A stretch of DNA of 64,000 nt from a virus. The notes below the pieces were generated by a model, which was not told the DNA's origin, did no database searches, and worked only from the letters and a program-made list of their open reading frames with translations. Below, in pieces: positions 1 through 64,000 of this stretch. Positions within the stretch are counted from its first letter, which is position 1, and each line of letters starts with the position of its first letter. The translations under genes were made by a program, and so were the position numbers. The DNA is taken from positions 89,515-153,514 of the IMG/VR virus record IMGVR_UViG_3300046167_000554, one strand, 5' to 3'.

Positions 1-2
1 CA

Positions 3-2738
3 GTAGTTTCATCAGAGGTATCTGCAACTTCTAATGGTTCATGGAGTGGAGACCCATCACAAGGTGGTGAATGGGTAGCAGGACTTGAGATTACTAGAGA
101 GATTACAGAGACACCTGAAATACAAACAAGAACAGGTGTAACTACAAGTGTTGTAGAAGATATTGTTGAAACAAGAAACGATAGAATTGTAAGTGTTGCA
201 CTTATACCTTTCATTCGTTCAAGAACGATTGAGATTGATGCAACAAACTTGAAACCAAATTCAAACCATTACTTCTACTTCGATAATATTGCAGTAGACA
301 AATATGTTAGACCACATAGTGCAACATATTCACAAGACAGTGGTGTAACAACAACATCATATTGTAAAACAGATGGTAATGGTAGACTTAGAGCATTCTT
401 TACAATACCTAATAATGATACAGAAAGGTTCCCAACAGGACAAAGAGAGTTAAGAGTAACATCTTCTTTCTATAACCTAAGTAACCCTGCGTCTAATGGT
501 AGTGGAATGTATCAAGCACAAGGATTATTGCAATCATCACAAACAGAGATTACTGCTACAAGAAATGGTAGAGTTATTCTTGACAGAGTTAGGGGTGAGA
601 GAACAATTAATAGAAGAGGTGAAAGACTTGCAACATCAACATTTGATGAGAATGCACCACCAATACCAGTTGACCAAACACCACCAATTCTTGACCCAAT
701 TGATGAGTTACCACCAGTACCACCTAGAGGGCCACAATTACCACCACCACCGCCACCGCCACCACCAATCGTGCCACCAATATTACCACCAGTAATTGAT
801 AGACCAGTGCCGATAGAACTACCAATCATAATAGACGATAGGGGCCCTAATGTCAGAGACTTCGTGTTAGTACCTGATGGAAGGTTTGTGAGTTCAAGAT
901 TAGAAAGAGGTTGGGGTGACCCACTTGCACAATCATTCTTGGTTGAAGCAGCGGGTGGAATGATGATGTCATCAATAGACATATTCTTCCAATCAAAAGA
1001 CGCTAACTTACCAGTATCAGTAGATATAAGAAACATGGTAAATGGATATCCTGGCCAGACAATATTACCATTCTCAACAGTGACTAAAAATCCTGAAGAT
1101 GTTAATGTCTCAGAAGATGGTGCAACTGCAACAACATTTACATTTGACTCACCAGTTCTTCTAGAAGAAGATTGTGAATATTGTTTCGTAGTATACTCAA
1201 ACTCAAATGAATATGAGTGTTTCATATCTAGAATGGGTGAAACAGACCTTGCAACAAGTCAAACAATTAGTGGACAACCATACGCAGGTTCGTTGTTTAT
1301 GTCTCAGAATGCATCCACATGGACTGCAGAACAGACTGATGACCTCAAGTTTAACATGAAGATTGCTAAATTTGATACATCTAAAACCCCTGTATTATAC
1401 TTTGAAAATAATGACTTGTCAAGTGCAAAATTACAAGAGAGTCCAATAGAAACATTTAGTGGACAAACATATGTTAAGGTATACAACTATATGCATGGTA
1501 TGTACAACACTGCATCTAATGTAACACTTTCGGGTGTAACAGGAGATAAGACAGGTTGTGTTATGACTATAGGAACACCTAGTGTAACAGGAACACCTAA
1601 TAATGGAACCTTTACGGGTAAAGCATCAACAGGTGGAACAGGAACAGGATTGACATTCGATATAACTGTAGTTGACAATGCAATAACAAGTTGTACAATT
1701 GCAACTACTGGAAGTGGATATACAGCTGCAGACTCAATCACTATTACAGATTTTGATGGTGCAACTACAGCTGATGCAACTGTAACAGTAAGTACTGTTG
1801 AAGACACATTAGGTGGAATACCAGTTAATGCAATTAACAAAACATTTACTACAATTGCAAATATGGGTATCGACTCATTCACTGTAGTACCCGACTTGTC
1901 ACCATATAACCTTAAAACAAGTTATGCATCTGATGACTCAACATTGGGTGGTGGTGCAAATGTAATGTCAACACGAAACTATTACTTTGATGCAATTCAT
2001 ACAATGATACCAAATGTTCAATTAAAGAACACTAATATCTTTGTTGCAGTTAAGACAACCCCTATGAATTCACCTGAAGGGTCAATCAGTGGAACAGTAT
2101 ATTCTAGAAGAACAAGTTCAGAGTTTATAACACTGAATGATAACGTGTTCTTTGATTCACCAAGTATTATTGCATCTCCAATTAATGAAGTAAGTGAAAT
2201 GTCAAGTACTAAATCATTTGAATGTGCAGTACAATTACAATCATACAACCCTAATTTATCCCCAATTATTGATACAGGGTCTATTGGTGCAATTGCAATT
2301 GCAAACAGACTAAACAACATAGATACCAGTGCAGATGTACCTACAGGAACCACGTATGTGAGTTCTAACGAACCCGAAGGAGATAACAATGCAATGGTGT
2401 ACGTCACACGTAAGGTGAACCTTAAAACACCTGCTAGTTCAATTAGAGTAACAGCAGATGTCTTTAGACCACCTACAACAGATGTGAAGTTTATGTATAA
2501 GATTATTAAGAACGATGAAGACACACCATTAGATGATATCGGTTTCTCATACTTTAATACAGATGGTTCACCCGATATATCAACAGAAGCAGATGCAAGA
2601 AACTTTAAAGAATATGAATTCACTGCAGATGATTTGCCTGAGTTTAGTTCATTCATTATTAAAATCGTAGGACAAGGAGAAAGTACATCAGTAGTACCAT
2701 TGGTATCTGCATTGAGATGTATTGCACTTGCAACGTAA
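3..2738 (+). CDS. Large baseplate/virion structural protein (VrlC/DUF4815-like), 5'-truncated by window edge
   Basis: Frame is open from nt 3. C-terminal 'DPLAQSF...SIDIFFQSKD..LPVSVDIR..NGYP' and 'SQNASTWTA.QT.DLKF' blocks resemble large structural proteins of marine T4-like phages. Poly-Pro insert at ~655-830. Confidence 0.7.
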   Translation, partial: VVSSEVSATSNGSWSGDPSQGGEWVAGLEITREITETPEIQTRTGVTTSVVEDIVETRNDRIVSVALIPFIRSRTIEIDATNLKPNSNHYFYFDNIAVDKYVRPHSATYSQDSGVTTTSYCKTDGNGRLRAFFTIPNNDTERFPTGQRELRVTSSFYNLSNPASNGSGMYQAQGLLQSSQTEITATRNGRVILDRVRGERTINRRGERLATSTFDENAPPIPVDQTPPILDPIDELPPVPPRGPQLPPPPPPPPPIVPPILPPVIDRPVPIELPIIIDDRGPNVRDFVLVPDGRFVSSRLERGWGDPLAQSFLVEAAGGMMMSSIDIFFQSKDANLPVSVDIRNMVNGYPGQTILPFSTVTKNPEDVNVSEDGATATTFTFDSPVLLEEDCEYCFVVYSNSNEYECFISRMGETDLATSQTISGQPYAGSLFMSQNASTWTAEQTDDLKFNMKIAKFDTSKTPVLYFENNDLSSAKLQESPIETFSGQTYVKVYNYMHGMYNTASNVTLSGVTGDKTGCVMTIGTPSVTGTPNNGTFTGKASTGGTGTGLTFDITVVDNAITSCTIATTGSGYTAADSITITDFDGATTADATVTVSTVEDTLGGIPVNAINKTFTTIANMGIDSFTVVPDLSPYNLKTSYASDDSTLGGGANVMSTRNYYFDAIHTMIPNVQLKNTNIFVAVKTTPMNSPEGSISGTVYSRRTSSEFITLNDNVFFDSPSIIASPINEVSEMSSTKSFECAVQLQSYNPNLSPIIDTGSIGAIAIANRLNNIDTSADVPTGTTYVSSNEPEGDNNAMVYVTRKVNLKTPASSIRVTADVFRPPTTDVKFMYKIIKNDEDTPLDDIGFSYFNTDGSPDISTEADARNFKEYEFTADDLPEFSSFIIKIVGQGESTSVVPLVSALRCIALAT

Positions 2739-2944
2739 TGGGAGTAAAGGTAGACGGACACTCAAAACTAGAACGAGATGAGAGTTCACACGCAATAGTT
2801 AATACTGATATGGAACAGTATAGACTTGCAAAGAAACGAAAAGAAGTATTTCATAATCAAAAAAATGAAATAAATACATTAAAGGAAGAAGTATCTGAAA
2901 TAAAAGGACTTCTTCAGAATATTTTAGGAAAATTAAATGGCTAA
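2738..2944 (+). CDS. Small conserved T4-like hypothetical protein with coiled-coil C-terminus
   Basis: ATG overlaps the upstream TAA; MGVKVDGHSKLERD...SHAIVNTD. Confidence 0.7.
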   Translation: MGVKVDGHSKLERDESSHAIVNTDMEQYRLAKKRKEVFHNQKNEINTLKEEVSEIKGLLQNILGKLNG

Positions 2945-4190
2945 GACTGTAGACACATTCAGTACTATTGAAGACTTCAGAGTCAGGTATAACGAACTTG
3001 CAACTGATGTCGGAGATAAGTCGGGACTAAGAACTCAACAAACGGGTACTATTATTGATGCTGTAAATTCTATAGAAGATAAATCATTCTTCTTCCAAGA
3101 GTTTATTTACAATGTAACATCATCACAAACAGTATTCAATGGAGACGATGCATTTGATAATTCCTTACTTTTCAGAAGAGATAGAATTCAAGTATTCCAT
3201 ATAGATGGTGGAGTAAGTAAACACTTACTAGAGGGTAATGACTACTCTATTGCATCACCTGATGGAAATCTTCATAAAGAAATTCAATTAAACGTAGCTG
3301 CAGAAAGTGGAGATAAACTAGTTGTTTACTCATTCACTGGTTCTTACTTAGGAACTGTTTCAAGTGGAACAGGTGCAGTTGGATACTTCTCAGAAACATC
3401 TGCAAACACAATCTATAATAACAATGATAGTGGAATAATTTTAAATGGAACTTCAGTAGGAAGAACTACAGCACTTGAATCAGGTTATGAAATACAATTA
3501 GCAGGTGAAACATACGTAGAAGATAACGTAACACTTGCAACAAGTAAGACACTTACTGCACCTACTTTGACTACAGGTGGTGCATCTATTACAGGAACAA
3601 CTGGAACAGGATTTACAAACATAACATCCACATTGTTTAGTGGTAATGTTAATGGTACAACTGCAACCTTATCGGGTACAGTTACTGGTGGTTCTTTAAC
3701 AGATGGTACTTTAACTTCTACAGGTGGTACTATTACTGGTGCAGCTTCTATTACATCTACAAAATTCGTAGGTGATGTCTATAAGGATGATGGAACCACA
3801 AAGATTTTAGAAAACTCAACGGGTGCATTGACTGGTACAGTATCTAGTTTATCAAACCATGATACCGATGACCTTTCAGAAGGTACTGCAAAATTCTTTA
3901 CTGATGCAAGAGCAAGAAGTGCAATTAGTGTTGGTGGAGATTTAACATATAATAGTAGTACAGGTGTGATTTCCTTTACTCAAACTGAAGGTGATATCAC
4001 TGCAATTACTACAAATAGTAGTAGTGGTTTGTCAGGTGGAGTCACAGTAGGAGCAGCTTCTTTGTCTGTAAATACATCGAATGGTGTGAAAAAAGTAAGT
4101 AATAATGTAGTTTTAGATTATGAGACTGTAAGTTCTGCACCAAGTAGTGTTGGTTCAACTTCAACTGGTCACTTATGGTTTGTGATATGA
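2937..4190 (+). CDS. Tail fibre-like structural protein
   Basis: T/G/S-rich, 'DTDDLSEG..KFFTDARAR' fibre repeat, C-terminal 'SSAPSS..STGHLWFVI'. Confidence 0.65.
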   Translation: MAKTVDTFSTIEDFRVRYNELATDVGDKSGLRTQQTGTIIDAVNSIEDKSFFFQEFIYNVTSSQTVFNGDDAFDNSLLFRRDRIQVFHIDGGVSKHLLEGNDYSIASPDGNLHKEIQLNVAAESGDKLVVYSFTGSYLGTVSSGTGAVGYFSETSANTIYNNNDSGIILNGTSVGRTTALESGYEIQLAGETYVEDNVTLATSKTLTAPTLTTGGASITGTTGTGFTNITSTLFSGNVNGTTATLSGTVTGGSLTDGTLTSTGGTITGAASITSTKFVGDVYKDDGTTKILENSTGALTGTVSSLSNHDTDDLSEGTAKFFTDARARSAISVGGDLTYNSSTGVISFTQTEGDITAITTNSSSGLSGGVTVGAASLSVNTSNGVKKVSNNVVLDYETVSSAPSSVGSTSTGHLWFVI

Positions 4191-4191
4191 T

Positions 4192-5499
4192 ATGTCAGAC
4201 GAAATATATTTAAATACTGGTACAACGATACAACAGCCCTATCAAGCGCAAGGGCCTGCTAACGCACAACAACCCGTTATTGCACAACAGGTTAGAAACT
4301 ATACTGCTAATGCAAGACAACCTAGTGAGTATCAGACTCGTACACCATTTACATATAGAAATCCAAGTAATGCACGTCAACCTAGTATAAGGAATACACA
4401 AAGTCCCTTTACATATGCAAGACAAGGTCAATCACCATTTACGTATAACTTTAGGTCACCTAGTACATATACAAGACAGGGTCAAACACCATTTACATAC
4501 AGTCATAGACAACCTATAACATATGCAAGACAGGGTCAAACACCATTTACGTATGATTATCAGTCACCTTCAACATATAGAACCCCTGTAAATCAACAAG
4601 AACCTAATATAAGGAGTAAACAATCTCCTTTTACATATGGTCATCCAGCAGCTGCCCAATCACCTTTTACATATAACTATAGAAGTCCGTTTACGTATCA
4701 AAGAACTGGTCAGTCACCATTTACATATCAAGCAACTGGGACAACACCAGTGATATACAGTTACCAACAACCTTTTCCGTATATTGCAAATGGACAGCAA
4801 CCAAACATAAGGAATGCACAACAACCATATCCATATAGTACTACACAAGCATCTTCCCATCAGCAACCAAATTTAGCAAGTGGAAGACAACCTTACATAT
4901 ATGCAGCGTACACTTATCACAATACTGGTTCTACAGGAACTACTGCCCCAGTATATCAAATAGATGTTAGTTCACAAGACCAAAATGATGCGAATGCTTA
5001 TATTTGGGTTAAAACTGTAGGAAGTAATTTAGAAGTATATGTATCTGCAAACTTCGACAATTATGCTGACTTTACATCAACAAGTGGTGGCAGTGGGACT
5101 ATAAGTACTAACACTAATTATAAAGTTGCAACATTGGTAGATGGAGCTGGGTATAAAGTAAGATATACAGCAGGTAGTTACTATAATATAACACAAGAGG
5201 GTGGTGAACCTACAGTAATAGGATTAGTACTAGCAAGTAATGTTCCAAACTCAACCAGTACAACTGGTGGTGTTACTATAGGAACAAACTCACTTTGGGG
5301 GTCAGGTAGTGTTCATTATGTACGTTCTAGAGTTCGTGCTTTGCCAGATGAAGGATTTGAAGGAATCGGAAGTGCTGGTGCGTCTGTAGATATAAATCTA
5401 TTCTTTGATAAAACAGGAGCTACAACTATCTCATACCCAATTTCAATGATGTGTGAAACAGATTTCCCTGAAGAGGAAGAAGAGGAAGAAGGAGTATAA
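4192..5499 (+). CDS. Pro-punctuated repeat protein A (repeat arm plus C-terminal globular domain); partner of 5503
   Basis: PFTY/PNIR/PYPY units at 4273-4890, then a non-repetitive ~200 aa domain and acidic tail FPEEEEEEEGV. Confidence 0.8.
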   Translation: MSDEIYLNTGTTIQQPYQAQGPANAQQPVIAQQVRNYTANARQPSEYQTRTPFTYRNPSNARQPSIRNTQSPFTYARQGQSPFTYNFRSPSTYTRQGQTPFTYSHRQPITYARQGQTPFTYDYQSPSTYRTPVNQQEPNIRSKQSPFTYGHPAAAQSPFTYNYRSPFTYQRTGQSPFTYQATGTTPVIYSYQQPFPYIANGQQPNIRNAQQPYPYSTTQASSHQQPNLASGRQPYIYAAYTYHNTGSTGTTAPVYQIDVSSQDQNDANAYIWVKTVGSNLEVYVSANFDNYADFTSTSGGSGTISTNTNYKVATLVDGAGYKVRYTAGSYYNITQEGGEPTVIGLVLASNVPNSTSTTGGVTIGTNSLWGSGSVHYVRSRVRALPDEGFEGIGSAGASVDINLFFDKTGATTISYPISMMCETDFPEEEEEEEGV

Positions 5500-5502
5500 A
5501 CC

Positions 5503-6324
5503 ATGCCTACAGGACAACAGCCATATATATACCAACACCAAATCGTGTTCCAACAGGTAACTATTACTGAGCTTCAAGGACAGTCTCCTTTTACTTATCA
5601 ACATCAGTCTCCTTTTACTTATCAAAATTCAGGAAGAAATCCTATTGCTAATGTATCTGCACAACAACCTTTTCCGTATATTGCAAATGGACAGCAACCT
5701 TATCCATATATTGCAAATGGACAAGAACCAAACATAAGGAATGCACAACAACAGTTCTTTTATCAAGACCAAAGGAATGCAAGACAACCTATTATCTATC
5801 AACATAGGTCTCCACTTACATATAGAAATCCTGTTAATGCACAAAATCCTATAAGTGGAGTTAATGCACAACAACCTTACCCTTACATTGCAAATGGTCA
5901 AAGTCCATATATTGCAGATGCACAACAACCATATCCGTATACTGCAAATGCACAAAATCCAAGTATCGAATCTGCACAACAACCTTATCCATATATTGCA
6001 AATGCAAGAAACCCTAGTACATATCAACATAGGTCTCCACTTACGTATAGGAATCCTGTATCGGGTCAACAACCTCATATTGTAAATAAACAATCACCAT
6101 TTTTCTATACAGGTTCTTACCAAGTAGCGTATGCATATAGAAGTCCATTCATTGCACAAGTGCAACAACCCTCAACTAGACCTGTAGGCCCAGTTGCAAA
6201 AGTAAAAGGAATATACCGAAATAATAACGGAACTGTAGAGAAAGTAAACCAAGTATATGTAAATGATGGTGGTTCTTTAGAAAAAATTCATCAATCTGTA
6301 CCTACTGCTCAGTTTCAGAAATAA
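5503..6324 (+). CDS. Pro-punctuated repeat protein B; antiparallel complement of A
   Basis: Repeat units at 5521-6144; C-terminal 'VKGIYRNNNG..VNQVYVNDGG' adaptor-like motif. Confidence 0.8.
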   Translation: MPTGQQPYIYQHQIVFQQVTITELQGQSPFTYQHQSPFTYQNSGRNPIANVSAQQPFPYIANGQQPYPYIANGQEPNIRNAQQQFFYQDQRNARQPIIYQHRSPLTYRNPVNAQNPISGVNAQQPYPYIANGQSPYIADAQQPYPYTANAQNPSIESAQQPYPYIANARNPSTYQHRSPLTYRNPVSGQQPHIVNKQSPFFYTGSYQVAYAYRSPFIAQVQQPSTRPVGPVAKVKGIYRNNNGTVEKVNQVYVNDGGSLEKIHQSVPTAQFQK

Positions 6325-6329
6325 TTCTG

Positions 6330-6337
6330 TATAAATA
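6330..6337 (+). promoter_or_regulatory. T4-type late promoter TATAAATA
   Basis: Exact gp55 consensus just upstream of ATG 6343. Confidence 0.8.
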
Positions 6338-6342
6338 GTTAT

Positions 6343-6675
6343 ATGGCTATACTTGCAAACTTATTCATCGACCAAGGCACCGACTTTTCTATTACTGTAG
6401 ATGTAACAGATAGTAATGGTGAAATTTTAAATATGTCAGGATATTCTTCTGCTGGTCAAATTAGAAAGACTTATGAGTCTTCAACAGTAAGTGCAACATT
6501 CACCACTTCTATATCTGCAGCTGCTGGTCAAGTTACCTTATCTTTAAATGATACAGTAACATCAGCATTAGGTGCTGGAAGATATGTTTATGACCTAAAC
6601 GTCACATCAAGTGGTGGAGTTACAACAAGAGTAGTTGAAGGACAAGCAATTGTAACGCCAGGTGTAACGAGGTAA
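6343..6675 (+). CDS. Conserved Ig-like virion protein
   Basis: 'NLFIDQGTDFS...GRYVYDL...RVVEG..IVTPGVT' pattern typical of T4-like structural regions. Confidence 0.7.
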   Translation: MAILANLFIDQGTDFSITVDVTDSNGEILNMSGYSSAGQIRKTYESSTVSATFTTSISAAAGQVTLSLNDTVTSALGAGRYVYDLNVTSSGGVTTRVVEGQAIVTPGVTR

Positions 6676-6678
6676 ATC

Positions 6679-6918
6679 ATGGCAATAAAAGGAACATTAA
6701 GTAGAGTAGCAACCATAGGTGGTAGAGTCGCAGGTGCAACCAATGTCCGTGCAAAACAAGTAGCAATCGGAACTGGTGCTGGTGCAGACCTTTCTGCAAA
6801 ATCAATCAACGACCTTGCAGACGTAACTGCATCTGAAACAGATGACGGACTCTTATCATATGATGCAACATCAGATAAATGGACTACGACTACAGTTTTA
6901 GATGGTGGAACATTCTAA
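6679..6918 (+). CDS. Short fibre-associated protein ending LDGGTF
   Basis: 'INDLADV..DGLLSYD...KW' motif; DGGTF C-terminus shared with neighbours. Confidence 0.65.
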   Translation: MAIKGTLSRVATIGGRVAGATNVRAKQVAIGTGAGADLSAKSINDLADVTASETDDGLLSYDATSDKWTTTTVLDGGTF

Positions 6919-6944
6919 AACACTAAATAACTATACAAATCAAG

Positions 6945-7031
6945 GATACCAACCAGTGAAGGTATCGACCCTCATAGTGAGAGGATAGAATTTTATATAT
7001 TATGTAATCACGACCTCGACAGTGACAGGTC
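6945..7031 (+). promoter_or_regulatory. Putative structured 5' leader: three hairpins with AGTGA in the loops
   Basis: GATACC-aaccAGTGAa-GGTATC; CCTC-atAGTGA-GAGG; GACCT-cgacAGTGAc-AGGTC; lies downstream of CTAAATA (6923). Confidence 0.5.
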
Positions 7032-7066
7032 ATTTAAAATAACTCAATTTTTATAGGAAAATAAAA

Positions 7067-8683
7067 ATGGCAACAGTAATTCAAATTAAAAGAAGTACAG
7101 CGTTATCAGCACCAGCAATCTCAGATTTAGCAGAAGGTGAATTAGCGTACGTACAGGATAGAGCGAATTCAGGTGCTGGAGCAAAATTATACATCGAATC
7201 TGTAGATTCTGATAACAGTACTCCATTAATACAAGCCATCGGTGGTAAGTATTATACGGATATGTTAGCAGGTTCTTCTGCAACTCCTGCCAACTTTAAA
7301 GTTGGTAATGGTTCAACAGCAGGTGCAAGTGTACAATTAATGGAAGACTCAGACAACGGAACAAACTTTGTTGCGTTGAAAGCTGCAGATACATTAGGTG
7401 CTTCAACAACTTTCGTTCTACCAACAGCAGATGGTAGTGCAAACCAAGTCATCGGTACAGATGGTTCAGGTAACTTATCATTCTTATCAACAACATCAAC
7501 ACTAGCAGGTGCAACGGATTCAGATATTTCTTCTCCAACAGGTGGACAACTACTTGTTCATGACGGAAGTAATTCTTTTGACAACGTATCAATGAGTGGT
7601 GACGTTACTATGGCATCTAGTGGTGCAGTAACAATCGGAAACGATAAAGTTACAACTGCTAAGATTCTAGACAGTAATGTAACAGTAGGAAAAATCGACT
7701 TCTTAGTAGACGAAGACAATATGGCTTCTGACTCTGCAGTCAAAGTTCCTTCTCAGCAATCTGTTAAAGCATATGTAGATTCACAAGTAACAGCACAGGA
7801 CTTAGACCTTGCTGGTGATAGTGGAACTGGTGCAGTCGACTTAGACTCTCAGTCAATCACATTTACTGGTGGAACTGGTGTAACAACTTCTGTTTCAGGT
7901 CAAGCAGCGACTTTCGCTATTGGTCAGGCAGTTGCAACAACATCTAACGTAACTTTCAACAACGTAGACGTTGATGGAACACTTACATCTGATGACATCA
8001 CATCTACAAACATTGCAGCTTCAGGAAACTTAACTGTTTCAGGAAACTTGACAGTAAACGGAACAACAACAACAGTTAACTCTACAACAGTAGAAATTGA
8101 TGACCCTGTATTTGAAATCGGTGAAGGAACTTCAGACGATAACTTAGACAGAGGTATCAAATTCAACTGGCACAATGGTTCAGCTGCTAAAGTTGGTTTC
8201 TTTGGTTTAGACGATTCAACTGGTAAATTCACATTTATCCAAGATGCAACAGACACATCTTCAGTCTTCTCAGGAAGTGCTGGTAATGTAGCATTTGGTG
8301 GAATAGAAGGTACTGGTCTTGCATTAAGTGGTTCAATTACATCTATCGATGGTGCAGCTCCAACAGCTGGACAGTTAATGGTTGGTAATGGTACTAACGG
8401 AGATATGGAACTTGCAACTTTAACTGCTGGTGAAGGTATTGACGTAACTAATGCAGATGGTGCTATCACTATTGCTTCTGAAGTCGGTACTGCTTCTAAC
8501 CTAGGTGCTGTTATTATTGCAGCTGCTGAAGGTATGGACGTATCTTACTCAGGTGGAACTGCAACAATTAGTGCCGAAGACGCAACTGATTCAAACAAAG
8601 GTATTGCAAGTTTTGCTTCTGCTAACTTTACAGTATCTAGTGGTGCAGTTACAGTCACTGGTATTGACGGCGGAACATTTTAA
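7067..8683 (+). CDS. Tail fibre protein with Mtd-N-like N-terminus
   Basis: MATVIQIKRS...P..L.EGELA N-terminus; 'GNLTVNGTTTTVNST' motif; ends IDGGTF. Confidence 0.75.
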   Translation: MATVIQIKRSTALSAPAISDLAEGELAYVQDRANSGAGAKLYIESVDSDNSTPLIQAIGGKYYTDMLAGSSATPANFKVGNGSTAGASVQLMEDSDNGTNFVALKAADTLGASTTFVLPTADGSANQVIGTDGSGNLSFLSTTSTLAGATDSDISSPTGGQLLVHDGSNSFDNVSMSGDVTMASSGAVTIGNDKVTTAKILDSNVTVGKIDFLVDEDNMASDSAVKVPSQQSVKAYVDSQVTAQDLDLAGDSGTGAVDLDSQSITFTGGTGVTTSVSGQAATFAIGQAVATTSNVTFNNVDVDGTLTSDDITSTNIAASGNLTVSGNLTVNGTTTTVNSTTVEIDDPVFEIGEGTSDDNLDRGIKFNWHNGSAAKVGFFGLDDSTGKFTFIQDATDTSSVFSGSAGNVAFGGIEGTGLALSGSITSIDGAAPTAGQLMVGNGTNGDMELATLTAGEGIDVTNADGAITIASEVGTASNLGAVIIAAAEGMDVSYSGGTATISAEDATDSNKGIASFASANFTVSSGAVTVTGIDGGTF

Positions 8684-8708
8684 TAACGTTTAATACTAGG
8701 AGACCATA

Positions 8709-9536
8709 ATGGCAACAGTAATTAATTTTAAAAGAAGTTCGACTCAGAATTCAGTCCCAGCTACATCCGATTTATCATTGGGTGAAGTTGCGATTAATAC
8801 CTATCATGGTAGAATGTATACTGAGAAGAATGACGGGTCAGCATCGATTACAGAAATCGGTTCTAACCCTGCTTCTTTAACTGTTAATGATGCTTTTAGT
8901 TTTCCTACATCAGATGGTAGTTCTAATCAGATTTTGCAGACAAATGGAAGTGGAACAGTATCTTGGGCTTCACAAGCTAGTTCAGGTATTGTAATATTCA
9001 CATATTCTATTGGGTCTACAACAACTACAGTAACTGGGAATGACGATAGTTCAAACTCATTATTGTATAGTGCTGGTACAGAACAGGTATTCTTGAATGG
9101 TGTTAAGTTGATAGATGGTGGAACCGATTATACGGCCACTAACTCAACTACAATTACACTTGAAGAGAATGCATTATCAGGTGATGTCATCGAAGTAGTA
9201 GCAATAACAGCTGCAGCTAACCTTGTTCAAGGTTACTATACTGCAAGTAGTTATTCTGCAACGACAGCTGACCAAGTATTATCATCTAATGCAATTGCAA
9301 ACAAAGGCATTAAATATGTGCTTAACGCAACTCATGCCTCAGCAGGCACACACGCTGCAGAGGTTTTATTAATTAATGATGGTTCTAGTGCATACTTCGT
9401 TCAATACGGAGATGTGTACTCTAATTCATCGTTGTTCAGTTTGACTGCTGATGTTGATTCAGGAAATATGAGACTTCTCGTAACTCCTGCCAACACCAAC
9501 ACGACAATTGATACGTTCCAAATTAGACATTCTTAA
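8709..9536 (+). CDS. Tail fibre-associated protein
   Basis: MATVINFKRSS..P...L.LGEVAIN; 'VFLNGVKL...DYTATN'; C-terminal 'EVLLINDG...QYG' domain. Confidence 0.7.
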   Translation: MATVINFKRSSTQNSVPATSDLSLGEVAINTYHGRMYTEKNDGSASITEIGSNPASLTVNDAFSFPTSDGSSNQILQTNGSGTVSWASQASSGIVIFTYSIGSTTTTVTGNDDSSNSLLYSAGTEQVFLNGVKLIDGGTDYTATNSTTITLEENALSGDVIEVVAITAAANLVQGYYTASSYSATTADQVLSSNAIANKGIKYVLNATHASAGTHAAEVLLINDGSSAYFVQYGDVYSNSSLFSLTADVDSGNMRLLVTPANTNTTIDTFQIRHS

Positions 9537-9549
9537 GGGGGATTGAACT

Positions 9550-9960
9550 ATGGCAAAATCAAATGCATTTAAAATCGCAGAGTTAATAAGAGTCTTCTCT
9601 TACGATTCATCTGCTGATGTTATCACTACTTCTAAAGAACTAGATACTAAACATAGAACTTCAAGTTCTTTGACAACAACTGCAACTACAGAGGTAAATT
9701 TAGATACCTTTGCTCATGCTTCATATAGAGCAGCGAGATACATTGTAGCAATGTCAAGTGGTTCGGATTTCCATTCCACAGAAATAGTATTAGTACATGA
9801 CGGAAGTGCAGTGACGATGACACAGTATGGTACACTTAAATCTGCCTCTTTGGCATCATTTGATTCAGATATTTCTGGAACAGATGCGAGATTAAGAATA
9901 ACTCCAGCGTCAAGCAGTTCTACAGTAATTAATATTCATAGAGTATTAGTTTCAGCGTAA
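9550..9960 (+). CDS. Structural protein with 'YRAARY...EIVLVHDG...TQYG' domain
   Basis: Paralogous to the C-termini of 8709 and 10059. Confidence 0.65.
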   Translation: MAKSNAFKIAELIRVFSYDSSADVITTSKELDTKHRTSSSLTTTATTEVNLDTFAHASYRAARYIVAMSSGSDFHSTEIVLVHDGSAVTMTQYGTLKSASLASFDSDISGTDARLRITPASSSSTVINIHRVLVSA

Positions 9961-9980
9961 AACTTCTTTATATTATACGG

Positions 9981-10008
9981 AAAGGGGAACTTCGGTTCCC
10001 CTTTTTTT
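9981..10008 (+). terminator. Rho-independent terminator
   Basis: GGGGAAC-TTCG-GTTCCCC followed by T7. Confidence 0.9.
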
Positions 10009-10028
10009 GTTCTTTATTTCTCAAATGT

Positions 10029-10036
10029 TATAAATA
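10029..10036 (+). promoter_or_regulatory. Late promoter TATAAATA
   Basis: Exact consensus upstream of ATG 10059. Confidence 0.75.
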
Positions 10037-10058
10037 GTATAACACAAGAGATTCTTTT

Positions 10059-10896
10059 ATGGCAACAAAATCTAAATTTTATGCAGACCTAGGATTAGAA
10101 TCAGCAAGTAATTTGCAAGTTGATGGTAATGCAACCATTACAGGTGATTTAACAGTTAACGGTACAACGGTAACAGTTAATTCTTCCCCAAACTTCAGTA
10201 GCTGATTCAATGTTAGAACTTGCAAACGGCAATACATCTTCAGATACACTAGATATTGGGTTCTATGGTAATTACGATGATGGATTATCAGACAGTGGTG
10301 CTACAGAATTTACAGGTCTATTCAGAGATGCAACAGATTCCACATGGAAATTATTTGATGGTCTTGAAGTAGAACCCTGGTTCAACTGTTAATATAACAG
10401 GAACAGGATATGCACTTGCAGACATACTCGTAGGAGATTTAACTGCAACAACTATCACTGCAACTAATAGTATCACAGGTGCTTTCTATTGTTTTCCCAA
10501 CATCAGATGGTACAAGTGGTCAGGCAATAGTCACAAATGGTTCAGGAACCCTTATCCTTTGCAACAGTATCAGGTGGTTTAGACGGTGGAACTATAACAA
10601 CTACATCAACAACTGCAACTACAATGGATAGTTTTGCAATAGGAACATATAGAAGTGCAAAATATCAAGTCTCTATATCAGATTCTACTAGTGGAGACTA
10701 TCAACATACAGAAGTCTCAGTAGTTCATGACGGAACTAGTGCATACTTTACCCAATACGGAACAATAACAACAGATACAAGTGAATTAGCTACTTTCGGA
10801 GTAGACATAAACATAAATACCCTTAGAATCAGAGTCACATCTGCCTCAGCAAATTCAACTGTATATAAATTTAAAAAAATACTTGTAGATATCTAA
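10059..10896 (+). CDS. Tail fibre-associated protein, broken by apparent frameshift errors
   Basis: MATKSKFYADLG... continues through fragments 10210-10392 and 10537-10896 with motifs homologous to 7067, 8709 and 9550. Confidence 0.6.
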
Positions 10897-10926
10897 AAAA
10901 AGTGCGTGCCGAGAGGACACACTTAT

Positions 10927-10934
10927 TATAAATA
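10927..10934 (+). promoter_or_regulatory. Late promoter TATAAATA
   Basis: Exact consensus upstream of ATG 10973. Confidence 0.7.
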
Positions 10935-10972
10935 TCTGTATAATAACACATTCTTAGACTAGGACAACGAAT

Positions 10973-11236
10973 ATGGCAACAAAAAACACATTTGTAGTAG
11001 AGTATGGGATTACAGTTGGTTCTACCGAAATTATCACTTCTTCTGGAAAACTTGCAGCTGCAGCGATTTCAGAATTAGATACAGACAATCTTTCGGAAGG
11101 GTCATCAAATCAATACTTTACTAACGCAAGAGCTAGTAGAACAGCTATTTCACTTGCATCAGGCGAAACAAATCTAAGTTATAACTCATCAAATGGTGAA
11201 CTCAGTTTACCAGGTGTTAACGGAGGGTCATTCTAA
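10973..11236 (+). CDS. Short fibre-associated protein
   Basis: 'DTDNLSEGSSNQYFTNARA' repeat; ends NGGSF. Confidence 0.65.
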   Translation: MATKNTFVVEYGITVGSTEIITSSGKLAAAAISELDTDNLSEGSSNQYFTNARASRTAISLASGETNLSYNSSNGELSLPGVNGGSF

Positions 11237-13207
11237 TGGCAGGCGAAAAGAATTTTAATATTAAAAATGGTCTATCCGTTGGTGGTGTAGAAGTTATAAC
11301 TAGTGCTGGTGCCTTTTAACAGGTACAGCAATTGTAGAATCAATTGACGATAGAGTCAATGCTCTATTAGTGGCAGGAACAGGAATCACATTAACATATG
11401 ATGATTCTGCTGGAAGTTTAACAGTATCAGGACAACAAGGTGATATCACAGGTATCGTTGCAGGTGCCTTGGTCTTACTGGTGATGCAACTTCAGGTGAT
11501 GCAACATTAGCAGTTGGTGCTGGAACAGGTATTACTGTAAATGCAGATGACATTGCAATCGACCTTAAAGATGAAGATGACATGTTATCAGACAGTGCAT
11601 CTCACGCTGCATCACAGCAGTCTATCAAAGCATACGTTGATGCAAGTATCTTAACAAAAGATAATACAGACGAGATTACAGAAGGAAGTTCAAACCTCTA
11701 CTTTACTGCAGAAAGAGTTGCAGATACAGTTGGTGGAATGGTCGGTTCAAATACAGAAACAGGAATTACAGTCTCATATGACGATAGTGATAACACTTTA
11801 GACTTTGTAGTTGGAACACTTAACCAAAATACAACAGGTAGTGCAGCTACTTTAACTACTCCAAGAACTATTTCAGGTACTGCATTTGATGGTTCTGCAG
11901 ACATTACTTTAACGACTGCTGGAATTACAGAAAACACAAACCTATACTTCACAAACGAAAGAGTTGACGACAGAGTTAATTCTTTAATTGTTGCTGGAAC
12001 AGGACTTACATCTACATATGATGACAGTGCTGGAACACTTACACTTAACGGACAAGTTGGTGATGTGACTAGTGTAGTTGCTGGTGCTGGTTTAACAGGT
12101 GGTGGAACTTCAGGTGACGTTACTTTAGACCTAGATGCGACAGTAGCAGGTGACGGACTTGCACACTCAAGTGGTGTTCTTTCCGTAACAGTAGATGACA
12201 GTTCAATCGAAACAGATTCAGACACATTAAGAGTCAAAGCAAGTGGTGTTACTAATGCCATGTTAGCAGGTTCTATTGCAAACAGTAAACTTGCAAATGA
12301 TAGTGTAACAGTTAACTCACAAGAAGTTGACTTAGGTTCTTCTATCACATTAACGACTGCAAATGTCGGTGAGAATACAAACCTTTACTATACAGACGAA
12401 AGAGTTGACGATAGAGTTAATGCATTATTGGTTGCTGGTACTAACATAACAACATCATATGATGACAGTGCTGGAACATACACAATTAACTCTTCAGGTA
12501 AAACACAAGAAGAAATAGAAGACATTGTAAACGGATTAGTAGTTGGTGGAACAAACATCACTTCTACATATGATGACGCTGCTGGAACACTTACACTTGC
12601 TGGATTATCAGACAGTGCTATCCAAGGTAAAATTACTGTAACGGATGCTGGTGGAGATGGTTCACTTGCATACAGTGGTGGAACAATTACATATACTGGC
12701 CCTAGTGCATCTGAGACAAGAGCTCATTTAAGTGCTGGAACTGGTGTAACATATTCAGGTGGTGCATTCAGTATTGGTCAGGCAGTTGCAACTTCAAGTA
12801 ACGTAACGTTTGCAGACTTAGTAGTAAGTGGTAACCTAACAGTTAATGGTGCTACTTCAACAGTAAGTTCTACTAATACAACAATGACCGACTCATTAAT
12901 TGAGTTAGGAAATGGAACTACTGGTTCTCCAGCTGGAGACGCAGGTATAGTCATTGAAAGAGGTGATGAAAGTAACGTGTTTATGGGTTGGGACGACAGT
13001 GCATCAAGTTTTGCATTCGGAACAACTACTGCAACAGGTGCTTCAACTGGTGCATTAACAGTGACACCAGCAGCGGTATCCACGGGTGCATTGACAATAA
13101 CAAATGCATCTAATAGTGGTGGAACTGCAAGAAATGTTTACCAATCAACATCAGCTCCTACGAGTGGTGATGGTGCGGTTGGTGATTTATGGGTACTTTA
13201 CTCCTAA
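11236..13207 (+). CDS. Tail fibre protein (5' part frameshifted; ORF track gives 11582-13207)
   Basis: MAGEKNFNIKNGL start at 11236; repeated 'ENTNLY.T.ERVDDRVN.L.VAG..IT..YDD.AG'; ends TSAPTSGDGAVGDLWVLYS. Confidence 0.7.
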
Positions 13208-13258
13208 TATAGGGGTTTAGTATCTCAATAAATAACAATAATTAATGGAATAAAGTAA

Positions 13259-14356
13259 ATGGCATCAGGTTCACAAAAAGTAAAAACACCAACAGGTTGG
13301 AATTCAACCCAAGGTGCATGGGTAAAGACAGGTTCTTCCACATGGAAAGCAGTCGACCAAATTTATGTTAAAACACCTACAGGGTGGAATGATGCATCAG
13401 GTCAAGAATTAACTCAAATACCTTATCCGTATATTGCAAATGCACAAGAACCAAACATAAGGGATGCACAACAACCTTATCCGTATATTGCAAATGCACA
13501 AGAACCAAACATAAGGGATGCACAACAACCATACCCTTACATTGCAAATAATCAGCAACCAAACATAAGGGATGCACAACAACCTTATCCTTATATAGCG
13601 AACGCAAGACAACCTTCTACATATCAACATAGAAGTCCATTTACTTACAGAAACCCAAGTAATGCAAGACAACCTAGTACGTATCAACATAGAAGTCCAT
13701 TTACGTATCAAAGAACTGGTCAAACACCTTTCACATATCAATATAGAAGTCCATTTACGTATGCTAGACAAGGTCAAACACCATTTACGTATAACTATAG
13801 GTCACCTAGTACGTATGCAAGACAGGGTCAAACACCATTTACGTATAACTTTAGGTCACCTAGTACGTATGCAAGACAAGGTCAAACACCTTTCACATAC
13901 CAGTATAGAAGTCCCTTTACATATGCAAGACAGGGTCAAACACCATTTACGTATAACTATAGGTCTCCGTTCACTTACAGGAACCCTGTATCTGCACAAC
14001 AACCTACTATTAAGAATGCACAGCAACCTACTATTAAGAGTGCTCAGCAACCTAATATAAGGTCAGCACAACAACCTAATATAAGGTCAGCACAAGAACC
14101 AAATATTAGGAATGCAAGACAACCAAATAACGCACAGAATCCATTTACGTTCCAAAACCCGTTTACATTCAATGCAAGACAACCAAACAATGCAAGACAA
14201 CCAAACAATGCAAGACAACCGAATAATGCAAGACAACCAAACAATGCAAGAAGTCCAAGTATTGCTCAACAGCCAGGCTCATATATCGCATACTTCCAAC
14301 AATCATATTTCTTTACATTTGGAAGTCCAAGTCAGTTCCCTGGCGAGGAACCTTAA
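13259..14356 (+). CDS. Pro-punctuated repeat protein C; partner of 14367
   Basis: N-terminal 'VKTPTGW..AWVKTG..WK..IYVKTPTGW' adaptor motif; 35 repeat units at 13421-14254. Confidence 0.85.
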   Translation: MASGSQKVKTPTGWNSTQGAWVKTGSSTWKAVDQIYVKTPTGWNDASGQELTQIPYPYIANAQEPNIRDAQQPYPYIANAQEPNIRDAQQPYPYIANNQQPNIRDAQQPYPYIANARQPSTYQHRSPFTYRNPSNARQPSTYQHRSPFTYQRTGQTPFTYQYRSPFTYARQGQTPFTYNYRSPSTYARQGQTPFTYNFRSPSTYARQGQTPFTYQYRSPFTYARQGQTPFTYNYRSPFTYRNPVSAQQPTIKNAQQPTIKSAQQPNIRSAQQPNIRSAQEPNIRNARQPNNAQNPFTFQNPFTFNARQPNNARQPNNARQPNNARQPNNARSPSIAQQPGSYIAYFQQSYFFTFGSPSQFPGEEP

Positions 14357-14366
14357 GGAGTAAATT

Positions 14367-15329
14367 ATGCCAATTGGATTTAGAGTCATACCATATCACG
14401 CACATGCAAGGACTTCTGTTAATGTACAGACGCCGTTCACTTTTCAAGCACCATTCACGTTTCAGGCACCCTTTACGTTTCAGGCACCTTTTACGTTTCA
14501 GAACCCGTTCATTGCACAAGCAAGACAACCGAATAATGCAAGACAACCTTTTACGTTTCAGAACCCATTTACGTACAATTATAGAAGTCCTTATACGTAC
14601 AACCATAGGTCACCATTTACGTACCAACATAGAAGTCCTTTTACGTATCAACATAGAAGTCCTTTTACGTATCAACATAGGTCACCATTTACGTACAGAA
14701 GTCCTGTATCTGCAAGAGAACCAAACATAAGGTCAGCACAACAACCTTATCCGTATATTGCATCTGCACAAGAACCAAACATAAGGTCGGCACAACAACC
14801 TTATCCGTATATTGCTAACAATCAACAACCTACGATTAAGAATGCACAACAACCTTATCCGTATATTGCTAACAATCAACAACCTAATATAAGGAATGCT
14901 CAACAACCTTATCCGTATATTGCAAATGCACAAGAACCTAATATTAGGTCAGCACAGCAACCTTATCCGTATATTGCTAATGCACAAGAACCTAATATTA
15001 GAAACAATCAAGCACCATTTACATACCAAAACCCTGTAAATGGACAAGAACCTAATATTAGAAACGCTCAGACTCCGTTTACGTATCAAAGAACTGGTCA
15101 AACACCATTTACTTACCAGTATAGAAGTCCTTCTACTTATGCAAGACAGGGTCAGACTCCGTTTACGTATCAACATAGAAGTCCGTTCACATATCAAAGA
15201 ACTGGTCAGACTCCATTTACGTATCAACATAGAAGTCCATTCACGTATGCAAGACAGGGTCAAACCCCCGAAGCAAGATGGGATGGAGTTGGTTCACAAC
15301 AGTGGCCTGCAACACCTATTAGTGGATAG
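14367..15329 (+). CDS. Pro-punctuated repeat protein D; antiparallel complement of C
   Basis: SD AAGGAG; 35 repeat units at 14433-15266. Confidence 0.85.
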   Translation: MPIGFRVIPYHAHARTSVNVQTPFTFQAPFTFQAPFTFQAPFTFQNPFIAQARQPNNARQPFTFQNPFTYNYRSPYTYNHRSPFTYQHRSPFTYQHRSPFTYQHRSPFTYRSPVSAREPNIRSAQQPYPYIASAQEPNIRSAQQPYPYIANNQQPTIKNAQQPYPYIANNQQPNIRNAQQPYPYIANAQEPNIRSAQQPYPYIANAQEPNIRNNQAPFTYQNPVNGQEPNIRNAQTPFTYQRTGQTPFTYQYRSPSTYARQGQTPFTYQHRSPFTYQRTGQTPFTYQHRSPFTYARQGQTPEARWDGVGSQQWPATPISG

Positions 15330-15350
15330 TACTAAAGTAAAAGAAAGAAG

Positions 15351-15372
15351 AGGGACTATGTCCCTTTTTTTT
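15351..15372 (+). terminator. Rho-independent terminator
   Basis: AGGGAC-TAT-GTCCCT followed by a T-run. Confidence 0.75.
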
Positions 15373-15388
15373 CGTCCTAAATATATGC

Positions 15389-16963
15389 ATGGAACATATT
15401 GAATCATTAGAAGACCTAAAACAGGTAGTAAAACCAAATCAAAACTATAGGGAAAAATCTTTCCATATTGGTAATTTCGATTTAAAAAGAGAAAAGACTG
15501 AAAAAGAAGAAGAGACTTTAAGTATGTTAGAGTACCTTTTTAATGAAATATGTCCACCATTAAAATATTTCACTTGGGGTGATTTTTTAGAACAAAGAAA
15601 GAAAGACAAATTTACGGGTTTCAATGGTTTACAGAACCAATCTTCTACCTACCACTACTTCTTACCACATGGTTATACTGCAGAGGTAAGACCCGAAAAG
15701 GTGACAAGAGGTCATGCTGGTATGGATATGAAGAATTTAGAAGGCTATATTGATATTAGAGACATTGCAAATTGGGAAGTTATTGAAGGTGGAAAGGATA
15801 AAGACCATCCACATGCATATGAAAGTCTTTCCTCAATGTATTACCATAGTGCAAAAGCACATTGGATTATACAAGACATCCAAAAGAATGGACTAATACA
15901 TCCTATTCAAGGTATAACAAAGGAAAGTGGAGACAAGTTTGGATTTGCAATTCATCCAGGCTCTGTTCGTTCAGGATGTTTTGAAGAGATGGAAGACCCA
16001 TCTATGGAAGTAATGATATGGGACAAACATGATGTCATTACTGGTATTGAACCAATGACATTAAATGATGCACTTGAGTTTTGGAAAAATAGATTAGAAG
16101 AACAGGATGCAGATGTATACAACGTATCCTTTATGTTCAATGAAGGTCATTTAGAGTTCCAACACGACCTATCTAATTTAAATTTCAGACCAAAGGTACA
16201 TGAGTTCAATAAGAAGGTACATGAACTTTCCAAAGGTAAACCCATCAATATTTACATTGGATATGATAGTAGACACACTACATTACCTGAAATTAATAAA
16301 CATTCTATACTCACCAGTATTAAAAGGGGTCTAGGTAATGGTTGGTTTCATGACCAAGTCAGATGGGAACCTGAGATTAAGTTCCTTGACAAATCTAAAA
16401 TTCCCGAGTATAATAGAGAGTATGCAAATCAATCTACTGAGTTTACATATAGTAGATTTCTAATTCCTTACCTAGAAAACTATGAAGGGTTTAGTATATT
16501 CTTAGATGATGATTTCATCTTTGAGAAAAGTATACTACCAATGTTCTATTATCTAAATCCTGATGATGCAGTTGCATGTGTAAAGTATCCACATTACGAA
16601 CATGATACAACTAAATTTGATGGAGAAGTCAACATAGATTATCCATGTAAGTTGTGGTCAAGTCTAATGGTGTTTAATAATGGACATGAAGATTGCAAGA
16701 AACTAACACCCGAAGTTGTTAACACTTGGACTGGAAAACAGTTACATCAGTTTGAGTGGACAGATAAGATTAGTGAGATACCTCAAAAATATGTCTTTGT
16801 AGAGGGTTATGATGACCCCAAAGAGAAGTGGGATTTTACTGCAATTCACTATACAAGAGGTGGCCCATGGGTAGAAGGTATGGATTTTAGTGGTATAAAT
16901 AATTTGGAACACTATAATAAGTGGTTAAACAAACATAAGAACGAGGTAATTAATAATGAATAG
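15389..16963 (+). CDS. Unknown N-terminal domain fused to a GT-A glycosyltransferase
   Basis: C-terminal half has IYIGYDSR, STEFTYSRFLIPYL, DDD (DxD), WSSLMVFN and HYTRGGPW motifs. Confidence 0.75.
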   Translation: MEHIESLEDLKQVVKPNQNYREKSFHIGNFDLKREKTEKEEETLSMLEYLFNEICPPLKYFTWGDFLEQRKKDKFTGFNGLQNQSSTYHYFLPHGYTAEVRPEKVTRGHAGMDMKNLEGYIDIRDIANWEVIEGGKDKDHPHAYESLSSMYYHSAKAHWIIQDIQKNGLIHPIQGITKESGDKFGFAIHPGSVRSGCFEEMEDPSMEVMIWDKHDVITGIEPMTLNDALEFWKNRLEEQDADVYNVSFMFNEGHLEFQHDLSNLNFRPKVHEFNKKVHELSKGKPINIYIGYDSRHTTLPEINKHSILTSIKRGLGNGWFHDQVRWEPEIKFLDKSKIPEYNREYANQSTEFTYSRFLIPYLENYEGFSIFLDDDFIFEKSILPMFYYLNPDDAVACVKYPHYEHDTTKFDGEVNIDYPCKLWSSLMVFNNGHEDCKKLTPEVVNTWTGKQLHQFEWTDKISEIPQKYVFVEGYDDPKEKWDFTAIHYTRGGPWVEGMDFSGINNLEHYNKWLNKHKNEVINNE

Positions 16964-17513
16964 TTTAGTATATACAGAAGAGAGTAAGTTAATAGTTGAA
17001 AAACCTAATGGGTTAAAGTATGAATTTGATAATGTTGATGCTCCTGATTTAGGATTTGAGTATGATATGGTTGTCTATGATGACATAGAAGTCAAAGTTT
17101 TAAAGTGGGATGATGAGAAGGGTGACTTCAATTCACAAGATAAGATACCATTAACAAACGAAGAGAAGGATGCAATTGAAACTTACATTGCAAACTCTGA
17201 ACCACCTATTGGATGGAACCTGAACAATCAATATCTACAACAAATAAATGAAATTTGTCATCAATATGTTGATGATTGTTCTGAAAAGTATGGTTTTCAA
17301 AATCATATAGAGTGTACATATGTAGGAAGAGAGGGGTCAGCACATCCTTACAGAAGTAATGCAAAACGTGTACTAGAATATGCAGATGCAGTATGGTGTA
17401 TCTATGTACAGATTGCAGATGAAATTCAATCTACAAGAGAAGATTTATTAAAATCTATAGATGAATACCTTCAAGTTTTACCCGAAGCACAACAAGCTAG
17501 CTCCCGATTCTAG
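16956..17513 (+). CDS. Hypothetical protein, possibly tail-fibre-assembly chaperone-like
   Basis: Acidic ORF translationally coupled to the upstream gene; function is inference. Confidence 0.5.
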   Translation: MNSLVYTEESKLIVEKPNGLKYEFDNVDAPDLGFEYDMVVYDDIEVKVLKWDDEKGDFNSQDKIPLTNEEKDAIETYIANSEPPIGWNLNNQYLQQINEICHQYVDDCSEKYGFQNHIECTYVGREGSAHPYRSNAKRVLEYADAVWCIYVQIADEIQSTREDLLKSIDEYLQVLPEAQQASSRF

Positions 17514-17534
17514 ACAACAGTAAAAAGGTTTTCA

Positions 17535-18260
17535 GTGAAGATACATTATGTAACTGAACCATTCAAGTTATCAGAAATACCTTTAAAGGATGTTTATGTC
17601 TTTGATGATTTCTTATCTTCAGAAATGCATCGTGCAATAGATTCACATATATATCGTTCAAGTATATGGTCTAAGACAAATCAAGTTAGAGGAGATAGTC
17701 CTACTGGGTTAGCACATCATAGTTTTTGGGGTGCAACATATTTTCGTGGAGTAGAAGGTGGAAGTAAGAAAGTAGTTGATAATGATATGAATCCAAGGGA
17801 TACTTATCTTGCACAATGGTTTAATAGAAAGATACAAACCGACTTTGGATTTCAGTGGGTCAGATTTCAATACATGGGACTGAATTCACAAACACAAGGT
17901 CTTCAAGGAACAACACATGCAGATTGTTCACCTGAAGATGAGTGGAATCTTTCATTTCTTTACTATACCAATAAATTTTGGAATAAGGAATGGGGTGGTT
18001 CATTGAGATTTTACGATGAAATGCAACAAGGAATTGATGGTAGAGATGAACATATTAAAAATCATCAAATTGGTGAAGTAGAGTTTAAACCCAACAGACT
18101 GTTAATGTTTGACGGAAGAATTCCACATGGTGCAGATGCACCTTCTCCTAAAGCAAGATATATGGATAGAAAATCCATTGTTCTTAGAGGAGACGAAATA
18201 AGATTAATAAAAGATACAAGTGAGTGGTTTCATGCCAACGATAGAATTTACAACATTTAA
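17535..18260 (+). CDS. 2OG-Fe(II) oxygenase (prolyl-hydroxylase-like)
   Basis: HAD...LYY..W..EWGG.L.F...PNRLLMFDGRIPH...R facial-triad pattern. Confidence 0.8.
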   Translation: MKIHYVTEPFKLSEIPLKDVYVFDDFLSSEMHRAIDSHIYRSSIWSKTNQVRGDSPTGLAHHSFWGATYFRGVEGGSKKVVDNDMNPRDTYLAQWFNRKIQTDFGFQWVRFQYMGLNSQTQGLQGTTHADCSPEDEWNLSFLYYTNKFWNKEWGGSLRFYDEMQQGIDGRDEHIKNHQIGEVEFKPNRLLMFDGRIPHGADAPSPKARYMDRKSIVLRGDEIRLIKDTSEWFHANDRIYNI

Positions 18261-19116
18261 TACAAAAACACTAGAGGACTTTAGGCCTGTTCTTGCTAAG
18301 AAACTTACACCTGAGTGGTGGAAAAAAACTAAAGTTAATGTTGATGTACGAGGACATAAAGTGCAAACTATACGTTCTTGTCCTGCTATGGATGATTGGT
18401 TAAAGAGTGGTTGGTTGTTAACTGCAAATAGAGACATACATGTAGATTTAGAGACTGGTTCTGATAGTACTTTTAAGACAAGAGCTCATAATGGGTATGG
18501 TTCTCCATCTCATCCTAATGTGCAGACTGCAAATGCATTTGAATACTTAGGAGATTCAGGCCCTGTTAAGGATGCATTCAAAATGAAGAATCCATGGAAC
18601 ATAATAACTCCAAAGGGGTATTCATGTTTTTACTTAGACCCATTCTTATTTCAAAATGAATACTTTGCAACATGGCAAGGTATAATAGATACTGATAACT
18701 TTAATAAAAATATTGATAATGCACAAATCATATTCTACCCTAAAGTAACTCACTCATTTACTATAACAAAGGGTACTCCTCTTTGTCAAGTAATACCATT
18801 CAAAAGGGAGACTTGGAATGCATCTTACATTGTACAGGACTCACAAACCTTTACAGAGAATAGGTCTATAGTTACCTCTCATCATGATAACGAGTTTCCT
18901 ACTATGGACGAGATGGGTAGACATAAGGGTCTATCGGAAGAGGAAAGAAAGATAACTGGTAAGATGGGTGCATATAGAAAACAAGGATACTGGCAAGAGA
19001 AAGGTAAAAACTTTAAACAAGATAATCCACCACCTGAATGTCCTATGCATGTGGTCAGTGAAGACACACCTGAAATTCAATTAGAACTTCCAATAGGAGA
19101 CAATAATGGCAGTTAG
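18220..19116 (+). CDS. Conserved phage protein found with oxygenase clusters (DUF6065-like)
   Basis: 'TIRSCPAM.D...GW', 'NPWNIITPKGYSC', 'KGTPLCQVIPFKRE'. Confidence 0.55.
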   Translation: MSGFMPTIEFTTFNTKTLEDFRPVLAKKLTPEWWKKTKVNVDVRGHKVQTIRSCPAMDDWLKSGWLLTANRDIHVDLETGSDSTFKTRAHNGYGSPSHPNVQTANAFEYLGDSGPVKDAFKMKNPWNIITPKGYSCFYLDPFLFQNEYFATWQGIIDTDNFNKNIDNAQIIFYPKVTHSFTITKGTPLCQVIPFKRETWNASYIVQDSQTFTENRSIVTSHHDNEFPTMDEMGRHKGLSEEERKITGKMGAYRKQGYWQEKGKNFKQDNPPPECPMHVVSEDTPEIQLELPIGDNNGS

Positions 19117-19813
19117 ATTACTATTTCCTACCTTTATATTTGAAGTAGATTTACTTAATGATGATTTACATCCTAATGATGGACTCACTAAAGAGTACCT
19201 AAATCTATTAAAAGATACTATGGATGGAATGAGACAAAGAGACCCCGAAGGACGAAGAATATCTAATGCATATACTGGGTGGCAATCCAACGATGGTTGT
19301 GAAACAAATCCAATATTTGCACAACTACATAAAAAGATATCACGAGTCTTTCAGAGAGAGGTTATTCCATTTCATGGTTTGGACTCATCAAATGCAGTCA
19401 TGCAAATGGGTAATATGTGGGCAAACATAAACGATTTTAGTGCATGGAACAAACCACATTTACATAATGGGTGTTGGTATAGTGGTGCATTCTATATCCA
19501 TGCAGATGGAGACGAAGGTTCTTTAGATATTATAGATAAAGACTGTAAGGTCGTATCAGACTTTCCACATTCAACTAGAACACCTACATCTTATAGTATT
19601 CAACCTACATCAGGAAAGTTAGTGTTGTTCCCTAGTGGTACTATGCATATGGTAGAACCTAACATGACAAACAAAGAACGTTATTCAGTTGCATTTAATA
19701 TTGAAATGAGATATCAGACTAATGAAGGTAGATATCCAATAAATGAAGATACTTACAATGGGGACGAATTTAAATTTGAAATAGACCCTAATGGAGACCC
19801 CATACTGAAGTAG
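19106..19813 (+). CDS. Putative 2OG-Fe(II) oxygenase (TIGR02466-like)
   Basis: LFPT..., WANIN....N.PH.H...YSGAFY, G.LVLFPS..MH.V.PN....RYSVAFN. Confidence 0.8.
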   Translation: MAVRLLFPTFIFEVDLLNDDLHPNDGLTKEYLNLLKDTMDGMRQRDPEGRRISNAYTGWQSNDGCETNPIFAQLHKKISRVFQREVIPFHGLDSSNAVMQMGNMWANINDFSAWNKPHLHNGCWYSGAFYIHADGDEGSLDIIDKDCKVVSDFPHSTRTPTSYSIQPTSGKLVLFPSGTMHMVEPNMTNKERYSVAFNIEMRYQTNEGRYPINEDTYNGDEFKFEIDPNGDPILK

Positions 19814-19830
19814 ATATCCTAAATAGATAT

Positions 19831-20091
19831 ATGGATATCATAGTAAACCCAGCAATTCTTTGGAACGTCATCATAACTGTAATAGTTTTGCCGATTGGAT
19901 TCCTTGTTCGTTCAATCTTAACGGAACAAAATAGACTAAACATTCTTGTCAATAGAACTAGAGAAGAGATAGCTAGAGACTATGTTACTAGAGACCAAAT
20001 AGAAAAAGACTTCGAAAGAATCATGGATACTATAACACGTATTGATGAGAAACTAGACAGACTTCAAACAAAGACATACTTCCAAGACTAA
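19831..20091 (+). CDS. Single-TM coiled-coil protein
   Basis: N-terminal hydrophobic helix followed by a coiled coil; CTAAATA upstream. Confidence 0.6.
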   Translation: MDIIVNPAILWNVIITVIVLPIGFLVRSILTEQNRLNILVNRTREEIARDYVTRDQIEKDFERIMDTITRIDEKLDRLQTKTYFQD

Positions 20092-20096
20092 AAACG

Positions 20097-20104
20097 TATA
20101 AATA
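20097..20104 (+). promoter_or_regulatory. Late promoter TATAAATA
   Basis: Upstream of gp13. Confidence 0.8.
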
Positions 20105-20126
20105 GTATTACAAAAGGAATACTATT

Positions 20127-20942
20127 ATGGCACAACCGAATTCAAAAGACACATTTAAGCAATACATTAAGAGGGCTCTTGGAGCTCCAGTCTTGGAAAT
20201 CAATGTTGATGATGACCAAATGGACGATAGAGTCGATGAAGCACTTCAATATTTTCGTGAATACCACTATGATGGTAGTGTAAAAACTTATCTAAAACAT
20301 CAACTTACTGAAGAAGAACTTACTGCATGGAAAACAAACGAAACCCATAATGCCGCAACAACTGGAACTCAGAATATTGCAAACCAAACTTATGGAGAAG
20401 GTCAGAACTATATCACACTTCCCGAACATGTCCTTTCAGTTATAAACCTATTCCCATTCTCAAGTGGTGTCAAATCTAATATGTTTGATTTACAATATCA
20501 ACTTAGACTAAATGACCTTTGGGATTTAACATCTACAAGTATTTTATACTACTCACAAGTGCAATCTCATCTTACAATGATGAACAACATGTTGGTGGGT
20601 CAGATACCAATACGTTTCAATATGCATAGTAATAGACTATACATAGATTACAATGCAGATAAACTAACAGCAGGTGAGTTCATTATCATCGAATGTTACA
20701 GAAAGTTAGACCCAACAGATATGACTGATATCTATAACGATATGTGGTTGAAGAAATATGCAACTGCAAAAGTTAAATATCAATGGGGTGAGAACCTTTC
20801 TAAATTTCAAGGTATTCAGTTGCCTGGCGGAGTTACACTTGATGCACAACAAATAAAACAAGAAGCACAAGAAGAGATTCAAAGACTAGAAGAAGAATCA
20901 AGATTGAACTTTGAAATGCCTGTCATGGATATGATTGGTTAA
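20127..20942 (+). CDS. gp13: Neck protein gp13
   Basis: 'YIKRALGAPVLEINVDDDQ', 'WGENLSKF.GIQLPGGVTL'. Confidence 0.92.
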   Translation: MAQPNSKDTFKQYIKRALGAPVLEINVDDDQMDDRVDEALQYFREYHYDGSVKTYLKHQLTEEELTAWKTNETHNAATTGTQNIANQTYGEGQNYITLPEHVLSVINLFPFSSGVKSNMFDLQYQLRLNDLWDLTSTSILYYSQVQSHLTMMNNMLVGQIPIRFNMHSNRLYIDYNADKLTAGEFIIIECYRKLDPTDMTDIYNDMWLKKYATAKVKYQWGENLSKFQGIQLPGGVTLDAQQIKQEAQEEIQRLEEESRLNFEMPVMDMIG

Positions 20943-20956
20943 TACGGACATAAATT

Positions 20957-21812
20957 ATGCCTACAAATGTATTTTTTAACCATGCAGTAAACACTGAACA
21001 ACACCTCTATGAGGACTTAGTTGTTGAATCGTTAAGAATGTATGGACATGAAACATTCTACCTACCGAGAGAAATTGTAGAGGAAGATACAATTCTTGGA
21101 GAAGATGTGCAATCATCTTTCGGTGATGCATATTCTGTAGAGATGTACTTAGAAAATACGGAAGCATTTGAAGGAGAGGGAGACCTCATGTCTAAGTTTG
21201 GTGTCCAAGTAAGAGACCAAGCAACCTTTGTTCTTTCTCTTAAGAACATGGGAAAGATTCATATCACTAGACTCTAACCTTGCAACATCACTAAGACCTA
21301 ATGAAGGAGACCTAATCTACTTCCCTCTTAGTGGTTCAATGTTTGAAATTAAATTCGTAGAACATGAGAATCCATTCTATCAAGTTGGAAAACTATTCGT
21401 GTTCAAAATGCAGTGTGAACTCTTTGAATACAGTGGAGAAGATTTCGATACTGGAATGGCTGCAGACTTCATAGAAAACGAACAAGCATACACAATCGAG
21501 ATGACTATGGCAAGTGGTGGAAGTGGAAGTTATACAGTTGGTGAAGTAATCAATTACAACTCTGCATCTGCTGGAGAGGTCATTGGTTGGGTAGAATCAA
21601 CACGAACACTTACTATTAAAGATAACACTAGAACACTTGCAATCGGTGATACCTTAGTCGGTGTGTCATCAACTGCATCATATGTTATCGAAACAATTGT
21701 AGATGTCTTGACATTTGCAAACGATGGTAATGCACAAAACAAAGACTTTGAAGATAAAGCAGATGGATACTTAGACTTCTCAGAAACCAATCCTTTCGGT
21801 GAGGTCTCATAA
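20957..21812 (+). CDS. gp14: Neck protein gp14 (frameshift near 21240, likely error)
   Basis: 'EDLVVESL..YG....YLPRE', 'RPNEGDLIYFP', 'DFSETNPFG'. Confidence 0.88.
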
Positions 21813-22861
21813 TGTTTGGAACATATTTTTATAATGAAACGATTAAGAGAGCAGTCTCTATCTTTGGAACATGTTTTAATAACATTACAGTTAAGAAAGT
21901 AAAAGCAGACGGAACTGTTCTAACCGAACAAAAGGTTCCAATATCATACGGCCCAAAACAGAAATTCCTAGAAAGACTAGCAGAAGATGCTGACCTAAAC
22001 GATGGTATGAGAAGTGCAATCAGTCTACCAAGACTTGCATTTGAATTAAATGGTTTTAATTACGACCCACAAAGACAACAAAATAAACTAATTAGAAATA
22101 CAAGAACAACAGTTGAAGCAAATGATATCGGAAAGAGAGGGTATCAATATCAACCAGCACCTTATGACTTGAACTTTACACTAAGTGTTCTTGCAAAGAA
22201 CATGAATGATGCATTACAAATCGTAGAACAGATATTACCATATTTCCAACCCGAGTATACAGTCACTATGAAAATGATTGATACTATGACTGATTACAGA
22301 GATGTACCGATAGTATTGAATTCAGTTGCAATGAATGATACTTATGAGGGTGGATTTGAAGAAAGACGTGTAATAGAATATACACTAGAGTTCACAATGA
22401 AGTTATACATGTTCGGCCCTGTTTATACTGGTGAAGTTATCAGAAATGTTATTGAAAGAGATTACATTGGTGATGGTAATGATGCATTTACAAGTACAGA
22501 AATAGATGCAGCTGGTCTAGTCAAAGAGGTCAAACACTATGAACCTGCGTTCTCAGCAGTTTCAAATGCAGTTTCAGGTTCCACAACAGTGACCTTTCCT
22601 ACTGCAATAAATAGTTCTATAAGTGCAAATGATGAGGTATTCGGAACAAACCTATCAACTAATCCGACTGTCTCAAGTATTGCAGAAGATAAACAATCAA
22701 TAGTAGTGTCTAGTGCAGTTACTATAGATGCAAACACTACACTTAAATTTGTAGGTTCTGTAGATGCAAACGATACATTTGTAATTGCAGAAACTGTAAG
22801 TTTTTATGATGACGGAGCTGGTTCTACATTTACTGAAGACAAGGTCACCGATGCGAGTTAA
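21812..22861 (+). CDS. gp15: Tail sheath stabilizer/terminator gp15
   Basis: 'YFYNETI', 'VPISYGPKQKFL', 'QIVEQILPYFQP'. Confidence 0.92.
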   Translation: MFGTYFYNETIKRAVSIFGTCFNNITVKKVKADGTVLTEQKVPISYGPKQKFLERLAEDADLNDGMRSAISLPRLAFELNGFNYDPQRQQNKLIRNTRTTVEANDIGKRGYQYQPAPYDLNFTLSVLAKNMNDALQIVEQILPYFQPEYTVTMKMIDTMTDYRDVPIVLNSVAMNDTYEGGFEERRVIEYTLEFTMKLYMFGPVYTGEVIRNVIERDYIGDGNDAFTSTEIDAAGLVKEVKHYEPAFSAVSNAVSGSTTVTFPTAINSSISANDEVFGTNLSTNPTVSSIAEDKQSIVVSSAVTIDANTTLKFVGSVDANDTFVIAETVSFYDDGAGSTFTEDKVTDAS

Positions 22862-22863
22862 CT

Positions 22864-23271
22864 ATGAAAGACAATATAGACGATAAGTTAAACGACTTAT
22901 TAGATATCGATACAGAAATCAAAACAGTAAGTTCCAATGTAGTAAAGGTCACTCCTCGTTCAGAGAGTATTGAGAGTGACTATAAGTATGCACGTGAGAA
23001 CCTCTACAACCTCGTAGAGAGGGGTCAGGATGCAATTGAAGGAATACTCGAACTATCTAAAGAAACCGAACACCCGAGGGCATACGAGGTCGCAGGACAG
23101 CTTATAAAGACTGTCGGTGAGACTGCAGAGAAACTACTTGATGTGCAGAAAAAGATTAAAGATTTAGAAAAAGATGACGAAAGGAAAATAGGTACACAAC
23201 ACAATCACCTATATGTGGGGTCTACTTCAGAACTACAAAAGTTCCTAAAGAAAGAGAAACAAAAAGAATAG
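22864..23271 (+). CDS. gp16: Terminase small subunit gp16
   Basis: 'DYKYARENL', 'HPRAYEVAGQL', 'VGSTSELQK'. Confidence 0.92.
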   Translation: MKDNIDDKLNDLLDIDTEIKTVSSNVVKVTPRSESIESDYKYARENLYNLVERGQDAIEGILELSKETEHPRAYEVAGQLIKTVGETAEKLLDVQKKIKDLEKDDERKIGTQHNHLYVGSTSELQKFLKKEKQKE

Positions 23272-23274
23272 AGT

Positions 23275-24864
23275 ATGGTTGCAAAAATTAATGATGGTTA
23301 TCTTGGTAATAATCTTGTAAAACGTGCTGGTGTAGAAACCAAGTATACGGATGAGGAATTACAAGAGTACATAAAATGTTCTAATAACCCTGTTCATTTT
23401 ATAGAATCATATTGTTCCATTATATCATTAGATGAAGGTCTTGTCAAATTTAAACTTCGTGGATATCAACAAAATCTAATAGAACACTATGATGATAATC
23501 GTTTCAATGTAGTTCTTGCATCACGTCAGAGTGGTAAGTCAATCACATCATGTGCATATCTATTATGGTATCTACTATTCAATCCCGAGGTTACTGTAGC
23601 AGTTCTTGCTAACAAAGGTGTAATTGCAAGGGAAATGATATCCCGTATTGTTACCATGTTAGAGAGTGTTCCATTCTTCTTACAACCAGGCGTCAAGATT
23701 CTAAACAAAGGTAATATCGAGTTTGGAAATGATAGTAAAGTAGTTGCAGCTGCAACATCTTCGAGTTCTATTCGTGGATTGTCTATAAACCTCTTGTATC
23801 TTGATGAGTTTGCGTTCGTAGAAAATGCAGAAGAGTTCTATACATCTACCTATCCCGTTGTTACCTCGGGTAAAAATTCAAAGGTTATTATCACATCTAC
23901 TGCAAATGGTGTTGGTAATATGTTCTATAAGATATATGAGAGTGCAGTTCAGAAACAATCTGAGTACAAACACTTCCTTATCAACTGGTTTGATGTGCCA
24001 GGCAGAGATGAAGAGTGGAAGAAACAGACCATTGCAAACACATCCGAAACCCAGTTCGAACAGGAGTATGGAAATAGTTTCCTAGGAACAGGAACAACAT
24101 TGATTAATTCAAATACTTTACTAGGAATGAGGTCAATTGACCCTGATTGGAATCGTGATAACATAAATATATACGATAGACCAGTAGAAGGACACGAGTA
24201 CGTTTGTACTGTTGATGTTTCACAAGGACGTGGTATCGACTATTCTACTTTTTCTATCTTTGATGTATCGGTTCAACCCTTCAAACAGGTTGCAACGTAT
24301 AGAGATAATATGATATCCCCTATGTTATTACCCGATGTTATCAATAAGTATGCACATCCATACAACGATGCATTAGTTATTATAGAGAATAATGCAGAAG
24401 GAAGTTTGGTTGCAAAGATGTTACACTATGATGTCGAATATGAAAGTGTATTCGTTCAAGGAATGAGTAAGGCAGAAGATATTGGTGTAACAATGAACAG
24501 GAAAATCAAGAGGATTGGATGTTCAACATTAAAAGAATTATTAGAAGAAAATCGATTGACGTTAATCGATAGGACGACTATAACAGAACTGATGACCTTT
24601 GTCCATAAAGGAACCTCATATGAGGCAGACAGAGGGTATCATGATGATATGGTTATGAATTGTGTTTTGTTTAGTTGGTTTATAACAACCCCCTATTTCG
24701 AACACTTAACAGATAAAGCTGTAAAAACGTTACTGTATTCTGAACAACAGAAACTAATAGAGGATGATTTACTCCCAGCAGGAGTCTTCGGTGCATTAGA
24801 AGGTCAAGAAGAGACCTTTGTAGATGTAGAAGGGGATAGATGGTTTGTAGATAGTACTTCTTAG
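23275..24864 (+). CDS. gp17: Terminase large subunit gp17
   Basis: Walker A 'SRQSGKS', Walker B 'LYLDEFAF', nuclease 'HDDMVM'. Confidence 0.96.
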   Translation: MVAKINDGYLGNNLVKRAGVETKYTDEELQEYIKCSNNPVHFIESYCSIISLDEGLVKFKLRGYQQNLIEHYDDNRFNVVLASRQSGKSITSCAYLLWYLLFNPEVTVAVLANKGVIAREMISRIVTMLESVPFFLQPGVKILNKGNIEFGNDSKVVAAATSSSSIRGLSINLLYLDEFAFVENAEEFYTSTYPVVTSGKNSKVIITSTANGVGNMFYKIYESAVQKQSEYKHFLINWFDVPGRDEEWKKQTIANTSETQFEQEYGNSFLGTGTTLINSNTLLGMRSIDPDWNRDNINIYDRPVEGHEYVCTVDVSQGRGIDYSTFSIFDVSVQPFKQVATYRDNMISPMLLPDVINKYAHPYNDALVIIENNAEGSLVAKMLHYDVEYESVFVQGMSKAEDIGVTMNRKIKRIGCSTLKELLEENRLTLIDRTTITELMTFVHKGTSYEADRGYHDDMVMNCVLFSWFITTPYFEHLTDKAVKTLLYSEQQKLIEDDLLPAGVFGALEGQEETFVDVEGDRWFVDSTS

Positions 24865-24886
24865 GATTCGTTAGAGAATAAATACT

Positions 24887-24894
24887 TATAAATA
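24887..24894 (+). promoter_or_regulatory. Late promoter TATAAATA
   Basis: Upstream of gp18. Confidence 0.8.
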
Positions 24895-24931
24895 AAACAG
24901 TAAACACTTTTTACATTAACAGGAGAAAAGT

Positions 24932-26935
24932 ATGGCATTTCAAGTATCACCAGGCATTCAGGTCTCAGAAGTAGACTTAACGAATGTTGTGCCAGCGGTA
25001 TCGTCAACAGTCGGTGCATTCGCAGGTAGTTTCCAATGGGGCCCTGTTGATGAGGTAGTAACAGTTTCCGATAGTCAAGGTTTAGTAGATAACTTCTATC
25101 ATCCAGCAAATACAGATGCTGGTGCAGAAGACTTCTATACTGCAGAGGGGTTCCTAAGATATGGTTCTGCTCTCAGAATAGTAAGGATTAATGCAACTGG
25201 TTTGTATTCTGCAAACTATTCAGGACATGCAACTTCATTAATCAAGAACCTAGAAGAATATCGTTCAACATATAAAGATTTATCACAACATGCAACAGTT
25301 GGTAAGTTCACTGCAAAATACGCAGGATTACTAGGTAATTCACTAAGAACATCAGTATGTGCATCTAGTGATGCATACTATAATGATGCAGTATCATCCT
25401 CTAGTGCATCTGCTGGTGCAGCTGCTATTGGTGCAACTGCTATTACTTTAGTTGCTGATGGTGGTGTAAAATTCACTGTAGGTGATATTATAACTTTTGC
25501 TAACCACACTACACATTATCAAGTTACTGCAATTAATACTGATGTATTAACAATTAAAGCACTTAATCAACCTGCTGGAACTGGACTAACATCAGCAATC
25601 GTGAACTCAACATCTATCGATAGATACTGGGAACACTATGCATCATTTGATAAAGCACCAAGTAAGAGTGCATCTGCACTTGCAGCTGGTGGTTCAGATG
25701 ATGAAATGCATATTGTAGTTATAGACGAAGATGGTTTATTCACTGGAACAGCTGGAACAGTATTAGAAACATTCGGTTTCGTATCAGGTGCAACAGACGC
25801 TAAAGACGCATCAGGACAATCAAACTACTATGTAAACGTTTTAGAGACTGGTTCTCAGTATGTTTATGTAACTGGACATGAAACTTCAACTCACCCAGCA
25901 GCTAATAGTGTACATACACATGCATTATCAGGTACTACTGCATTCGGTAGACCTTCTGCACCTATTCAAACATCAATGGCTGGTGGTGCAAATGGAAGAA
26001 CAGGTACTGCTGGAGAGAAACATGGTACATGGACAGACCATTTCAGTGATGGAGAAACATCAGACGTATCATTCTTAGTTGTTGGTTCAACAAGATGTGA
26101 TAGTGGTAGTGGTGTTGACCAAGATACACTTGCAGATTGGACAACATTAACCAACCAAGCAATCCTACTATGTGAAGGAAGAAAAGACTGTATGGCAGTT
26201 GTTTCTCCTAGAAGAGCATCAGTAGTTAACGTAACTTCAGAGTCATCACAATTAACAAACGTCTTAGCGGACTATGCAACAGCATCATCTTCTTCATATG
26301 CAGTATTCGACAGTGGTTGGGTATATGGATATGACAGATACAATGATAAGTACTGTTGGACACCTGCTTGTGGACATACTGCTGGTCTAATGGTTCGTTC
26401 AGACCTATTGAGAGATGCATGGTTCTCACCTGCTGGATTCTCAAGAGGACAATACTTAGGTATTACTAAACTTGCATTCAATCCTTCTAAATCATCTAGA
26501 GATGACTTATATAGAAATAGGATTAACCCAGTTGTAACATTTGCTGGACAAGGAACTGTATTATTCGGTGATAAGACTGCATTAACAGTACCATCTGCAT
26601 TTGATAGAATTAACGTAAGAAGACTATTCATCGTATTAGAGAAAGCAATTGCAACTGCAGCTAAAGCTCAGTTGTTTGAATTCAACGATGCATTCACAAG
26701 AGCACAATTTAGAGCTGCTGTTGAACCTTTCTTAAGAGACGTTAAAAACAGACGTGGACTAGTAGACTTCTCAGTTGTTTGTGACGAAACAAATAACACG
26801 GATACAGTGATTGACAGAAATGAATTTGTATGTTCAATCTTTGTCAAACCTGCTAAATCAATTAACTTTATTACATTGAACTTTGTTGCTGCGAGAAGTG
26901 GTGTCGAGTTTAGTGAAATATATGGTGCAGTTTAA
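24932..26935 (+). CDS. gp18: Tail sheath protein gp18
   Basis: 'SPGIQVSEVDLT', 'WFSPAG..RG', 'FDRINVRRLF'. Confidence 0.96.
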   Translation: MAFQVSPGIQVSEVDLTNVVPAVSSTVGAFAGSFQWGPVDEVVTVSDSQGLVDNFYHPANTDAGAEDFYTAEGFLRYGSALRIVRINATGLYSANYSGHATSLIKNLEEYRSTYKDLSQHATVGKFTAKYAGLLGNSLRTSVCASSDAYYNDAVSSSSASAGAAAIGATAITLVADGGVKFTVGDIITFANHTTHYQVTAINTDVLTIKALNQPAGTGLTSAIVNSTSIDRYWEHYASFDKAPSKSASALAAGGSDDEMHIVVIDEDGLFTGTAGTVLETFGFVSGATDAKDASGQSNYYVNVLETGSQYVYVTGHETSTHPAANSVHTHALSGTTAFGRPSAPIQTSMAGGANGRTGTAGEKHGTWTDHFSDGETSDVSFLVVGSTRCDSGSGVDQDTLADWTTLTNQAILLCEGRKDCMAVVSPRRASVVNVTSESSQLTNVLADYATASSSSYAVFDSGWVYGYDRYNDKYCWTPACGHTAGLMVRSDLLRDAWFSPAGFSRGQYLGITKLAFNPSKSSRDDLYRNRINPVVTFAGQGTVLFGDKTALTVPSAFDRINVRRLFIVLEKAIATAAKAQLFEFNDAFTRAQFRAAVEPFLRDVKNRRGLVDFSVVCDETNNTDTVIDRNEFVCSIFVKPAKSINFITLNFVAARSGVEFSEIYGAV

Positions 26936-26947
26936 GGAGCATAAAAC

Positions 26948-27445
26948 ATGGCAACAATAGACCAATTTAAAGCACAATTAATCGGTGGTGGCCCAAGAGC
27001 AAACCGATTTAGAGTGTTCTTACCTAGAGCAGGTAATAAGATAGAATTTTTGTGTAAAGCTGCACAAATACCACCTGCTACTATAGGTACAGTCCCAGTA
27101 AACTTTAGAGGACATATCCTTAAACTTGCTGGTGACAGAACATTTGAACCATGGTCAGTAACTATTATTAATGATGTAGAATTCTCATCAAGAACTGCTC
27201 TAGAAGGATGGCAGACTGAGATTCAATCATTAGATAGTGGTGAAGGCTCAACAACCACTGATTACTTACTATCACGTGCGTATGTTGAACAGTTAAATAA
27301 AGATGACTCAGTACTAGCGAGATATGAATTCTTCAATATGTTCCCAACTTCAATCGGTGCGATTGACCTATCTTATGAAAATGTTGATGCACTGGAAGAG
27401 TTTACAGTTGATTTTGAATTCTCTCACTGGGAAAGAGTCATTTAA
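26948..27445 (+). CDS. gp19: Tail tube protein gp19
   Basis: 'GGPRANRF', 'AGDRTFEPW.VTIIND'. Confidence 0.93.
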   Translation: MATIDQFKAQLIGGGPRANRFRVFLPRAGNKIEFLCKAAQIPPATIGTVPVNFRGHILKLAGDRTFEPWSVTIINDVEFSSRTALEGWQTEIQSLDSGEGSTTTDYLLSRAYVEQLNKDDSVLARYEFFNMFPTSIGAIDLSYENVDALEEFTVDFEFSHWERVI

Positions 27446-27474
27446 TAAACGTGAAAAAGACCACTTTAAAGTGG

Positions 27475-27482
27475 TATAAATA
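27475..27482 (+). promoter_or_regulatory. Late promoter TATAAATA
   Basis: Upstream of gp20; overlaps the end of an ACCACTTTAAAGTGGT palindrome. Confidence 0.75.
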
Positions 27483-27487
27483 TTAGT

Positions 27488-29023
27488 ATGGAAATTTTTG
27501 GTTACGAAATAACTCGTAAAAAAGACGAGTTGAGAAATTTAGAGGTTGCAAATGCATCCTCTTTTGTTGCACCTGTTGAGGATGATGGGACTCCCGTTAT
27601 TGCACAACAGCCTGGTGGGTTTATATCAGGTGGTGCGTATGGTTCATATGTCGATATGGAAGGTGGTATTAAGAATGAGACAGGTCTCATTAAGAAATAC
27701 CGAGAAATATCTTTAGTCCCCGAGTGTGACTTAGCGATTGAGGATATAATAAACGAGTGTATTACATCGGATGTTCAAGACCGAATTGTAGCACTTGACT
27801 TAAGAGATGTTGAACTATCTGAAAGTATCAAAGGAAAGGTGCATAACGAGTTCAATAACATCTTATCTATGATGAAGTTCAATCAGAACTCTCATGAAAT
27901 TTTCAGAAAATGGTACGTAGATGGAAGAGTATACTTCCATAAAGTTGTTGACTCTAAAAATATCAAGAAAGGTATTGTCGACATAAGAAACGTTGACCCG
28001 TTGAAGATTAAAAAAATCCGAAACGTAGAGAAAGACAAAGACCCGAAGACGGGTGTAGAAAAGATTGTAAAGGTTGAAGAGTTTTATGTCTTCAACGATA
28101 AAGGTTTCGATAAGGGTGGTTCAGCTGGAGAAGGAAACACACTTAAGATTGCTCCCGAGGCAGTATCATATACTACTTCAGGACTATTAGACTACAGTAA
28201 GAATGTAGTCATCGGGTATCTTCATAAAGCATTGAAGACTGCAAATCAGTTATCAATGATGGAAGATGCACTTGTTATCTATAGGATATCAAGAGCTCCC
28301 GAAAGAAGGATATTCTACATAGATGTAGGTAACCTTCCAAAAGCAAAGGCAGAACAGTACCTTGCAGACGTAATGAATAAGTATAGAAATAAACTTATCT
28401 ATAATGCAGATACTGGTGAAATCAAAGATGACAGAAAACATATGAGTATGTTGGAAGATTTTTGGTTACCGAGAAGAGAAGGTGGTAGAGGAACTCAAAT
28501 TGAGACTTTGCCTGGCGGACAGAACCTTTCAGAGATAGAAGATATAGAATACTTCAAGAAGAAGTTATATCGTTCACTGAATGTTCCAGTCTCAAGAATG
28601 GAATCAGAGAATGGTTTCAACATGGGAAGGTCTGCAGAGATTACTAGAGATGAAGTTAAGTTCAACAAGTTTACGAACAGACTTCAGAAGAAATTCTCAA
28701 GAGTGTTTACAGACATTCTTAGAACACAATTAGTGTTAAAAGAAATTGTAAGTGCAGAAGAGTTTGATAAGTTTAGAGATTTTATACTCTATAACTTTGA
28801 AACAGACAATCACTTTAAAGAACTTAAAGAGTTTGAACTGTTAAGAGATAGAATGGATGTTCTATCACAAGTTAGTGAATATGTTGGACAATATTACTCT
28901 AAAGAGTATGTTAGAAAATACATTTTAATGCAGTCCGAAGATGACATTAAATTAATTAATGCTCAAATTGACCTAGAGTCAAATGATGAGGACGATAATG
29001 ATGAAGAAGGAGATGATTACTAA
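27488..29023 (+). CDS. gp20: Portal protein gp20
   Basis: 'RAPERRIFYIDVGNLPK', 'EDFWLPRREGGRGT'. Confidence 0.96.
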   Translation: MEIFGYEITRKKDELRNLEVANASSFVAPVEDDGTPVIAQQPGGFISGGAYGSYVDMEGGIKNETGLIKKYREISLVPECDLAIEDIINECITSDVQDRIVALDLRDVELSESIKGKVHNEFNNILSMMKFNQNSHEIFRKWYVDGRVYFHKVVDSKNIKKGIVDIRNVDPLKIKKIRNVEKDKDPKTGVEKIVKVEEFYVFNDKGFDKGGSAGEGNTLKIAPEAVSYTTSGLLDYSKNVVIGYLHKALKTANQLSMMEDALVIYRISRAPERRIFYIDVGNLPKAKAEQYLADVMNKYRNKLIYNADTGEIKDDRKHMSMLEDFWLPRREGGRGTQIETLPGGQNLSEIEDIEYFKKKLYRSLNVPVSRMESENGFNMGRSAEITRDEVKFNKFTNRLQKKFSRVFTDILRTQLVLKEIVSAEEFDKFRDFILYNFETDNHFKELKEFELLRDRMDVLSQVSEYVGQYYSKEYVRKYILMQSEDDIKLINAQIDLESNDEDDNDEEGDDY

Positions 29024-29196
29024 TGAGTAGTGAAATAGCAAAAACAATAGTTGACCAAATTGCAAATGGTAAACTAGATGCGGCAAAAGAATCAGTTTTT
29101 ACTGGTATGAAAGAAAAGGCTGCAGAAACTGTTGACATGAAAAGAGTCGAAATGCAAGTAGACTGGGTAAACAACACGAGTCAGGAAGACAAATAA
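29023..29196 (+). CDS. Small prohead core protein (gp67 position)
   Basis: 57-aa ORF MSSEIAKTIVDQIANG... coupled between gp20 and the next gene. Confidence 0.6.
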   Translation: MSSEIAKTIVDQIANGKLDAAKESVFTGMKEKAAETVDMKRVEMQVDWVNNTSQEDK

Positions 29197-29498
29197 TGAA
29201 AACATTTGCAGAGATATCACACATCTTACACGAAGCAAAATTTAAAATTGCATCGGGTGAGAAAGAGTTATCTAAAGAAACTGCAAAGGTTGGTGGGAAG
29301 AAAGTAAACATTGTTTATGTGCAGAACAAACGAAATAAAGTTGATGTGTACATGGACGGAAGAAAATTTAGTGGAGATATGCCGTATAAAGATTTGAAAT
29401 CTGCTCAGAAAGAGATGAAAGATATCAAAAAAATTATGGGTAACATGTCCGAAGAAGGAATTACAATAGGGGAAATCTTAGATGAAATTAATATCTGA
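29196..29498 (+). CDS. Prohead core protein (gp68 position)
   Basis: Synteny; MKTFAEI N-terminus. Confidence 0.55.
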   Translation: MKTFAEISHILHEAKFKIASGEKELSKETAKVGGKKVNIVYVQNKRNKVDVYMDGRKFSGDMPYKDLKSAQKEMKDIKKIMGNMSEEGITIGEILDEINI

Positions 29499-30135
29499 AT
29501 ATAATGACTACTCAATATCACCAGTAATCGTTGAAGCAAACGAAAAGGGTGAGAAAGAACACTTTATTGAAGGTGTTTTCATGCAGTCCAACATCAAAAA
29601 CAGAAATGGTCGTGTTTACCCTAAAGAAGTAATGTTAAAAGAGGTCAACAGATACAGGGACGAGTTCATCAATAAGCAACGTGCTTTTGGTGAGTTAGGA
29701 CATCCTGAAGGCCCAACAATCAATTTAGACAAAGTGTCTCACATGATTACATCTTTAGAAGAAGATGGTAATAACTTCGTGGGACGAGCAAAGATTTTAA
29801 GCACACCCAATGGTCAAATCGTAAAGAATTTAATCAATGATGGTGCTAAATTAGGAGTATCATCTAGAGGATTAGGTTCCTTGGAAGAAAAAGGTGGTAT
29901 TCAACATGTGAAAAGTGACTTTCAACTTGCAACTGCAGCTGATATCGTTGCCGACCCGTCTGCACCCGAAGCCTTCGTAGAAGGTATTATGGAAGGTGTT
30001 GAGTGGGTAATGGAGAGTGGTATCCTTAAAGCTAAAGATGCAGAAATTATGCAGAAACAACTTAAAACTGCAAAACTAAATAAGTTAGAAGAAACTAAGT
30101 TAAATCTATGGAAAAGGTTCGTTGAGAGTCTATAA
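29482..30135 (+). CDS. gp21: Prohead protease gp21
   Basis: 'NRNGRVYP', 'GELGHP', 'GVSSRGLGSL', 'DIVADPSAP.AFV'. Confidence 0.95.
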   Translation: MKLISEYNDYSISPVIVEANEKGEKEHFIEGVFMQSNIKNRNGRVYPKEVMLKEVNRYRDEFINKQRAFGELGHPEGPTINLDKVSHMITSLEEDGNNFVGRAKILSTPNGQIVKNLINDGAKLGVSSRGLGSLEEKGGIQHVKSDFQLATAADIVADPSAPEAFVEGIMEGVEWVMESGILKAKDAEIMQKQLKTAKLNKLEETKLNLWKRFVESL

Positions 30136-30137
30136 CA

Positions 30138-30145
30138 TATAAATA
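30138..30145 (+). promoter_or_regulatory. Late promoter TATAAATA
   Basis: Upstream of gp22. Confidence 0.8.
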
Positions 30146-30184
30146 AAAAAGAGAATACAAAATAATCTCAAACAGGAGAAAGAA

Positions 30185-31555
30185 ATGGCAGATTTAGAAA
30201 ATAACCTAGAACAAGCAATAGAAGAGGCAATGCAGCCTGATTCTAAAGCAGAAAAAGGTGACTCAAAACCTGTAAAGCAAGGTTCATCAGATGCAGCTTC
30301 AATCGAAGGTGGAAAGGGTGAAGTCGTCAAACCTGAAGAAAATCCTGTTGACAAAGCAGTTGCCTCAGTAAAAGGTGCAGAGAAAGGAACCAAAGAAGTG
30401 AGTGGAGATGCTCAACAGAAAGGTGAAGCTCCTGCCGAGAAGCAAGTAAAACTTAAAAAAGTTAAAGAAGATTCTGATGAAGACAGTTCAATGTCTAAAA
30501 TGGAATCAATCAAGGCTATCGTCAACAACATGAAGGAAATGACTAAGGAAGAAATTCAACAAGTATTGGGAACAATATCTGAAGAAGAGTTAGACGAAAC
30601 CTTGACTAAAGCAGAAGTCGCAAGACAAGTAGTCGAATCATTAAAAGCAATGGACGAAGAGTCAGTTGCAGAAACATTTGAAAAAATGAAGAAAAAGTCA
30701 GACGATGACGAAGATGAAGACGAAGTCAAAGAAGAAAAAGATGAAGACGAAGATGAAGACGAAGATGACAAAGAAGTCAAAGAGTCTGCATCAGTTGAAG
30801 CATCTTTAGTTGAAATTGAAATAGATGACGACCTATCAGCAATTTCTGAAGCATTAGACTTATCAGAAGAAAATGCTGAGAAAGCAAAAACTATCTTTAC
30901 AGCTGCAGTGAAATCAAAAGTTGCAGAACTTAAAGAAGAGTTAGAGTCTCAGTATTCACAAAATTTAAAAACCTCAGTTGATACTGTTAAAGGTGACCTT
31001 ACGGAAGCAGTTGACAAGTATCTTTCATATTGTGCAGAAGAGTGGACGAAAGAAAACGAACTTGCAATAGAAAGAGGTTTGAGGTCAGAAATGACAGAAG
31101 GGTTTATTGATGGATTAAAGACATTGTTCACTGAACATTATGTCGAAGTTCCTGAAGATAAATACAATGTTATTGACGAACTCGCAAATCGTCTCGATGA
31201 GATGGAACAAAAACTTGATGGTGAAGTCACTAGAAATATGGACATCACTGAAGAGTTAGATACTCTCAAGAGAAGTAATGTGGTTAGAGAAGCTGGAAAC
31301 GACTTATCTGAATCACAAAAAGAGAAATTAGAATCTTTATCAAATGGTGTAGACTTCAAAGACGTAGAAGACTTTCAAGAGAAAGTAGTTGAAATCAAAG
31401 AAGCTTATTTCCCAAGTGATGTAGATTCTATAGTAGAAGAAACTCTAGTAATGGAAGGTGAAGGTACATACGAGGACGAAAGTTCTGAACCTGTACTTGA
31501 CCCAACTATTGCAAGATATTCATCTGCGATTAGTAAACTTAAACCATTAGGTTAA
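30185..31555 (+). CDS. gp22: Prohead scaffold gp22
   Basis: Acidic coiled coil; 'YLSYCAEEW..ENELAIERG', 'EHYVEVPEDK'. Confidence 0.9.
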   Translation: MADLENNLEQAIEEAMQPDSKAEKGDSKPVKQGSSDAASIEGGKGEVVKPEENPVDKAVASVKGAEKGTKEVSGDAQQKGEAPAEKQVKLKKVKEDSDEDSSMSKMESIKAIVNNMKEMTKEEIQQVLGTISEEELDETLTKAEVARQVVESLKAMDEESVAETFEKMKKKSDDDEDEDEVKEEKDEDEDEDEDDKEVKESASVEASLVEIEIDDDLSAISEALDLSEENAEKAKTIFTAAVKSKVAELKEELESQYSQNLKTSVDTVKGDLTEAVDKYLSYCAEEWTKENELAIERGLRSEMTEGFIDGLKTLFTEHYVEVPEDKYNVIDELANRLDEMEQKLDGEVTRNMDITEELDTLKRSNVVREAGNDLSESQKEKLESLSNGVDFKDVEDFQEKVVEIKEAYFPSDVDSIVEETLVMEGEGTYEDESSEPVLDPTIARYSSAISKLKPLG

Positions 31556-31572
31556 AATTAAAGGAAAATAAA

Positions 31573-32871
31573 ATGTTTTTATCAGAAAACTTACAAGAAA
31601 AGTGGAGCCCTATTCTAGAACACTCCGATTTGCCAAAAATCGAAGACAACTACAAAAGAGCAGTCACAGCAGTTATCCTAGAAAACCAAGAAAAAGCTCT
31701 TAACGAAGATAGAGTTACTCTTGACGAAGCTGCACCTTTAAATGCTACTGGTAGTTCTGCAATTAGTAACTGGGACCCGATTTTAATATCCCTAGTTCGT
31801 AGAGCTATGCCAAATCTCGTTGCATACGACATTTGCGGTGTTCAACCAATGACAGGCCCAACAGGACTTATCTTTGCTATGAAAGCAAGATATAACGATT
31901 ATTCTACAGCTGGTAGAGAAAACAAGACTGAAGCATTATTCAATGAAGCAGAAACTGGTTACTCAAATGCAGCTCAAGATACATCTACTCCTATTGCTGG
32001 CTCAAACCAAGACCCGTTCGCTAGTGCATACGCTACGAACACTGGTGCTGGTATGTCAACAGCAAGTGCAGAAGCACTTGGTGATGTTGAAGCATCAAAT
32101 GGTTTTGCTCAGATGGCTTTCACAATTGAGAAAGCAACTGTAACAGCAAAATCAAGAGCATTAAAAGCTGAGTACACACTCGAATTAGCACAAGACCTCA
32201 AAGCAATCCATGGTCTTGACGCGGAATCAGAACTTGCGAATATTCTTTCATCAGAAATTCTTGCAGAAATCAACAGAGAAGTTATCAGAAATGTTAACAT
32301 TCAAGGTAAAACTGGAGCAAGTGCTACTGCATCTGCTGGTACGTTTAACTTAGACGTTGATGCAAACGGAAGATGGTCTGTTGAGAAATTCAAAGGTCTA
32401 TTGTTCCAAATCGAAAGAGAATCAAATGTAATAGCAAAAGAAACACGTAGAGGAAAAGGTAACTTTATCCTATGTAGTTCTGATGTTGCATCTGCTCTTT
32501 CAATGGCTGGTGTATTAGATTATACTCCTGCGTTATCTACTAACTTAAACGTTGACGATACTGGTAATACTTTTGCTGGTGTTCTAAACGGAAGAGTTAA
32601 AGTATATATCGACCCATATGCTGGTGTTGATTACTTAACAGTAGGTTATAGAGGGTCTAACCCTTATGACGCTGGTTTATTCTATTGCCCTTACGTTCCA
32701 TTACAAATGGTTCGTGCAGTTGGTGAGAATACATTCCAACCAAAAATTGGTTTCAAAACTAGATACGGAATGGTATCTAACCCATTCGTAGGTGCTACAC
32801 CTGCTAGTGGACTAGCTTCTGCTGGAACTAACCAATACTACAGAAAATTTGCAGTTAGCAACATTCTGTAA
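31573..32871 (+). CDS. gp23: Major capsid protein gp23
   Basis: 'GVQPMTGPTGLIFAM', 'SRALKAEYT.ELAQDLKAIHGLDAE', 'FQPKIGFKTRYG'. Confidence 0.98.
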   Translation: MFLSENLQEKWSPILEHSDLPKIEDNYKRAVTAVILENQEKALNEDRVTLDEAAPLNATGSSAISNWDPILISLVRRAMPNLVAYDICGVQPMTGPTGLIFAMKARYNDYSTAGRENKTEALFNEAETGYSNAAQDTSTPIAGSNQDPFASAYATNTGAGMSTASAEALGDVEASNGFAQMAFTIEKATVTAKSRALKAEYTLELAQDLKAIHGLDAESELANILSSEILAEINREVIRNVNIQGKTGASATASAGTFNLDVDANGRWSVEKFKGLLFQIERESNVIAKETRRGKGNFILCSSDVASALSMAGVLDYTPALSTNLNVDDTGNTFAGVLNGRVKVYIDPYAGVDYLTVGYRGSNPYDAGLFYCPYVPLQMVRAVGENTFQPKIGFKTRYGMVSNPFVGATPASGLASAGTNQYYRKFAVSNIL

Positions 32872-32890
32872 GTCAATTAATTTTGATACT

Positions 32891-32920
32891 AAAAAGGTCT
32901 CTTACGAGACCTTTTTTTTT
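32891..32920. terminator. Bidirectional intrinsic terminator
   Basis: AAAAAGGTCTC-TTAC-GAGACCTTTTTTTTT. Confidence 0.85.
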
Positions 32921-33208
32921 GTTTAATGACTTTAATCGTTCAATGTCTAGGGAATACCCTATTCTTTACAGCGTGTCCTTCTAGTGAGGCCTTACCCCAA
33001 TTTTATCTAGGTGCATAGCTCGGCACCATAAAGAAATTCGTTTACCATACTTTCCCAATTCGTCAAAAATTTCAAGTACTTCTCTGTTCGGATTCTATCC
33101 ACACCTCACGATTATATGCCACGTCTTAATTGACTTTAACAGTGTGGAACACCTTTTCTATACGGAACAACCTCTCACAACCAACTTACTTCCGTCTCGA
33201 TTTCCTAC
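32921..33208 (-). ncRNA. Candidate ~290-nt structured non-coding RNA
   Basis: Bounded by a minus-strand TTGACA-N18-TATACT promoter and the bidirectional terminator; several hairpins; no substantial ORF. Confidence 0.5.
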
Positions 33209-33214
33209 TTTACT

Positions 33215-33244
33215 AGTATACCAAAAAGTTAGGTACATTGTCAA
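33215..33244 (-). promoter_or_regulatory. Sigma70-type early promoter
   Basis: Reverse complement reads TTGACA-atgtacctaactttttgg-TATACT. Confidence 0.75.
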
Positions 33245-33302
33245 CCTAAATACAAGGTAAAGAATAATCTTTACATTACACATACACACACAGGAGAAAA
33301 AT

Positions 33303-33521
33303 ATGAGTAATTCAGGAAAATCAGGGTTCGAAATCAGAGCCGACTTATTATCACAAGCAGAGGGTCTAATCGTCCTCAATTATCAGAGAGAGGTTGATGC
33401 TGTCTATATGCATAACGAAAACTTCCCAAATGATAAGAAACCTTTACCACTAAGAGAAATCACTGGTGAAGAGGTCATTCAAACTGCAAGACAGTTAAAT
33501 GAGTTTGTAATAGAGAAGTAA
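33303..33521 (+). CDS. Conserved T4-like hypothetical protein
   Basis: SD AGGAG; 'GFEIRADLL..A...EEVI..A..LNEFV'. Confidence 0.7.
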   Translation: MSNSGKSGFEIRADLLSQAEGLIVLNYQREVDAVYMHNENFPNDKKPLPLREITGEEVIQTARQLNEFVIEK

Positions 33522-33548
33522 CCTAAATAGTAGTACACGGAGATAATT

Positions 33549-33761
33549 ATGTATGATAAACAAGTGAATGTAATGGAAGGGCCATGGGAAGCAAAAACGT
33601 TTCCTAATGGGGAAGAGACAACGAATGTATTAAGTCGTAAGACAATCACAACGTTAATTAGAGATGGTTATCTATGTGAAGAAACTACAACGAGAGAGTA
33701 TCGAGATGGAGATTATTTCGATACTTCCTCGTCTAAACGGATACTAAAAATAAATGGTTGA
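33549..33761 (+). CDS. Hypothetical protein
   Basis: SD GGAG and CTAAATA upstream. Confidence 0.6.
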   Translation: MYDKQVNVMEGPWEAKTFPNGEETTNVLSRKTITTLIRDGYLCEETTTREYRDGDYFDTSSSKRILKING

Positions 33762-34287
33762 TATCAATAAATCGATTCTTAATAAGAACAACTTCAGACT
33801 TATCGTTGATAAGTGTCCTACTGTTGAATACTTTGTAAGGTCAGTAAATATTCCTGGCTTAACATTTACAGAAGTAACTCAAGCGGCAGGTGTTGGGTTG
33901 GATGCATTTTTCCCTGGCGACAAAGTGTTCTATGAAACTATGTCAGTAGAGTTTCTAGTAGATGAAGACCTAGTGAACTTCAAAGAAATCTATGACTGGA
34001 TGGATGCAATTGTTCCCGTTAGAGACCCATCATTATATAAGACTTACACATCAACAACATCTACTGAAAGTAAACAATACAGTGGAACAGATAATACAAG
34101 TCAAACATCTGATATTACACTAGTAACAAATACAAACAAAAACTTACCTAATAGATACTTTAGGTTTCATGACTGTTTCCCAATAGGATTGAGTGGATTA
34201 CAGTTAGAGAGTGGTGCAGAAGCAGAACCAGTAACTACTACAGTTGACTTTAGATTTAGTTATTACGAGATAGAAAGTACTTCCTAA
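33754..34287 (+). CDS. gp3: Tail completion protein gp3
   Basis: 'NIPGL', 'FLVDEDL.N..EIYDWM', 'F.DCFP..LSGL'. Confidence 0.85.
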   Translation: MVDINKSILNKNNFRLIVDKCPTVEYFVRSVNIPGLTFTEVTQAAGVGLDAFFPGDKVFYETMSVEFLVDEDLVNFKEIYDWMDAIVPVRDPSLYKTYTSTTSTESKQYSGTDNTSQTSDITLVTNTNKNLPNRYFRFHDCFPIGLSGLQLESGAEAEPVTTTVDFRFSYYEIESTS

Positions 34288-34332
34288 ATTCCCTTACTAA
34301 ATACCCATATATGTGGTATAATGGTATATATT

Positions 34333-34776
34333 ATGACGTTAGATGAATTAAAGAAACAGTGGACGGAAGATTGTCAAATAGATGATATCGAATTAGATAA
34401 TGCATCACTTGAAGTTCCTAAACTACATGCAAAATACCAAGACTTACTAACCAGTAAGATACTTGTACTAAAACAATACCAAAACAAATACAATGAACTA
34501 CTTAAAGATAAGTGGTTGTGGTATAATGGTAAAATGGATGAAGAGACTGTTAGAGAGAAAGGTTGGGAACCCGACCCATTTAATGGTCTTAAGATAATGA
34601 AGAATGACATGCAAATATTCTTCAATGCAGATAAAGATTTACAAGACCTCAATGCAAAGATTGAGTACCTCAAAGTTACTGTAGACTTCCTAAAGGAATG
34701 TATGCAAAATATTACATGGAGACACCAAACGATTAGAAACACAATCGATTGGAGAAAGTTCATGGCAGGACAATAA
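34333..34776 (+). CDS. uvsY: Recombination mediator UvsY
   Basis: 'PKLHAKY', 'W.WYNGK', 'I.N.IDWRKF'. Confidence 0.88.
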   Translation: MTLDELKKQWTEDCQIDDIELDNASLEVPKLHAKYQDLLTSKILVLKQYQNKYNELLKDKWLWYNGKMDEETVREKGWEPDPFNGLKIMKNDMQIFFNADKDLQDLNAKIEYLKVTVDFLKECMQNITWRHQTIRNTIDWRKFMAGQ

Positions 34777-35450
34777 TGATATTAAACAATTACTGTTACA
34801 CAATACCTATGTTATTTGATGATAGTGAAGTCGAACAGATACATCAACATGCAATGCAATATCCTATTATGGAAGGACAGGTAGGTTTCCAAAAGAGTGA
34901 CCCCGATGGGGAAGACAATGGTGGAAGAACCGATAGTAAGATAAGACAATCTGATGTAAGATGGTGTGAAGACATGTTACCACAACATTTAATAGATAAG
35001 TTATATGGTGCAGTTGAACATGCAAAGTCAGAATGTGGTTGGGGATTTGATTTTGAATATCAAGAAAAAAACCAGTATACCATATACAAACATAGACCCG
35101 ATGCAGAAGTAACGGGTGATTTCTATACATGGCATACAGATGCAGGCCCTACTCCATATGAACATAATGGTATGATAAGAAAGTTAAGTTACACTATTCA
35201 ACTATCCGACCCTGATGATTATGAGGGTGGAAACTTTCAATGGATAGAAGATATACGTGCAAAGGATACTCTTACTAAAGGTAATTACAATAGAAACATG
35301 GAAGACTTTGTTGTCACTGCACCATTCTCTGCAAAACAGAAGGGGTCTCTTATCCTATTCCCATCATTTCTACATCACCAAGTCACACCCTTAATAAGAG
35401 GAACTAGAATATCATTAGTTGGTTGGTTATGTGGATATCCTTATAGATAA
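34776..35450 (+). CDS. 2OG-Fe(II) oxygenase
   Basis: 'FYTWHTD', 'RKLS..IQLSDP.DYEGG', 'FPSFLHHQVTP..RG.R.SLVGW'. Confidence 0.88.
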   Translation: MILNNYCYTIPMLFDDSEVEQIHQHAMQYPIMEGQVGFQKSDPDGEDNGGRTDSKIRQSDVRWCEDMLPQHLIDKLYGAVEHAKSECGWGFDFEYQEKNQYTIYKHRPDAEVTGDFYTWHTDAGPTPYEHNGMIRKLSYTIQLSDPDDYEGGNFQWIEDIRAKDTLTKGNYNRNMEDFVVTAPFSAKQKGSLILFPSFLHHQVTPLIRGTRISLVGWLCGYPYR

Positions 35451-36872
35451 ATGAAAGTTACAGTATCAAAAGTGGATGAGGTCTTCATGCACGTTGATTG
35501 TGATGATGGTCTTGCAAAAGACTTACATGACTTCTTCTCATTCAAAGTACCAGGCGCAAAGTTTATGCCTTCCTACAAGAATAAGTGGTGGGATGGTAAG
35601 GTCTATCTTTTTTCAATAAAAACACACAAAATTTATATCGGACTACTTCCATATGTAGATGAGTTCTGTAGAGAAAGAGGATTTGAGTTTGAAGGTGTTA
35701 CAGATATCCTAGGAACTAAAACAAGAGAGAAAGTCAGTCAATCTTGGTTAGCAGATTTAAAACTTCCCTTTGAACCTAGAGATTATCAGATAGATGCACT
35801 CAATGAAACAATTCAATATGGAAGACAACTACTATTGTCTCCAACTGCAAGTGGTAAGTCTCTTATCATTTATTTACTTGCAAGATACTATGATAAGAAA
35901 ACAATAATTATTGTTCCTACTACATCGTTAGTAGAACAGATGACAAAGGATTTTGAAGAATATGGATATGATAAAGATGTGTGTAAAATTTATAGTGGTC
36001 AACCTGTATTTCCTGCTGACATTACGATATCAACATGGCAAAGTTTTGCTAAAGCACCTAAAGAAGTCCTACAAGGATTTGACGTAGTCGTAGGAGATGA
36101 AGCTCATCTATTCAAAGCAAATGTACTGAAAGGTATACTTGAAAAGATGAAGACGACTGCAATCCGTATAGGAACTACAGGAACCTTAGATGGTTCAGAG
36201 GTTCATAGATTGCAACTAGAAGGGTTGTTCGGCCCAGTCAAAAAGGTCATAACCACAAAGGAATTAATGGACGAAGGAACTATTGCAAATTTAAATATTG
36301 ATTGTGTCATACTTCGTCATACTAAAATGAAGAAAATGACCTACCAAGATGAGATGGATTACCTCGTATCAAGTGATAGTAGAAATGAGTTTATATGCAA
36401 CTTAGTGTATTCCCTAAGAGGAAACACACTAGTATTGTTTCAATACATAGAAAAACATGGTCAACCATTATGGGAATTGTTCAATCCCATGGTCAGTAGA
36501 ATGAATGGAACATTGCATTATGTTCATGGTGGAACTGATACAGAAGACCGAGAAATGGTTAGAGAAATAGTCGATAATCCAAAAAAGAAAAATAATGTCA
36601 TACTAGCATCATACGGAACTTTCTCTACTGGTGTAAATATAAAGAAGATTGATAATGTAGTCTTTGCATCACCCTCAAAATCAAGAATTAGAAACCTACA
36701 ATCTATTGGTAGAGGTCTAAGAAAAGCAGATGGTAAAACAGAGATGAGGTTATTTGATATATCAGATGACTTACAATGCAATAATCATACTCTCAACCAC
36801 CTCAAAGAACGTATAAATATATACAACGAAGAAAACTTTACATACGAGATAAGGCAATTTGATTTAAAATGA
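35451..36872 (+). CDS. uvsW: UvsW SF2 helicase
   Basis: 'PTASGKS', 'DEAH', 'QSIGRGLR'. Confidence 0.95.
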   Translation: MKVTVSKVDEVFMHVDCDDGLAKDLHDFFSFKVPGAKFMPSYKNKWWDGKVYLFSIKTHKIYIGLLPYVDEFCRERGFEFEGVTDILGTKTREKVSQSWLADLKLPFEPRDYQIDALNETIQYGRQLLLSPTASGKSLIIYLLARYYDKKTIIIVPTTSLVEQMTKDFEEYGYDKDVCKIYSGQPVFPADITISTWQSFAKAPKEVLQGFDVVVGDEAHLFKANVLKGILEKMKTTAIRIGTTGTLDGSEVHRLQLEGLFGPVKKVITTKELMDEGTIANLNIDCVILRHTKMKKMTYQDEMDYLVSSDSRNEFICNLVYSLRGNTLVLFQYIEKHGQPLWELFNPMVSRMNGTLHYVHGGTDTEDREMVREIVDNPKKKNNVILASYGTFSTGVNIKKIDNVVFASPSKSRIRNLQSIGRGLRKADGKTEMRLFDISDDLQCNNHTLNHLKERINIYNEENFTYEIRQFDLK

Positions 36873-37358
36873 CAAGACCACAAGATTTAACACCAAGACA
36901 ATACGAAGTTGTAAAACTTAGAACTGGTACTGAACTTGTCGGAATGGTCAGAGAAACACCTAAAGGATTACAGGTAACCCTACCTATGATATGTCAATTA
37001 TCAATCACTGGTGGTAATTCAACCCTTGCAACATTCTATCCGTATGCACCCCTATCTTCAGACCCAGTCTTATTGATTGCACCAAATGATGTTATGCATA
37101 GAAGTGTTATGAATGAACAATTCATTCCGTTCTATGACGAAGCTTCGTCTAAGTGGTTGAACATGGTAGAGACAGGGAACTATTCCATTGACTAATGATT
37201 TACATTCTCATAGTAGAAAACTTGCAAAGGGTTTTGTTGATGATGCATTACAACAAGTCATAGATGCAACTGGTGGGGATATCACGGATGAAGAACTTGA
37301 CATGTTAGAAGAGTTTGAAGCATTTCAAGAATCCAAAGAAAAAAAAGTTATTCATTAA
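36869..37358 (+). CDS. Conserved hypothetical protein after uvsW (frameshift near 37180)
   Basis: 'VVKL.TG.ELVG' N-terminus; continues in a shifted frame to KKVIH-stop. Confidence 0.55.
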
Positions 37359-37452
37359 TTCTTAGGTTTTCAATCTTACTAAATAAGTGCGTAGACTCAG
37401 TGTACTTATAACTGATTATACATTTTACTTATAACTTAACTTTAGGAAAACC

Positions 37453-37626
37453 ATGACCACAGCAACTTATTTTGCGAAGAGCATGGTACGAAAAGCTAGA
37501 GAAGTCAACCATGTCATTCGTCCTCAAAAACGAAAATTAGTTGACACTATCGAATTTCTAGTGCTGATGACTCTTCCATTCTTACTACCATTTATAGTGA
37601 TGGCGTTATCCGTAAAAGGATACTAA
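37453..37626 (+). CDS. 57-aa membrane peptide
   Basis: SD AGGA; C-terminal hydrophobic helix FLVLMTLPFLLPFIVMALSV. Confidence 0.6.
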   Translation: MTTATYFAKSMVRKAREVNHVIRPQKRKLVDTIEFLVLMTLPFLLPFIVMALSVKGY

Positions 37627-37628
37627 CC

Positions 37629-37718
37629 ATGAACTTACAAAAACTTAGAGAAACTTTGGAGATATCCACGTTGATGGGTATCTTTATAATTTCAGTATTT
37701 TCAATTACAGGAATATAA
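37629..37718 (+). CDS. 29-aa membrane peptide
   Basis: MNLQKLRETLEISTLMGIFIISVFSITGI; fills the gap between neighbours exactly. Confidence 0.5.
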   Translation: MNLQKLRETLEISTLMGIFIISVFSITGI

Positions 37719-37719
37719 T

Positions 37720-38154
37720 ATGAAAGGATACATTTTTACAATCTGTATTGCAATGGTTACGACTATTGCATTTGCATATAACGGACTCGAATACAAAGGA
37801 GTACCTAGTCACACCTCTTGCACTGGTCAGTGTTATGTTGACTATGTTGCATTGAACGGAACACCTGCTGAGATGGAACAGAGAAAGAAAGAACTTGCAA
37901 GTACAGATGAGTTTAGTGATATCAGAGGTCTATGGGCAGGTTGTGCAGCTTGTCATGGTGCAGAAGGTCAAGGTATGGCAGTCTTCCCTAAACTTGCTGG
38001 TCAGTCACAAGACTATATTGTTGGTAGACTTAATGCATATAAGAATAGAGAAACAGTCGGTAACATGTCTTCTACTATGTGGTCTCAAGCAGGAATGTTA
38101 AGTGATGCACAAATTAATATGATTGGTAAGTTTATAGAGGTGGAGTTAAAGTAA
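37720..38154 (+). CDS. Class I c-type cytochrome (c553/c4-like)
   Basis: Signal peptide, CAACH haem motif, 'P.LAGQ...YI...L..YK', distal Met. Confidence 0.9.
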   Translation: MKGYIFTICIAMVTTIAFAYNGLEYKGVPSHTSCTGQCYVDYVALNGTPAEMEQRKKELASTDEFSDIRGLWAGCAACHGAEGQGMAVFPKLAGQSQDYIVGRLNAYKNRETVGNMSSTMWSQAGMLSDAQINMIGKFIEVELK

Positions 38155-38360
38155 TGTACGTTCCTTGGTTTACAAAACCCGATACTCAAAAGAAAATACT
38201 ACAGGTTGTAAATCTCTCTCCTGATGTGTCCGTTTTAGATAAGATAGAAGAAGTTCACCCAATGAAACAGATTGCAGTGATGTCAGTCGTGCAAGTCCTC
38301 GTTTTCGGTTTTATGCTGTTGTCCTTTTGGTTAATCAACGTAGGATTGGACAGATTATGA
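38154..38360 (+). CDS. Small membrane protein
   Basis: C-terminal TM helix; coupled start and stop. Confidence 0.6.
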   Translation: MYVPWFTKPDTQKKILQVVNLSPDVSVLDKIEEVHPMKQIAVMSVVQVLVFGFMLLSFWLINVGLDRL

Positions 38361-38482
38361 AACACTATATAGTATATACAGTTTTAGGATGGTGCATGTT
38401 TGAACTTGCCGTTGGTGATATCGATAGAATGAGTCGTGCAATCAGTAGTCCTAGTAAGAGTAGAGTAGTTTCCTACACTTAA
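38357..38482 (+). CDS. 41-aa peptide
   Basis: ATGA overlap; hydrophobic N-terminus. Confidence 0.45.
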   Translation: MKHYIVYTVLGWCMFELAVGDIDRMSRAISSPSKSRVVSYT

Positions 38483-38627
38483 TCCCTTATTATAGTATAT
38501 CCCCCTTGGGACATATTCATTTTATCATACTTTTCCCAGTTGTCTAGGGACTTTTTATAAATACTTTAAAATAAATAAATATGAAAAAACCCCTTGTCAA
38601 TCCCCATTTAATCAGTATAATAGAGGT

Positions 38628-39191
38628 ATGACTACTAAAAAAGACCCTAAAAAAGCAGAACATTACGTCAACAATAAAGAGTTTACTGCAGCTGTAGACG
38701 ACTTCAATAAGTCAGTCAAGAAGTCAATTGCAGAAGGAAAGGAAACTCCTAGAATGACGGAATACATTGGGGAATGTATTTACAAAATTGCTACTCGTTT
38801 ATCGACTAGACCAAACTTTATCAATTACACTTACCGAGACGAAATGATTTGTGATGCAATCGAGAATTGTATCCAATACATAGGTAACTTTAATAGAGAA
38901 AAATCAGACAATGCATTTGCATATGTCACTCAGATTTGTTATTACGCTTTCTTAAGAAGGATTCAGAAAGAGAAGAAACAAGTCTACATCAAACAACAAG
39001 CAACCGATGCCACAGGTATCACCATGGATGCTTTCACAACAATAGATGGACAACATGATTCATCACTTACAAATACAAATGTAGAGTGGATGCAAGAGAA
39101 CATGAATCGTGTTGAATACGAACCTCGTAAATCCAAAAGAAAACCAAAAGAAAATACAAAAACTAACTTAGAGAAATTCACCAAAGAATGA
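38628..39191 (+). CDS. gp55: Late sigma factor gp55
   Basis: 'HYVNNKEF', 'RPNFINYTYRDEMI.DAIENC', 'AFAY.TQI.YYAFLRRI.KEKKQ'. Confidence 0.95.
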   Translation: MTTKKDPKKAEHYVNNKEFTAAVDDFNKSVKKSIAEGKETPRMTEYIGECIYKIATRLSTRPNFINYTYRDEMICDAIENCIQYIGNFNREKSDNAFAYVTQICYYAFLRRIQKEKKQVYIKQQATDATGITMDAFTTIDGQHDSSLTNTNVEWMQENMNRVEYEPRKSKRKPKENTKTNLEKFTKE

Positions 39192-40255
39192 AGTTTGCAA
39201 TCCTAAACGATACCCATGCTGGGGTACGTTCTGATATGGTCGAGATGTCCGAATATCAAGGACGTTTTTACAATGAAGTATTCTTTCCATATATGGAAGA
39301 GAATGATATTACACATATAGTTCACTTAGGTGATTACTTTGATAGAAGAAAGTATATTAACTTTGCAACTATGAAAGCAAATATAAAACACTTCATAGAA
39401 CCTATGACAGAGAAGGGGTTTACTATGGATTTAATCCTAGGTAATCATGACACTTATTATAAGTCAACAAATGAAGTGAATGCACCCGAGTTACTTTTAT
39501 ACAATCAACCAAATGTAAACGTTATTGCAGAACCCGAAGTAAAAGAGTTCGATGGTTTTAATGTTGCATTAGTTCCGTGGATTAATCCCGAAAACTATGC
39601 AGATTCAGTTGAGTTCCTTAGAAGTGCAAATGCATCATGGTGTATGGGTCACTTTGAATTTGAAGGTGCATTGATGATGCCAGGCATGACATGTCAACAC
39701 GGGTTCGACCATTCCTATGTTAAGAGATTTGACAAAGTATTGAGTGGTCACTTCCATCAGAAATCAGAGTTTGCAAACATCCGATATCTTGGAAGTCAAA
39801 TGCAATTCACATGGTCAGATTATGGAGATAACAAATACTTCCATATCTTTGATACCGATACACAAGAGTTAACACCAGTCTTAAATCCAATAGAAATGTT
39901 TGAGAAAGTATTCTATGATGATACTAAAGAAACATTCGAATCAATTGCAAATGCAGATTACAGTAATGTAACCAAGAAGTTTGTAAAAGTGATAGTAGTG
40001 AACAAAGACAACCCATATTGGTTTGATACATTCTTAGATAAGATACATGCAAATGCACCGATACATTTATCAGTAGTAGACGACCATAAACACATGGATG
40101 TGTTAGGAGACGATGAGATAGAAGATATAGAAGACACTCTAACTATTCTATCAAAGTATGTGGATGGTTTAGATATCCAAGGCAAAAAGAAACCACTCAA
40201 CGAATTAATGACCACACTATACAATGAAGCCTTAGATGAACATTCCTTTTTATGA
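39188..40255 (+). CDS. gp47: Recombination endonuclease gp47 (Mre11-like)
   Basis: DTH, LGD.FD, GNHD, GHFH motifs. Confidence 0.95.
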   Translation: MKFAILNDTHAGVRSDMVEMSEYQGRFYNEVFFPYMEENDITHIVHLGDYFDRRKYINFATMKANIKHFIEPMTEKGFTMDLILGNHDTYYKSTNEVNAPELLLYNQPNVNVIAEPEVKEFDGFNVALVPWINPENYADSVEFLRSANASWCMGHFEFEGALMMPGMTCQHGFDHSYVKRFDKVLSGHFHQKSEFANIRYLGSQMQFTWSDYGDNKYFHIFDTDTQELTPVLNPIEMFEKVFYDDTKETFESIANADYSNVTKKFVKVIVVNKDNPYWFDTFLDKIHANAPIHLSVVDDHKHMDVLGDDEIEDIEDTLTILSKYVDGLDIQGKKKPLNELMTTLYNEALDEHSFL

Positions 40256-41967
40256 TAATATTTAAGAAAGTAAGATATAGAAATCTCTTATCCAGTGGAA
40301 ACAAATTTACTGAAATTCAATTAGACTCACATAACACCACCCTTATTTTAGGGGAGAATGGTGCTGGTAAGTCCACACTTCTCGATGCATTATGTTTCGG
40401 ATTATATGGACGTGGGTTCAGAAACCTTAAGAAAGAACTACTAGTCAATAGTATGAACGAGAAAGAACTAGTCGTTGAGATTGAGTTCTCTATTGGTAAG
40501 AAACAATACAAAATCATGCGTGGTGCAAAACCAAACAAATTCGAAATATATGTTAATGATGTGTTCGTCAATCAAGATGCAACAGTCAGAGACTATCAAG
40601 AACACTTAGAAAAGAACATACTCAAAATGAGTTTCCGTTCCTTTACTCAAGTCTGTATCCTTGGGTCAGCAAACTTTACACCTTTCATGCAGTTAAAGAC
40701 TGCAGAGAGACGTAGACTTGTAGAAGACCTATTGGATATATCAATCTTCTCAACTATGTCAGACATATTAAAGAAGAAGATTTCTAACCATGTGATTGAG
40801 GTTAGAGAGAATAAACATGAAATACAAATTATGGAAGAACGTATCAGTGGTTTGAACTCTCAACTTAATGCACTCCGTGAAAATAGAGAAAAGAAAATCT
40901 CTAAGTTTGAAAACACTGTAGAAGAAACTCAAACTAATATCACAAATCTCATGGAGACCATAAATGAAAAGACGGAAAATGTGGTGGAGAAAAAATCCAC
41001 TATCTCAGATAAAGATAAAACAGAAACTAGACTCAAACAAACAGTTGACATGGAAGCTAAACTTGAGGATGCTAAAAGAAAAGCAATTAAGGAAATTAAA
41101 TTCTATGAGACCAATGATGATTGTCCCACATGTAAACAAGGATTAGATGAAGAACATAAGAAGAAACACATTGAGGAAAAACAGGACAAAGTTACAGAAA
41201 TCAAAACGGCAGTTTCTACACTTGAAGAACAAGTTGAAGAACTCAACAGAGAAATCCAACGAATCGATGGAGTTCAAGACAACATAAACACTATTCAAAA
41301 AGAAGTTGGTATACTACAAACTGAAGTGTTATCTAATCAGAAGTTTATTACAAAGATTCAGAAAGAGATTGATGATTTGAAGATTGAGATAAGTGGTAAT
41401 GGTGATACTCAAAGTAAGATAGAAGACAGTGAAGAGAAACTAGATATCTTACATTCTAGAGCAGAAAACCTAACATCACAAACACACTATTTTGAACTAG
41501 GTCAGATGTTACTAAGAGACCAAGGTGTCAAACAAAAGATTATCAAACAGTATGTTCCAATCATGAACAAACTAATCAACAAGTATCTTGCACAACTTGA
41601 ATTCTATGTTGGGTTTGAACTCAATGAGGCCTTCGAGGAAACCATCAAGTCAAGGTTCAGAGACGTATTCAAATACGATAACTTCTCTCAAGGTGAGAAG
41701 ATGAGAATCGACCTTGCACTACTATTCACATGGAGAAGTGTTGCAAGAATGAAGAACAGTGTTAACACTAACCTATTGATATTAGATGAAGTATTTGATT
41801 CATCACTTGATACTGCTGGAACAGACGACTTCTTTAAACTTCTCTATACACTTACAGAGAAGACTAATGCATTCATTATATCACATAAAGGGGATGCACT
41901 CTATGACAAGTTCGAGAATGTTTTACGATTTGAAAAATATAAATCGTTCTCTCGACTTGCAGAATAG
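40252..41967 (+). CDS. gp46: Recombination ATPase gp46 (Rad50-like)
   Basis: GENGAGKS, CPTC zinc hook, FSQGE signature, LDEVFD. Confidence 0.96.
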   Translation: MIIFKKVRYRNLLSSGNKFTEIQLDSHNTTLILGENGAGKSTLLDALCFGLYGRGFRNLKKELLVNSMNEKELVVEIEFSIGKKQYKIMRGAKPNKFEIYVNDVFVNQDATVRDYQEHLEKNILKMSFRSFTQVCILGSANFTPFMQLKTAERRRLVEDLLDISIFSTMSDILKKKISNHVIEVRENKHEIQIMEERISGLNSQLNALRENREKKISKFENTVEETQTNITNLMETINEKTENVVEKKSTISDKDKTETRLKQTVDMEAKLEDAKRKAIKEIKFYETNDDCPTCKQGLDEEHKKKHIEEKQDKVTEIKTAVSTLEEQVEELNREIQRIDGVQDNINTIQKEVGILQTEVLSNQKFITKIQKEIDDLKIEISGNGDTQSKIEDSEEKLDILHSRAENLTSQTHYFELGQMLLRDQGVKQKIIKQYVPIMNKLINKYLAQLEFYVGFELNEAFEETIKSRFRDVFKYDNFSQGEKMRIDLALLFTWRSVARMKNSVNTNLLILDEVFDSSLDTAGTDDFFKLLYTLTEKTNAFIISHKGDALYDKFENVLRFEKYKSFSRLAE

Positions 41968-41979
41968 ATAAATAGTAAT

Positions 41980-43456
41980 ATGAAATCATTTAAAGAACAT
42001 CTCGTAGAAACTCCTATGAAGGCAGATTTCCAAGACATCTATAAGAGAGATAACAAGAAGAAATTCAATGATAAGGCTCTAAAAGGTGAATTGGAACTTG
42101 AAGATGGTGGTAAATTAGGAAGACTATCTAAAGACGACCTCGCACTAAAACAATTAATGTCAGTAGATGATGAAAGAGAATTGGACGTAGCACCAATCAG
42201 AAGTCATATCAAAACTAATTGGGGTATCAATACAATTTCTAAAGTCAGTAAAGACATGAATGGTTTGTCTATTGGTGAAGGTGGTAAGAAACCTAGTGGA
42301 GAAGACTGGGAAGCTATTATTGCAGTTGCAGTAAACAAAATCAATGGTCTTAAGTGGAACACTGGTGAAGAATGGGAACGTGCAGAGAAGTATTGGGGAG
42401 ACCATGAAATACCTGCTATGAAACTTGGTCAAGAGTTTATATCCAAATTAAAAGTTAAGAGTCTTAAACAATTAGGTTCTTCAACAGCAAAAACTTCACC
42501 CACATGGAATGCACCAAACAAAACACCTAAAACGGATTTGATTGATGGGGAAACACCATATATCTCTTAAGAAACATGGAAACTCTCAATTGATGTCGGG
42601 TAAGAAAGAAGAAGTTCTTGCAACCTTTAAAGCTGCACAAGAAAATTTTGGTGAAACCAAAGCAGGAAAAGTTGTAATCAAAAAAGTAATGAATACCTTA
42701 GAAGAGAAGATGGTTACACTTACGGAGAAGGGAACAGTAGATTCAATAAACAAACTTAGAGGTAAATCTAATCTTACTTCACAAGAACTAGACCGAATTA
42801 AAGAATTGGATAATGCACAACTAAATGCAAAAGAAATTAATGACGAACTAGATAACATATTTAAGTCACTACCATTCAAATCTCACGTTGCATTTGAAGC
42901 TGCAACAGGTAGAAGTAAATTTGCACCTTCACCCGAAGCAGTTGCAAACTTAGTAGTAGTGTTTAAAGACACTGGTTCGATAACAGATACACTAAAACTA
43001 GATTCTGCTGAAGGAGCAGGAATGAAACTTGCAAAGGGTAATGACTTTTATGTCTCATTCAAGAGTGGTGGTGGAAAAGGTTCCAAACCATACCTTTCAA
43101 TGAGAACAAAGAAATTAAAAGTACAATCTTTACAAAACTCCTATGCAGATGATACTTTCCGTAGTATAATTATGGAAGAGATAAACAAAGAAGGATTACT
43201 TACAGAAGACATGCAACAACTAGATGAGTTTGCAATATTCAACAAATTAGCAGGTAAAGTTAAAGATGTGTCTATGAATGTTGTGACCAAAGTTAGTAAT
43301 GCAATGAAGAACATCTTAGATAGAATTAAGAAAGTTTTTCAGTACATCTACAAACTAGGTAAACAAGCAGTCAAAGCTCTAATGAACTTCTTTGGTGTTG
43401 AAATAGGTAAAGTTAAGATAACAAAAACTGGTGGAATAGTACCACTAACGGATTAA
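41980..43456 (+). CDS. Late-expressed hypothetical protein, possible head-packaged internal protein (frameshift near 42550)
   Basis: GATAAATA upstream; MKSFKEHLVE N-terminus; 'PKTDLIDG..ISLKK' spans the frameshift. Confidence 0.55.
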
Positions 43457-43458
43457 TT

Positions 43459-44082
43459 ATGTATGAATTGGTAGAAGAGGCCTCCAAGGTCTTAAGGACT
43501 CCACCCCTTAAATTTGATTTTGAAAACCCATCCCAAGACCCAAAAGAAGTAGAAGAACAACTTGCAAATGCAATGGAGAACTTTGGTGGGATAGGACTTA
43601 GTGCAAACCAAGTTGGATTAGATGTCAGATGTTTTGTAATGAGAACCCAAGATGGTGCAGTGTGTTTCTTCAATCCCGAACTAACAAAAGTATCACAAGA
43701 AACTGATTTACTCAAAGAAGGTTGTTTATCTTTCCCCGATATATACCTTATGATAAAACGTTCCAAAGTTATTGAAATGAAATACAATGATAGTGAAGGT
43801 AAAGAACACATAATAACACTTGATGGACTCGGAGCAAGATGTGCTCAACATGAGATTGACCATCTAAACGGAATAGTATTTTTACAACGTGCATCTAGAT
43901 TGAAGTTAGATAGAGCATTAAAGTCACGTCCCAAAGAACGTGCAAAGAGAATAGAATATGAAAAACGACAAGCACTTGCAAAATATATCCAAAGCATGCA
44001 GTCCAAAGATGATACCACAAATGTTGACACCGATGGAGTGTCAGACACTAGTCCAGTGGTACAAGAGTCATCATCAACTTAG
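43459..44082 (+). CDS. def: Peptide deformylase
   Basis: GIGLSANQ, EGCLS and QHEIDHL motifs. Confidence 0.95.
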   Translation: MYELVEEASKVLRTPPLKFDFENPSQDPKEVEEQLANAMENFGGIGLSANQVGLDVRCFVMRTQDGAVCFFNPELTKVSQETDLLKEGCLSFPDIYLMIKRSKVIEMKYNDSEGKEHIITLDGLGARCAQHEIDHLNGIVFLQRASRLKLDRALKSRPKERAKRIEYEKRQALAKYIQSMQSKDDTTNVDTDGVSDTSPVVQESSST

Positions 44083-44624
44083 AACTATAGGGGATAATAC
44101 CGATTATCGTGCAATCAATCGAATGCACATTCATAATCCATTAATTCGAGACCTATTCGTCAAAGTAGACTCACAAGTCATTGGAGAAATCCGTAAGGAA
44201 ACCGACCAAGTAGTGTATCCCGAAATGTCATCCATAACAGAGTGGCCCGATAGGTGGTATTCAACCACCACACTTAGACACTTATTCTAGGTATGAGTTA
44301 GATGAAAGAACTACAGAAGAAGAGAAAGATAGACTTGCAGAACATCCTTCACGAGAGTGGACATTAATCTTATTCTTAAATGATGATTTTAAAGGTGGAG
44401 AAACCTATTTCCCCGAACTAAAACAAGAGTTTACACCAGTAGAAGGAAGTGGTCTACTGTTTCAAGGAATTTACCTACACCATGGGGTAAATAAAGTAAG
44501 ACGTGGTTCTAGACGAACCATATCCACATGGTTTACTACAGATTTTTCTAATATACTCCATCCCGTTCCAGTAAGAGATTTAGAACAAGACAATCTTAGT
44601 ATCAAACAAACAACCCACTCGTAG
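44009..44624 (+). CDS. 2OG-Fe(II) oxygenase (frameshift near 44250)
   Basis: Shifted frame reads 'PHLD...LILFLNDDFKGGETYF...HGVNKV..G.R.TISTWF'. Confidence 0.7.
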
Positions 44625-44691
44625 CTCAACTGGATAGAGCAATGGTCTTCTAAACCATAGGTTACAGGTTCAAGTCCTGTCGGGTGGGCCA
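44615..44691 (+). tRNA. tRNA-Arg(TCT)
   Basis: Acceptor CCACTCG/CGGGTGG, D-arm GCTC/GAGC, anticodon arm ATGGT-ctTCTaa-ACCAT, T-loop GGTTCAAGTCC, encoded CCA. Confidence 0.95.
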
Positions 44692-44718
44692 AATAATCAC
44701 AAAAAACCCCTCTAAAAG

Positions 44719-44748
44719 TTGACAATGCCCCTCACTTTTTTGTATACT
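44719..44748 (+). promoter_or_regulatory. Early promoter TTGACA-N18-TATACT
   Basis: Direct match; spacer contains TCACTTTTT. Confidence 0.8.
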
Positions 44749-44775
44749 ATGTATATAATGAAAAAAGGAGATAAC

Positions 44776-44973
44776 ATGTCAAACATTCACAACGACAACA
44801 TTAATCAAGAAATTATGGAAGATATCCTATCTATGGCAGATAAGGATATTTGGAATGTAATTTTTGCAATTGAAAACGAATTTGGTATTGCAGAAGTACC
44901 AAGTCCTACAGGTGGTGCAAATGGTTTCATTGCAAAACTGTTCGAACTTAGAAAAGAAGCGAGGTCTATTTAA
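44776..44973 (+). CDS. Early hypothetical protein
   Basis: SD AAGGAG before ATG 44776. Confidence 0.65.
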   Translation: MSNIHNDNINQEIMEDILSMADKDIWNVIFAIENEFGIAEVPSPTGGANGFIAKLFELRKEARSI

Positions 44974-45281
44974 TGTTGGATACGAGTTACATAGAAGTTG
45001 GGTATGATACCTGTAAGTATACTATAGATGGTATAACAACCACTGCTATAATCAAAGAGGTTACTCCTCATCATATCGCAGTAAAACCTATCAGTAGACT
45101 AGGTAAGAATGTATTTGAGACTAATTTAGATACTACTTTCATAGGACAAATATTCTCTTCAGATTGTTATGATGCAATTGACTTAGAGATATGGATGGAC
45201 GGAAGAGGTTGTGATAACTCTGCAATCGGTGTGAGTGGTTGTTATGAACCATACACTATGTTAATGACAGAGGTTGCTTAA
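44973..45281 (+). CDS. Early hypothetical protein
   Basis: Coupled ORF. Confidence 0.6.
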   Translation: MLDTSYIEVGYDTCKYTIDGITTTAIIKEVTPHHIAVKPISRLGKNVFETNLDTTFIGQIFSSDCYDAIDLEIWMDGRGCDNSAIGVSGCYEPYTMLMTEVA

Positions 45282-45457
45282 TGAAATATCTCAAAGAGAT
45301 TACAGATTGGGATATATCCAATCACACTTACATAGTCAATGATGCTGGACACTTAGTTGGATACATCAAGACTGGAACTAAAGATGAGATAATCTTCAAG
45401 TCCCCAATGAAACAATTCTCCAAATCTAGGAGAAAATTCATTACCCTCAAAAGATAA
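45281..45457 (+). CDS. 58-aa early hypothetical protein
   Basis: MKYLKEITDW...NHTY...KQFSKSRRKF; SD GAGG. Confidence 0.6.
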   Translation: MKYLKEITDWDISNHTYIVNDAGHLVGYIKTGTKDEIIFKSPMKQFSKSRRKFITLKR

Positions 45458-45459
45458 AT

Positions 45460-45489
45460 TTGACAATGGGTATCACTTTTTGATATACT
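45460..45489 (+). promoter_or_regulatory. Early promoter TTGACA-N18-TATACT
   Basis: Direct match; spacer contains TCACTTTTT. Confidence 0.8.
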
Positions 45490-45517
45490 ATAGTCTGAAT
45501 CGGGAAACAACTTAATT

Positions 45518-47901
45518 ATGAAAAATACAAGAAACCAAAAAGACCAACTTGCAAAACTAATGGCTGCAGAGAATATCACTGTTGTTCATAAGAAAATACC
45601 AACTGCATATTTTGATGTAAAGAATAGAATACTTGCTTGTCCTATCTTTAAGGAAGATATGTCTGCAGAACTTTATGACTTATTCATGGGTCACGAAGTT
45701 GGTCATGCATTGAATACACCTTACGAGGGTCTTCACTCTGCATTAGAAATGAATAGAACACTTAAAGGATATCTTAATGTTGTAGAAGACGTTAGGATTG
45801 AGAAAGCAATCAAGAACAAATTCCAAGGATTAAGGAAGTCATTCTTTACTGCATACAATGAATTAATGACAATGGATTTCTTCGGTCTTGAGAAAAGAAA
45901 TCTTTCAGAACTTTCATTGATTGACAAAATCAATTTACAAACTAAGGTCGGTTCAAGACTTGGTCTTCAGTTCAATAAAGTAGAACAAGAATTCTTAGAC
46001 ATGTCAGAAGCATGTAAGACTTGGGAAGACGTTGTTGAATGTGCTACTGCAATCTATGAGTGGTCTAAAGAGAATGAGACAAGGACTGAAGATGATGAGA
46101 TGTTAGTTCCTCAAATGTTTGACCTTGATGAAGATGGAGACGAAGAGGGTGACGAAGAAGAATCAGAAATGGAAGAGATGGAAAACGAATCTCAAGAATC
46201 TGCTGATGGTGGTGATTCAGACGAAGATGATGCAGAAGAGGATTCACTTCCCGAGTTAAATGAGGTTGACACTGGTGACACTTCAGAGGAAGAAGCAGAA
46301 CAAGAAGGTGACACTGATGATGCAGAACAACAAGTCAAGTCTACTGGTGGTAAAGAAGGTGGTGCTGACCAAGGTTATCATGACGAAGAAGATGGTGCAA
46401 GGGAATCAATCACTGAACACGCTGCACATAACAATGAAGACCAATTCATGTCTTCAGAGAATGTAGTCAAAACTACAATCGACTTAAAACCACTTTTCAA
46501 AAAAGAAGATATGAGAAAAGGAATTGTTGATTTCAAACAAGTCTTAAGTGACTGGAAAACATATGTAGAAAATCCTTCAGAATATACTACACCCGAGAAA
46601 CATGCACATAATTATGCAAGGGGAGCTTTCACTGCAAAGAAAATAGAAAACAAAAACAAAAAGATTGTTGCTCACATGGCAAAAGAGTTTGAAATGAAAC
46701 AGTCTGCACAACTTTCTAAGAAAGCATTCACTGGTAAAACTGGTAAGTTAGATATGAATAGACTTGCAAAATACCAAATCGTTGATGATATTTTTAAAAG
46801 AGCAGTCTACTTGCCTGAAGGTAAGAACCACGGACTAAATGTTCTTTTAGATTGGAGTGGTTCAATCAATAACCAAGTGAATGACCTTTTAGAACAATCA
46901 ATGATACTTGCAGAGTTCTGTAGAAAAGTTAACATCCCTTATAGAGTTTATCTTTTCAGTGATGCATATTACCCTAGTGGGACTGAAAGAGACTACTATG
47001 GAAACAGTGGTAAACTGATTGAGATTATGTCTAACGAAATGAACAATAGACAACATAGAGAAATGATGTCCTACCTAGGATGCATCTACTCTAATCACTT
47101 TTGTGGAAACATCAATTGGAGAAGTTATGAGAAAACTATTCAACAATACAATGACTTCTTTGGTGAGTTTGAAACAATTGATAATGATGGAAGATACTGG
47201 GACTTAGAATACAACTTCAGACCTCAAAACTATAGACTCGGTGGAACACCTCTTGACCAAACACTTATTATGTTAAGACAACTACTTCCCGAGTTCAATG
47301 CACAATACGGAATTGAGAAGTCAATCCTAACAGTTATCACTGATGGTTATTCTCATGGTGCTGACTTCCTTAACAGAACTATTGAAGAAAAGGAAGACAT
47401 GGTTGCACAAGAAAAGAACTGTAATGATGATGGGATTTCTTGGAGAGTAGAAAAGTCTAGAGACCTAATTGACCCATACTCTAAACAAAGTGTTTCCCTT
47501 CAAGGTCAAGCTGGTACTATTCAAGAAATGCATTTCTCAATTACTCAAAACTTCTTGGAGTGGATATCAGAAACATGTAATGTTACAGTTACTGGGTACT
47601 TTGTTCTTGGTAGAAAACATGACGTGTATGGTCATCTTCCTTATACTAACGATCATACAGGACAGACTATGATGACTTCTTGGAAAGAGATAAGAAAAAT
47701 GGTATGGTAGTTAACTGCACAAGGATACAACAAATTATTCCTTGACTGTGCAACACCTTGGGACTGACAGGTGATGATGAACTTGGAGACGACTTCATCG
47801 ATGCAAAAAAAGTCAGAGTGATGGCTGCATTCAAAAGAAATCAGAAATCCAAAACTACATCAAGATTTTTAACTAACGAATTTATAAAGGAGATTGCATA
47901 A
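45518..47901 (+). CDS. Metallopeptidase-like/vWA (CobT-like) protein; 3' end frameshifted
   Basis: HEVGH, 'NVVEDVRIE', acidic linker, MIDAS 'DWSGS', 'GGTPL', 'ITDG'. Confidence 0.8.
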
Positions 47902-48085
47902 TGGATAAAGTTATTTTAGAAAGGAATGAGTATAAGAGCGTTTGTCAACAAGGTTGACAGCATATAGGCTTGACTCAAGGAATCATGGTTCCACATATGG
48001 TTAACCACGATAAGGAATTGGATGTATTTGAAATCACACTATTGGATTCAGATATGGACACTACATTTTTACAGGAGCAAGTATA

Positions 48086-48352
48086 ATGAATGCATTACAA
48101 GTTGAAGAGAGTTACTACATTTCACACACTACCGATTACAGTTCATTTGCAGATGCAATTCAGAACGTGGGCCCTGGGCCATGCACAGTCTTTGATTGTC
48201 CAAATCAAGTGAAGTGTAAAGAAGAAAAGGTTGAGTGTAAAGCATTCAGATATTGGGTGAACAATGGGTCATTTGAAACCTATTCAAAAAAAGATGGTGG
48301 TATGATATCTATAGAAAAAGGTGTAGGAAAGTTACTTCAACCAATAAAATAA
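48086..48352 (+). CDS. Cys-rich hypothetical protein
   Basis: C-x4-C-x5-C-x6-C pattern; SD AGGAG. Confidence 0.6.
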   Translation: MNALQVEESYYISHTTDYSSFADAIQNVGPGPCTVFDCPNQVKCKEEKVECKAFRYWVNNGSFETYSKKDGGMISIEKGVGKLLQPIK

Positions 48353-48354
48353 AC

Positions 48355-48384
48355 TTGACAAAGCCCCTCACTTTTTTATATACT
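48355..48384 (+). promoter_or_regulatory. Early promoter TTGACA-N18-TATACT
   Basis: Direct match; spacer contains TCACTTTTT. Confidence 0.8.
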
Positions 48385-48425
48385 ACTAATGATGAGAAAA
48401 AAAGTTAAATAACGGAGACTATATT

Positions 48426-49655
48426 ATGACTGATACAAAAAGAACTTACGACAGAAGCGAGTCGATAACAGTGGCGGGAAAACCGTTTCACTATACGCCT
48501 GATAGGAAAGAATTCCTAGAAACGTTGACCAAGACGTACCCTAATAAAACTTCCTTTACGAAGGAAGAGATTAATAACACTGGTCACTTCCCATATTGGA
48601 TTAAATCTGCAAGGTATAATTTCAAAGAGGGTGTTGGTATCTTCAATCTTGAGGGCTGCTATCAGTGGTTACAATGGTGGGTATGAACCCGAAGTTGTTA
48701 CACCAAAAGTTATTCCGATTCCTGCTCAACCTGTTGCAAGTAACATGCCTGTTGCTGCTCAAACTGAGAGTGTGAATCTTATGTCGGATGCAAAAATAAT
48801 TCCCGAGAAGATGGACAACTATGTTCCATTCGGACACTTCAAAGATGTTAAGAACATCATCAAATCTAAAATCTTCTTTCCAGTATTTGTTACTGGTCTG
48901 AGTGGTAACGGTAAAACACTTATGATTGAACAAGTGTGTGCCCAACTGAAGAGAGAACTCTACAGGGTCAACGTTACAATCGAAACCGATGAAGATGATT
49001 TAATGGGTGGTCACACTCTAGTCAATGGTAACATTGTCTACAGGGAAGGGGCCAGTTATCAAAGCAATGAGAAAAGGTGCTGTCCTTCTTCTTGATGAAG
49101 TTGACTTGGGTTCAAACAAGTTAATGTGTCTACAATCAGTTCTTGAAGGTAAAGGATACCTAATCAAGAAAACTGGTGAGTGGGTTGCACCTAAAAAAGG
49201 TTTCACTATTCTTGCTACTGCAAACACGAAAGGTCAAGGGTCAGACGATGGTAAATTCATCGGGACTCAAATCATGAATGAGGGCGATGCTTGAAAGATT
49301 TGCAATTACCATGCAACAAGAATATCCGCCAGTGGTTACTGAAAGAAAAATTCTTGAAATGGAAATGGCATTGACTGGTGAAGTTGATTCAGAGTTCACA
49401 ACCAAACTGGTTGACTGGGCAGACATTATCAGAAAGACCTACTATGAAGGTGCTATTGATGATGTTATCACAACAAGAAGACTTGTTCACATCGTCAATG
49501 CATTCAGAATGTTCAATGACAAACTGAAGTGTATCACAATGTGTATCTCAAGGTTTGATGAAGAGACTAGGAATAGTATTCTCGACCTCTACTCCAAGAT
49601 TGATGCTGGAGTGGACTTGAATGCAGAAAACTCTATTGACGAAATGGAAGACTAG
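48426..49655 (+). CDS. MoxR/CobS-like AAA+ ATPase (split into 4 ORFs by apparent errors)
   Basis: GLSGNGKT, 'ETDEDDL.GG', LLLDEVD, 'ATANTKG.G', 'LERF'. Confidence 0.85.
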
Positions 49656-49670
49656 GAGTATACTAGTATC

Positions 49671-49955
49671 ATGTCAAACAAAATAGAATACAAATACAAT
49701 GAGAAGGAACTCCTTTCGGAGTTCTCTTCTTATGTAGATGCCACATATGGTGCTCACTACTCTAAAGATAAGTTTCAGGCGACTGAGTTTATTATGGACG
49801 GTGGTCACGGTGAGGGATTTTGTATCGGTAACGTGATGAAATATGCACAACGATACGGTAAGAAGGATGGTTATAATCGTGCTGACCTTCTCAAGGTAAT
49901 CCATTATGGATTCCTTGCATTGTACAACCACGATGTTTATAAGGAGACTAAGTAG
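49671..49955 (+). CDS. Conserved phage protein (DUF3310-like)
   Basis: 'TY..HY', 'GFCIGNVMKY.QRYGKK.G....DL.K'. Confidence 0.7.
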   Translation: MSNKIEYKYNEKELLSEFSSYVDATYGAHYSKDKFQATEFIMDGGHGEGFCIGNVMKYAQRYGKKDGYNRADLLKVIHYGFLALYNHDVYKETK

Positions 49956-50623
49956 TGATGAAAATTAGTGATGACACGAGGAATGTCTTAAAAAATTTCT
50001 CAACAATAAACCAAGGTATTAAAGTCAGTGAGGGCAACCAACTGAAAACAATATCGAATATGAAAAACATTCTTGCAGTTGCAACTGTATCTGAGGAATT
50101 TCCTCAAGATTTCAGTATCTACAATCTGCCAGAGTTCTTAGGTGCAACCAGTTTACTGGAAGACCCCGACTTTCAGTTCAATGATTCTTCTTTGAGTATT
50201 GCAGATAGCAATTCTTCAATGAATTATTTCTTTGCAAGTGAAGGTATGGTGGTAACGCCAGATAAAATGATTACAATGCCTGAGTCAGAAGTATCATTTG
50301 ATGTGTCTTCAACACTGTTGAATGACCTTAACAAGGCTGCAAGTGTTCTAGGTGTAGGTGATTTGATTTTAAAATCAGATGGTACTACTATAACCTTAGA
50401 AGTTACAGACAAAAAGAATGACACTTCAAACACATTCAGCAGAGTTGTTGGAACTGGAAACGGTGTGTCTTTCATAATGAACTTTAAGATTGAAAACTTG
50501 AAAGTGCTAGAGGGAAACTATTCAGTTTCAGTATCTTCAAAAGGTATCTCTAACTTCAAGAACAAAGATATTGATTTGGAGTACTTTATCGCATTAGAAC
50601 CCGATTCAAAATATGATATTTAA
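49955..50623 (+). CDS. gp45: Sliding clamp gp45
   Basis: 'LKNFSTIN', 'IYNLPEFL', 'YFIALEPDS'. Confidence 0.93.
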   Translation: MMKISDDTRNVLKNFSTINQGIKVSEGNQLKTISNMKNILAVATVSEEFPQDFSIYNLPEFLGATSLLEDPDFQFNDSSLSIADSNSSMNYFFASEGMVVTPDKMITMPESEVSFDVSSTLLNDLNKAASVLGVGDLILKSDGTTITLEVTDKKNDTSNTFSRVVGTGNGVSFIMNFKIENLKVLEGNYSVSVSSKGISNFKNKDIDLEYFIALEPDSKYDI

Positions 50624-50740
50624 CCTATATATTAGTGTGAGTATTGTACTAGTCTCTACAATTATCACGGGAGTAATTCAATCTCATCAATCTTCAAGGG
50701 TGAATTACACTGTGGACTCGGCGGGGAGTTCATCTCTATT

Positions 50741-51688
50741 ATGAAAGAAGAATTTTTATACGTGGAAAAGTATCGACCTCAAACAATTGAGGATACGATA
50801 CTTCCCAACCATCTAAAAGATACATTCAAAAAATTCGTTCAAGAAGGCGAGATACCTAACTTATTACTTTGTGGTTCTGCTGGTGTTGGTAAAACAACAG
50901 TTGCAAAAGCACTGTGTAATGAGATGGGTGCCGACTTCATTGTAATCAATGGTTCGGACGAGGGTAGATTGATTGATACCCTAAGAACTAAGATTAAAAA
51001 CTTTGCATCTACAATGTCACTTAGTGGTGGTTCAAAGGTGGTGATACTAGACGAGGCAGATTATATTTCTGCTGACTCAGTTCAACCTGCTTTGAGAAAC
51101 TTTATAGAAGAGTTCTCTTCTAATTGTAGATTCATCTTTACTTGTAACTACAAGAACAGAATTATTGCACCACTACATTCTAGAACAACAGTGATTGATT
51201 TTTCAATCAAACCTTCAGAGAAACCTCAACTTGCTCAAGACTTTATGAAAAGGTTGATGGGTATATGTACAACCGAGGGAATCGAATACGAACCAAAAGT
51301 TCTTGCTGAACTGGTTATGAAGTTCTTCCCCGACTTTAGACGTTGTCTGAATGAAGTGCAACGATATGGTATTGGTGGTGTCATTGACACTGGACTTCTA
51401 TCTACACTTAGTGAAGAGAAGTTAACACCTCTTATTGATATGATTAAAGAAAAGAATTGGAGTGGAATGAGAAAGTGGGTCGGAGAGAATTCAGACAATG
51501 ACTTTAATACACTTTACAGGAAAGTGTTTAATTCACTTGAAGTGAAACTTGAACCATCTTCAATACCAGCTGCAGTTCTAATCATTGCAGACTATCAATA
51601 CAAATCTGCATTTGCAATGGACTCAGAGATTAACTTCACTGCATGTCTAACAGAGATTATGTCGGAGTGTAAATTCAAAAATGGGTAA
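50741..51688 (+). CDS. gp44: Clamp loader large subunit gp44
   Basis: 'VEKYRP', 'GVGKTT', 'DEAD', 'FPDFRR'. Confidence 0.95.
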   Translation: MKEEFLYVEKYRPQTIEDTILPNHLKDTFKKFVQEGEIPNLLLCGSAGVGKTTVAKALCNEMGADFIVINGSDEGRLIDTLRTKIKNFASTMSLSGGSKVVILDEADYISADSVQPALRNFIEEFSSNCRFIFTCNYKNRIIAPLHSRTTVIDFSIKPSEKPQLAQDFMKRLMGICTTEGIEYEPKVLAELVMKFFPDFRRCLNEVQRYGIGGVIDTGLLSTLSEEKLTPLIDMIKEKNWSGMRKWVGENSDNDFNTLYRKVFNSLEVKLEPSSIPAAVLIIADYQYKSAFAMDSEINFTACLTEIMSECKFKNG

Positions 51689-51806
51689 ACTAAGACAGTG
51701 GTTAAGAAAGTGGATTGATGCACAAGTAGAAAGGTCATTACAAAGACAAGCAAATAAAATGTTTTCAAAACACAGCGTAGAATATAGAGATGGAGATAAC
51801 ACATGA
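51681..51806 (+). CDS. 41-aa hypothetical peptide
   Basis: MGKLRQWLRKWIDAQVERS...; overlaps both neighbours. Confidence 0.5.
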   Translation: MGKLRQWLRKWIDAQVERSLQRQANKMFSKHSVEYRDGDNT

Positions 51807-52069
51807 CACAATATGACGAAACAGTAGATAGACAAAGGAGATTAATCCTTGCAGAGGAATGGGCAAGTGGTGTTAAATCACTTCATGCACATTCATTAAC
51901 GTCACTATGGTACGACACTAGGGGTAATGATGGTTCAGTAATGGACATAGAATACAACAATGGTGTCGTCCAAAGAGAGATTAAAGAAACAGGTGAAACT
52001 GTATTCTTTGGTGAACCTGTTACAGGTGACGACCTTCTACAACTCTTCGGACAACATACAGGAAAGTAA
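51803..52069 (+). CDS. Hypothetical protein
   Basis: SD GGAG. Confidence 0.6.
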   Translation: MTQYDETVDRQRRLILAEEWASGVKSLHAHSLTSLWYDTRGNDGSVMDIEYNNGVVQREIKETGETVFFGEPVTGDDLLQLFGQHTGK

Positions 52070-52463
52070 ATGTCCAAACGTAATCCTTTTGACTTTGTCA
52101 AGTCCGTATCCTATGATAAAAAAGATATCATGGTCGACTCTGTTGAAGAGAAAGCTTACGCCCCCCTTCCTAATAAACAAATCATTATCTTATCATCAAG
52201 ATTCTGTTTTCTTTACTAATGAAATGAATTGCAGACATGGGTCAGACCATCGTCTTCAATATGTGTTTTTCCTAAATACTCTTAGAAAAAGACAAAGATT
52301 TTCAAAGTGGTCTAAACCATATATTAGTAAAAAAATCGATGTCGTAAAGAGTTACTATCAGATATCAACAAGAGAGGCAAAAGAATATGTATCCCTTCTA
52401 TCTGATAAACAAATACGTGAATTGAAAAACAGAATGAATCTTGGTGGAAGAGAAGATGGATGA
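52070..52463 (+). CDS. gp62: Clamp loader small subunit gp62 (frameshift in C-run near 52160)
   Basis: MSKRNPFDFVKS...; 'PFLINKSLS', 'NEMN', 'RKRQRFSKW'. Confidence 0.85.
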
Positions 52464-52867
52464 ACATAACCCTATAGTAGACGAACTAGTCGAAATAACA
52501 TTTCCCGAAAAGGACGATTTCCTTAAGATTAGGGAAACACTTTCACGTATAGGTGTTGCATCAAGAAAAGAACAAGAACTATTTCAATCATGTCATATCC
52601 TTCATAAACGTGGTCATTACTACATTACTCACTTTAAAGAACTATTCAAACTAGATGGTAAGCCTAACTCAATAGATGAGTCTGATATAGGTAGAAGAAA
52701 CACCTATAGTTAAACTATTAGCACAATGGAAACTTCTTACTATAGTAGATGAAACTAAAGTATCTGACCCTACTGCACCCCTATCCCAAATCAAAATCAT
52801 TCCTTTCAAGGAAAAAAGTCAGTGGAAATTGACAACTAAATACAGTATTGGGTCTAATAATTCATAA
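52456..52867 (+). CDS. regA: Translational repressor RegA (frameshift near 52705)
   Basis: 'DDFLKIRETLSRIGVAS', 'QSCHILHKRG.YYI.HFKELF.LDG'. Confidence 0.92.
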
Positions 52868-52899
52868 ATACTACTGTTAATAACTAACAGGAGATACTT

Positions 52900-53094
52900 A
52901 TGTGGGACTTTATTAGTAGTATTTGGGCATTTATGTCTGCTATACCAGCAATCATTTCAATATGTTCAGTAATCGTTATGATGACAGACACACCTAAAGA
53001 CGATGCTCTTTGGGCTAAGTGTTATAAATACATAGAAGTCTTTGCACTAGCAATAGGAAAAGCAAAAGACAAAAATCCATTATTGGATAAATAA
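52900..53094 (+). CDS. Small membrane protein
   Basis: TM helix plus 'TDTPKDD' motif; CATAAATA upstream. Confidence 0.6.
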   Translation: MWDFISSIWAFMSAIPAIISICSVIVMMTDTPKDDALWAKCYKYIEVFALAIGKAKDKNPLLDK

Positions 53095-53107
53095 ATAGGA
53101 GTATATC

Positions 53108-53389
53108 ATGGAAGCATATGTAGTTATAGGTATAATCGTTGCAATCGTTGTTGTCAAGTTCGTTTTGGACGGCAACAAAAAACCAACAGTTAAATCTAAA
53201 CCAGTACCTTCTAAGCCAGTACAGAAGAAACCTACTACTGCACAACTTAAGAAATTGACGAAAAATCAATTACTTGATATTGCAGATAAAAATGACATCA
53301 AAGGTGTTACAAAAAGTGGTGCTAAAGCTGTAGTTGTCTCTCAAATAAGAGATAATTGGTCTGAGGGTGATGAGTTTGAAGAGGAGTAA
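53108..53389 (+). CDS. Membrane-anchored protein with Rho-N/HeH-like C-domain
   Basis: N-terminal TM, K/P linker, 'LKKLTKNQLLDIA...I.G....K..VV..I'. Confidence 0.55.
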   Translation: MEAYVVIGIIVAIVVVKFVLDGNKKPTVKSKPVPSKPVQKKPTTAQLKKLTKNQLLDIADKNDIKGVTKSGAKAVVVSQIRDNWSEGDEFEEE

Positions 53390-53406
53390 TCCACTCTAAC
53401 GTTCTT

Positions 53407-53432
53407 AAGGGGTCTTTATGACCCCTTTTTTT
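53407..53432 (+). terminator. Rho-independent terminator
   Basis: GGGGTC-TTTAT-GACCCC followed by T7. Confidence 0.85.
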
Positions 53433-53454
53433 CGTCTAAGAGAAGTCGAAAAAG

Positions 53455-53462
53455 TATAAATA
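53455..53462 (+). promoter_or_regulatory. Late promoter TATAAATA heading the curli island
   Basis: Exact consensus. Confidence 0.8.
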
Positions 53463-53467
53463 ATGGT

Positions 53468-53761
53468 ATGGATATATTTGTATTGATAGGTGAAGTGGGA
53501 GCTCCGATTGCTGGAAGTCTAGTGATGGGGTTCTTCATATTCACTGTTATCAAACAAATTCTAGAAGGTGTCGTTGACGACATAAAAACTTTAACCATGT
53601 TCTGTAAGTCACTGGAAAATCGTGCAAGAACCATGTCTAATGAGATGATAAAGATAGACATGTTAGTGTCAAGTGCCTTAGAATTGAGACCCGACATAGA
53701 GAGAGTTGCACGTGCAGAGAACTTTGTGGAAGATGGGAAAGTGGATACGAGGAGAGATTAG
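53468..53761 (+). CDS. TM plus coiled-coil protein
   Basis: 'EVGAPIAG.LVMGFFIF' helix; resembles the next gene. Confidence 0.65.
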   Translation: MDIFVLIGEVGAPIAGSLVMGFFIFTVIKQILEGVVDDIKTLTMFCKSLENRARTMSNEMIKIDMLVSSALELRPDIERVARAENFVEDGKVDTRRD

Positions 53762-53762
53762 T

Positions 53763-54053
53763 ATGGAGACGGAAGTAGTTGAAGTAGTAGCAAATACAGA
53801 CCCTACATTGGTGTCCTTACTTAATGATTATGGATTTCCTATTGTAATGATGGTCGGACTTGGATATTTTATATACTATATTTGGTGGTTTGTGGGTGAG
53901 AAATTAGAACCCGAAATTGAAAAACAACACTTTGCACTTATCAGAGTGATTGACCAAGTAAGAATGTTAGACCAAGACCTAATACGTTTACAACAAAAAG
54001 TGGATGTAGTTCTTGAATACAAAGAGAATGAAAAGAAGAGGAAAACGAAATGA
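53763..54053 (+). CDS. TM plus coiled-coil protein
   Basis: 'DYGFPIVM.VGLGYFIYYIW', 'LIRVIDQVRMLDQDLIRLQQK'. Confidence 0.65.
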   Translation: METEVVEVVANTDPTLVSLLNDYGFPIVMMVGLGYFIYYIWWFVGEKLEPEIEKQHFALIRVIDQVRMLDQDLIRLQQKVDVVLEYKENEKKRKTK

Positions 54054-54511
54054 TTAAACCAACAGTATTAATTATAGGTTTATGTTTTGCACTTAGTGTA
54101 AGTGCAGATGAAATTGTTCACAAATTTAAGAGTCCATCCTTTAGTGGAATAGGACAGAGTTCTCATTATCTTACGATTGAGAACCAAGAGAAATCAAGAC
54201 GTGATAAGATTGCTCAGGACATAGAAGATAGAATTGCAAAAGCAGAAAGAGATGCAAATAACACTACCCTTGCAAAATTTCTTAGAAATGTCGAAAGTAG
54301 AATTTACGCTCAGATAGCAAAACAGTTAGTAGAAAATATGTTCTCTAACGGAGAAGCAGCAGACTATGGTGTTTTCACTATAGAAGGTAATACAGTTACA
54401 TACGAAAAATTAGTTGGAGAAGATGGTGCAGAATTCATCAGATTAACTATTGTTTCAAGTGATGGCACAACAACAACTTTAGATATACCAGTAGGTACAG
54501 GAAGTTTCTAA
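54050..54511 (+). CDS. csgF: Curli assembly protein CsgF-like
   Basis: Signal peptide then 'EIVHKFKSPSFSG' (CsgF F.F.NP.FGG-like); C-terminal 'G..TTLDIP'; directly upstream of csgG. Confidence 0.8.
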   Translation: MIKPTVLIIGLCFALSVSADEIVHKFKSPSFSGIGQSSHYLTIENQEKSRRDKIAQDIEDRIAKAERDANNTTLAKFLRNVESRIYAQIAKQLVENMFSNGEAADYGVFTIEGNTVTYEKLVGEDGAEFIRLTIVSSDGTTTTLDIPVGTGSF

Positions 54512-54514
54512 AAA

Positions 54515-55366
54515 ATGAAAAATCTCGGATTGGTAGGATTGATTATCTTGCTCACCAGTGGGTGTGCAAGTATTCCTTCGTCTTATGATTCGTGTGATTC
54601 AACTGTAATGAGTAAGGTAGGTACTTGTATAGAAAAGGCAGAGGTCGTGAAGATACCGACCTATCAAGAACTTTCAGACTTACCACCTGCTAAAGTAATG
54701 CCAGTAGTTGCAGTTTATGGGTTCTTAGATAAGACAGGACAAAGGAAGAGAATGGATGGAGTTGCATCTTTCTCTACTGCAGTGACCCAAGGTGCAGAAG
54801 CATTTTTAATTGATGCACTTAAGACTGCTGGAAAAGGTAAATGGTTTAGAGTAGTAGAGAGAACAAATTTGGATGCACTTGTAAGAGAGAGACAGATTGT
54901 TCGTTCTGCTAGAGAAGACTTTGCAAATCAAGAAGGTAATGAGGATTCCCCAACGGGTATTCAACCTCTCTTGTTTGCTGGTATCCTACTTGATGGTGGG
55001 ATAATTGGTTATGACACTAACATTGAAAGTGGTGGTAGGGGTGCAAGAACACTTGGTGTTGGAGCATCAGTTTCCTATCGAAGAGATGTGGTGACTGTAA
55101 GTTTGAGAGGAATCTCAGTTCTTACAGGAGAAATATTACTTAATGTACAAACCACTAAGACTATTCTTAGTACTGGTGGGGGGTATGATGTGTTCAAATT
55201 TATGGACATGGATACCCAACTTGTGGAAGTAGAAGACGGAGTTGCAACAAACGAAGGAGTATCGAAAGCTACTCGTTCTGCAATTGAACTTGCAGTCTTA
55301 GAACTAATATACCAAGGACACGATAGAGGTTTTTGGAAAATAGAGGAAAAACAAAATGAGGAATAA
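54515..55366 (+). CDS. csgG: Curli secretion channel CsgG (lipoprotein)
   Basis: Lipobox LTSGC; 'VAVY.F.DKTGQRK', 'FSTAVTQG', 'WFRVVER..LD.L..ERQI.R'. Confidence 0.92.
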   Translation: MKNLGLVGLIILLTSGCASIPSSYDSCDSTVMSKVGTCIEKAEVVKIPTYQELSDLPPAKVMPVVAVYGFLDKTGQRKRMDGVASFSTAVTQGAEAFLIDALKTAGKGKWFRVVERTNLDALVRERQIVRSAREDFANQEGNEDSPTGIQPLLFAGILLDGGIIGYDTNIESGGRGARTLGVGASVSYRRDVVTVSLRGISVLTGEILLNVQTTKTILSTGGGYDVFKFMDMDTQLVEVEDGVATNEGVSKATRSAIELAVLELIYQGHDRGFWKIEEKQNEE

Positions 55367-56084
55367 ATTATTCATTACATTATGTTTATCATTAGGGTTA
55401 ACTGGATTCGTATCTGCTGGAGCAGACGATAACGAAATTTGGTTACAACAGTCGGGTGACAATTTAGTCTTAAATTTCACTCAAAGGGGTTATGGAAACA
55501 AAGTCGGATTAGATGACTTTTCAGGAACATCAGCTGATATGATTATCACTGGTGCATCTAACACCTTTACATTAGTGCAAGACGGAGATAACAACAAATT
55601 ATATGGGCCTTTTCTTGCAGATAGTTCAACAGTAAATTTAACGTTTACTGGTGATTCTAACTCCATGGATTGGAACGTAGGATATGTTGGTAGTGCAGAT
55701 AACTTAAACATGTTAGGTGTTATTACAGGTGACTCAAACACATTTGACATTGATGTCGGATATGATGCATCTGCAGAATATCTTAACTGGGATTTAGTAC
55801 TTACTGGTGACTCAAACGTATTCACTACTAAGATAGATAGTGACAATGCAGTTTGGAACTGGACTATTACAGGTTCATCAAATGATATTAATACTAACCA
55901 ATCAGATGCAACCGATAACAGTATCACTGCAGTCTTAACTGGTTCTACAAATGATATAGACATCATTCAGAAAAGTGGAACTACAGGTTGTCCAACTGGT
56001 CAGTCATGTAGTGGTATTATTGATGTATCTTTCGTGACTTCTAATGCAAATATTGATATCGTTCAGAAAGATTCTGGCGAGTAG
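55356..56084 (+). CDS. Curlin-like secreted beta-solenoid protein
   Basis: Signal peptide; ~23-aa repeats with Q/T-G-D-S-N turns. Confidence 0.7.
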   Translation: MRNKLFITLCLSLGLTGFVSAGADDNEIWLQQSGDNLVLNFTQRGYGNKVGLDDFSGTSADMIITGASNTFTLVQDGDNNKLYGPFLADSSTVNLTFTGDSNSMDWNVGYVGSADNLNMLGVITGDSNTFDIDVGYDASAEYLNWDLVLTGDSNVFTTKIDSDNAVWNWTITGSSNDINTNQSDATDNSITAVLTGSTNDIDIIQKSGTTGCPTGQSCSGIIDVSFVTSNANIDIVQKDSGE

Positions 56085-57180
56085 TCTTTTACTTATTGGT
56101 TCAGTTTCAGCTGAACCGATAGGTGAGATTATAGAATATAAGGGTTCAGCAGGACTTCAGAGAGACGGAGAGTCTACTCTTGTCAGTGCAAATACTGAAC
56201 CTGAAGTCTTGATGTATGATACAGCAAAGACCCAAAATGGTAGAATGAAAATTCAGTTCAAGGGTGACCAAGAACTAGACTTAACAGAACATACCAAGGT
56301 TTGGATAGACGAGGTTTACTATGACCCCGACCCATCCAAGTCAAAGATGGCCATAAGAATGGCACAAGGCACTGCTCGGTTTGCTTCGGGTTTCGGTGGA
56401 AAAATAAAGAAAAGTAACATAAATATATCTACACCTACTGCACAAATTGCTGTGGTTGGAACCGACTTCACTACAAGTATTGATGAACTCGGAAGGTCAC
56501 TTGTTATACTTTTGCCTGATAAATTTGGTAATCCTTCAGGTAAAATTATAGTCAGTAACGCAGGTGGAAGTGTAACACTAGAAGAGGCCTATCAAGCAAC
56601 GATGGTTTCAACTTTTGATGATTCACCCACTAAACCAGTGACAGTGAATGGTATTGATGGGAGTATGATTGACAATATGTTTATTGTGAATCCACCCGAA
56701 GAGGTTACAGAACAAGTTGCAGAAGAATCGTCTAACAACGAAAATGATAGTAACAACATTCTAGACGTGGACTTCCTAGAGTTCAATGATTTAGAAGAAG
56801 ACTATTTTGAAGATGATGAATTGGAATATACAGAACTCGACAGAGACTTATTAGATGTCGATTTCTTACAAGATTTACTGGATGTAGTTTTAGAGATTGA
56901 CCGAAAGGTTGGTATTGATGCACAAAGAAGGTCAGACCCCTTTGGAGTTGCAAGAATAGAAGGAACTGCATTTGGGTTGGACAAGGACTCTCAATACAAT
57001 ACAATTGTAGATAAGGGTCTTGGTCAAATTTGGTTCTATAGGGAAGTACAGGGAATTATCTCTATTAAAATCCCAATCTATGCACAAGCAACGATTAGAA
57101 CCACTACAGACGAAAAAGGTTCACTAATTAAAGTGGGTGATGGTTCGTCTATAAATATTACCATCACACAAACAAACTAG
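56044..57180 (+). CDS. FecR-domain protein
   Basis: 'T.NGRM.I.F......L.EHT.V.ID', 'G..RF.SG', 'TPTAQIAVVGTDF'; exact start uncertain. Confidence 0.8.
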   Translation: MQILISFRKILASSLLLIGSVSAEPIGEIIEYKGSAGLQRDGESTLVSANTEPEVLMYDTAKTQNGRMKIQFKGDQELDLTEHTKVWIDEVYYDPDPSKSKMAIRMAQGTARFASGFGGKIKKSNINISTPTAQIAVVGTDFTTSIDELGRSLVILLPDKFGNPSGKIIVSNAGGSVTLEEAYQATMVSTFDDSPTKPVTVNGIDGSMIDNMFIVNPPEEVTEQVAEESSNNENDSNNILDVDFLEFNDLEEDYFEDDELEYTELDRDLLDVDFLQDLLDVVLEIDRKVGIDAQRRSDPFGVARIEGTAFGLDKDSQYNTIVDKGLGQIWFYREVQGIISIKIPIYAQATIRTTTDEKGSLIKVGDGSSINITITQTN

Positions 57181-57189
57181 GAGAATTAT

Positions 57190-57339
57190 ATGAATAGTAT
57201 GTTAGAAAAACTTCGTAATTGGCATGAATTTCAGTTAACTGGATTTCAAGATGCAATGAGACTTGACGATTACCATATGTTATGGTTATCATTTAGTAAA
57301 GGAGTAATATTCACATTATTATTTTTATGGATTATCTAA
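57190..57339 (+). CDS. 49-aa membrane peptide
   Basis: SD GGAG; C-terminal TM helix. Confidence 0.55.
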   Translation: MNSMLEKLRNWHEFQLTGFQDAMRLDDYHMLWLSFSKGVIFTLLFLWII

Positions 57340-57974
57340 TGAAAAGAATTATATTATTAATTTTATTGACACCTCTAACATGGGCTGGGGATAACCACGT
57401 CCATGTTGAGCAGGTAGGAAGTGGAGACGTTGACCTTACCATAACACAAGCAGGTTATGACAATGAAATTAAGTTCTCATTTGCACATAGTGGAAACACA
57501 TTCAATCTATTACAAACAGGAAATGGAAACTCTATTTCTTGGGTCTCTTACTGGGGGCCAGGAAAGTCTTGGGGTGGTGACGTAGACGGAATCAACAATA
57601 CTGAAAACGTAGAACAGAGTGGTGGTGCAACATATGGTAGACACATATGGGGAGACAGTAATACAGTAGACATATATCAAAACGGAAGTCACACACATAA
57701 CATAGACATTCACTCAAACTCAGTAGACCATGAACTACACCAGTCGGGTAGTGGTTCACATTATGCACACACTTACTTTTATGGAAGTGCAACAGGTTCA
57801 GATACCAGTATCATGCAGAAGGGTTCGGGAAATCACAATGCACAAATTCAACTTCAAGGAAACTATCCTACAACACTGAATCTTTTACAAGAAGGTTCAA
57901 CAAACAAATCATATACACTCACCCAAAATTGTGTTACAGCAGGTGGTTGTTCAGTATCGGTCACTCAACAATAA
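57339..57974 (+). CDS. His-rich curlin-like secreted protein
   Basis: Signal peptide; repeated 'Q.G.GN/H' curlin turns. Confidence 0.72.
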   Translation: MKRIILLILLTPLTWAGDNHVHVEQVGSGDVDLTITQAGYDNEIKFSFAHSGNTFNLLQTGNGNSISWVSYWGPGKSWGGDVDGINNTENVEQSGGATYGRHIWGDSNTVDIYQNGSHTHNIDIHSNSVDHELHQSGSGSHYAHTYFYGSATGSDTSIMQKGSGNHNAQIQLQGNYPTTLNLLQEGSTNKSYTLTQNCVTAGGCSVSVTQQ

Positions 57975-57975
57975 T

Positions 57976-58374
57976 ATGGCATATTCACAAAAAGTAATCG
58001 ACAGATTTGAAGGTGTTCTCAATGCACCCGAACAATTCTCTGTTGGTAGATTCGACCCCAATGACCCTAATGTTGCAACAGGAATGACTGGAGCTCCTGC
58101 TTGTGGAGATGTGATGAAACTGCAACTCAAACTTGACGAGAACGAAATGATAGTAGACGTGAAGTTTAAGACTTATGGTTGTGGAAGTGCAATTGCAAGT
58201 AGTTCATTATTTGTTGACTTACTCAAAGGTAAAACTATAGAAGAAGCAAAACTTATTAAAGATAAAGAGATTGCAGAAATTCTAGAATTACCACCCATAA
58301 AATTACACTGTAGTGTTCTTGCAGAAGACTCAATCAGAAAGGCAATAGAGGATTGGGAAACAAAGAGTGTATAG
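57976..58374 (+). CDS. iscU: Fe-S cluster scaffold IscU
   Basis: GAPACGDVM, FKTYGCGSAIAS, LPPIKLHCS. Confidence 0.95.
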   Translation: MAYSQKVIDRFEGVLNAPEQFSVGRFDPNDPNVATGMTGAPACGDVMKLQLKLDENEMIVDVKFKTYGCGSAIASSSLFVDLLKGKTIEEAKLIKDKEIAEILELPPIKLHCSVLAEDSIRKAIEDWETKSV

Positions 58375-60205
58375 TTGGAAAACAGTCCTCATCACAATCG
58401 GTGTATTTGTAGGACTTAAAATTTGGTCTCCTTATCTCGTAGAGAATATCACTTGGTCTTACTTTGATGTTCTTCATCAGAGTCAGGAAAAAGTTCAGGT
58501 AGATGACATAGTCTTAGTAGACATAGACGAGAAGTCACTTGAAGTGTTCGGTCAATATCCTATCAAACGTAGTATCTATAGGGATATCCTACTTGACACT
58601 CATTACACTAATACACATGTTTTCACTCAACTCTTTAACCAACCTGATAGAAATCAGGGAGAGGATGAAATCTTTGCAGAAGGATTAGTCAATAGATTGA
58701 CAATTCTATCAGCTGCACCTACCATTCAAAAGAACACTGGTTCTGCACCCTTCGTAGGTAACTCTACTTTCGGTAGTGGAAAGGCAACAGACCACCTATG
58801 GAATTTTACAGGAATATCAAGTCCTATCAGGATACTTCAGGATAATACTTACGGAGTTGGGGTTACTGTTGCAACACCTAGTGTAACTGGGACTGCAAAC
58901 TTTGATGGAACGATAAGGTCTATCCCGTTAATCGTAACTGCAAACGAACAGGTATATCCGTCTCTTGCACTGGAAACACTTCGTGCATTAAAAGACCAAC
59001 CATCCTATCAAACTAAAATTACAGAAGTCGGAGTAGAGTGGGTAAGAATGGGTAGAGACAAACCTATTACCACCACTCCAACAAGTGATGTTATGGTAAC
59101 CTATTGGAATGAGTTCCAACGGGTTTCTGCAGTAGACTTACCTAATCTAAATCTTACTAATAAGATTCTTGTATGGGGTCTGACGGCAGAGGGTTTAAAT
59201 AATCCAGTTTCAACCCCAGTGGGAATATTGTATCCTCACGAAGTTCAAGCAAACCATATCCAAACCGCCTTGTCAGGAGTTCAAATACAACAATCCTACT
59301 ATCTTGAATTGCTCGAGATTGTTCTTCTGATGACAGTTCTTGTATTGATATTGGTGATGGTTTACAGGCTTCCCACAATTCTTTCGGGGATAATGAGTCT
59401 AACACTTGTAGGACTTCAAATCTTCGGGAGTTATTATATTTGGACTTCAAGTCTCGTTCTTTTCGATACCTTCTTTTCATCAATTGCCTCCTTGATTGTG
59501 TTTGGTCATGCCTCTTTCAATCAATACTATACAACCTACCAACTCAAAGAAGAAATTAAGAAGCAGTTCCAAAAGTATTTATCTCCTGACATGGTTGACC
59601 AACTCGCAGAGAATCCCGATTTACTTAAATTAGGTGGAGATAGAAAGGAACTTACTTTCATGTTTATGGACATATGTGGATTCACCCCCATAAGCGAACA
59701 CTACATGAAACAAGACGACCCCGAGGGATTAGTAGAATTGATTAACAAATTCCTTGACATGCAAACAAAGATAATCCTAAATAATAATGGAACAATTGAT
59801 AAGTATATGGGCGATTGTATTATGAGTTTTTGGAATGCACCTTTAGATTGTCCCGACCATGCCGAGATGGCAGTCAAGTCTGCAGAAGAAATACTAATTG
59901 CTACCAAGGAACTCAATGAAGAACTCAAACCACTCGGCCTTCCCCCTATCAATGTTGGTATTGGTATTAACACTGGTGAGTGCATCGTTGGAAACATGGG
60001 GTCAGAACTTAGATTTGACTATTCCGTCATTGGAGATGCCGTCAACCTTGGAGCTAGACTCGAAGGACAAACAAGAAATTATGATGGGGTGGACGTGTTG
60101 TTGGGACAAGAAACATATCGACAATGTCCGTCTAGAGCATTCACTGAAGTCGACAGGATTACAGTTAAAGGAAAATCCGAACCAGTTACAGTTTACACTA
60201 TCTGA
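58367..60205 (+). CDS. CHASE2-domain class III adenylate/guanylate cyclase
   Basis: 'IVLVDIDEKSL..FGQYP..R', three TM helices, 'F.DI.GFT', 'DKYMGD', 'GDAVNLGARLE'. Confidence 0.92.
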   Translation: MYSWKTVLITIGVFVGLKIWSPYLVENITWSYFDVLHQSQEKVQVDDIVLVDIDEKSLEVFGQYPIKRSIYRDILLDTHYTNTHVFTQLFNQPDRNQGEDEIFAEGLVNRLTILSAAPTIQKNTGSAPFVGNSTFGSGKATDHLWNFTGISSPIRILQDNTYGVGVTVATPSVTGTANFDGTIRSIPLIVTANEQVYPSLALETLRALKDQPSYQTKITEVGVEWVRMGRDKPITTTPTSDVMVTYWNEFQRVSAVDLPNLNLTNKILVWGLTAEGLNNPVSTPVGILYPHEVQANHIQTALSGVQIQQSYYLELLEIVLLMTVLVLILVMVYRLPTILSGIMSLTLVGLQIFGSYYIWTSSLVLFDTFFSSIASLIVFGHASFNQYYTTYQLKEEIKKQFQKYLSPDMVDQLAENPDLLKLGGDRKELTFMFMDICGFTPISEHYMKQDDPEGLVELINKFLDMQTKIILNNNGTIDKYMGDCIMSFWNAPLDCPDHAEMAVKSAEEILIATKELNEELKPLGLPPINVGIGINTGECIVGNMGSELRFDYSVIGDAVNLGARLEGQTRNYDGVDVLLGQETYRQCPSRAFTEVDRITVKGKSEPVTVYTI

Positions 60206-60509
60206 ACCACCTAGTACGTTTGACTGGACTGCATTCTATACTCTTCAACTACTAGATATCTATTCTACATATCGTGGACTTAAATATGATTGTGTCGTAG
60301 AAATGAATCCAATCGTAGGAGAGTCTCCTTCAGTTGCTAGAATGTTTGCAGTTAAGACTGCAATTCTAATACCTGCTATTGAGGTGGATAGAAGAAACAA
60401 CGAAATAACTGAAGATACATTCCACGAAATGAACTTTCTTATGTCCATAGTAGTTGCAAATAACTTTGACCAAGTAAAACAGGCAAAAAAATATTGCAAT
60501 AAAAGATAA
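59916..60509 (+). CDS. Membrane protein overlapping the cyclase 3' end (start uncertain: 59916 or 60081)
   Basis: 'QLLDIYSTYRGL....EMNPI' hydrophobic domain has no ATG outside the cyclase gene that precedes it. Confidence 0.5.
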   Translation: MKNSNHSAFPLSMLVLVLTLVSASLETWGQNLDLTIPSLEMPSTLELDSKDKQEIMMGWTCCWDKKHIDNVRLEHSLKSTGLQLKENPNQLQFTLSEPPSTFDWTAFYTLQLLDIYSTYRGLKYDCVVEMNPIVGESPSVARMFAVKTAILIPAIEVDRRNNEITEDTFHEMNFLMSIVVANNFDQVKQAKKYCNKR

Positions 60510-60557
60510 AAACCCCTTGAAATTTTAGAAAAAGTCCTTATAATAGTAGTATGGTGT

Positions 60558-60565
60558 TATAAATA
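60558..60565 (+). promoter_or_regulatory. Late promoter TATAAATA upstream of hsp20
   Basis: Exact consensus. Confidence 0.7.
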
Positions 60566-60624
60566 CCATTGTGATGCCCATTAGGGGTCACATAACAATA
60601 ACTTGCTTAATAAAGGAGAAAACT

Positions 60625-61041
60625 ATGACTATCTATGACGATGTCTTCGGGAAATCATTCCCATTCGCAATCGGGTTCGACAGAACTCTACAACTATTAG
60701 AACGTGCTGATACACATTCTAATGTAAACTATCCACCTTACAATATTGTAAAACACGATGCAGAGAACTTCTCTATCGAACTTGCAGTAGCTGGATTTGA
60801 TAAGAAAGATATTTCAATCTCAAAAGAGAAAGAAGTTCTTGCAATTGAAGGTAAACAAAAGGATGGAGAGGAACTTGAGTATGTCCATAAAGGACTTGCA
60901 TCACGTTCATTCAAAAGAACATTCACACTTGCAGACGATATAATCGTTAAAGGTGCAGATATGAAGAATGGTATTTTGAGTGTCAGTTTAGAGAGAATTG
61001 TGCCTGAGGAAGACAAACCTCAAGAAATCAAAATTTCTTAA
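60625..61041 (+). CDS. hsp20: Small heat-shock protein (Hsp20/IbpA family)
   Basis: 'NYPPYNI', 'IELAVAGF', 'HKGLA.RSF.R.F.L', 'NGIL'. Confidence 0.95.
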   Translation: MTIYDDVFGKSFPFAIGFDRTLQLLERADTHSNVNYPPYNIVKHDAENFSIELAVAGFDKKDISISKEKEVLAIEGKQKDGEELEYVHKGLASRSFKRTFTLADDIIVKGADMKNGILSVSLERIVPEEDKPQEIKIS

Positions 61042-61112
61042 AAAACCCCTTACAGATACACCTGTTATGAGTTATAATGGGTGTATCTTTTTTATATTAT
61101 GGAGAACTAAAA

Positions 61113-61637
61113 ATGTCAGAAGAAATTCACATGGGTAAACCACTAGAGGTAGGAATGTCCTTACCCGAAGTAATAGTCCCAGTCAGAGTCGATGGAGACT
61201 TTGTAATGTTAGACACTAAAGAACAATTTGCAGATAAGAGAGTAATCTTATTTGGATTGCCTGGTGCATTCACCCCAACATGTTCATCACAACAATTGCC
61301 TGGCTTTGAGAAACTATTCTCTCAATTCCAAGAAAAGGGAATTGATGAAATCTATTGTGTATCAGTTAACGATTCATTCGTAATGAATGCATGGTTTGAT
61401 GGTCAAGGGATTGAAAATGTGAGACCACTTCCCGATGGGAATGGTGAGTTTACACATGAGATTGGTGCAGAATGTAGAAAGTCTAATCTAGGTTTTGGTA
61501 TGAGGTCTTGGAGATATGCAGTTGTAGCCAACAATGGTATTGTTGAACAGGTGTTTATTGAAGAAGGATATCAAGACAATGCAGAGAACGACCCTTACGA
61601 GGTATCAACACCCGAAAACGTTCTAGAAAACCTCTAG
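61113..61637 (+). CDS. Peroxiredoxin (Prx5/type II)
   Basis: 'PGAFTPTCS..QLPG', 'SVND.FVM.AW', 'RSWRYA'. Confidence 0.93.
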   Translation: MSEEIHMGKPLEVGMSLPEVIVPVRVDGDFVMLDTKEQFADKRVILFGLPGAFTPTCSSQQLPGFEKLFSQFQEKGIDEIYCVSVNDSFVMNAWFDGQGIENVRPLPDGNGEFTHEIGAECRKSNLGFGMRSWRYAVVANNGIVEQVFIEEGYQDNAENDPYEVSTPENVLENL

Positions 61638-61670
61638 ACAATACTACGCTAAATATAGTATAATAGGTTT

Positions 61671-62108
61671 ATGTCATATAGAGTAATCAAAACATATGGA
61701 AATGATACTGGATTATCATGTGCATTCCGTCAATGGAAAGCAGATAGTCACTGCAATCTAATACATGGATATGCATTAGGTTTTGAAATTACTTTTGAGT
61801 CAAAGACACTAAACGATAAGAATTGGGTTATTGACTTTGGAGATTTGGGTGTGTTAAAAGATTTTCTTAAAAAGTCTTTTGACCATACAACTGCAGTTGC
61901 AGAAGACGACCCAAACCTTATTGAGTTTACTAACCTAGAAAAATCGGGTATGATTAACTTGTTCATTATGAAAAATGTAGGATGTGAAGCATTTGCACAA
62001 TTAGTGTATGACTTCTGTTCAACCACTTATGGTGACGACAGAGTTAAAGTCGTATCAGTAAGATGTTTTGAACATGGAGCAAATAGTGCTGTATTCGGAA
62101 ATTTTTAG
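61671..62108 (+). CDS. queD: 6-carboxytetrahydropterin synthase QueD
   Basis: 'HC..IHGY', 'WVIDFG', 'FDH', 'GCE'. Confidence 0.88.
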   Translation: MSYRVIKTYGNDTGLSCAFRQWKADSHCNLIHGYALGFEITFESKTLNDKNWVIDFGDLGVLKDFLKKSFDHTTAVAEDDPNLIEFTNLEKSGMINLFIMKNVGCEAFAQLVYDFCSTTYGDDRVKVVSVRCFEHGANSAVFGNF

Positions 62109-62904
62109 AAGTATTCAAGGTGAAGGTCATTACACGGGAGTCCCAACTGTTTGGTTGAGATTCTTTGGTTGTAATTTAGAGTGTAATGGATTTGGCCAGA
62201 CCAATCCTAAAGACCCATCTACATATGAACTACCTTACGAAAAGATTGACCTAACAGAGATAACATCCGTAGAGGAATTACCAGTATTCAAATACGGATG
62301 TGACTCTTCTTATTCATGGTCTAAAAAGTTTGCAAAGATACAAAAGAAAGGAACACCCGAAGAGGTTGCAGAGAACCTTCAATCTCTGATTACATCAGAC
62401 CAATATCATATTGCATTCACTGGTGGAGAACCATTACTACCAGCTGCACAAAAGAATATGGTAAAGATAATGGAACACATGAAGCATCATGACATTACCA
62501 TTGAAACTAATGGTACTCAACAACTTAAAACAGAATTTCACAATTACTTTTCATTCTATGACAAAGAGTTATTCTTTTCAATCAGTCCTAAGATACAGGG
62601 AACTAGTGGAGAGATAGATGCAGTCAAACCCGAAATCATTAAAACATATCATGACCTATCTGATAAAGGTCAACTTAAGTTTGTTTGTAATGGAACCGAT
62701 GAGTCATGGGAAGAGATTGAAAATGCAATACAAGATTGTAGAGACCTAGGTATTGAATATCCAATATGGATTATGCCTGTAGGTGCATTAGAAGAAACAC
62801 AAAAAGACAATGCAGCTATGATTGCAGAACAAACAATGGATAGAGGATACAATGTATCTGCAAGAGTTCATTGTTACATATGGGGAAATCAAATTGGAAC
62901 GTAA
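62074..62904 (+). CDS. queE: 7-carboxy-7-deazaguanine synthase QueE (radical SAM)
   Basis: 'EIF.SIQGEG..TG.P...LR..GCNL.C...CD', TGGEP, IETNGT, SPK. Confidence 0.92.
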   Translation: MEQIVLYSEIFRSIQGEGHYTGVPTVWLRFFGCNLECNGFGQTNPKDPSTYELPYEKIDLTEITSVEELPVFKYGCDSSYSWSKKFAKIQKKGTPEEVAENLQSLITSDQYHIAFTGGEPLLPAAQKNMVKIMEHMKHHDITIETNGTQQLKTEFHNYFSFYDKELFFSISPKIQGTSGEIDAVKPEIIKTYHDLSDKGQLKFVCNGTDESWEEIENAIQDCRDLGIEYPIWIMPVGALEETQKDNAAMIAEQTMDRGYNVSARVHCYIWGNQIGT

Positions 62905-63307
62905 TCTAATTATATCCTGTTGTCCCGATAAATTGGAAGGAAGTCATAAGGCTATTGATATCTATCAAGGAAGAAGTTACAAACTAGTACGTTCAGAAAC
63001 GCTAAATAATATTAGAGTCTTTATACTATCTGCAAAATATGGTCTACTAAAGTCAGACACTATGATTGAGAACTATGAGTTGAAGATGGATGAGGAAAGG
63101 TCACTAGAACTAATAGAAGAAGGAAGACCATTTGAGTTAGAAGGGGAAGTTTATGTTTATGGTGGAAAGAATTATAGAAATGTAGTTAATGCATGGTTTG
63201 ATAATGTTACTGAACTTGTCGGGCCAAATAGAGGAATAGGAGACCATTACTCTGCATTGAAACAGTTTATTGAAAAGAACCAAAATATAGGAAGGTTACC
63301 ATTATGA
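62894..63307 (+). CDS. DUF6884/YaaA-like small protein (TTG start assumed)
   Basis: 'IISC...K.....A.D.Y.G', 'FILSAKYGLL....IE.YE..M'. Confidence 0.6.
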   Translation: MERNLIISCCPDKLEGSHKAIDIYQGRSYKLVRSETLNNIRVFILSAKYGLLKSDTMIENYELKMDEERSLELIEEGRPFELEGEVYVYGGKNYRNVVNAWFDNVTELVGPNRGIGDHYSALKQFIEKNQNIGRLPL

Positions 63308-64000
63308 AAGATAAAGTATTAGTAGTATTAAGTGGTGGACTAGATTCATCTGTTGCAACTATGATGATGGTTGATAAATATGGCTCTGATAATGTACAAA
63401 CTATAACATTTGATTACAATCAGAAACAAAGAGTAGAGATTGAAAAGGCATTTGAGTTAACAAACAAGTTAGGTATTAAATACAAGTTAGTCAATTTAGA
63501 TATGTTAGGAGATATTGCATCACCTATGTCTGCAAACATAAGTGGTTCTAATATAGACATGCCTAATATTAAAGAAGTATTAGGAGACCCACAACCAGTT
63601 ACTTATGTTCCATTTAGAAACATGATACTATTATCAATTGCATTGTCTCATGCAGAAGTGCAAGGGTGTAATAAGATTGTTACAGGGTTACAAGTACATG
63701 ATGAATATGGATACTGGGATACAACTCAAAAGTTTGTAGATTCTATGAATGCAGTTGCATCACAAAACAGACAACATAAAATAGAACTACTTGCACCTTT
63801 CTCAGAAATGTCAAAAACAGATGAAATAAAGATTGCAATAAAACTTGGAAAATACCCCTTGTTAAAACATACCCTTACATGTTATAATCCTACTAAGGAT
63901 ATTTCTTGTGGTACATGTCCATCATGTGCAGAAAGAATAAATGCCTTCATGAATGTAGGTAAGGTTGACCCGATACCTTATGCAATAGAGATAGATTGGA
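63304..64000 (+). CDS. queC: 7-cyano-7-deazaguanine synthase QueC, runs off the window end
   Basis: SGGLDS, 'TYVPFRN', 'CY...CGTCPSC..R'. Confidence 0.93.
   Translation, partial: MKDKVLVVLSGGLDSSVATMMMVDKYGSDNVQTITFDYNQKQRVEIEKAFELTNKLGIKYKLVNLDMLGDIASPMSANISGSNIDMPNIKEVLGDPQPVTYVPFRNMILLSIALSHAEVQGCNKIVTGLQVHDEYGYWDTTQKFVDSMNAVASQNRQHKIELLAPFSEMSKTDEIKIAIKLGKYPLLKHTLTCYNPTKDISCGTCPSCAERINAFMNVGKVDPIPYAIEIDW

What the first reader, a model, noticed from the sequence alone, without database searches (positions are those of the whole stretch)
4192..6324. A second, independent pair obeys the same pairing code with a different message
Seen in sequence: A (units 4273-4890, 206 aa) reversed aligns with B (5521-6144, 208 aa) over 24 units. 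Examples: PNIRNAQQ/PFTYQHQS, PFPYIANGQQ/PFTYQNSGRN, PFTYQRTGQS/PYPYIANGQE, PVNQQE/PLTYRN, PSNARQ/PLTYRN. Irregular units also match in length: 16-mer PVIAQQVRNYTANARQ faces 16-mer PFFYTGSYQVAYAYRS, and a 14-mer faces a 14-mer. Units that have lost the Pro keep their length (QFFYQD, QRNARQ). There are only two 1-residue bulges (9 vs 8). The repeats are more degenerate than in C/D and the order differs, so this replicates the rule internally. It argues for selection on inter-chain register rather than a recent duplication.
Basis: partly seen in the sequence, partly recalled or inferred. Interest (0 to 1): 0.9.

Follow-up and report, generated by a model that had tools for sequence, protein, structure and literature searches.

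The report
Mirror-image paired phage fibre proteins
Two neighbouring genes of an uncultured marine T4-like phage encode proline-punctuated repeat chains whose repeat order in one is the exact mirror, with complementary repeat types, of the other, which points to a previously undescribed fibre built from two chains zipped together head-to-tail by a sequence-encoded pairing code.

Summary
A (4192-5499) and B (5503-6324) consist of Pro-initiated units of 6, 8 or 10 residues. A read backwards matches B unit for unit over 24 units, with two 8-versus-9 exceptions, and every facing pair is of opposite class: PxTY-type against PNIR/PYIAN/PxNA-type. I trained a complementarity matrix only on the other pair class from 36 unrelated viral contigs. 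With it, A aligns to reversed B over 197 columns with 2 gaps (z about 17-19 against unit-order shuffles); the forward alignment scores nothing.

The same rule holds in 54 distinct adjacent gene pairs, 19 of them perfect (up to 68/68 units), and 94% of facing units are of opposite class. Orthologues show compensated indels at facing positions. Natural single-chain fusions fold the two arms into one polypeptide at the same genomic slot. Covariation between facing units is confined to even positions and runs antiparallel.

My best reading is an in-register antiparallel two-chain beta zipper that forms a ~65 nm fibre stalk in the phage's host-recognition cluster. AF2 and ESMFold2 gave no usable model, so the fold is inferred. 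I found no family, isolate or paper that describes it. First-stage notes of this scan already flagged this stretch and the C/D pair on the same DNA.

The parts
4192..5499 (+). Gene A (435 aa): X chain of the A/B pair
   Evidence: ORF. No Pfam or PHROG family. Orthologues of 433-436 aa, and of 580-581 aa with a Hint extension.
4192..4272 (+). A N-terminal conserved segment (aa 1-27, MSDEIYLN...QQPYQ.Q)
   Evidence: Conserved at 47-77% identity in the X chains of 15 other A/B-type loci. Also forms the N-terminus of the single-chain fused forms.
4273..4890 (+). A repeat arm (aa 28-233, 24 Pro-delimited units)
   Evidence: Tokenisation. Aligns antiparallel to the B arm.
4948..5499 (+). A C-terminal all-beta domain (aa ~253-435) ending in PEEEEEEEGV; proposed distal tip
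   Evidence: AF2 pLDDT 70.5, pTM 0.70, ten strands. No significant PDB match. Only 11 homologues. It occupies the place of the inter-arm insert of the fused forms.
5489..5494 (+). AAGGAG Shine-Dalgarno sequence for B, inside the last codons of A; A's stop TAA is at 5497-5499, then ACC, then B's ATG at 5503 (same frame)
   Evidence: Sequence read. The same AAGGAG lies before D.
5503..6324 (+). Gene B (273 aa): Y chain of the A/B pair
   Evidence: ORF. Orthologues at 96% and 87% identity.
5521..6144 (+). B repeat arm (aa 7-214, 24 units, two of them 9-mers = proposed beta-bulges)
   Evidence: The 9-mers are conserved in orthologue P0002.
6169..6324 (+). B C-terminal conserved ~50-aa domain (…PVAKVKGIY…EKIHQSVP…); proposed proximal/anchor end, together with the A N-terminus
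   Evidence: 47-78% identical in 16 other Y chains. Also the C-terminus of all fused forms.
13259..14356 (+). Gene C (365 aa): X chain of the sister pair
   Evidence: 35 units mirror D exactly.
14367..15329 (+). Gene D (320 aa): Y chain of the sister pair
2937..4190 (+). Fibre-like gene that precedes A/B-type pairs
   Evidence: A homologue lies upstream of the pair in 11 of the 15 other A/B-type loci. At least two of the other four have no room upstream.
6343..6918 (+). LtfC-like 110-aa gene plus 79-aa gene that always follow A/B-type pairs
   Evidence: phrog_3304 'L-shaped tail fiber protein assembly' at 1.3e-22 and a weak PF23926 hit. The 110-aa gene lies 11-30 nt downstream of Y in 15/15 loci.

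Best explanation
A and B are the two chains of one fibre stalk.

How the arms pair: the repeat arms (A 21-233, B 221-7) lie antiparallel and in register as a long two-chain beta zipper. Each Pro-delimited unit of A lies against a unit of B of the same length and the opposite class.

Why the units are even and matched (inferred): the prolines at unit boundaries face each other (register i+j = L+2) at non-hydrogen-bonded sites. That would explain why unit lengths are even and must match.

The two faces:
- The even-numbered side chains form a variable 'coding' face of large-against-small and polar pairs: Tyr4-Ala, Gly8-Tyr4, His6-Arg4, Asn/Ala6-Ala4, Ser8-Asn2, Gln/Tyr8-Tyr2.
- The odd face (Pro, Thr/Ile, Arg/Gln) is constant.

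What the code does: the order of 6-, 8- and 10-residue units, the irregular units and the two bulges set a unique register. They also distinguish the cognate partner from the second pair (C/D) made in the same cell.

The two ends:
- The conserved A N-terminus and B C-terminal domain meet at one end, probably the virion attachment.
- A's variable C-terminal beta-sandwich sits at the other end with B's N-terminus, probably the distal host-facing tip.

Size: about 197 paired residues at ~3.3 Å each would give a rod of roughly 65 nm.

Shown: the mirror order, the complementarity, the covariation, the compensated indels, the fused variants and the fibre-module context.

Inferred: the beta conformation, the Pro-Pro register, the stoichiometry (a single heterodimer or a bundle of several), and which end binds what.
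For: - Mirror order and class complementarity in A/B are far above chance.
- The rule is general. There are 54 distinct adjacent pairs, 19 with every aligned unit equal (up to 68/68). 1350 of 1431 facing equal-length units are of opposite class. Using unit lengths alone, the cognate partner ranks first in 36/54.
- Compensated changes occur. In L131 the only indel in A (2 aa at A223-224) and the only indel in B (2 aa at B14-15) face each other. An extra (10,8) unit pair in L044, and extra blocks in L058, occur in both chains at mirrored places.
- Natural fusions exist. P0012, P0008, P0123-P0130 and P0147 carry the A-type N-terminus and the B-type C-terminus in one chain. Their two arms (104-136 aa) mirror each other with 0-1 gaps. 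P0012 sits at the A+B slot in a syntenic 146-kb contig.
- Mutual information between facing units is confined to even positions and is antiparallel within the unit: T2 with N(L) and N(L-2); T6 and T8 with N2 and N4. The contingency tables are clear, for example His-Arg 134 and Asn-Ala 69.
- 95.9% of 4049 Pro-to-Pro units are even in length. Odd positions are conserved and even positions are variable.
- There is no DNA-level palindrome.
- The pair lies in the tail-fibre/baseplate module, between a fibre-like gene and an LtfC-like fibre-assembly gene. B has its own AAGGAG ribosome-binding site.
Against: - No structural or biochemical data exist. AF2 treats the fused homologue as unstructured, so the arms could be disordered on their own.
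- A free two-stranded ribbon 200 residues long has no precedent, so a higher-order bundle may be the real unit.
- Periodic (10,8)n arrays also allow partial self-pairing and cross-pairing in silico: C-C 152, D-D 149, A-D 95. Specificity is therefore relative, not absolute.
- The more diverged fused forms (P0080 and P0153 clades) do not score with this matrix.
- Sequences from related contigs are not independent, which inflates counts and MI.
Confidence: 0.68

Rival explanations
1. The same antiparallel pairing holds, but the functional unit is a bundle, for example three A·B hairpin-like pairs forming a six-stranded beta tube. This would be analogous to the out-and-back needle of the T4 gp37 tip. 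The conserved odd face would pack in the core. This is a refinement of the main reading rather than an alternative.
For: The odd positions (Pro1, Thr3/Ile3, Arg7/Gln7) are strongly conserved and do not covary. That pattern is expected if they pack against a constant symmetric partner. From general knowledge, phage fibres are usually trimeric and the upstream fibre-like genes suggest a trimeric attachment site.
Against: Nothing in the sequence gives the copy number. There are no HxH metal-binding motifs such as gp37 has (read).
Confidence: 0.3
2. A and B do not touch each other. Instead each lies along a common third scaffold, such as the trimeric fibre of the upstream gene, in opposite directions. 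Both would then copy the scaffold's spacing and so mirror each other.
For: Each pair class always follows its own fibre-like gene.
Against: - Array lengths range from about 100 to over 350 paired residues between contigs, while the upstream gene stays homologous.
- Residue-level covariation links the two chains directly.
- Opposite-class pairing is not needed for scaffold copying.
Confidence: 0.07
3. The arms are intrinsically disordered low-complexity spacers. The mirror pattern would be a by-product of repeat-array mutation, such as gene conversion or inverted duplication, with no structural meaning.
For: AF2 gives pLDDT about 30 for the arms. The arrays are DNA tandem repeats of 18, 24 and 54 nt that can slip.
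Against: - There are no inverted DNA repeats and the antisense translation is unrelated.
- Slippage in one gene cannot copy itself, mirrored and class-swapped, into the other gene.
- The rule holds in 54 different 'messages' and in compensated indels.
Confidence: 0.03

Closest known systems
Distal needle of the phage T4 long tail fibre protein gp37 (from general knowledge)
   Same: A phage fibre segment made of long beta strands that run out to the tip and back, so that N-side and C-side segments lie antiparallel. The fused homologues found here (P0012 and others) have that out-and-back topology.
   Different: gp37 is one chain in a homotrimer and uses HxH iron sites. It has no Pro-delimited units, no two-class complementarity and no split into two genes. 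No sequence similarity was seen here.
Antiparallel coiled-coil arms of SMC/Rad50/MukB proteins (from general knowledge)
   Same: Two long segments fold back antiparallel so that the conserved N- and C-terminal parts meet at one end. Interruptions in one arm are matched by interruptions at the mirrored place in the other.
   Different: Those are alpha-helical heptad repeats within one chain. Here Pro occurs every 6-10 residues and the period is 2, which excludes a coiled coil. The arms can also be separate gene products.
Tandem beta-zipper of bacterial fibronectin-binding proteins (from general knowledge)
   Same: An extended repeat chain pairs strand by strand, antiparallel, with a partner, and each repeat matches one partner module in order.
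   Different: In that case a disordered chain adds strands to folded F1 modules of a host protein. Here both partners are extended repeat chains of the same family with a reciprocal code.
Triple beta-spiral shafts of adenovirus fibre and reovirus sigma1 (from general knowledge)
   Same: Viral fibre shafts built from short repeats with conserved Pro/Gly and alternating side chains.
   Different: Those use a ~15-residue repeat in a homotrimer of one gene, running parallel. They have no partner gene and no mirror order.

Membership tests
Collagen-like triple helix | Gly at every third residue (Gly-X-Y), period 3 | tested here: not met
   Units are 6, 8 or 10 residues. 95.9% of 4049 units are even in length, and Gly is conserved only at position 8 of the 10-mers.
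Triple beta-spiral fibre shaft (adenovirus/reovirus type) | ~15-residue pseudo-repeat in a single-gene homotrimer | tested here: not met
   The repeat lengths are 6/8/10 (18 for the commonest double unit), and a second, complementary gene is required. The oligomeric state is not testable here.
Trappin/cementoin transglutaminase-substrate repeats (PF10511) | Score above the Pfam gathering threshold on the hexapeptide repeat model | tested here: not met
   A and B give no hit at E <= 0.1. Only D scores 28.1 against a cut-off of 27, on a 17-residue stretch, which I judge compositional.
Hint/intein-like autoprocessing domain | C-terminal domain with Cys1, a TxxH block and a terminal (H)N/(D)S block; Pfam Hint/Vint/Intein_splicing hits | tested here: not met
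   A has no Pfam hit and ends at ...EEEEEEEGV. Its orthologue in L131 continues for ~146 aa, with CVHES...TEDHP... read here as Hint-like. That extension itself has only a faint PF08517 (AXH) record and was not scanned here. C-type relatives P0006 and P0010 hit PF14623, PF01079 and PF14890, mostly below the gathering score.
T4 gp37-type needle | Out-and-back strands with HxH metal-binding motifs in a homotrimer | tested here: inconclusive
   An out-and-back topology is implied by the fused forms. No HxH motifs are present. Trimer state and fold are not testable here.
Antiparallel coiled coil (SMC/Rad50 type) | Heptad periodicity in long alpha helices | tested here: not met
   Pro occurs every 6-10 residues and covariation has period 2.

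The most novel reading that the evidence does not exclude
These phages use a natural, programmable beta-strand pairing code. Three unit lengths in two complementary classes, plus a variable even-face sub-code, specify both the partner and the register of two antiparallel chains. Two orthogonal zippers (A/B and C/D) can therefore assemble correctly in one cell, and arrays can grow or shrink only by compensated changes in both genes. In relatives the same stalk exists as a single-chain hairpin. In others the X chain carries a C-terminal Hint domain that could, speculatively, process the open end or ligate it.
Probability: 0.5. Interest if true: 0.92.

Novelty: categorically new. Interest (0 to 1): 0.88.

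Why it matters
If the pairing is physical, this would be a new protein architecture: a very long heteromeric beta zipper whose partner choice and register are written in a simple, readable unit code. It would be the beta-strand counterpart of heterodimeric coiled coils.

It would give structural biology a new fibre fold and give protein design a natural set of orthogonal, length-tunable beta-pairing modules. For marine virology it would provide a handle on the host-recognition cluster of abundant uncultured T4-like phages related to pelagimyophages. Metagenomes already supply dozens of naturally covarying 'messages', so the code is directly testable with recombinant arms.

Tried and rejected
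- AF2 on the natural single-chain fusion P0012 with a 15-sequence alignment gave mean pLDDT 34.5 and pTM 0.16. It is unusable, and its strands near both termini are not evidence.
- Complex prediction (ESMFold2) on A 1-252 plus B returned ipSAE 0.00: no answer, and no evidence either way.
- For the A C-terminal domain model, Foldseek against the PDB found nothing at E <= 0.001, and VIA-align wide gave a best Z of 5.1 to a de novo Ig-like protein. It is only a generic beta sandwich.
- GenBank phage isolates gave no matches. There was no DNA match and no tblastn match to the non-repetitive terminal domains. There was one weak repeat hit in a Pseudomonas phage.
- Pfam and PHROGs found no family for A or B. 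The ESM Atlas feature search returned only unnamed viral clusters at scores <= 0.86.
- A DNA-level origin is rejected. Only short chance inverted repeats were found, and tblastn of A and C against the minus strand of B and D gave at most 15 bits.
- The first-stage note that B's C-terminus and C's N-terminus share a docking motif is inconclusive. hhalign of the two family profiles gave probability 6.5% over 19 columns.
- Literature searches by motif strings and by topic found nothing that describes these proteins. The pelagimyophage paper describes the host-recognition cluster but not these genes.
- Stop-codon readthrough as the general way of joining A and B is rejected. A and B are in one frame (TAA ACC ATG), but C/D and the L131 orthologues are not, and B and D have their own AAGGAG sites.

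Full report
**Setting.** The window is the 3' 64 kb of a 153.5-kb IMG/VR viral contig. It is a marine T4-like myophage. Its major capsid protein is 66-68% identical to those of Pelagibacter phage HTVC008M and Methylophilales phage Melnitz. The finding lies in the tail-fibre/baseplate block between the VrlC-like giant protein and gp13/gp14. Published work on pelagimyophages calls this region the hypervariable 'host recognition cluster' (PMC7029224).

**The observation.** A (4192-5499, 435 aa) and B (5503-6324, 273 aa) are adjacent genes on the same strand. B has its own AAGGAG ribosome-binding site inside the end of A.

Cutting both proteins at Pro shows units of almost only 6, 8 or 10 residues. 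A residues 28-233 read backwards give the same 24 unit lengths as B residues 7-214. The exceptions are two places where B has 9 and A has 8.

Every facing pair is of opposite class:
- a 'T' unit (P-x-T-Y..., for example PFTYQHRS, PFTYxRxGQT, PFTYRN);
- against an 'N' unit (PNIRNAQQ, PYPYIANxQx, PxNARQ).

A token-free test supports them. I derived a facing-residue log-odds matrix from other contigs. With it, A aligns to reversed B over 197 columns with only the two 1-residue gaps, scoring 133. The forward score is 15, and a null of shuffled unit order gives 35 +/- 6 (z = 16.8). A matrix trained only on the other pair class (C/D-type, 36 loci) gives 131 and z = 19.3.

**Generality.** A scan of IMG/VR for the PYPYIAN codon pattern returned more than 116 loci. 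Genes rich in such units almost always come as adjacent same-strand pairs.
- Among 54 distinct pairs, the reversed unit-length strings match far better than the forward strings.
- 19 pairs match at every aligned unit: 68/68, 59/59, 55/55, 44/44 and so on.
- Of 1431 facing equal-length units, 1350 are T against N.
- From unit lengths alone, the cognate partner ranks first among 54 in 36 cases.
- 95.9% of 4049 Pro-to-Pro units are even in length.

There are two pair classes, each with its own conserved ends and neighbours.
- A/B-type: the X chain has the N-terminus MSDEIY.N, and the Y chain has a C-terminal ~50-aa domain. A homologue of the 417-aa fibre-like gene lies upstream in 11 of 15 loci. 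A 110-aa LtfC-like gene follows within 11-30 nt in all 15.
- C/D-type: the X chain has a 54-aa N-terminal domain. The pair is preceded by a homologue of the 541-aa fibre gene.
- Wherever the locus reaches far enough downstream, a C/D-type pair is followed within 28-240 nt by a GT8-like protein. A 185-aa protein, a P4H-like 2OG oxygenase, a 298-aa protein and a second 2OG oxygenase come after it.

An exhaustive HMMER search finds 182 clusters at 50% identity, all from metagenomes. GenBank phage isolates have none.

(i) In 16 A/B-type pairs the cognate Y is the best of 16 for 11 X chains. Alignments run 103-313 columns and are nearly always gapless.

(ii) The closest orthologous pair (L131, about 87-90% identical) differs from A/B by exactly one indel in each repeat arm:
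- A loses 2 aa at residues 223-224;
- B loses 2 aa at residues 14-15;
- under the mirror map (i+j = 240) these positions are within 2 residues of facing each other.

(iii) Among C/D relatives, L044 has one extra (10,8) double unit in X and one at the mirrored place in Y. L058 differs from L017 by an extra block and a 6-to-8 change, both mirrored exactly.

(iv) In the two genomes where both pair classes are in hand, only cognate combinations align gaplessly over their full length.

The arrays are DNA tandem repeats of 18, 24 and 54 nt that can slip, so the balance between the two genes must be maintained by selection.

**Not a nucleic-acid effect.** There are no inverted DNA repeats beyond short chance matches. 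The antisense translation of B or D resembles nothing in A or C.

**Single-chain forms.** Homologues of B include proteins of 445-545 aa. These start with the A-type N-terminus and end with the B-type C-terminal domain. In P0008, P0012, P0123-P0130 and P0147, an N-side arm and a C-side arm of 104-136 residues mirror each other with 0-1 gaps. A ~130-residue insert separates the arms. P0012 occupies exactly the A+B slot in a syntenic 146-kb contig.

So the two arms can be one hairpin-like chain. The conserved N- and C-termini lie together at one end. The variable part lies at the other end: the insert in fused forms, or A's C-terminal domain in split forms.

More diverged fused clades do not score with my matrix. 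Their arms may use a different or degenerate code.

**Geometry inferred from covariation.** I computed mutual information over distinct T/N facing unit pairs. It is essentially confined to even positions of both units and is antiparallel within the unit:
- T2 covaries with N(L) and N(L-2);
- T6 and T8 covary with N2 and N4;
- the anti-diagonal i+j = L+2 is highest for the 8-mers and 6-mers, while for the 10-mers i+j = L scores slightly higher.

The contingency tables are clean:
- His6-Arg4 (134), Asn6-Ala4 (69), Ala6-Ala4 (51);
- Ser8-Asn2 (153), Gln8-Tyr2 (69);
- in the 6-mers, Phe4 faces Asn2 and Tyr4 faces Val/Ala/Ser2.

In that register, Pro faces Pro. The invariant Tyr4 of T units faces the conserved Ala at L-2 of N units. 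The conserved Gly8 of T 10-mers faces Tyr4 of PYPYIAN. Odd positions are conserved and even positions are variable.

Period-2 covariation, even unit lengths and Pro-opposite-Pro are what an in-register antiparallel beta ribbon would give, with the prolines at non-hydrogen-bonded sites. This step is inference from established beta-sheet geometry, not a result. The two 9-mers of B would be single-residue bulges. They are conserved in the orthologue.

**Structure prediction did not help.**
- AF2 on the fused P0012 gave pLDDT 34.5.
- ESMFold2 on A+B gave no answer.
- A's C-terminal domain folds as an all-beta sandwich (pLDDT 70.5) with no convincing solved relative and only 11 homologues. This is consistent with a fast-evolving tip.

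**Explanation.** A and B most likely form an antiparallel, in-register two-chain beta zipper, the stalk of a fibre about 65 nm long. The conserved A N-terminus and B C-terminal domain would form the attachment end. A's C-terminal domain would form the distal end. Unit lengths and classes, irregular units and bulges encode register and partner choice. C/D is a second, orthogonal zipper in the same phage.

The copy number is open. A bundle of several pairs, as in the T4 gp37 needle, would explain the conserved odd face. I put 0.68 on direct antiparallel pairing and about 0.5 on the specific Pro-Pro beta-ribbon geometry.

**Comparison with known systems.** No Pfam or PHROG family matches. D's marginal Cementoin hit is compositional.
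- The architecture is not collagen (the period is 2, not 3).
- It is not a triple beta-spiral: the repeat differs and a partner gene is needed.
- It is not a coiled coil, because Pro occurs every 6-10 residues.
- It works most like an out-and-back beta needle (gp37) and, conceptually, like the mirrored antiparallel arms of SMC/Rad50, but in beta form and split over two genes.

I found no description of it in the literature I could search.

**Earlier notes.** First-stage notes of this scan had already flagged this stretch, the C/D pair, the coupled repeat expansion and the downstream oxygenase/glycosyltransferase cassette on the same DNA. I tested the first three directly and the last partly.

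Noticed in passing
L131:1256-3001 (orthologue of A); proteins P0006, P0009, P0010, P0019, P0035; compare window 5461-5499: Some X chains of both pair classes carry a C-terminal Hint/intein-like domain (Cys1 after a Gly run or after the poly-Glu tail, a TGGHP/TEDHP block, and a terminal VHN/VDS plus a short tail). Window A stops exactly where the Hint domain of its 581-aa orthologue begins. X's C-terminus is predicted to lie next to Y's N-terminus (conserved Met-Pro). Self-cleavage, or even ligation of the open hairpin end, is conceivable but untested.
   Followed up: partly
window 15389-19813; same order in L128 and in the C/D-type loci: Every C/D-type pair whose locus reaches far enough downstream is followed within 28-240 nt by a conserved cassette. 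The cassette is a GT8-like protein (weak PF01501), a 185-aa protein, a P4H-like 2OG-Fe(II) oxygenase (PF13640), a 298-aa protein and a second 2OG oxygenase (PF13759). The Pro-rich units are an obvious candidate substrate for hydroxylation or glycosylation. The evidence is synteny only.
   Followed up: partly
window 5497-5505: A and B are in the same reading frame, separated only by TAA ACC. Readthrough of one stop would therefore make a single hairpin chain with A's C-terminal domain at the turn. This is not general: C/D and the L131 orthologues are in different frames.
   Followed up: yes
window 4210-4431, 5629-6093, 13409-13777, 14949-15263 (minus strand): Long antisense ORFs run through the repeat arrays. 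Their translations are Cys/Leu/Ile/Arg-rich periodic strings. They look like by-products of the periodic codon composition rather than genes.
   Followed up: no
window 9960-10900: A fibre-like coding region seems to be spread over three overlapping frames (ORFs 10210-10392, 10479-10631, 10537-10896). The last piece matches baseplate-wedge/tail-fibre-connector PHROGs. It may be a frameshifted or mis-assembled fibre gene.
   Followed up: no
window 3-2738: The C-terminal part of the VrlC-like giant structural protein (phrog_358; DUF4815 in the syntenic contig L125) contains a run of ten prolines within a Pro-rich linker.
   Followed up: no
window 13259-13420 and 6169-6324: C's N-terminal 54-aa domain (two PTGWN...K.V.QIYVK half-repeats) is 70-100% conserved across 35 loci, although the arrays differ widely. 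In three loci (L019, L095, L097) it sits on the second gene, meaning the gene order is swapped. Its similarity to B's C-terminal domain is weak (hhalign probability 6.5%).
   Followed up: partly

Follow-up and report, generated by a model that had tools for sequence, protein, structure and literature searches.

Mirror-complementary repeat arrays encoded by two adjacent genes of a marine T4-like phage suggest an antiparallel beta duplex in its tail-fibre module

Why should two neighbouring phage genes encode repeat arrays that read as the reverse and the complement of each other? This is the question raised by genes C and D, which are located in a window of 64,000 nucleotides (the whole stretch of DNA analysed here) from an uncultured marine T4-like phage (myovirus). 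When both proteins are cut at Pro, joining the PY of PYPY units to the next piece, the following organization is found:

13259..14356, + strand: gene C, 365 aa, first chain of the pair (ORF list)
13259..13420, + strand: C N-terminal domain, 54 aa, conserved, with an internal duplicated V-K-T-P-T-G-W-N motif
13421..14254, + strand: C repeat array, 278 aa, 35 Pro-initiated units of 6, 8 or 10 residues
14255..14353, + strand: C C-terminal tail, 33 aa, aromatic-rich, last residues E-E-P
14367..15329, + strand: gene D, 320 aa, second chain of the pair (ORF list)
14433..15266, + strand: D repeat array, 278 aa, 35 units, with a length string that is the exact reverse of that of C and complementary types
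15267..15326, + strand: D conserved C-terminus, 20 residues, R-W-D-G ... W-P motif

The units of the C array measure, in order, 10,8,10,8,10,8,10,8,6,6,8,10,8,10,8,10,8,10,8,10,8,6,6,8,8,8,8,8,6,6,8,6,6,6,6 residues. According to the original prediction, each protein contains 35 units spanning 278 aa, at 13421-14254 and 14433-15266, and the lengths match 35/35 when C is read in reverse against D read forward; the first claim was exactly reproduced, and the two length strings were identical on recount. Facing units had also been claimed to be of opposite type, which holds for 34 of the 35 pairs with the classes originally used (the exception is the hybrid 8-mer pair already named there) and for 35/35, hybrid pair included, when the units are typed by regular expressions. 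Aromatic units open with P-F-T-Y/F and polar units close with A-Q/R-Q/E; facing units have the same length, and both types occur in both chains, symmetrically. This mirror complementarity is observed directly in the sequences. Although 3.7e14 length strings are possible with this unit composition, C and D match at all 35 positions, compared to a mean of 12.5 matches (sd 2.8, maximum 24) in 200,000 free shuffles of the D units; only 1 of the 5040 orders of the seven blocks of D reaches 35, and a parallel C-D alignment gives only 11 length matches.

Could the mirror be a functionless by-product, that is, the relic of a split fold-back gene, a symmetry at the DNA level or an assembly artefact? 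Two observations speak for this explanation: tandem repeats easily slip and are easily mis-assembled, and each chain retains the potential for an internal hairpin, as 8 of the 9 unit pairs flanking the 6|6 junction are complementary. A DNA-level origin, through an inverted repeat or opposite-strand coding, was rejected, as C and D are both + strand ORFs and the DNA repeats in 13200-15400 are direct only, the two inverted repeats found there being 20-nt chance-level matches. Because this region has no inverted DNA repeat beyond chance, the C-D mirror exists at the protein level only. Furthermore, the same 35-unit architecture recurs in L001 and L002, contigs obtained independently from two further samples, with 93-96% identity, and therefore the mirror is not an assembly accident of this record. 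No self-mirroring ORF was detected in the phage's own 153.5-kb record.

The comparison of related gene pairs also bears on this point. Gene C has 445 database homologues, and a D-like gene follows the C-like gene in 70 of 80 related loci (motif filter). For the comparison we used 51 distinct homologous C/D pairs from viral contigs, with D lengths from 233 to 559 aa, in which the Pro-anchored antiparallel alignment covers 216-548 residues with mostly 0-2 gap columns. Antiparallel alignment is better than parallel in 49 of these pairs, with a tie in the remaining two, and for 46 of the 51 C proteins no other D gives a better mirror than the cognate one. Where facing units are of equal length they are of opposite type in 1922 of 2094 cases (92%), with aromatic facing aromatic in only 6, although these unit counts are not counts of independent events because the 51 pairs are phylogenetically related. 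Written as unit strings, the D proteins fall into 37 distinct words, whose edit distance has a median of 25 letters, and these words closely match the reverse complement of the C words, with identical runs that reach 56 letters. Most of the differences between D and C words are traceable to the crude two-class unit typing. Moreover, 13 verbatim-perfect words are separated by at least 85 unit-level edits, every one of them mirrored in both genes.

Compensatory indels were also seen between relatives that are 82-96% identical. In one close relative (L003), 18 aa are gained in C as a 10+8 aromatic pair and 18 aa in D as an 8+10 polar pair at the mirrored place, and in another (L005) a 6,6 junction has become 10,8,10 in both genes, while three 8-mers have been cut to 6-mers and three 6-mers lost, each in both genes. 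Unit insertions and deletions in C are hence mirrored in D in these two relatives, as the comparison originally proposed would require, and related pairs with widely differing strings keep the mirror. The pairing is imperfect in 5 of the 51 pairs; in four loci (L004, L008, L014 and L017) the chains differ by ~18, 44 or 88 aa, which correspond to whole repeats, and this mismatch may reflect either tandem-repeat assembly collapse or a real uncompensated state. Arrays prone to slippage and free of selection would soon lose the mirror, which is nevertheless kept by 37 different words and through recent compensatory indels. Together with the protein-level nature of the mirror and its recurrence in independent samples, this makes a functionless by-product hardly credible, and we regard that explanation as already largely refuted. 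How two slippage-prone repeat genes remain complementary is an evolutionary question in itself.

If the mirror is functional, what do the arrays look like? Pro-Pro spacing is even in 4600 of 4605 cases (99.9%); F, Y and W take 31% of the even positions and 0% of the odd ones, Pro 28% of the odd and 0% of the even, and Ala or Gly 21% of the even and 2% of the odd. This strict two-residue periodicity is the signature of a beta strand and supports a predicted beta conformation of the arrays. The matching of facing units also goes beyond their length and general type. Sub-pairs of 8-mers are matched in 598 of 642 cases, compared to 464 +/- 7 in within-locus permutations; the strongest covariation among 8-mers links position 2 of the aromatic unit with the last position of the polar unit (z 59), and that among 6-mers links position 6 with position 2 (z 71). 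Therefore, residues near the N-terminus of a unit vary together with those near the C-terminus of the unit opposite. In every length class, over 75% of the facing units place Ala, Gly or Ser opposite Tyr4. The idea of a string of six letters was right in that the complementary units are aperiodic, but the number of letters was too low, as the 8-mers fall into two orthogonal pair types and, in addition, a 4-mer pair and a 6-mer pair of the self-type xGY exist.

These data allow two other arrangements to be weighed. C and D could form separate parallel homotrimeric fibres, with a mirror imposed not by direct C-D contact but by a constraint common to both, for instance if they docked with opposite orientations on a third component that carries a pattern. 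Self-pairing in register is possible for any sequence, and known phage fibres are nearly all parallel homotrimers (PMC3004832). Nonetheless, such an arrangement leaves unexplained why facing types are opposite (the 6 aromatic-aromatic cases in 2094), why the 8-mer sub-pairs are orthogonal and why residues covary at the facing ends; moreover, no third gene with a matching repeat pattern was found in the module. We consequently consider it very unlikely. In the second arrangement C and D would pair by interleaving into a two-chain cross-beta solenoid, with a unit for each rung or face, strands perpendicular to the axis and a rod of ~15-20 nm. In fact, units of 6-10 residues with boundary Pro, and block periods of 18 (10+8 or 6+6+6) or 16, resemble the turns of a beta-solenoid, and the triple beta-helix of T4 gp5 is made of octapeptide repeats (PMC3004832). 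But a solenoid rung touches two partner rungs, one turn apart, and would not require a one-to-one mirror through stretches such as 8,6,6,8 or 6,6,8; face widths would clash where blocks meet, and the covarying positions fit units that are aligned end to end in antiparallel register. AlphaFold2 and ESMFold2, which usually recognise solenoids, gave no fold, which is a weak argument in the same direction. All this makes a solenoid unlikely, and we favour antiparallel pairing of extended C and D strands.

Homology searches did not point to any known family. No Pfam, PHROG or PDB family was found for gene C, and neither C nor D matched any chain at E<=1 among PDB sequences. D matched PF10511 (Trappin cementoin) with 28.1 bits, for a cut-off of 27, over 17 residues of one unit junction and C had no match; this match is best read as compositional, and D was kept out of that family. 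The C N-terminal domain and the C-terminal region of gene B (see below), which are not of low complexity, had no homologue in 50,697 GenBank phage records, and whole C and D found no cultured-phage match by tblastn against GenBank phages, a search that is blunted by the low-complexity filter. An ESM Atlas feature search returned chance-level scores only, including 0.81 to the gp37_trimer cluster. In the papers searched, nothing relevant was found on the unit motifs or on heteromeric antiparallel fibres. The claim that no phage fibre is known to be built in this way agrees with these searches, as we found no precedent for this pairing code in Pfam, PHROGs, PDB sequences, the 50,697 GenBank phage records or the papers searched. 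Structure prediction for full-length C and D in a 1:1 complex, with alignments of close relatives, gave a score of 0.00 and a partner pLDDT below 50, a result that counts neither for nor against pairing, and AlphaFold2 for D alone with 35 relatives gave a pLDDT of 38.6 and no secondary structure. The low confidence for D is compatible with a chain that may depend on its partner and equally with disorder.

The genomic context of C and D is as follows:

11582..13207, + strand: upstream fibre-shaft gene, 541 aa, first gene of a conserved three-gene module, with PHROG structural and tail-fibre hits
14357..14360, + strand: ribosome-binding site GGAG, right after the C stop codon and 6 nt before the D ATG (read from the sequence)
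15351..15372, + strand: terminator-like hairpin, 6-bp stem and 3-nt loop followed by seven T, 22 nt past the D stop (read from the sequence)

The upstream protein has ~30 conserved C-terminal residues with G-D-L-W-V-L-Y-S as the last motif, and an ORF with this same C-terminus stops 19-53 nt upstream of the C-like gene in 48 of 48 checkable loci, the three genes being syntenic across genomes. With the ribosome-binding site in this position, C and D are tightly, translationally coupled. A sigma-70 promoter scan gave nothing above shuffles, and the hairpin was also listed on the opposite strand in the terminator scan. A variable region termed the host recognition cluster has been reported in pelagimyophage and cyanomyophage studies, and the C/D module region matches its description (PMC7029224). 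By synteny, C and D can be assigned to the phage tail-fibre module as a functional class.

The order of the genes also raises the possibility that D (or, in reverse, C) is a co-evolving template or chaperone that pairs only transiently with its partner as folding proceeds and does not end up in the virion. A dedicated chaperone encoded just downstream is a frequent requirement of phage fibres, as with gp38 for T4 gp37 (PMC3004832), and D lies immediately downstream of C. However, the two unit types are symmetric in both chains, and neither of them resembles a client or a template. Furthermore, the antiparallel alignment places the C N-terminal domain, which is found in all the C-like proteins used and is near-invariant across the six closest relatives, at the same end as the conserved terminal motif of D, where none of the residues R304, W305, D306, W313 and P314 varies among 35 D-like proteins, suggesting a joint attachment site. 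An extra small ORF is located between the two chain genes in those loci that encode a tip domain, and it would suit a chaperone role better. We regard a purely transient partner as quite unlikely and, in any case, it would still need the antiparallel pairing of C and D.

A second mirror pair is encoded in the same window:

4192..5499, + strand: gene A, 435 aa, first chain of a paralogous mirror pair, repeat array with a globular domain of ~195 aa C-terminal to it
5503..6324, + strand: gene B, 273 aa, second chain of this paralogous pair

The gapped antiparallel alignment of A and B gives 24 Pro-Pro coincidences with 5 gap columns over 243 columns, compared to 14 coincidences in parallel, while A and B against D and C give only 16 and 13 coincidences, compared to 36 for C-D. 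As judged by these counts, A/B and C/D are orthogonal, with no cross-match within the same genome. A set of 1.84 billion proteins yielded only 4 representatives of the A C-terminal domain. The relatives carry a Hint domain or a tip domain of ~140 aa where C has its 33-aa tail. This tip domain, at the C-terminus of the first chain, shows 87-95% identity when the two fibre systems within a genome are compared and 26-80% from genome to genome; AlphaFold2 modelled it with a pLDDT of 45.9, too low for a fold search. A fused single-chain form of C-D was sought among longer proteins, and only A-like proteins with a C-terminal Hint domain were found, plus one protein of 645 aa (P0126) that starts like A and ends like B and whose halves mirror each other no better than shuffles; this weakly suggests that the unit family lacks a fused form.

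Taking all these data together, we think it likely that a single heteromeric fibre has C and D as its two chains, paired as antiparallel beta strands, within the tail-fibre (host-recognition) block. The antiparallel, register-locked pairing put forward in the original prediction is supported, at the level of sequence, by the co-variation, the compensatory indels, the shuffled and non-cognate controls and the two-residue periodicity. Its two-stranded fibre stands as regards antiparallel pairing, but two is only the minimal reading of the strand number, a trimer of duplexes being equally possible. We infer the physical pairing, the beta-ribbon geometry, the length, the oligomeric state and the virion location from these patterns only. 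The 278-residue arrays would lie side by side and antiparallel as extended beta strands, with each Pro of one chain opposite a Pro of the other, aromatic units opposite polar units of equal length and, on the even-numbered face, Tyr or Phe of one chain opposite Ala or Gly of the other. Since each chain mixes aromatic and polar units aperiodically, the cognate partner alone would fit, in one register and with one length, as is the case for complementary DNA strands. The C N-terminal domain and the conserved C-terminus of D would make up the proximal, virion-side end and would probably connect to the conserved C-terminus of the fibre protein encoded upstream, and the C-terminus of C and the N-terminus of D would form a variable distal end, which in relatives would hold the tip domain or a self-cleaving Hint domain. 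The extended length would be ~90 nm (278 residues with a rise of ~3.3 A each). A two-stranded ribbon of 90 nm would be unexpected on mechanical grounds, which makes it necessary to assume some higher-order assembly; one duplex or three could be present in the fibre, presumably at the virion.

We also lean, with less assurance, to the view that this is a protein analogue of nucleic-acid hybridisation, in which at least eight short beta units (of 4, 6, 8 and 10 residues, with two orthogonal 8-mer pairs and a self-type 6-mer) would pair antiparallel and their aperiodic order would encode partner, register and fibre length. If this is true, a long, aperiodic, sequence-addressed beta duplex of two gene products would be a new assembly principle, and it would explain how a phage fixes the length of a thin fibre and the choice of partner without a ruler protein. 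Two orthogonal duplexes (A/B and C/D) could then assemble in one cell, and fibre length would be tunable through paired gain or loss of repeats. The hundreds of natural pairs would constitute a set for deriving residue-level rules of beta pairing, and protein designers would gain an orthogonal hybridisation alphabet with a code reusable for programmable fibres. In the host-recognition region of marine T4-like phages, the family would also represent a fibre class that is both abundant and unannotated.

Several known fibres share some of these features. T4 gp5 and gp12 contain a triple-stranded beta-helix of intertwined chains with short octapeptide repeats (PMC3004832). It is a parallel homotrimer with one repeat type and a Gly kink, without a second gene, mirrored order or complementarity of types, while C and D have three unit lengths, at least two complementary types and no V-x-G. 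They do not resemble collagen either, as their periods are 6, 8 and 10 and Gly is rare and not triplet-spaced. In heterodimeric coiled coils and leucine zippers, a periodic positional code sets the partner and register of two chains; these are alpha-helical heptads, usually parallel, whose periodic pattern lets the chains slide. By contrast, C/D have a period of 2, an antiparallel orientation and an aperiodic order of letters as in nucleic acid. Helix is excluded because there is a Pro every 6-10 residues and, in fact, there are no heptads and AlphaFold2 predicts no helix. The stalk of streptococcal antigen I/II (AgI/II), in which Ala-rich and Pro-rich repeats of one chain pair into a long fibril, is similar in being long and thin, with two complementary opposed repeat regions and a functional domain at the far end. 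However, AgI/II pairs an alpha helix with a polyproline-II helix, with long repeats of one kind per arm, whereas C/D are two chains with both unit types in each, a beta signature and unit-by-unit pairing. In the tandem beta-zipper, bacterial fibronectin-binding repeats pair antiparallel with fibronectin F1 modules by beta-strand addition, so that, as proposed for C/D, successive units of an extended repeat peptide are matched to successive units of the partner; there, a disordered peptide binds pre-folded host modules, whereas both C/D arrays would be extended and come from one phage operon.

A further likeness is to the needle domain at the tip of the T4 long tail fibre, gp37. Its core is held by His-coordinated iron, whereas the repeat units of C and D have a single His at most, without the HxH periodicity of the gp37 type, and no sequence similarity was found between C/D and the gp37 C-terminal region or its Pfam models. 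In PMC9659904, the needle is described as antiparallel beta strands along the fibre axis with the receptor-binding head at the turn and an adjacent chaperone gene (Bartual et al. 2010, cited therein). Like it, C/D would be a thin element of a T4-type tail fibre in which up and down strands are paired. According to the same paper, the up and down strands of gp37 come from one chain of a homotrimer and form a needle of ~15 nm (PMC9659904). In C/D, unlike gp37, the two directions would be two gene products, the array reaches 278 residues (up to ~550 in relatives) and the register would be set by a repeat code.

The virus record that holds the window, a 153.5-kb IMG/VR entry with an estimated completeness of 81%, has structural genes that are closest to those of Methylophilales phage Melnitz (40% identity) and to those of T4-like cyanophages (36%), and psbA is absent from it. 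Its adjacent genes C and D were taken from the ORF list, and the units of their repeat arrays were obtained by cutting both proteins at Pro:

13259-14356, same strand as D: gene C, 365 aa
14367-15329, same strand as C: gene D, 320 aa
13421-14254: C repeat array, 35 units, 278 residues
14433-15266: D repeat array, 35 units, 278 residues

Both arrays were recovered at exactly the coordinates, unit number and residue number of the original prediction, and the lengths of all 35 units agreed when C was read in reverse against D. According to that prediction facing units should also be of opposite type, and this held throughout, aromatic units (beginning P-F/S-T-Y/F) facing polar ones (the PNIR, PTIK, PNNA, PVSA and PYPYIAN kinds, with A-Q/R-Q/E at the end), save for one hybrid 8-mer pair that it had already singled out. 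When the order of the D units was shuffled 200,000 times, a mean of 12.5 and a maximum of 24 length matches were obtained, only 1/5040 of the D block orders gave 35 matches, and the parallel alignment of C and D gave 11. DNA repeats across the region are of the direct kind only, and the opposite-strand frames encode unrelated peptides. Because, to our knowledge, a protein sequence cannot be reversed by any operation on its DNA, the mirror must be a property selected at the protein level. Each chain is also self-complementary about its own 8,6,6,8 junction, where 8 out of 9 unit pairs match; either chain by itself could thus fold back, as a palindromic DNA strand makes a hairpin, possibly as a misfolding or assembly intermediate.

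A GGAG ribosome-binding site is found immediately 3' of the C stop codon, 6 nt ahead of the D ATG, and a hairpin with a 6-bp stem followed by seven T starts 22 nt past D. Neither protein had a convincing match in Pfam or any match in PHROGs or among PDB chains. Immediately 3' of D (15389-19813), one match to a GT8-like glycosyltransferase is weak and falls short of the Pfam cut-off; it is accompanied by two ORFs without an assigned function and by a pair of 2OG-Fe(II) oxygenases (PF13640 and PF13759). Products of this region might modify the Pro-rich fibre chains.

A scan of IMG/VR with C yielded 80 loci, of which 70 carry adjoining C-like and D-like genes according to a motif filter, and 51 distinct pairs (D of 233 to 559 aa) were left once non-ATG starts had been corrected. 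One D-like gene (L006:5483-6784), for example, opens with a GTG codon; when only ATG starts are called it loses about 89 residues, and a spurious 320-nt gap and a spurious length mismatch with its partner appear. In most short-ended pairs C exceeds D by ∼45 aa (± ∼5 aa) across a two-fold range of lengths, and Pro-anchored antiparallel alignments cover 216-548 residues with 0-2 gap columns in most of the 51 pairs; they were better than the parallel ones in 49 pairs and tied with them in the other two. Among 2094 facing units of equal length, 1922 were of opposite class and only 6 were aromatic-aromatic, while the 166 polar-polar cases were mostly variants misclassified by the regular expression or xGY 6-mers facing each other, a third pair type. 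When units were written as letters (length × class), the D word was close to the reverse complement of the C word in 37 distinct words, with identical runs of up to 56 letters, and for 46 of the 51 C proteins no D gave a better mirror than the cognate one. The original prediction had counted uncorrelated strings in homologous pairs against itself; instead, the mirror was kept across all 37 words, whose median edit distance is 25. Mirrored insertions and deletions, which it had proposed to look for, were seen as compensatory changes among near-identical relatives. In L003, C gains 18 aa (aromatic 10+8) and D gains 18 aa (polar 8+10) at the mirrored position, and in both genes of L005 a 6,6 junction becomes 10,8,10, three 8-mers are cut to 6-mers and three 6-mers are gone. 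In four exceptions (L004, L008, L014, and L017) the chains differ by whole repeats or super-repeats of about 18, 44 or 88 aa, which reflect either the collapse of tandem repeats during short-read assembly or uncompensated variation in nature. Overall, the mirror is confirmed for C and D and extends to a whole gene family.

When facing units were aligned in the register with Pro against Pro, Tyr4 of the aromatic unit lay opposite a small residue (Ala, Gly or Ser) in over 75% of cases in every length class, its Thr3 opposite Gln or Arg, Arg7 of 8-mers opposite Ile3, and Gly8 of 10-mers opposite Tyr4 of the PYPYIAN unit. Covariation is strongest between a unit's first variable position and the last residue of the facing unit (z of 59 in 8-mers and 71 in 6-mers), as antiparallel contact predicts. 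The 8-mers form two orthogonal pairs, His/Tyr6 with Ser8 against the PNIR kind and Asn/Ala6 with Gln/Tyr8 against the PYIA kind, which were matched correctly in 598 of 642 cases at loci holding both, against 464 ± 7 in within-locus permutations. The six-letter alphabet originally proposed is therefore too small.

Pro-Pro spacing is even in 4600 of 4605 cases. Aromatic residues occupy 31% of even positions and no odd ones, Pro 28% of odd positions and no even ones, and Ala/Gly 21% of even positions versus 2% of odd ones. Because this two-residue phase runs unbroken over hundreds of residues, we infer that the repeat chains are extended beta strands, in which one face would carry the aromatic-against-small pairs and the other Pro and polar residues. 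In standard antiparallel-sheet geometry, confining Pro to one parity allows all Pro-Pro pairs to fit non-hydrogen-bonded sites, which would account for the restriction to even unit lengths. With a rise of about 3.3 Å for each residue, the array of 278 residues would extend over about 90 nm, and the fibre may be a single duplex or three duplexes with their aromatic faces packed together. Complex prediction for C+D gave no answer, and AlphaFold2 gave no autonomous fold of D. The comparative evidence from the 51 pairs supports the proposed antiparallel, register-locked pairing and, as far as sequences can tell, the interpretation of C and D as a two-chain fibre.

The conserved ends, the C N-terminal domain and the D C-terminal motif, lie side by side in the antiparallel alignment. 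The gene upstream of C encodes a fibre protein whose last ∼30 residues (13118-13207 in the window) are nearly invariant ahead of the C-like gene in 48/48 loci, while the rest ranges from about 410 to 968 aa in loci with a full ORF (comparison drawn from L002-L079). This C-terminus is likely the docking site for the proximal end of C/D, and a three-way proximal joint of upstream fibre protein, C N-terminus and D C-terminus is suggested.

The opposite end (C C-terminus and D N-terminus) is variable. A length-and-motif rule assigned 28 pairs to a short tail, 6 to a C-terminal Hint/intein-like domain and about 15 to an extra domain of ∼140 aa, although it misfiled L017 and L050 as 'other' and L050 also looks Hint-bearing. 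The Hint/intein-splicing-like domain occurs in some C-like and A-like first chains (A being the first gene of a second pair, A/B), immediately behind a run of Gly and a Cys:

L022:4001-5614: Hint-type first chain
L079:4001-5302: Hint-type first chain (scoring 45 bits on PF14890)
L030:4001-5410: Hint-type first chain
P0121, P0122 and P0124: Hint-type first chains among the proteins

These domains suggest that the distal fibre end bears a C-terminal module able to cleave itself, whose role would resemble that of the auto-cleaving chaperone domains known from other phage fibres. In 6/6 extra-domain loci inspected, an ORF of ∼100 aa, a candidate tip-specific assembly chaperone, lies between the C-like and D-like genes, as in these four:

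L037:5640-5960: intervening ORF
L031:6170-6440: intervening ORF
L043:2400-2700: intervening ORF
L047:5550-5870: intervening ORF

Furthermore, the ∼140-aa tip domains of C-like and A-like chains share 87-95% identity within a contig and 26-80% between contigs (pairs L056/L111, L045/L140, L057/L151, L052/L147, and L047/L113). The tip domain evolves concertedly on two separate fibres of the same phage, as would be expected of a module for host recognition that is kept the same across the fibres of each phage. A variable host recognition cluster has been described in pelagimyophages and cyanomyophages (PMC7029224), to which, judging from context, the whole fibre block of the window corresponds.

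The second pair lies behind another fibre gene (2937-4190), which has a related G-H-L-W motif at its end:

4192-5499: gene A, 435 aa, first chain
5503-6324: gene B, 273 aa, second chain, adjoining A

The A/B arrays (4192-6324) use the C/D unit types and are mirror-complementary, obeying the rules less perfectly than C/D (Pro coincides with Pro 24 times in the antiparallel alignment, which has 5 gap columns, and 14 times in the parallel one). As A and B show no mirror of D and C, the phage apparently encodes two orthogonal duplexes. A ends in a globular domain of ∼195 aa with a terminal acidic run, which has 4 representatives among 1.84 billion proteins. No fused form of the C/D unit family turned up in our search; the fusion-like P0126 (645 aa), which starts like A and has a C-terminal domain like that of B, was discarded, as its degenerate halves mirror each other no better than shuffled controls.

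Finally, no homologue of the C N-terminal domain or the B C-terminal region was found in cultured phages, and we found no publication naming the C/D motifs or a two-chain design of this type. The nearest structural analogue of the putative C/D fibre is the T4 gp37 needle, whose six strands are antiparallel; this needle is short, is made by one chain that goes out and back and, unlike C/D, has no repeat code (PMC9659904). The gp5 octapeptide beta-helix (PMC3004832), coiled-coil zippers, the antigen I/II stalk and tandem beta-zippers have one aspect each in common with C/D. In none of the compared systems do two genes, antiparallel beta pairing and a complementary string without a period occur together.
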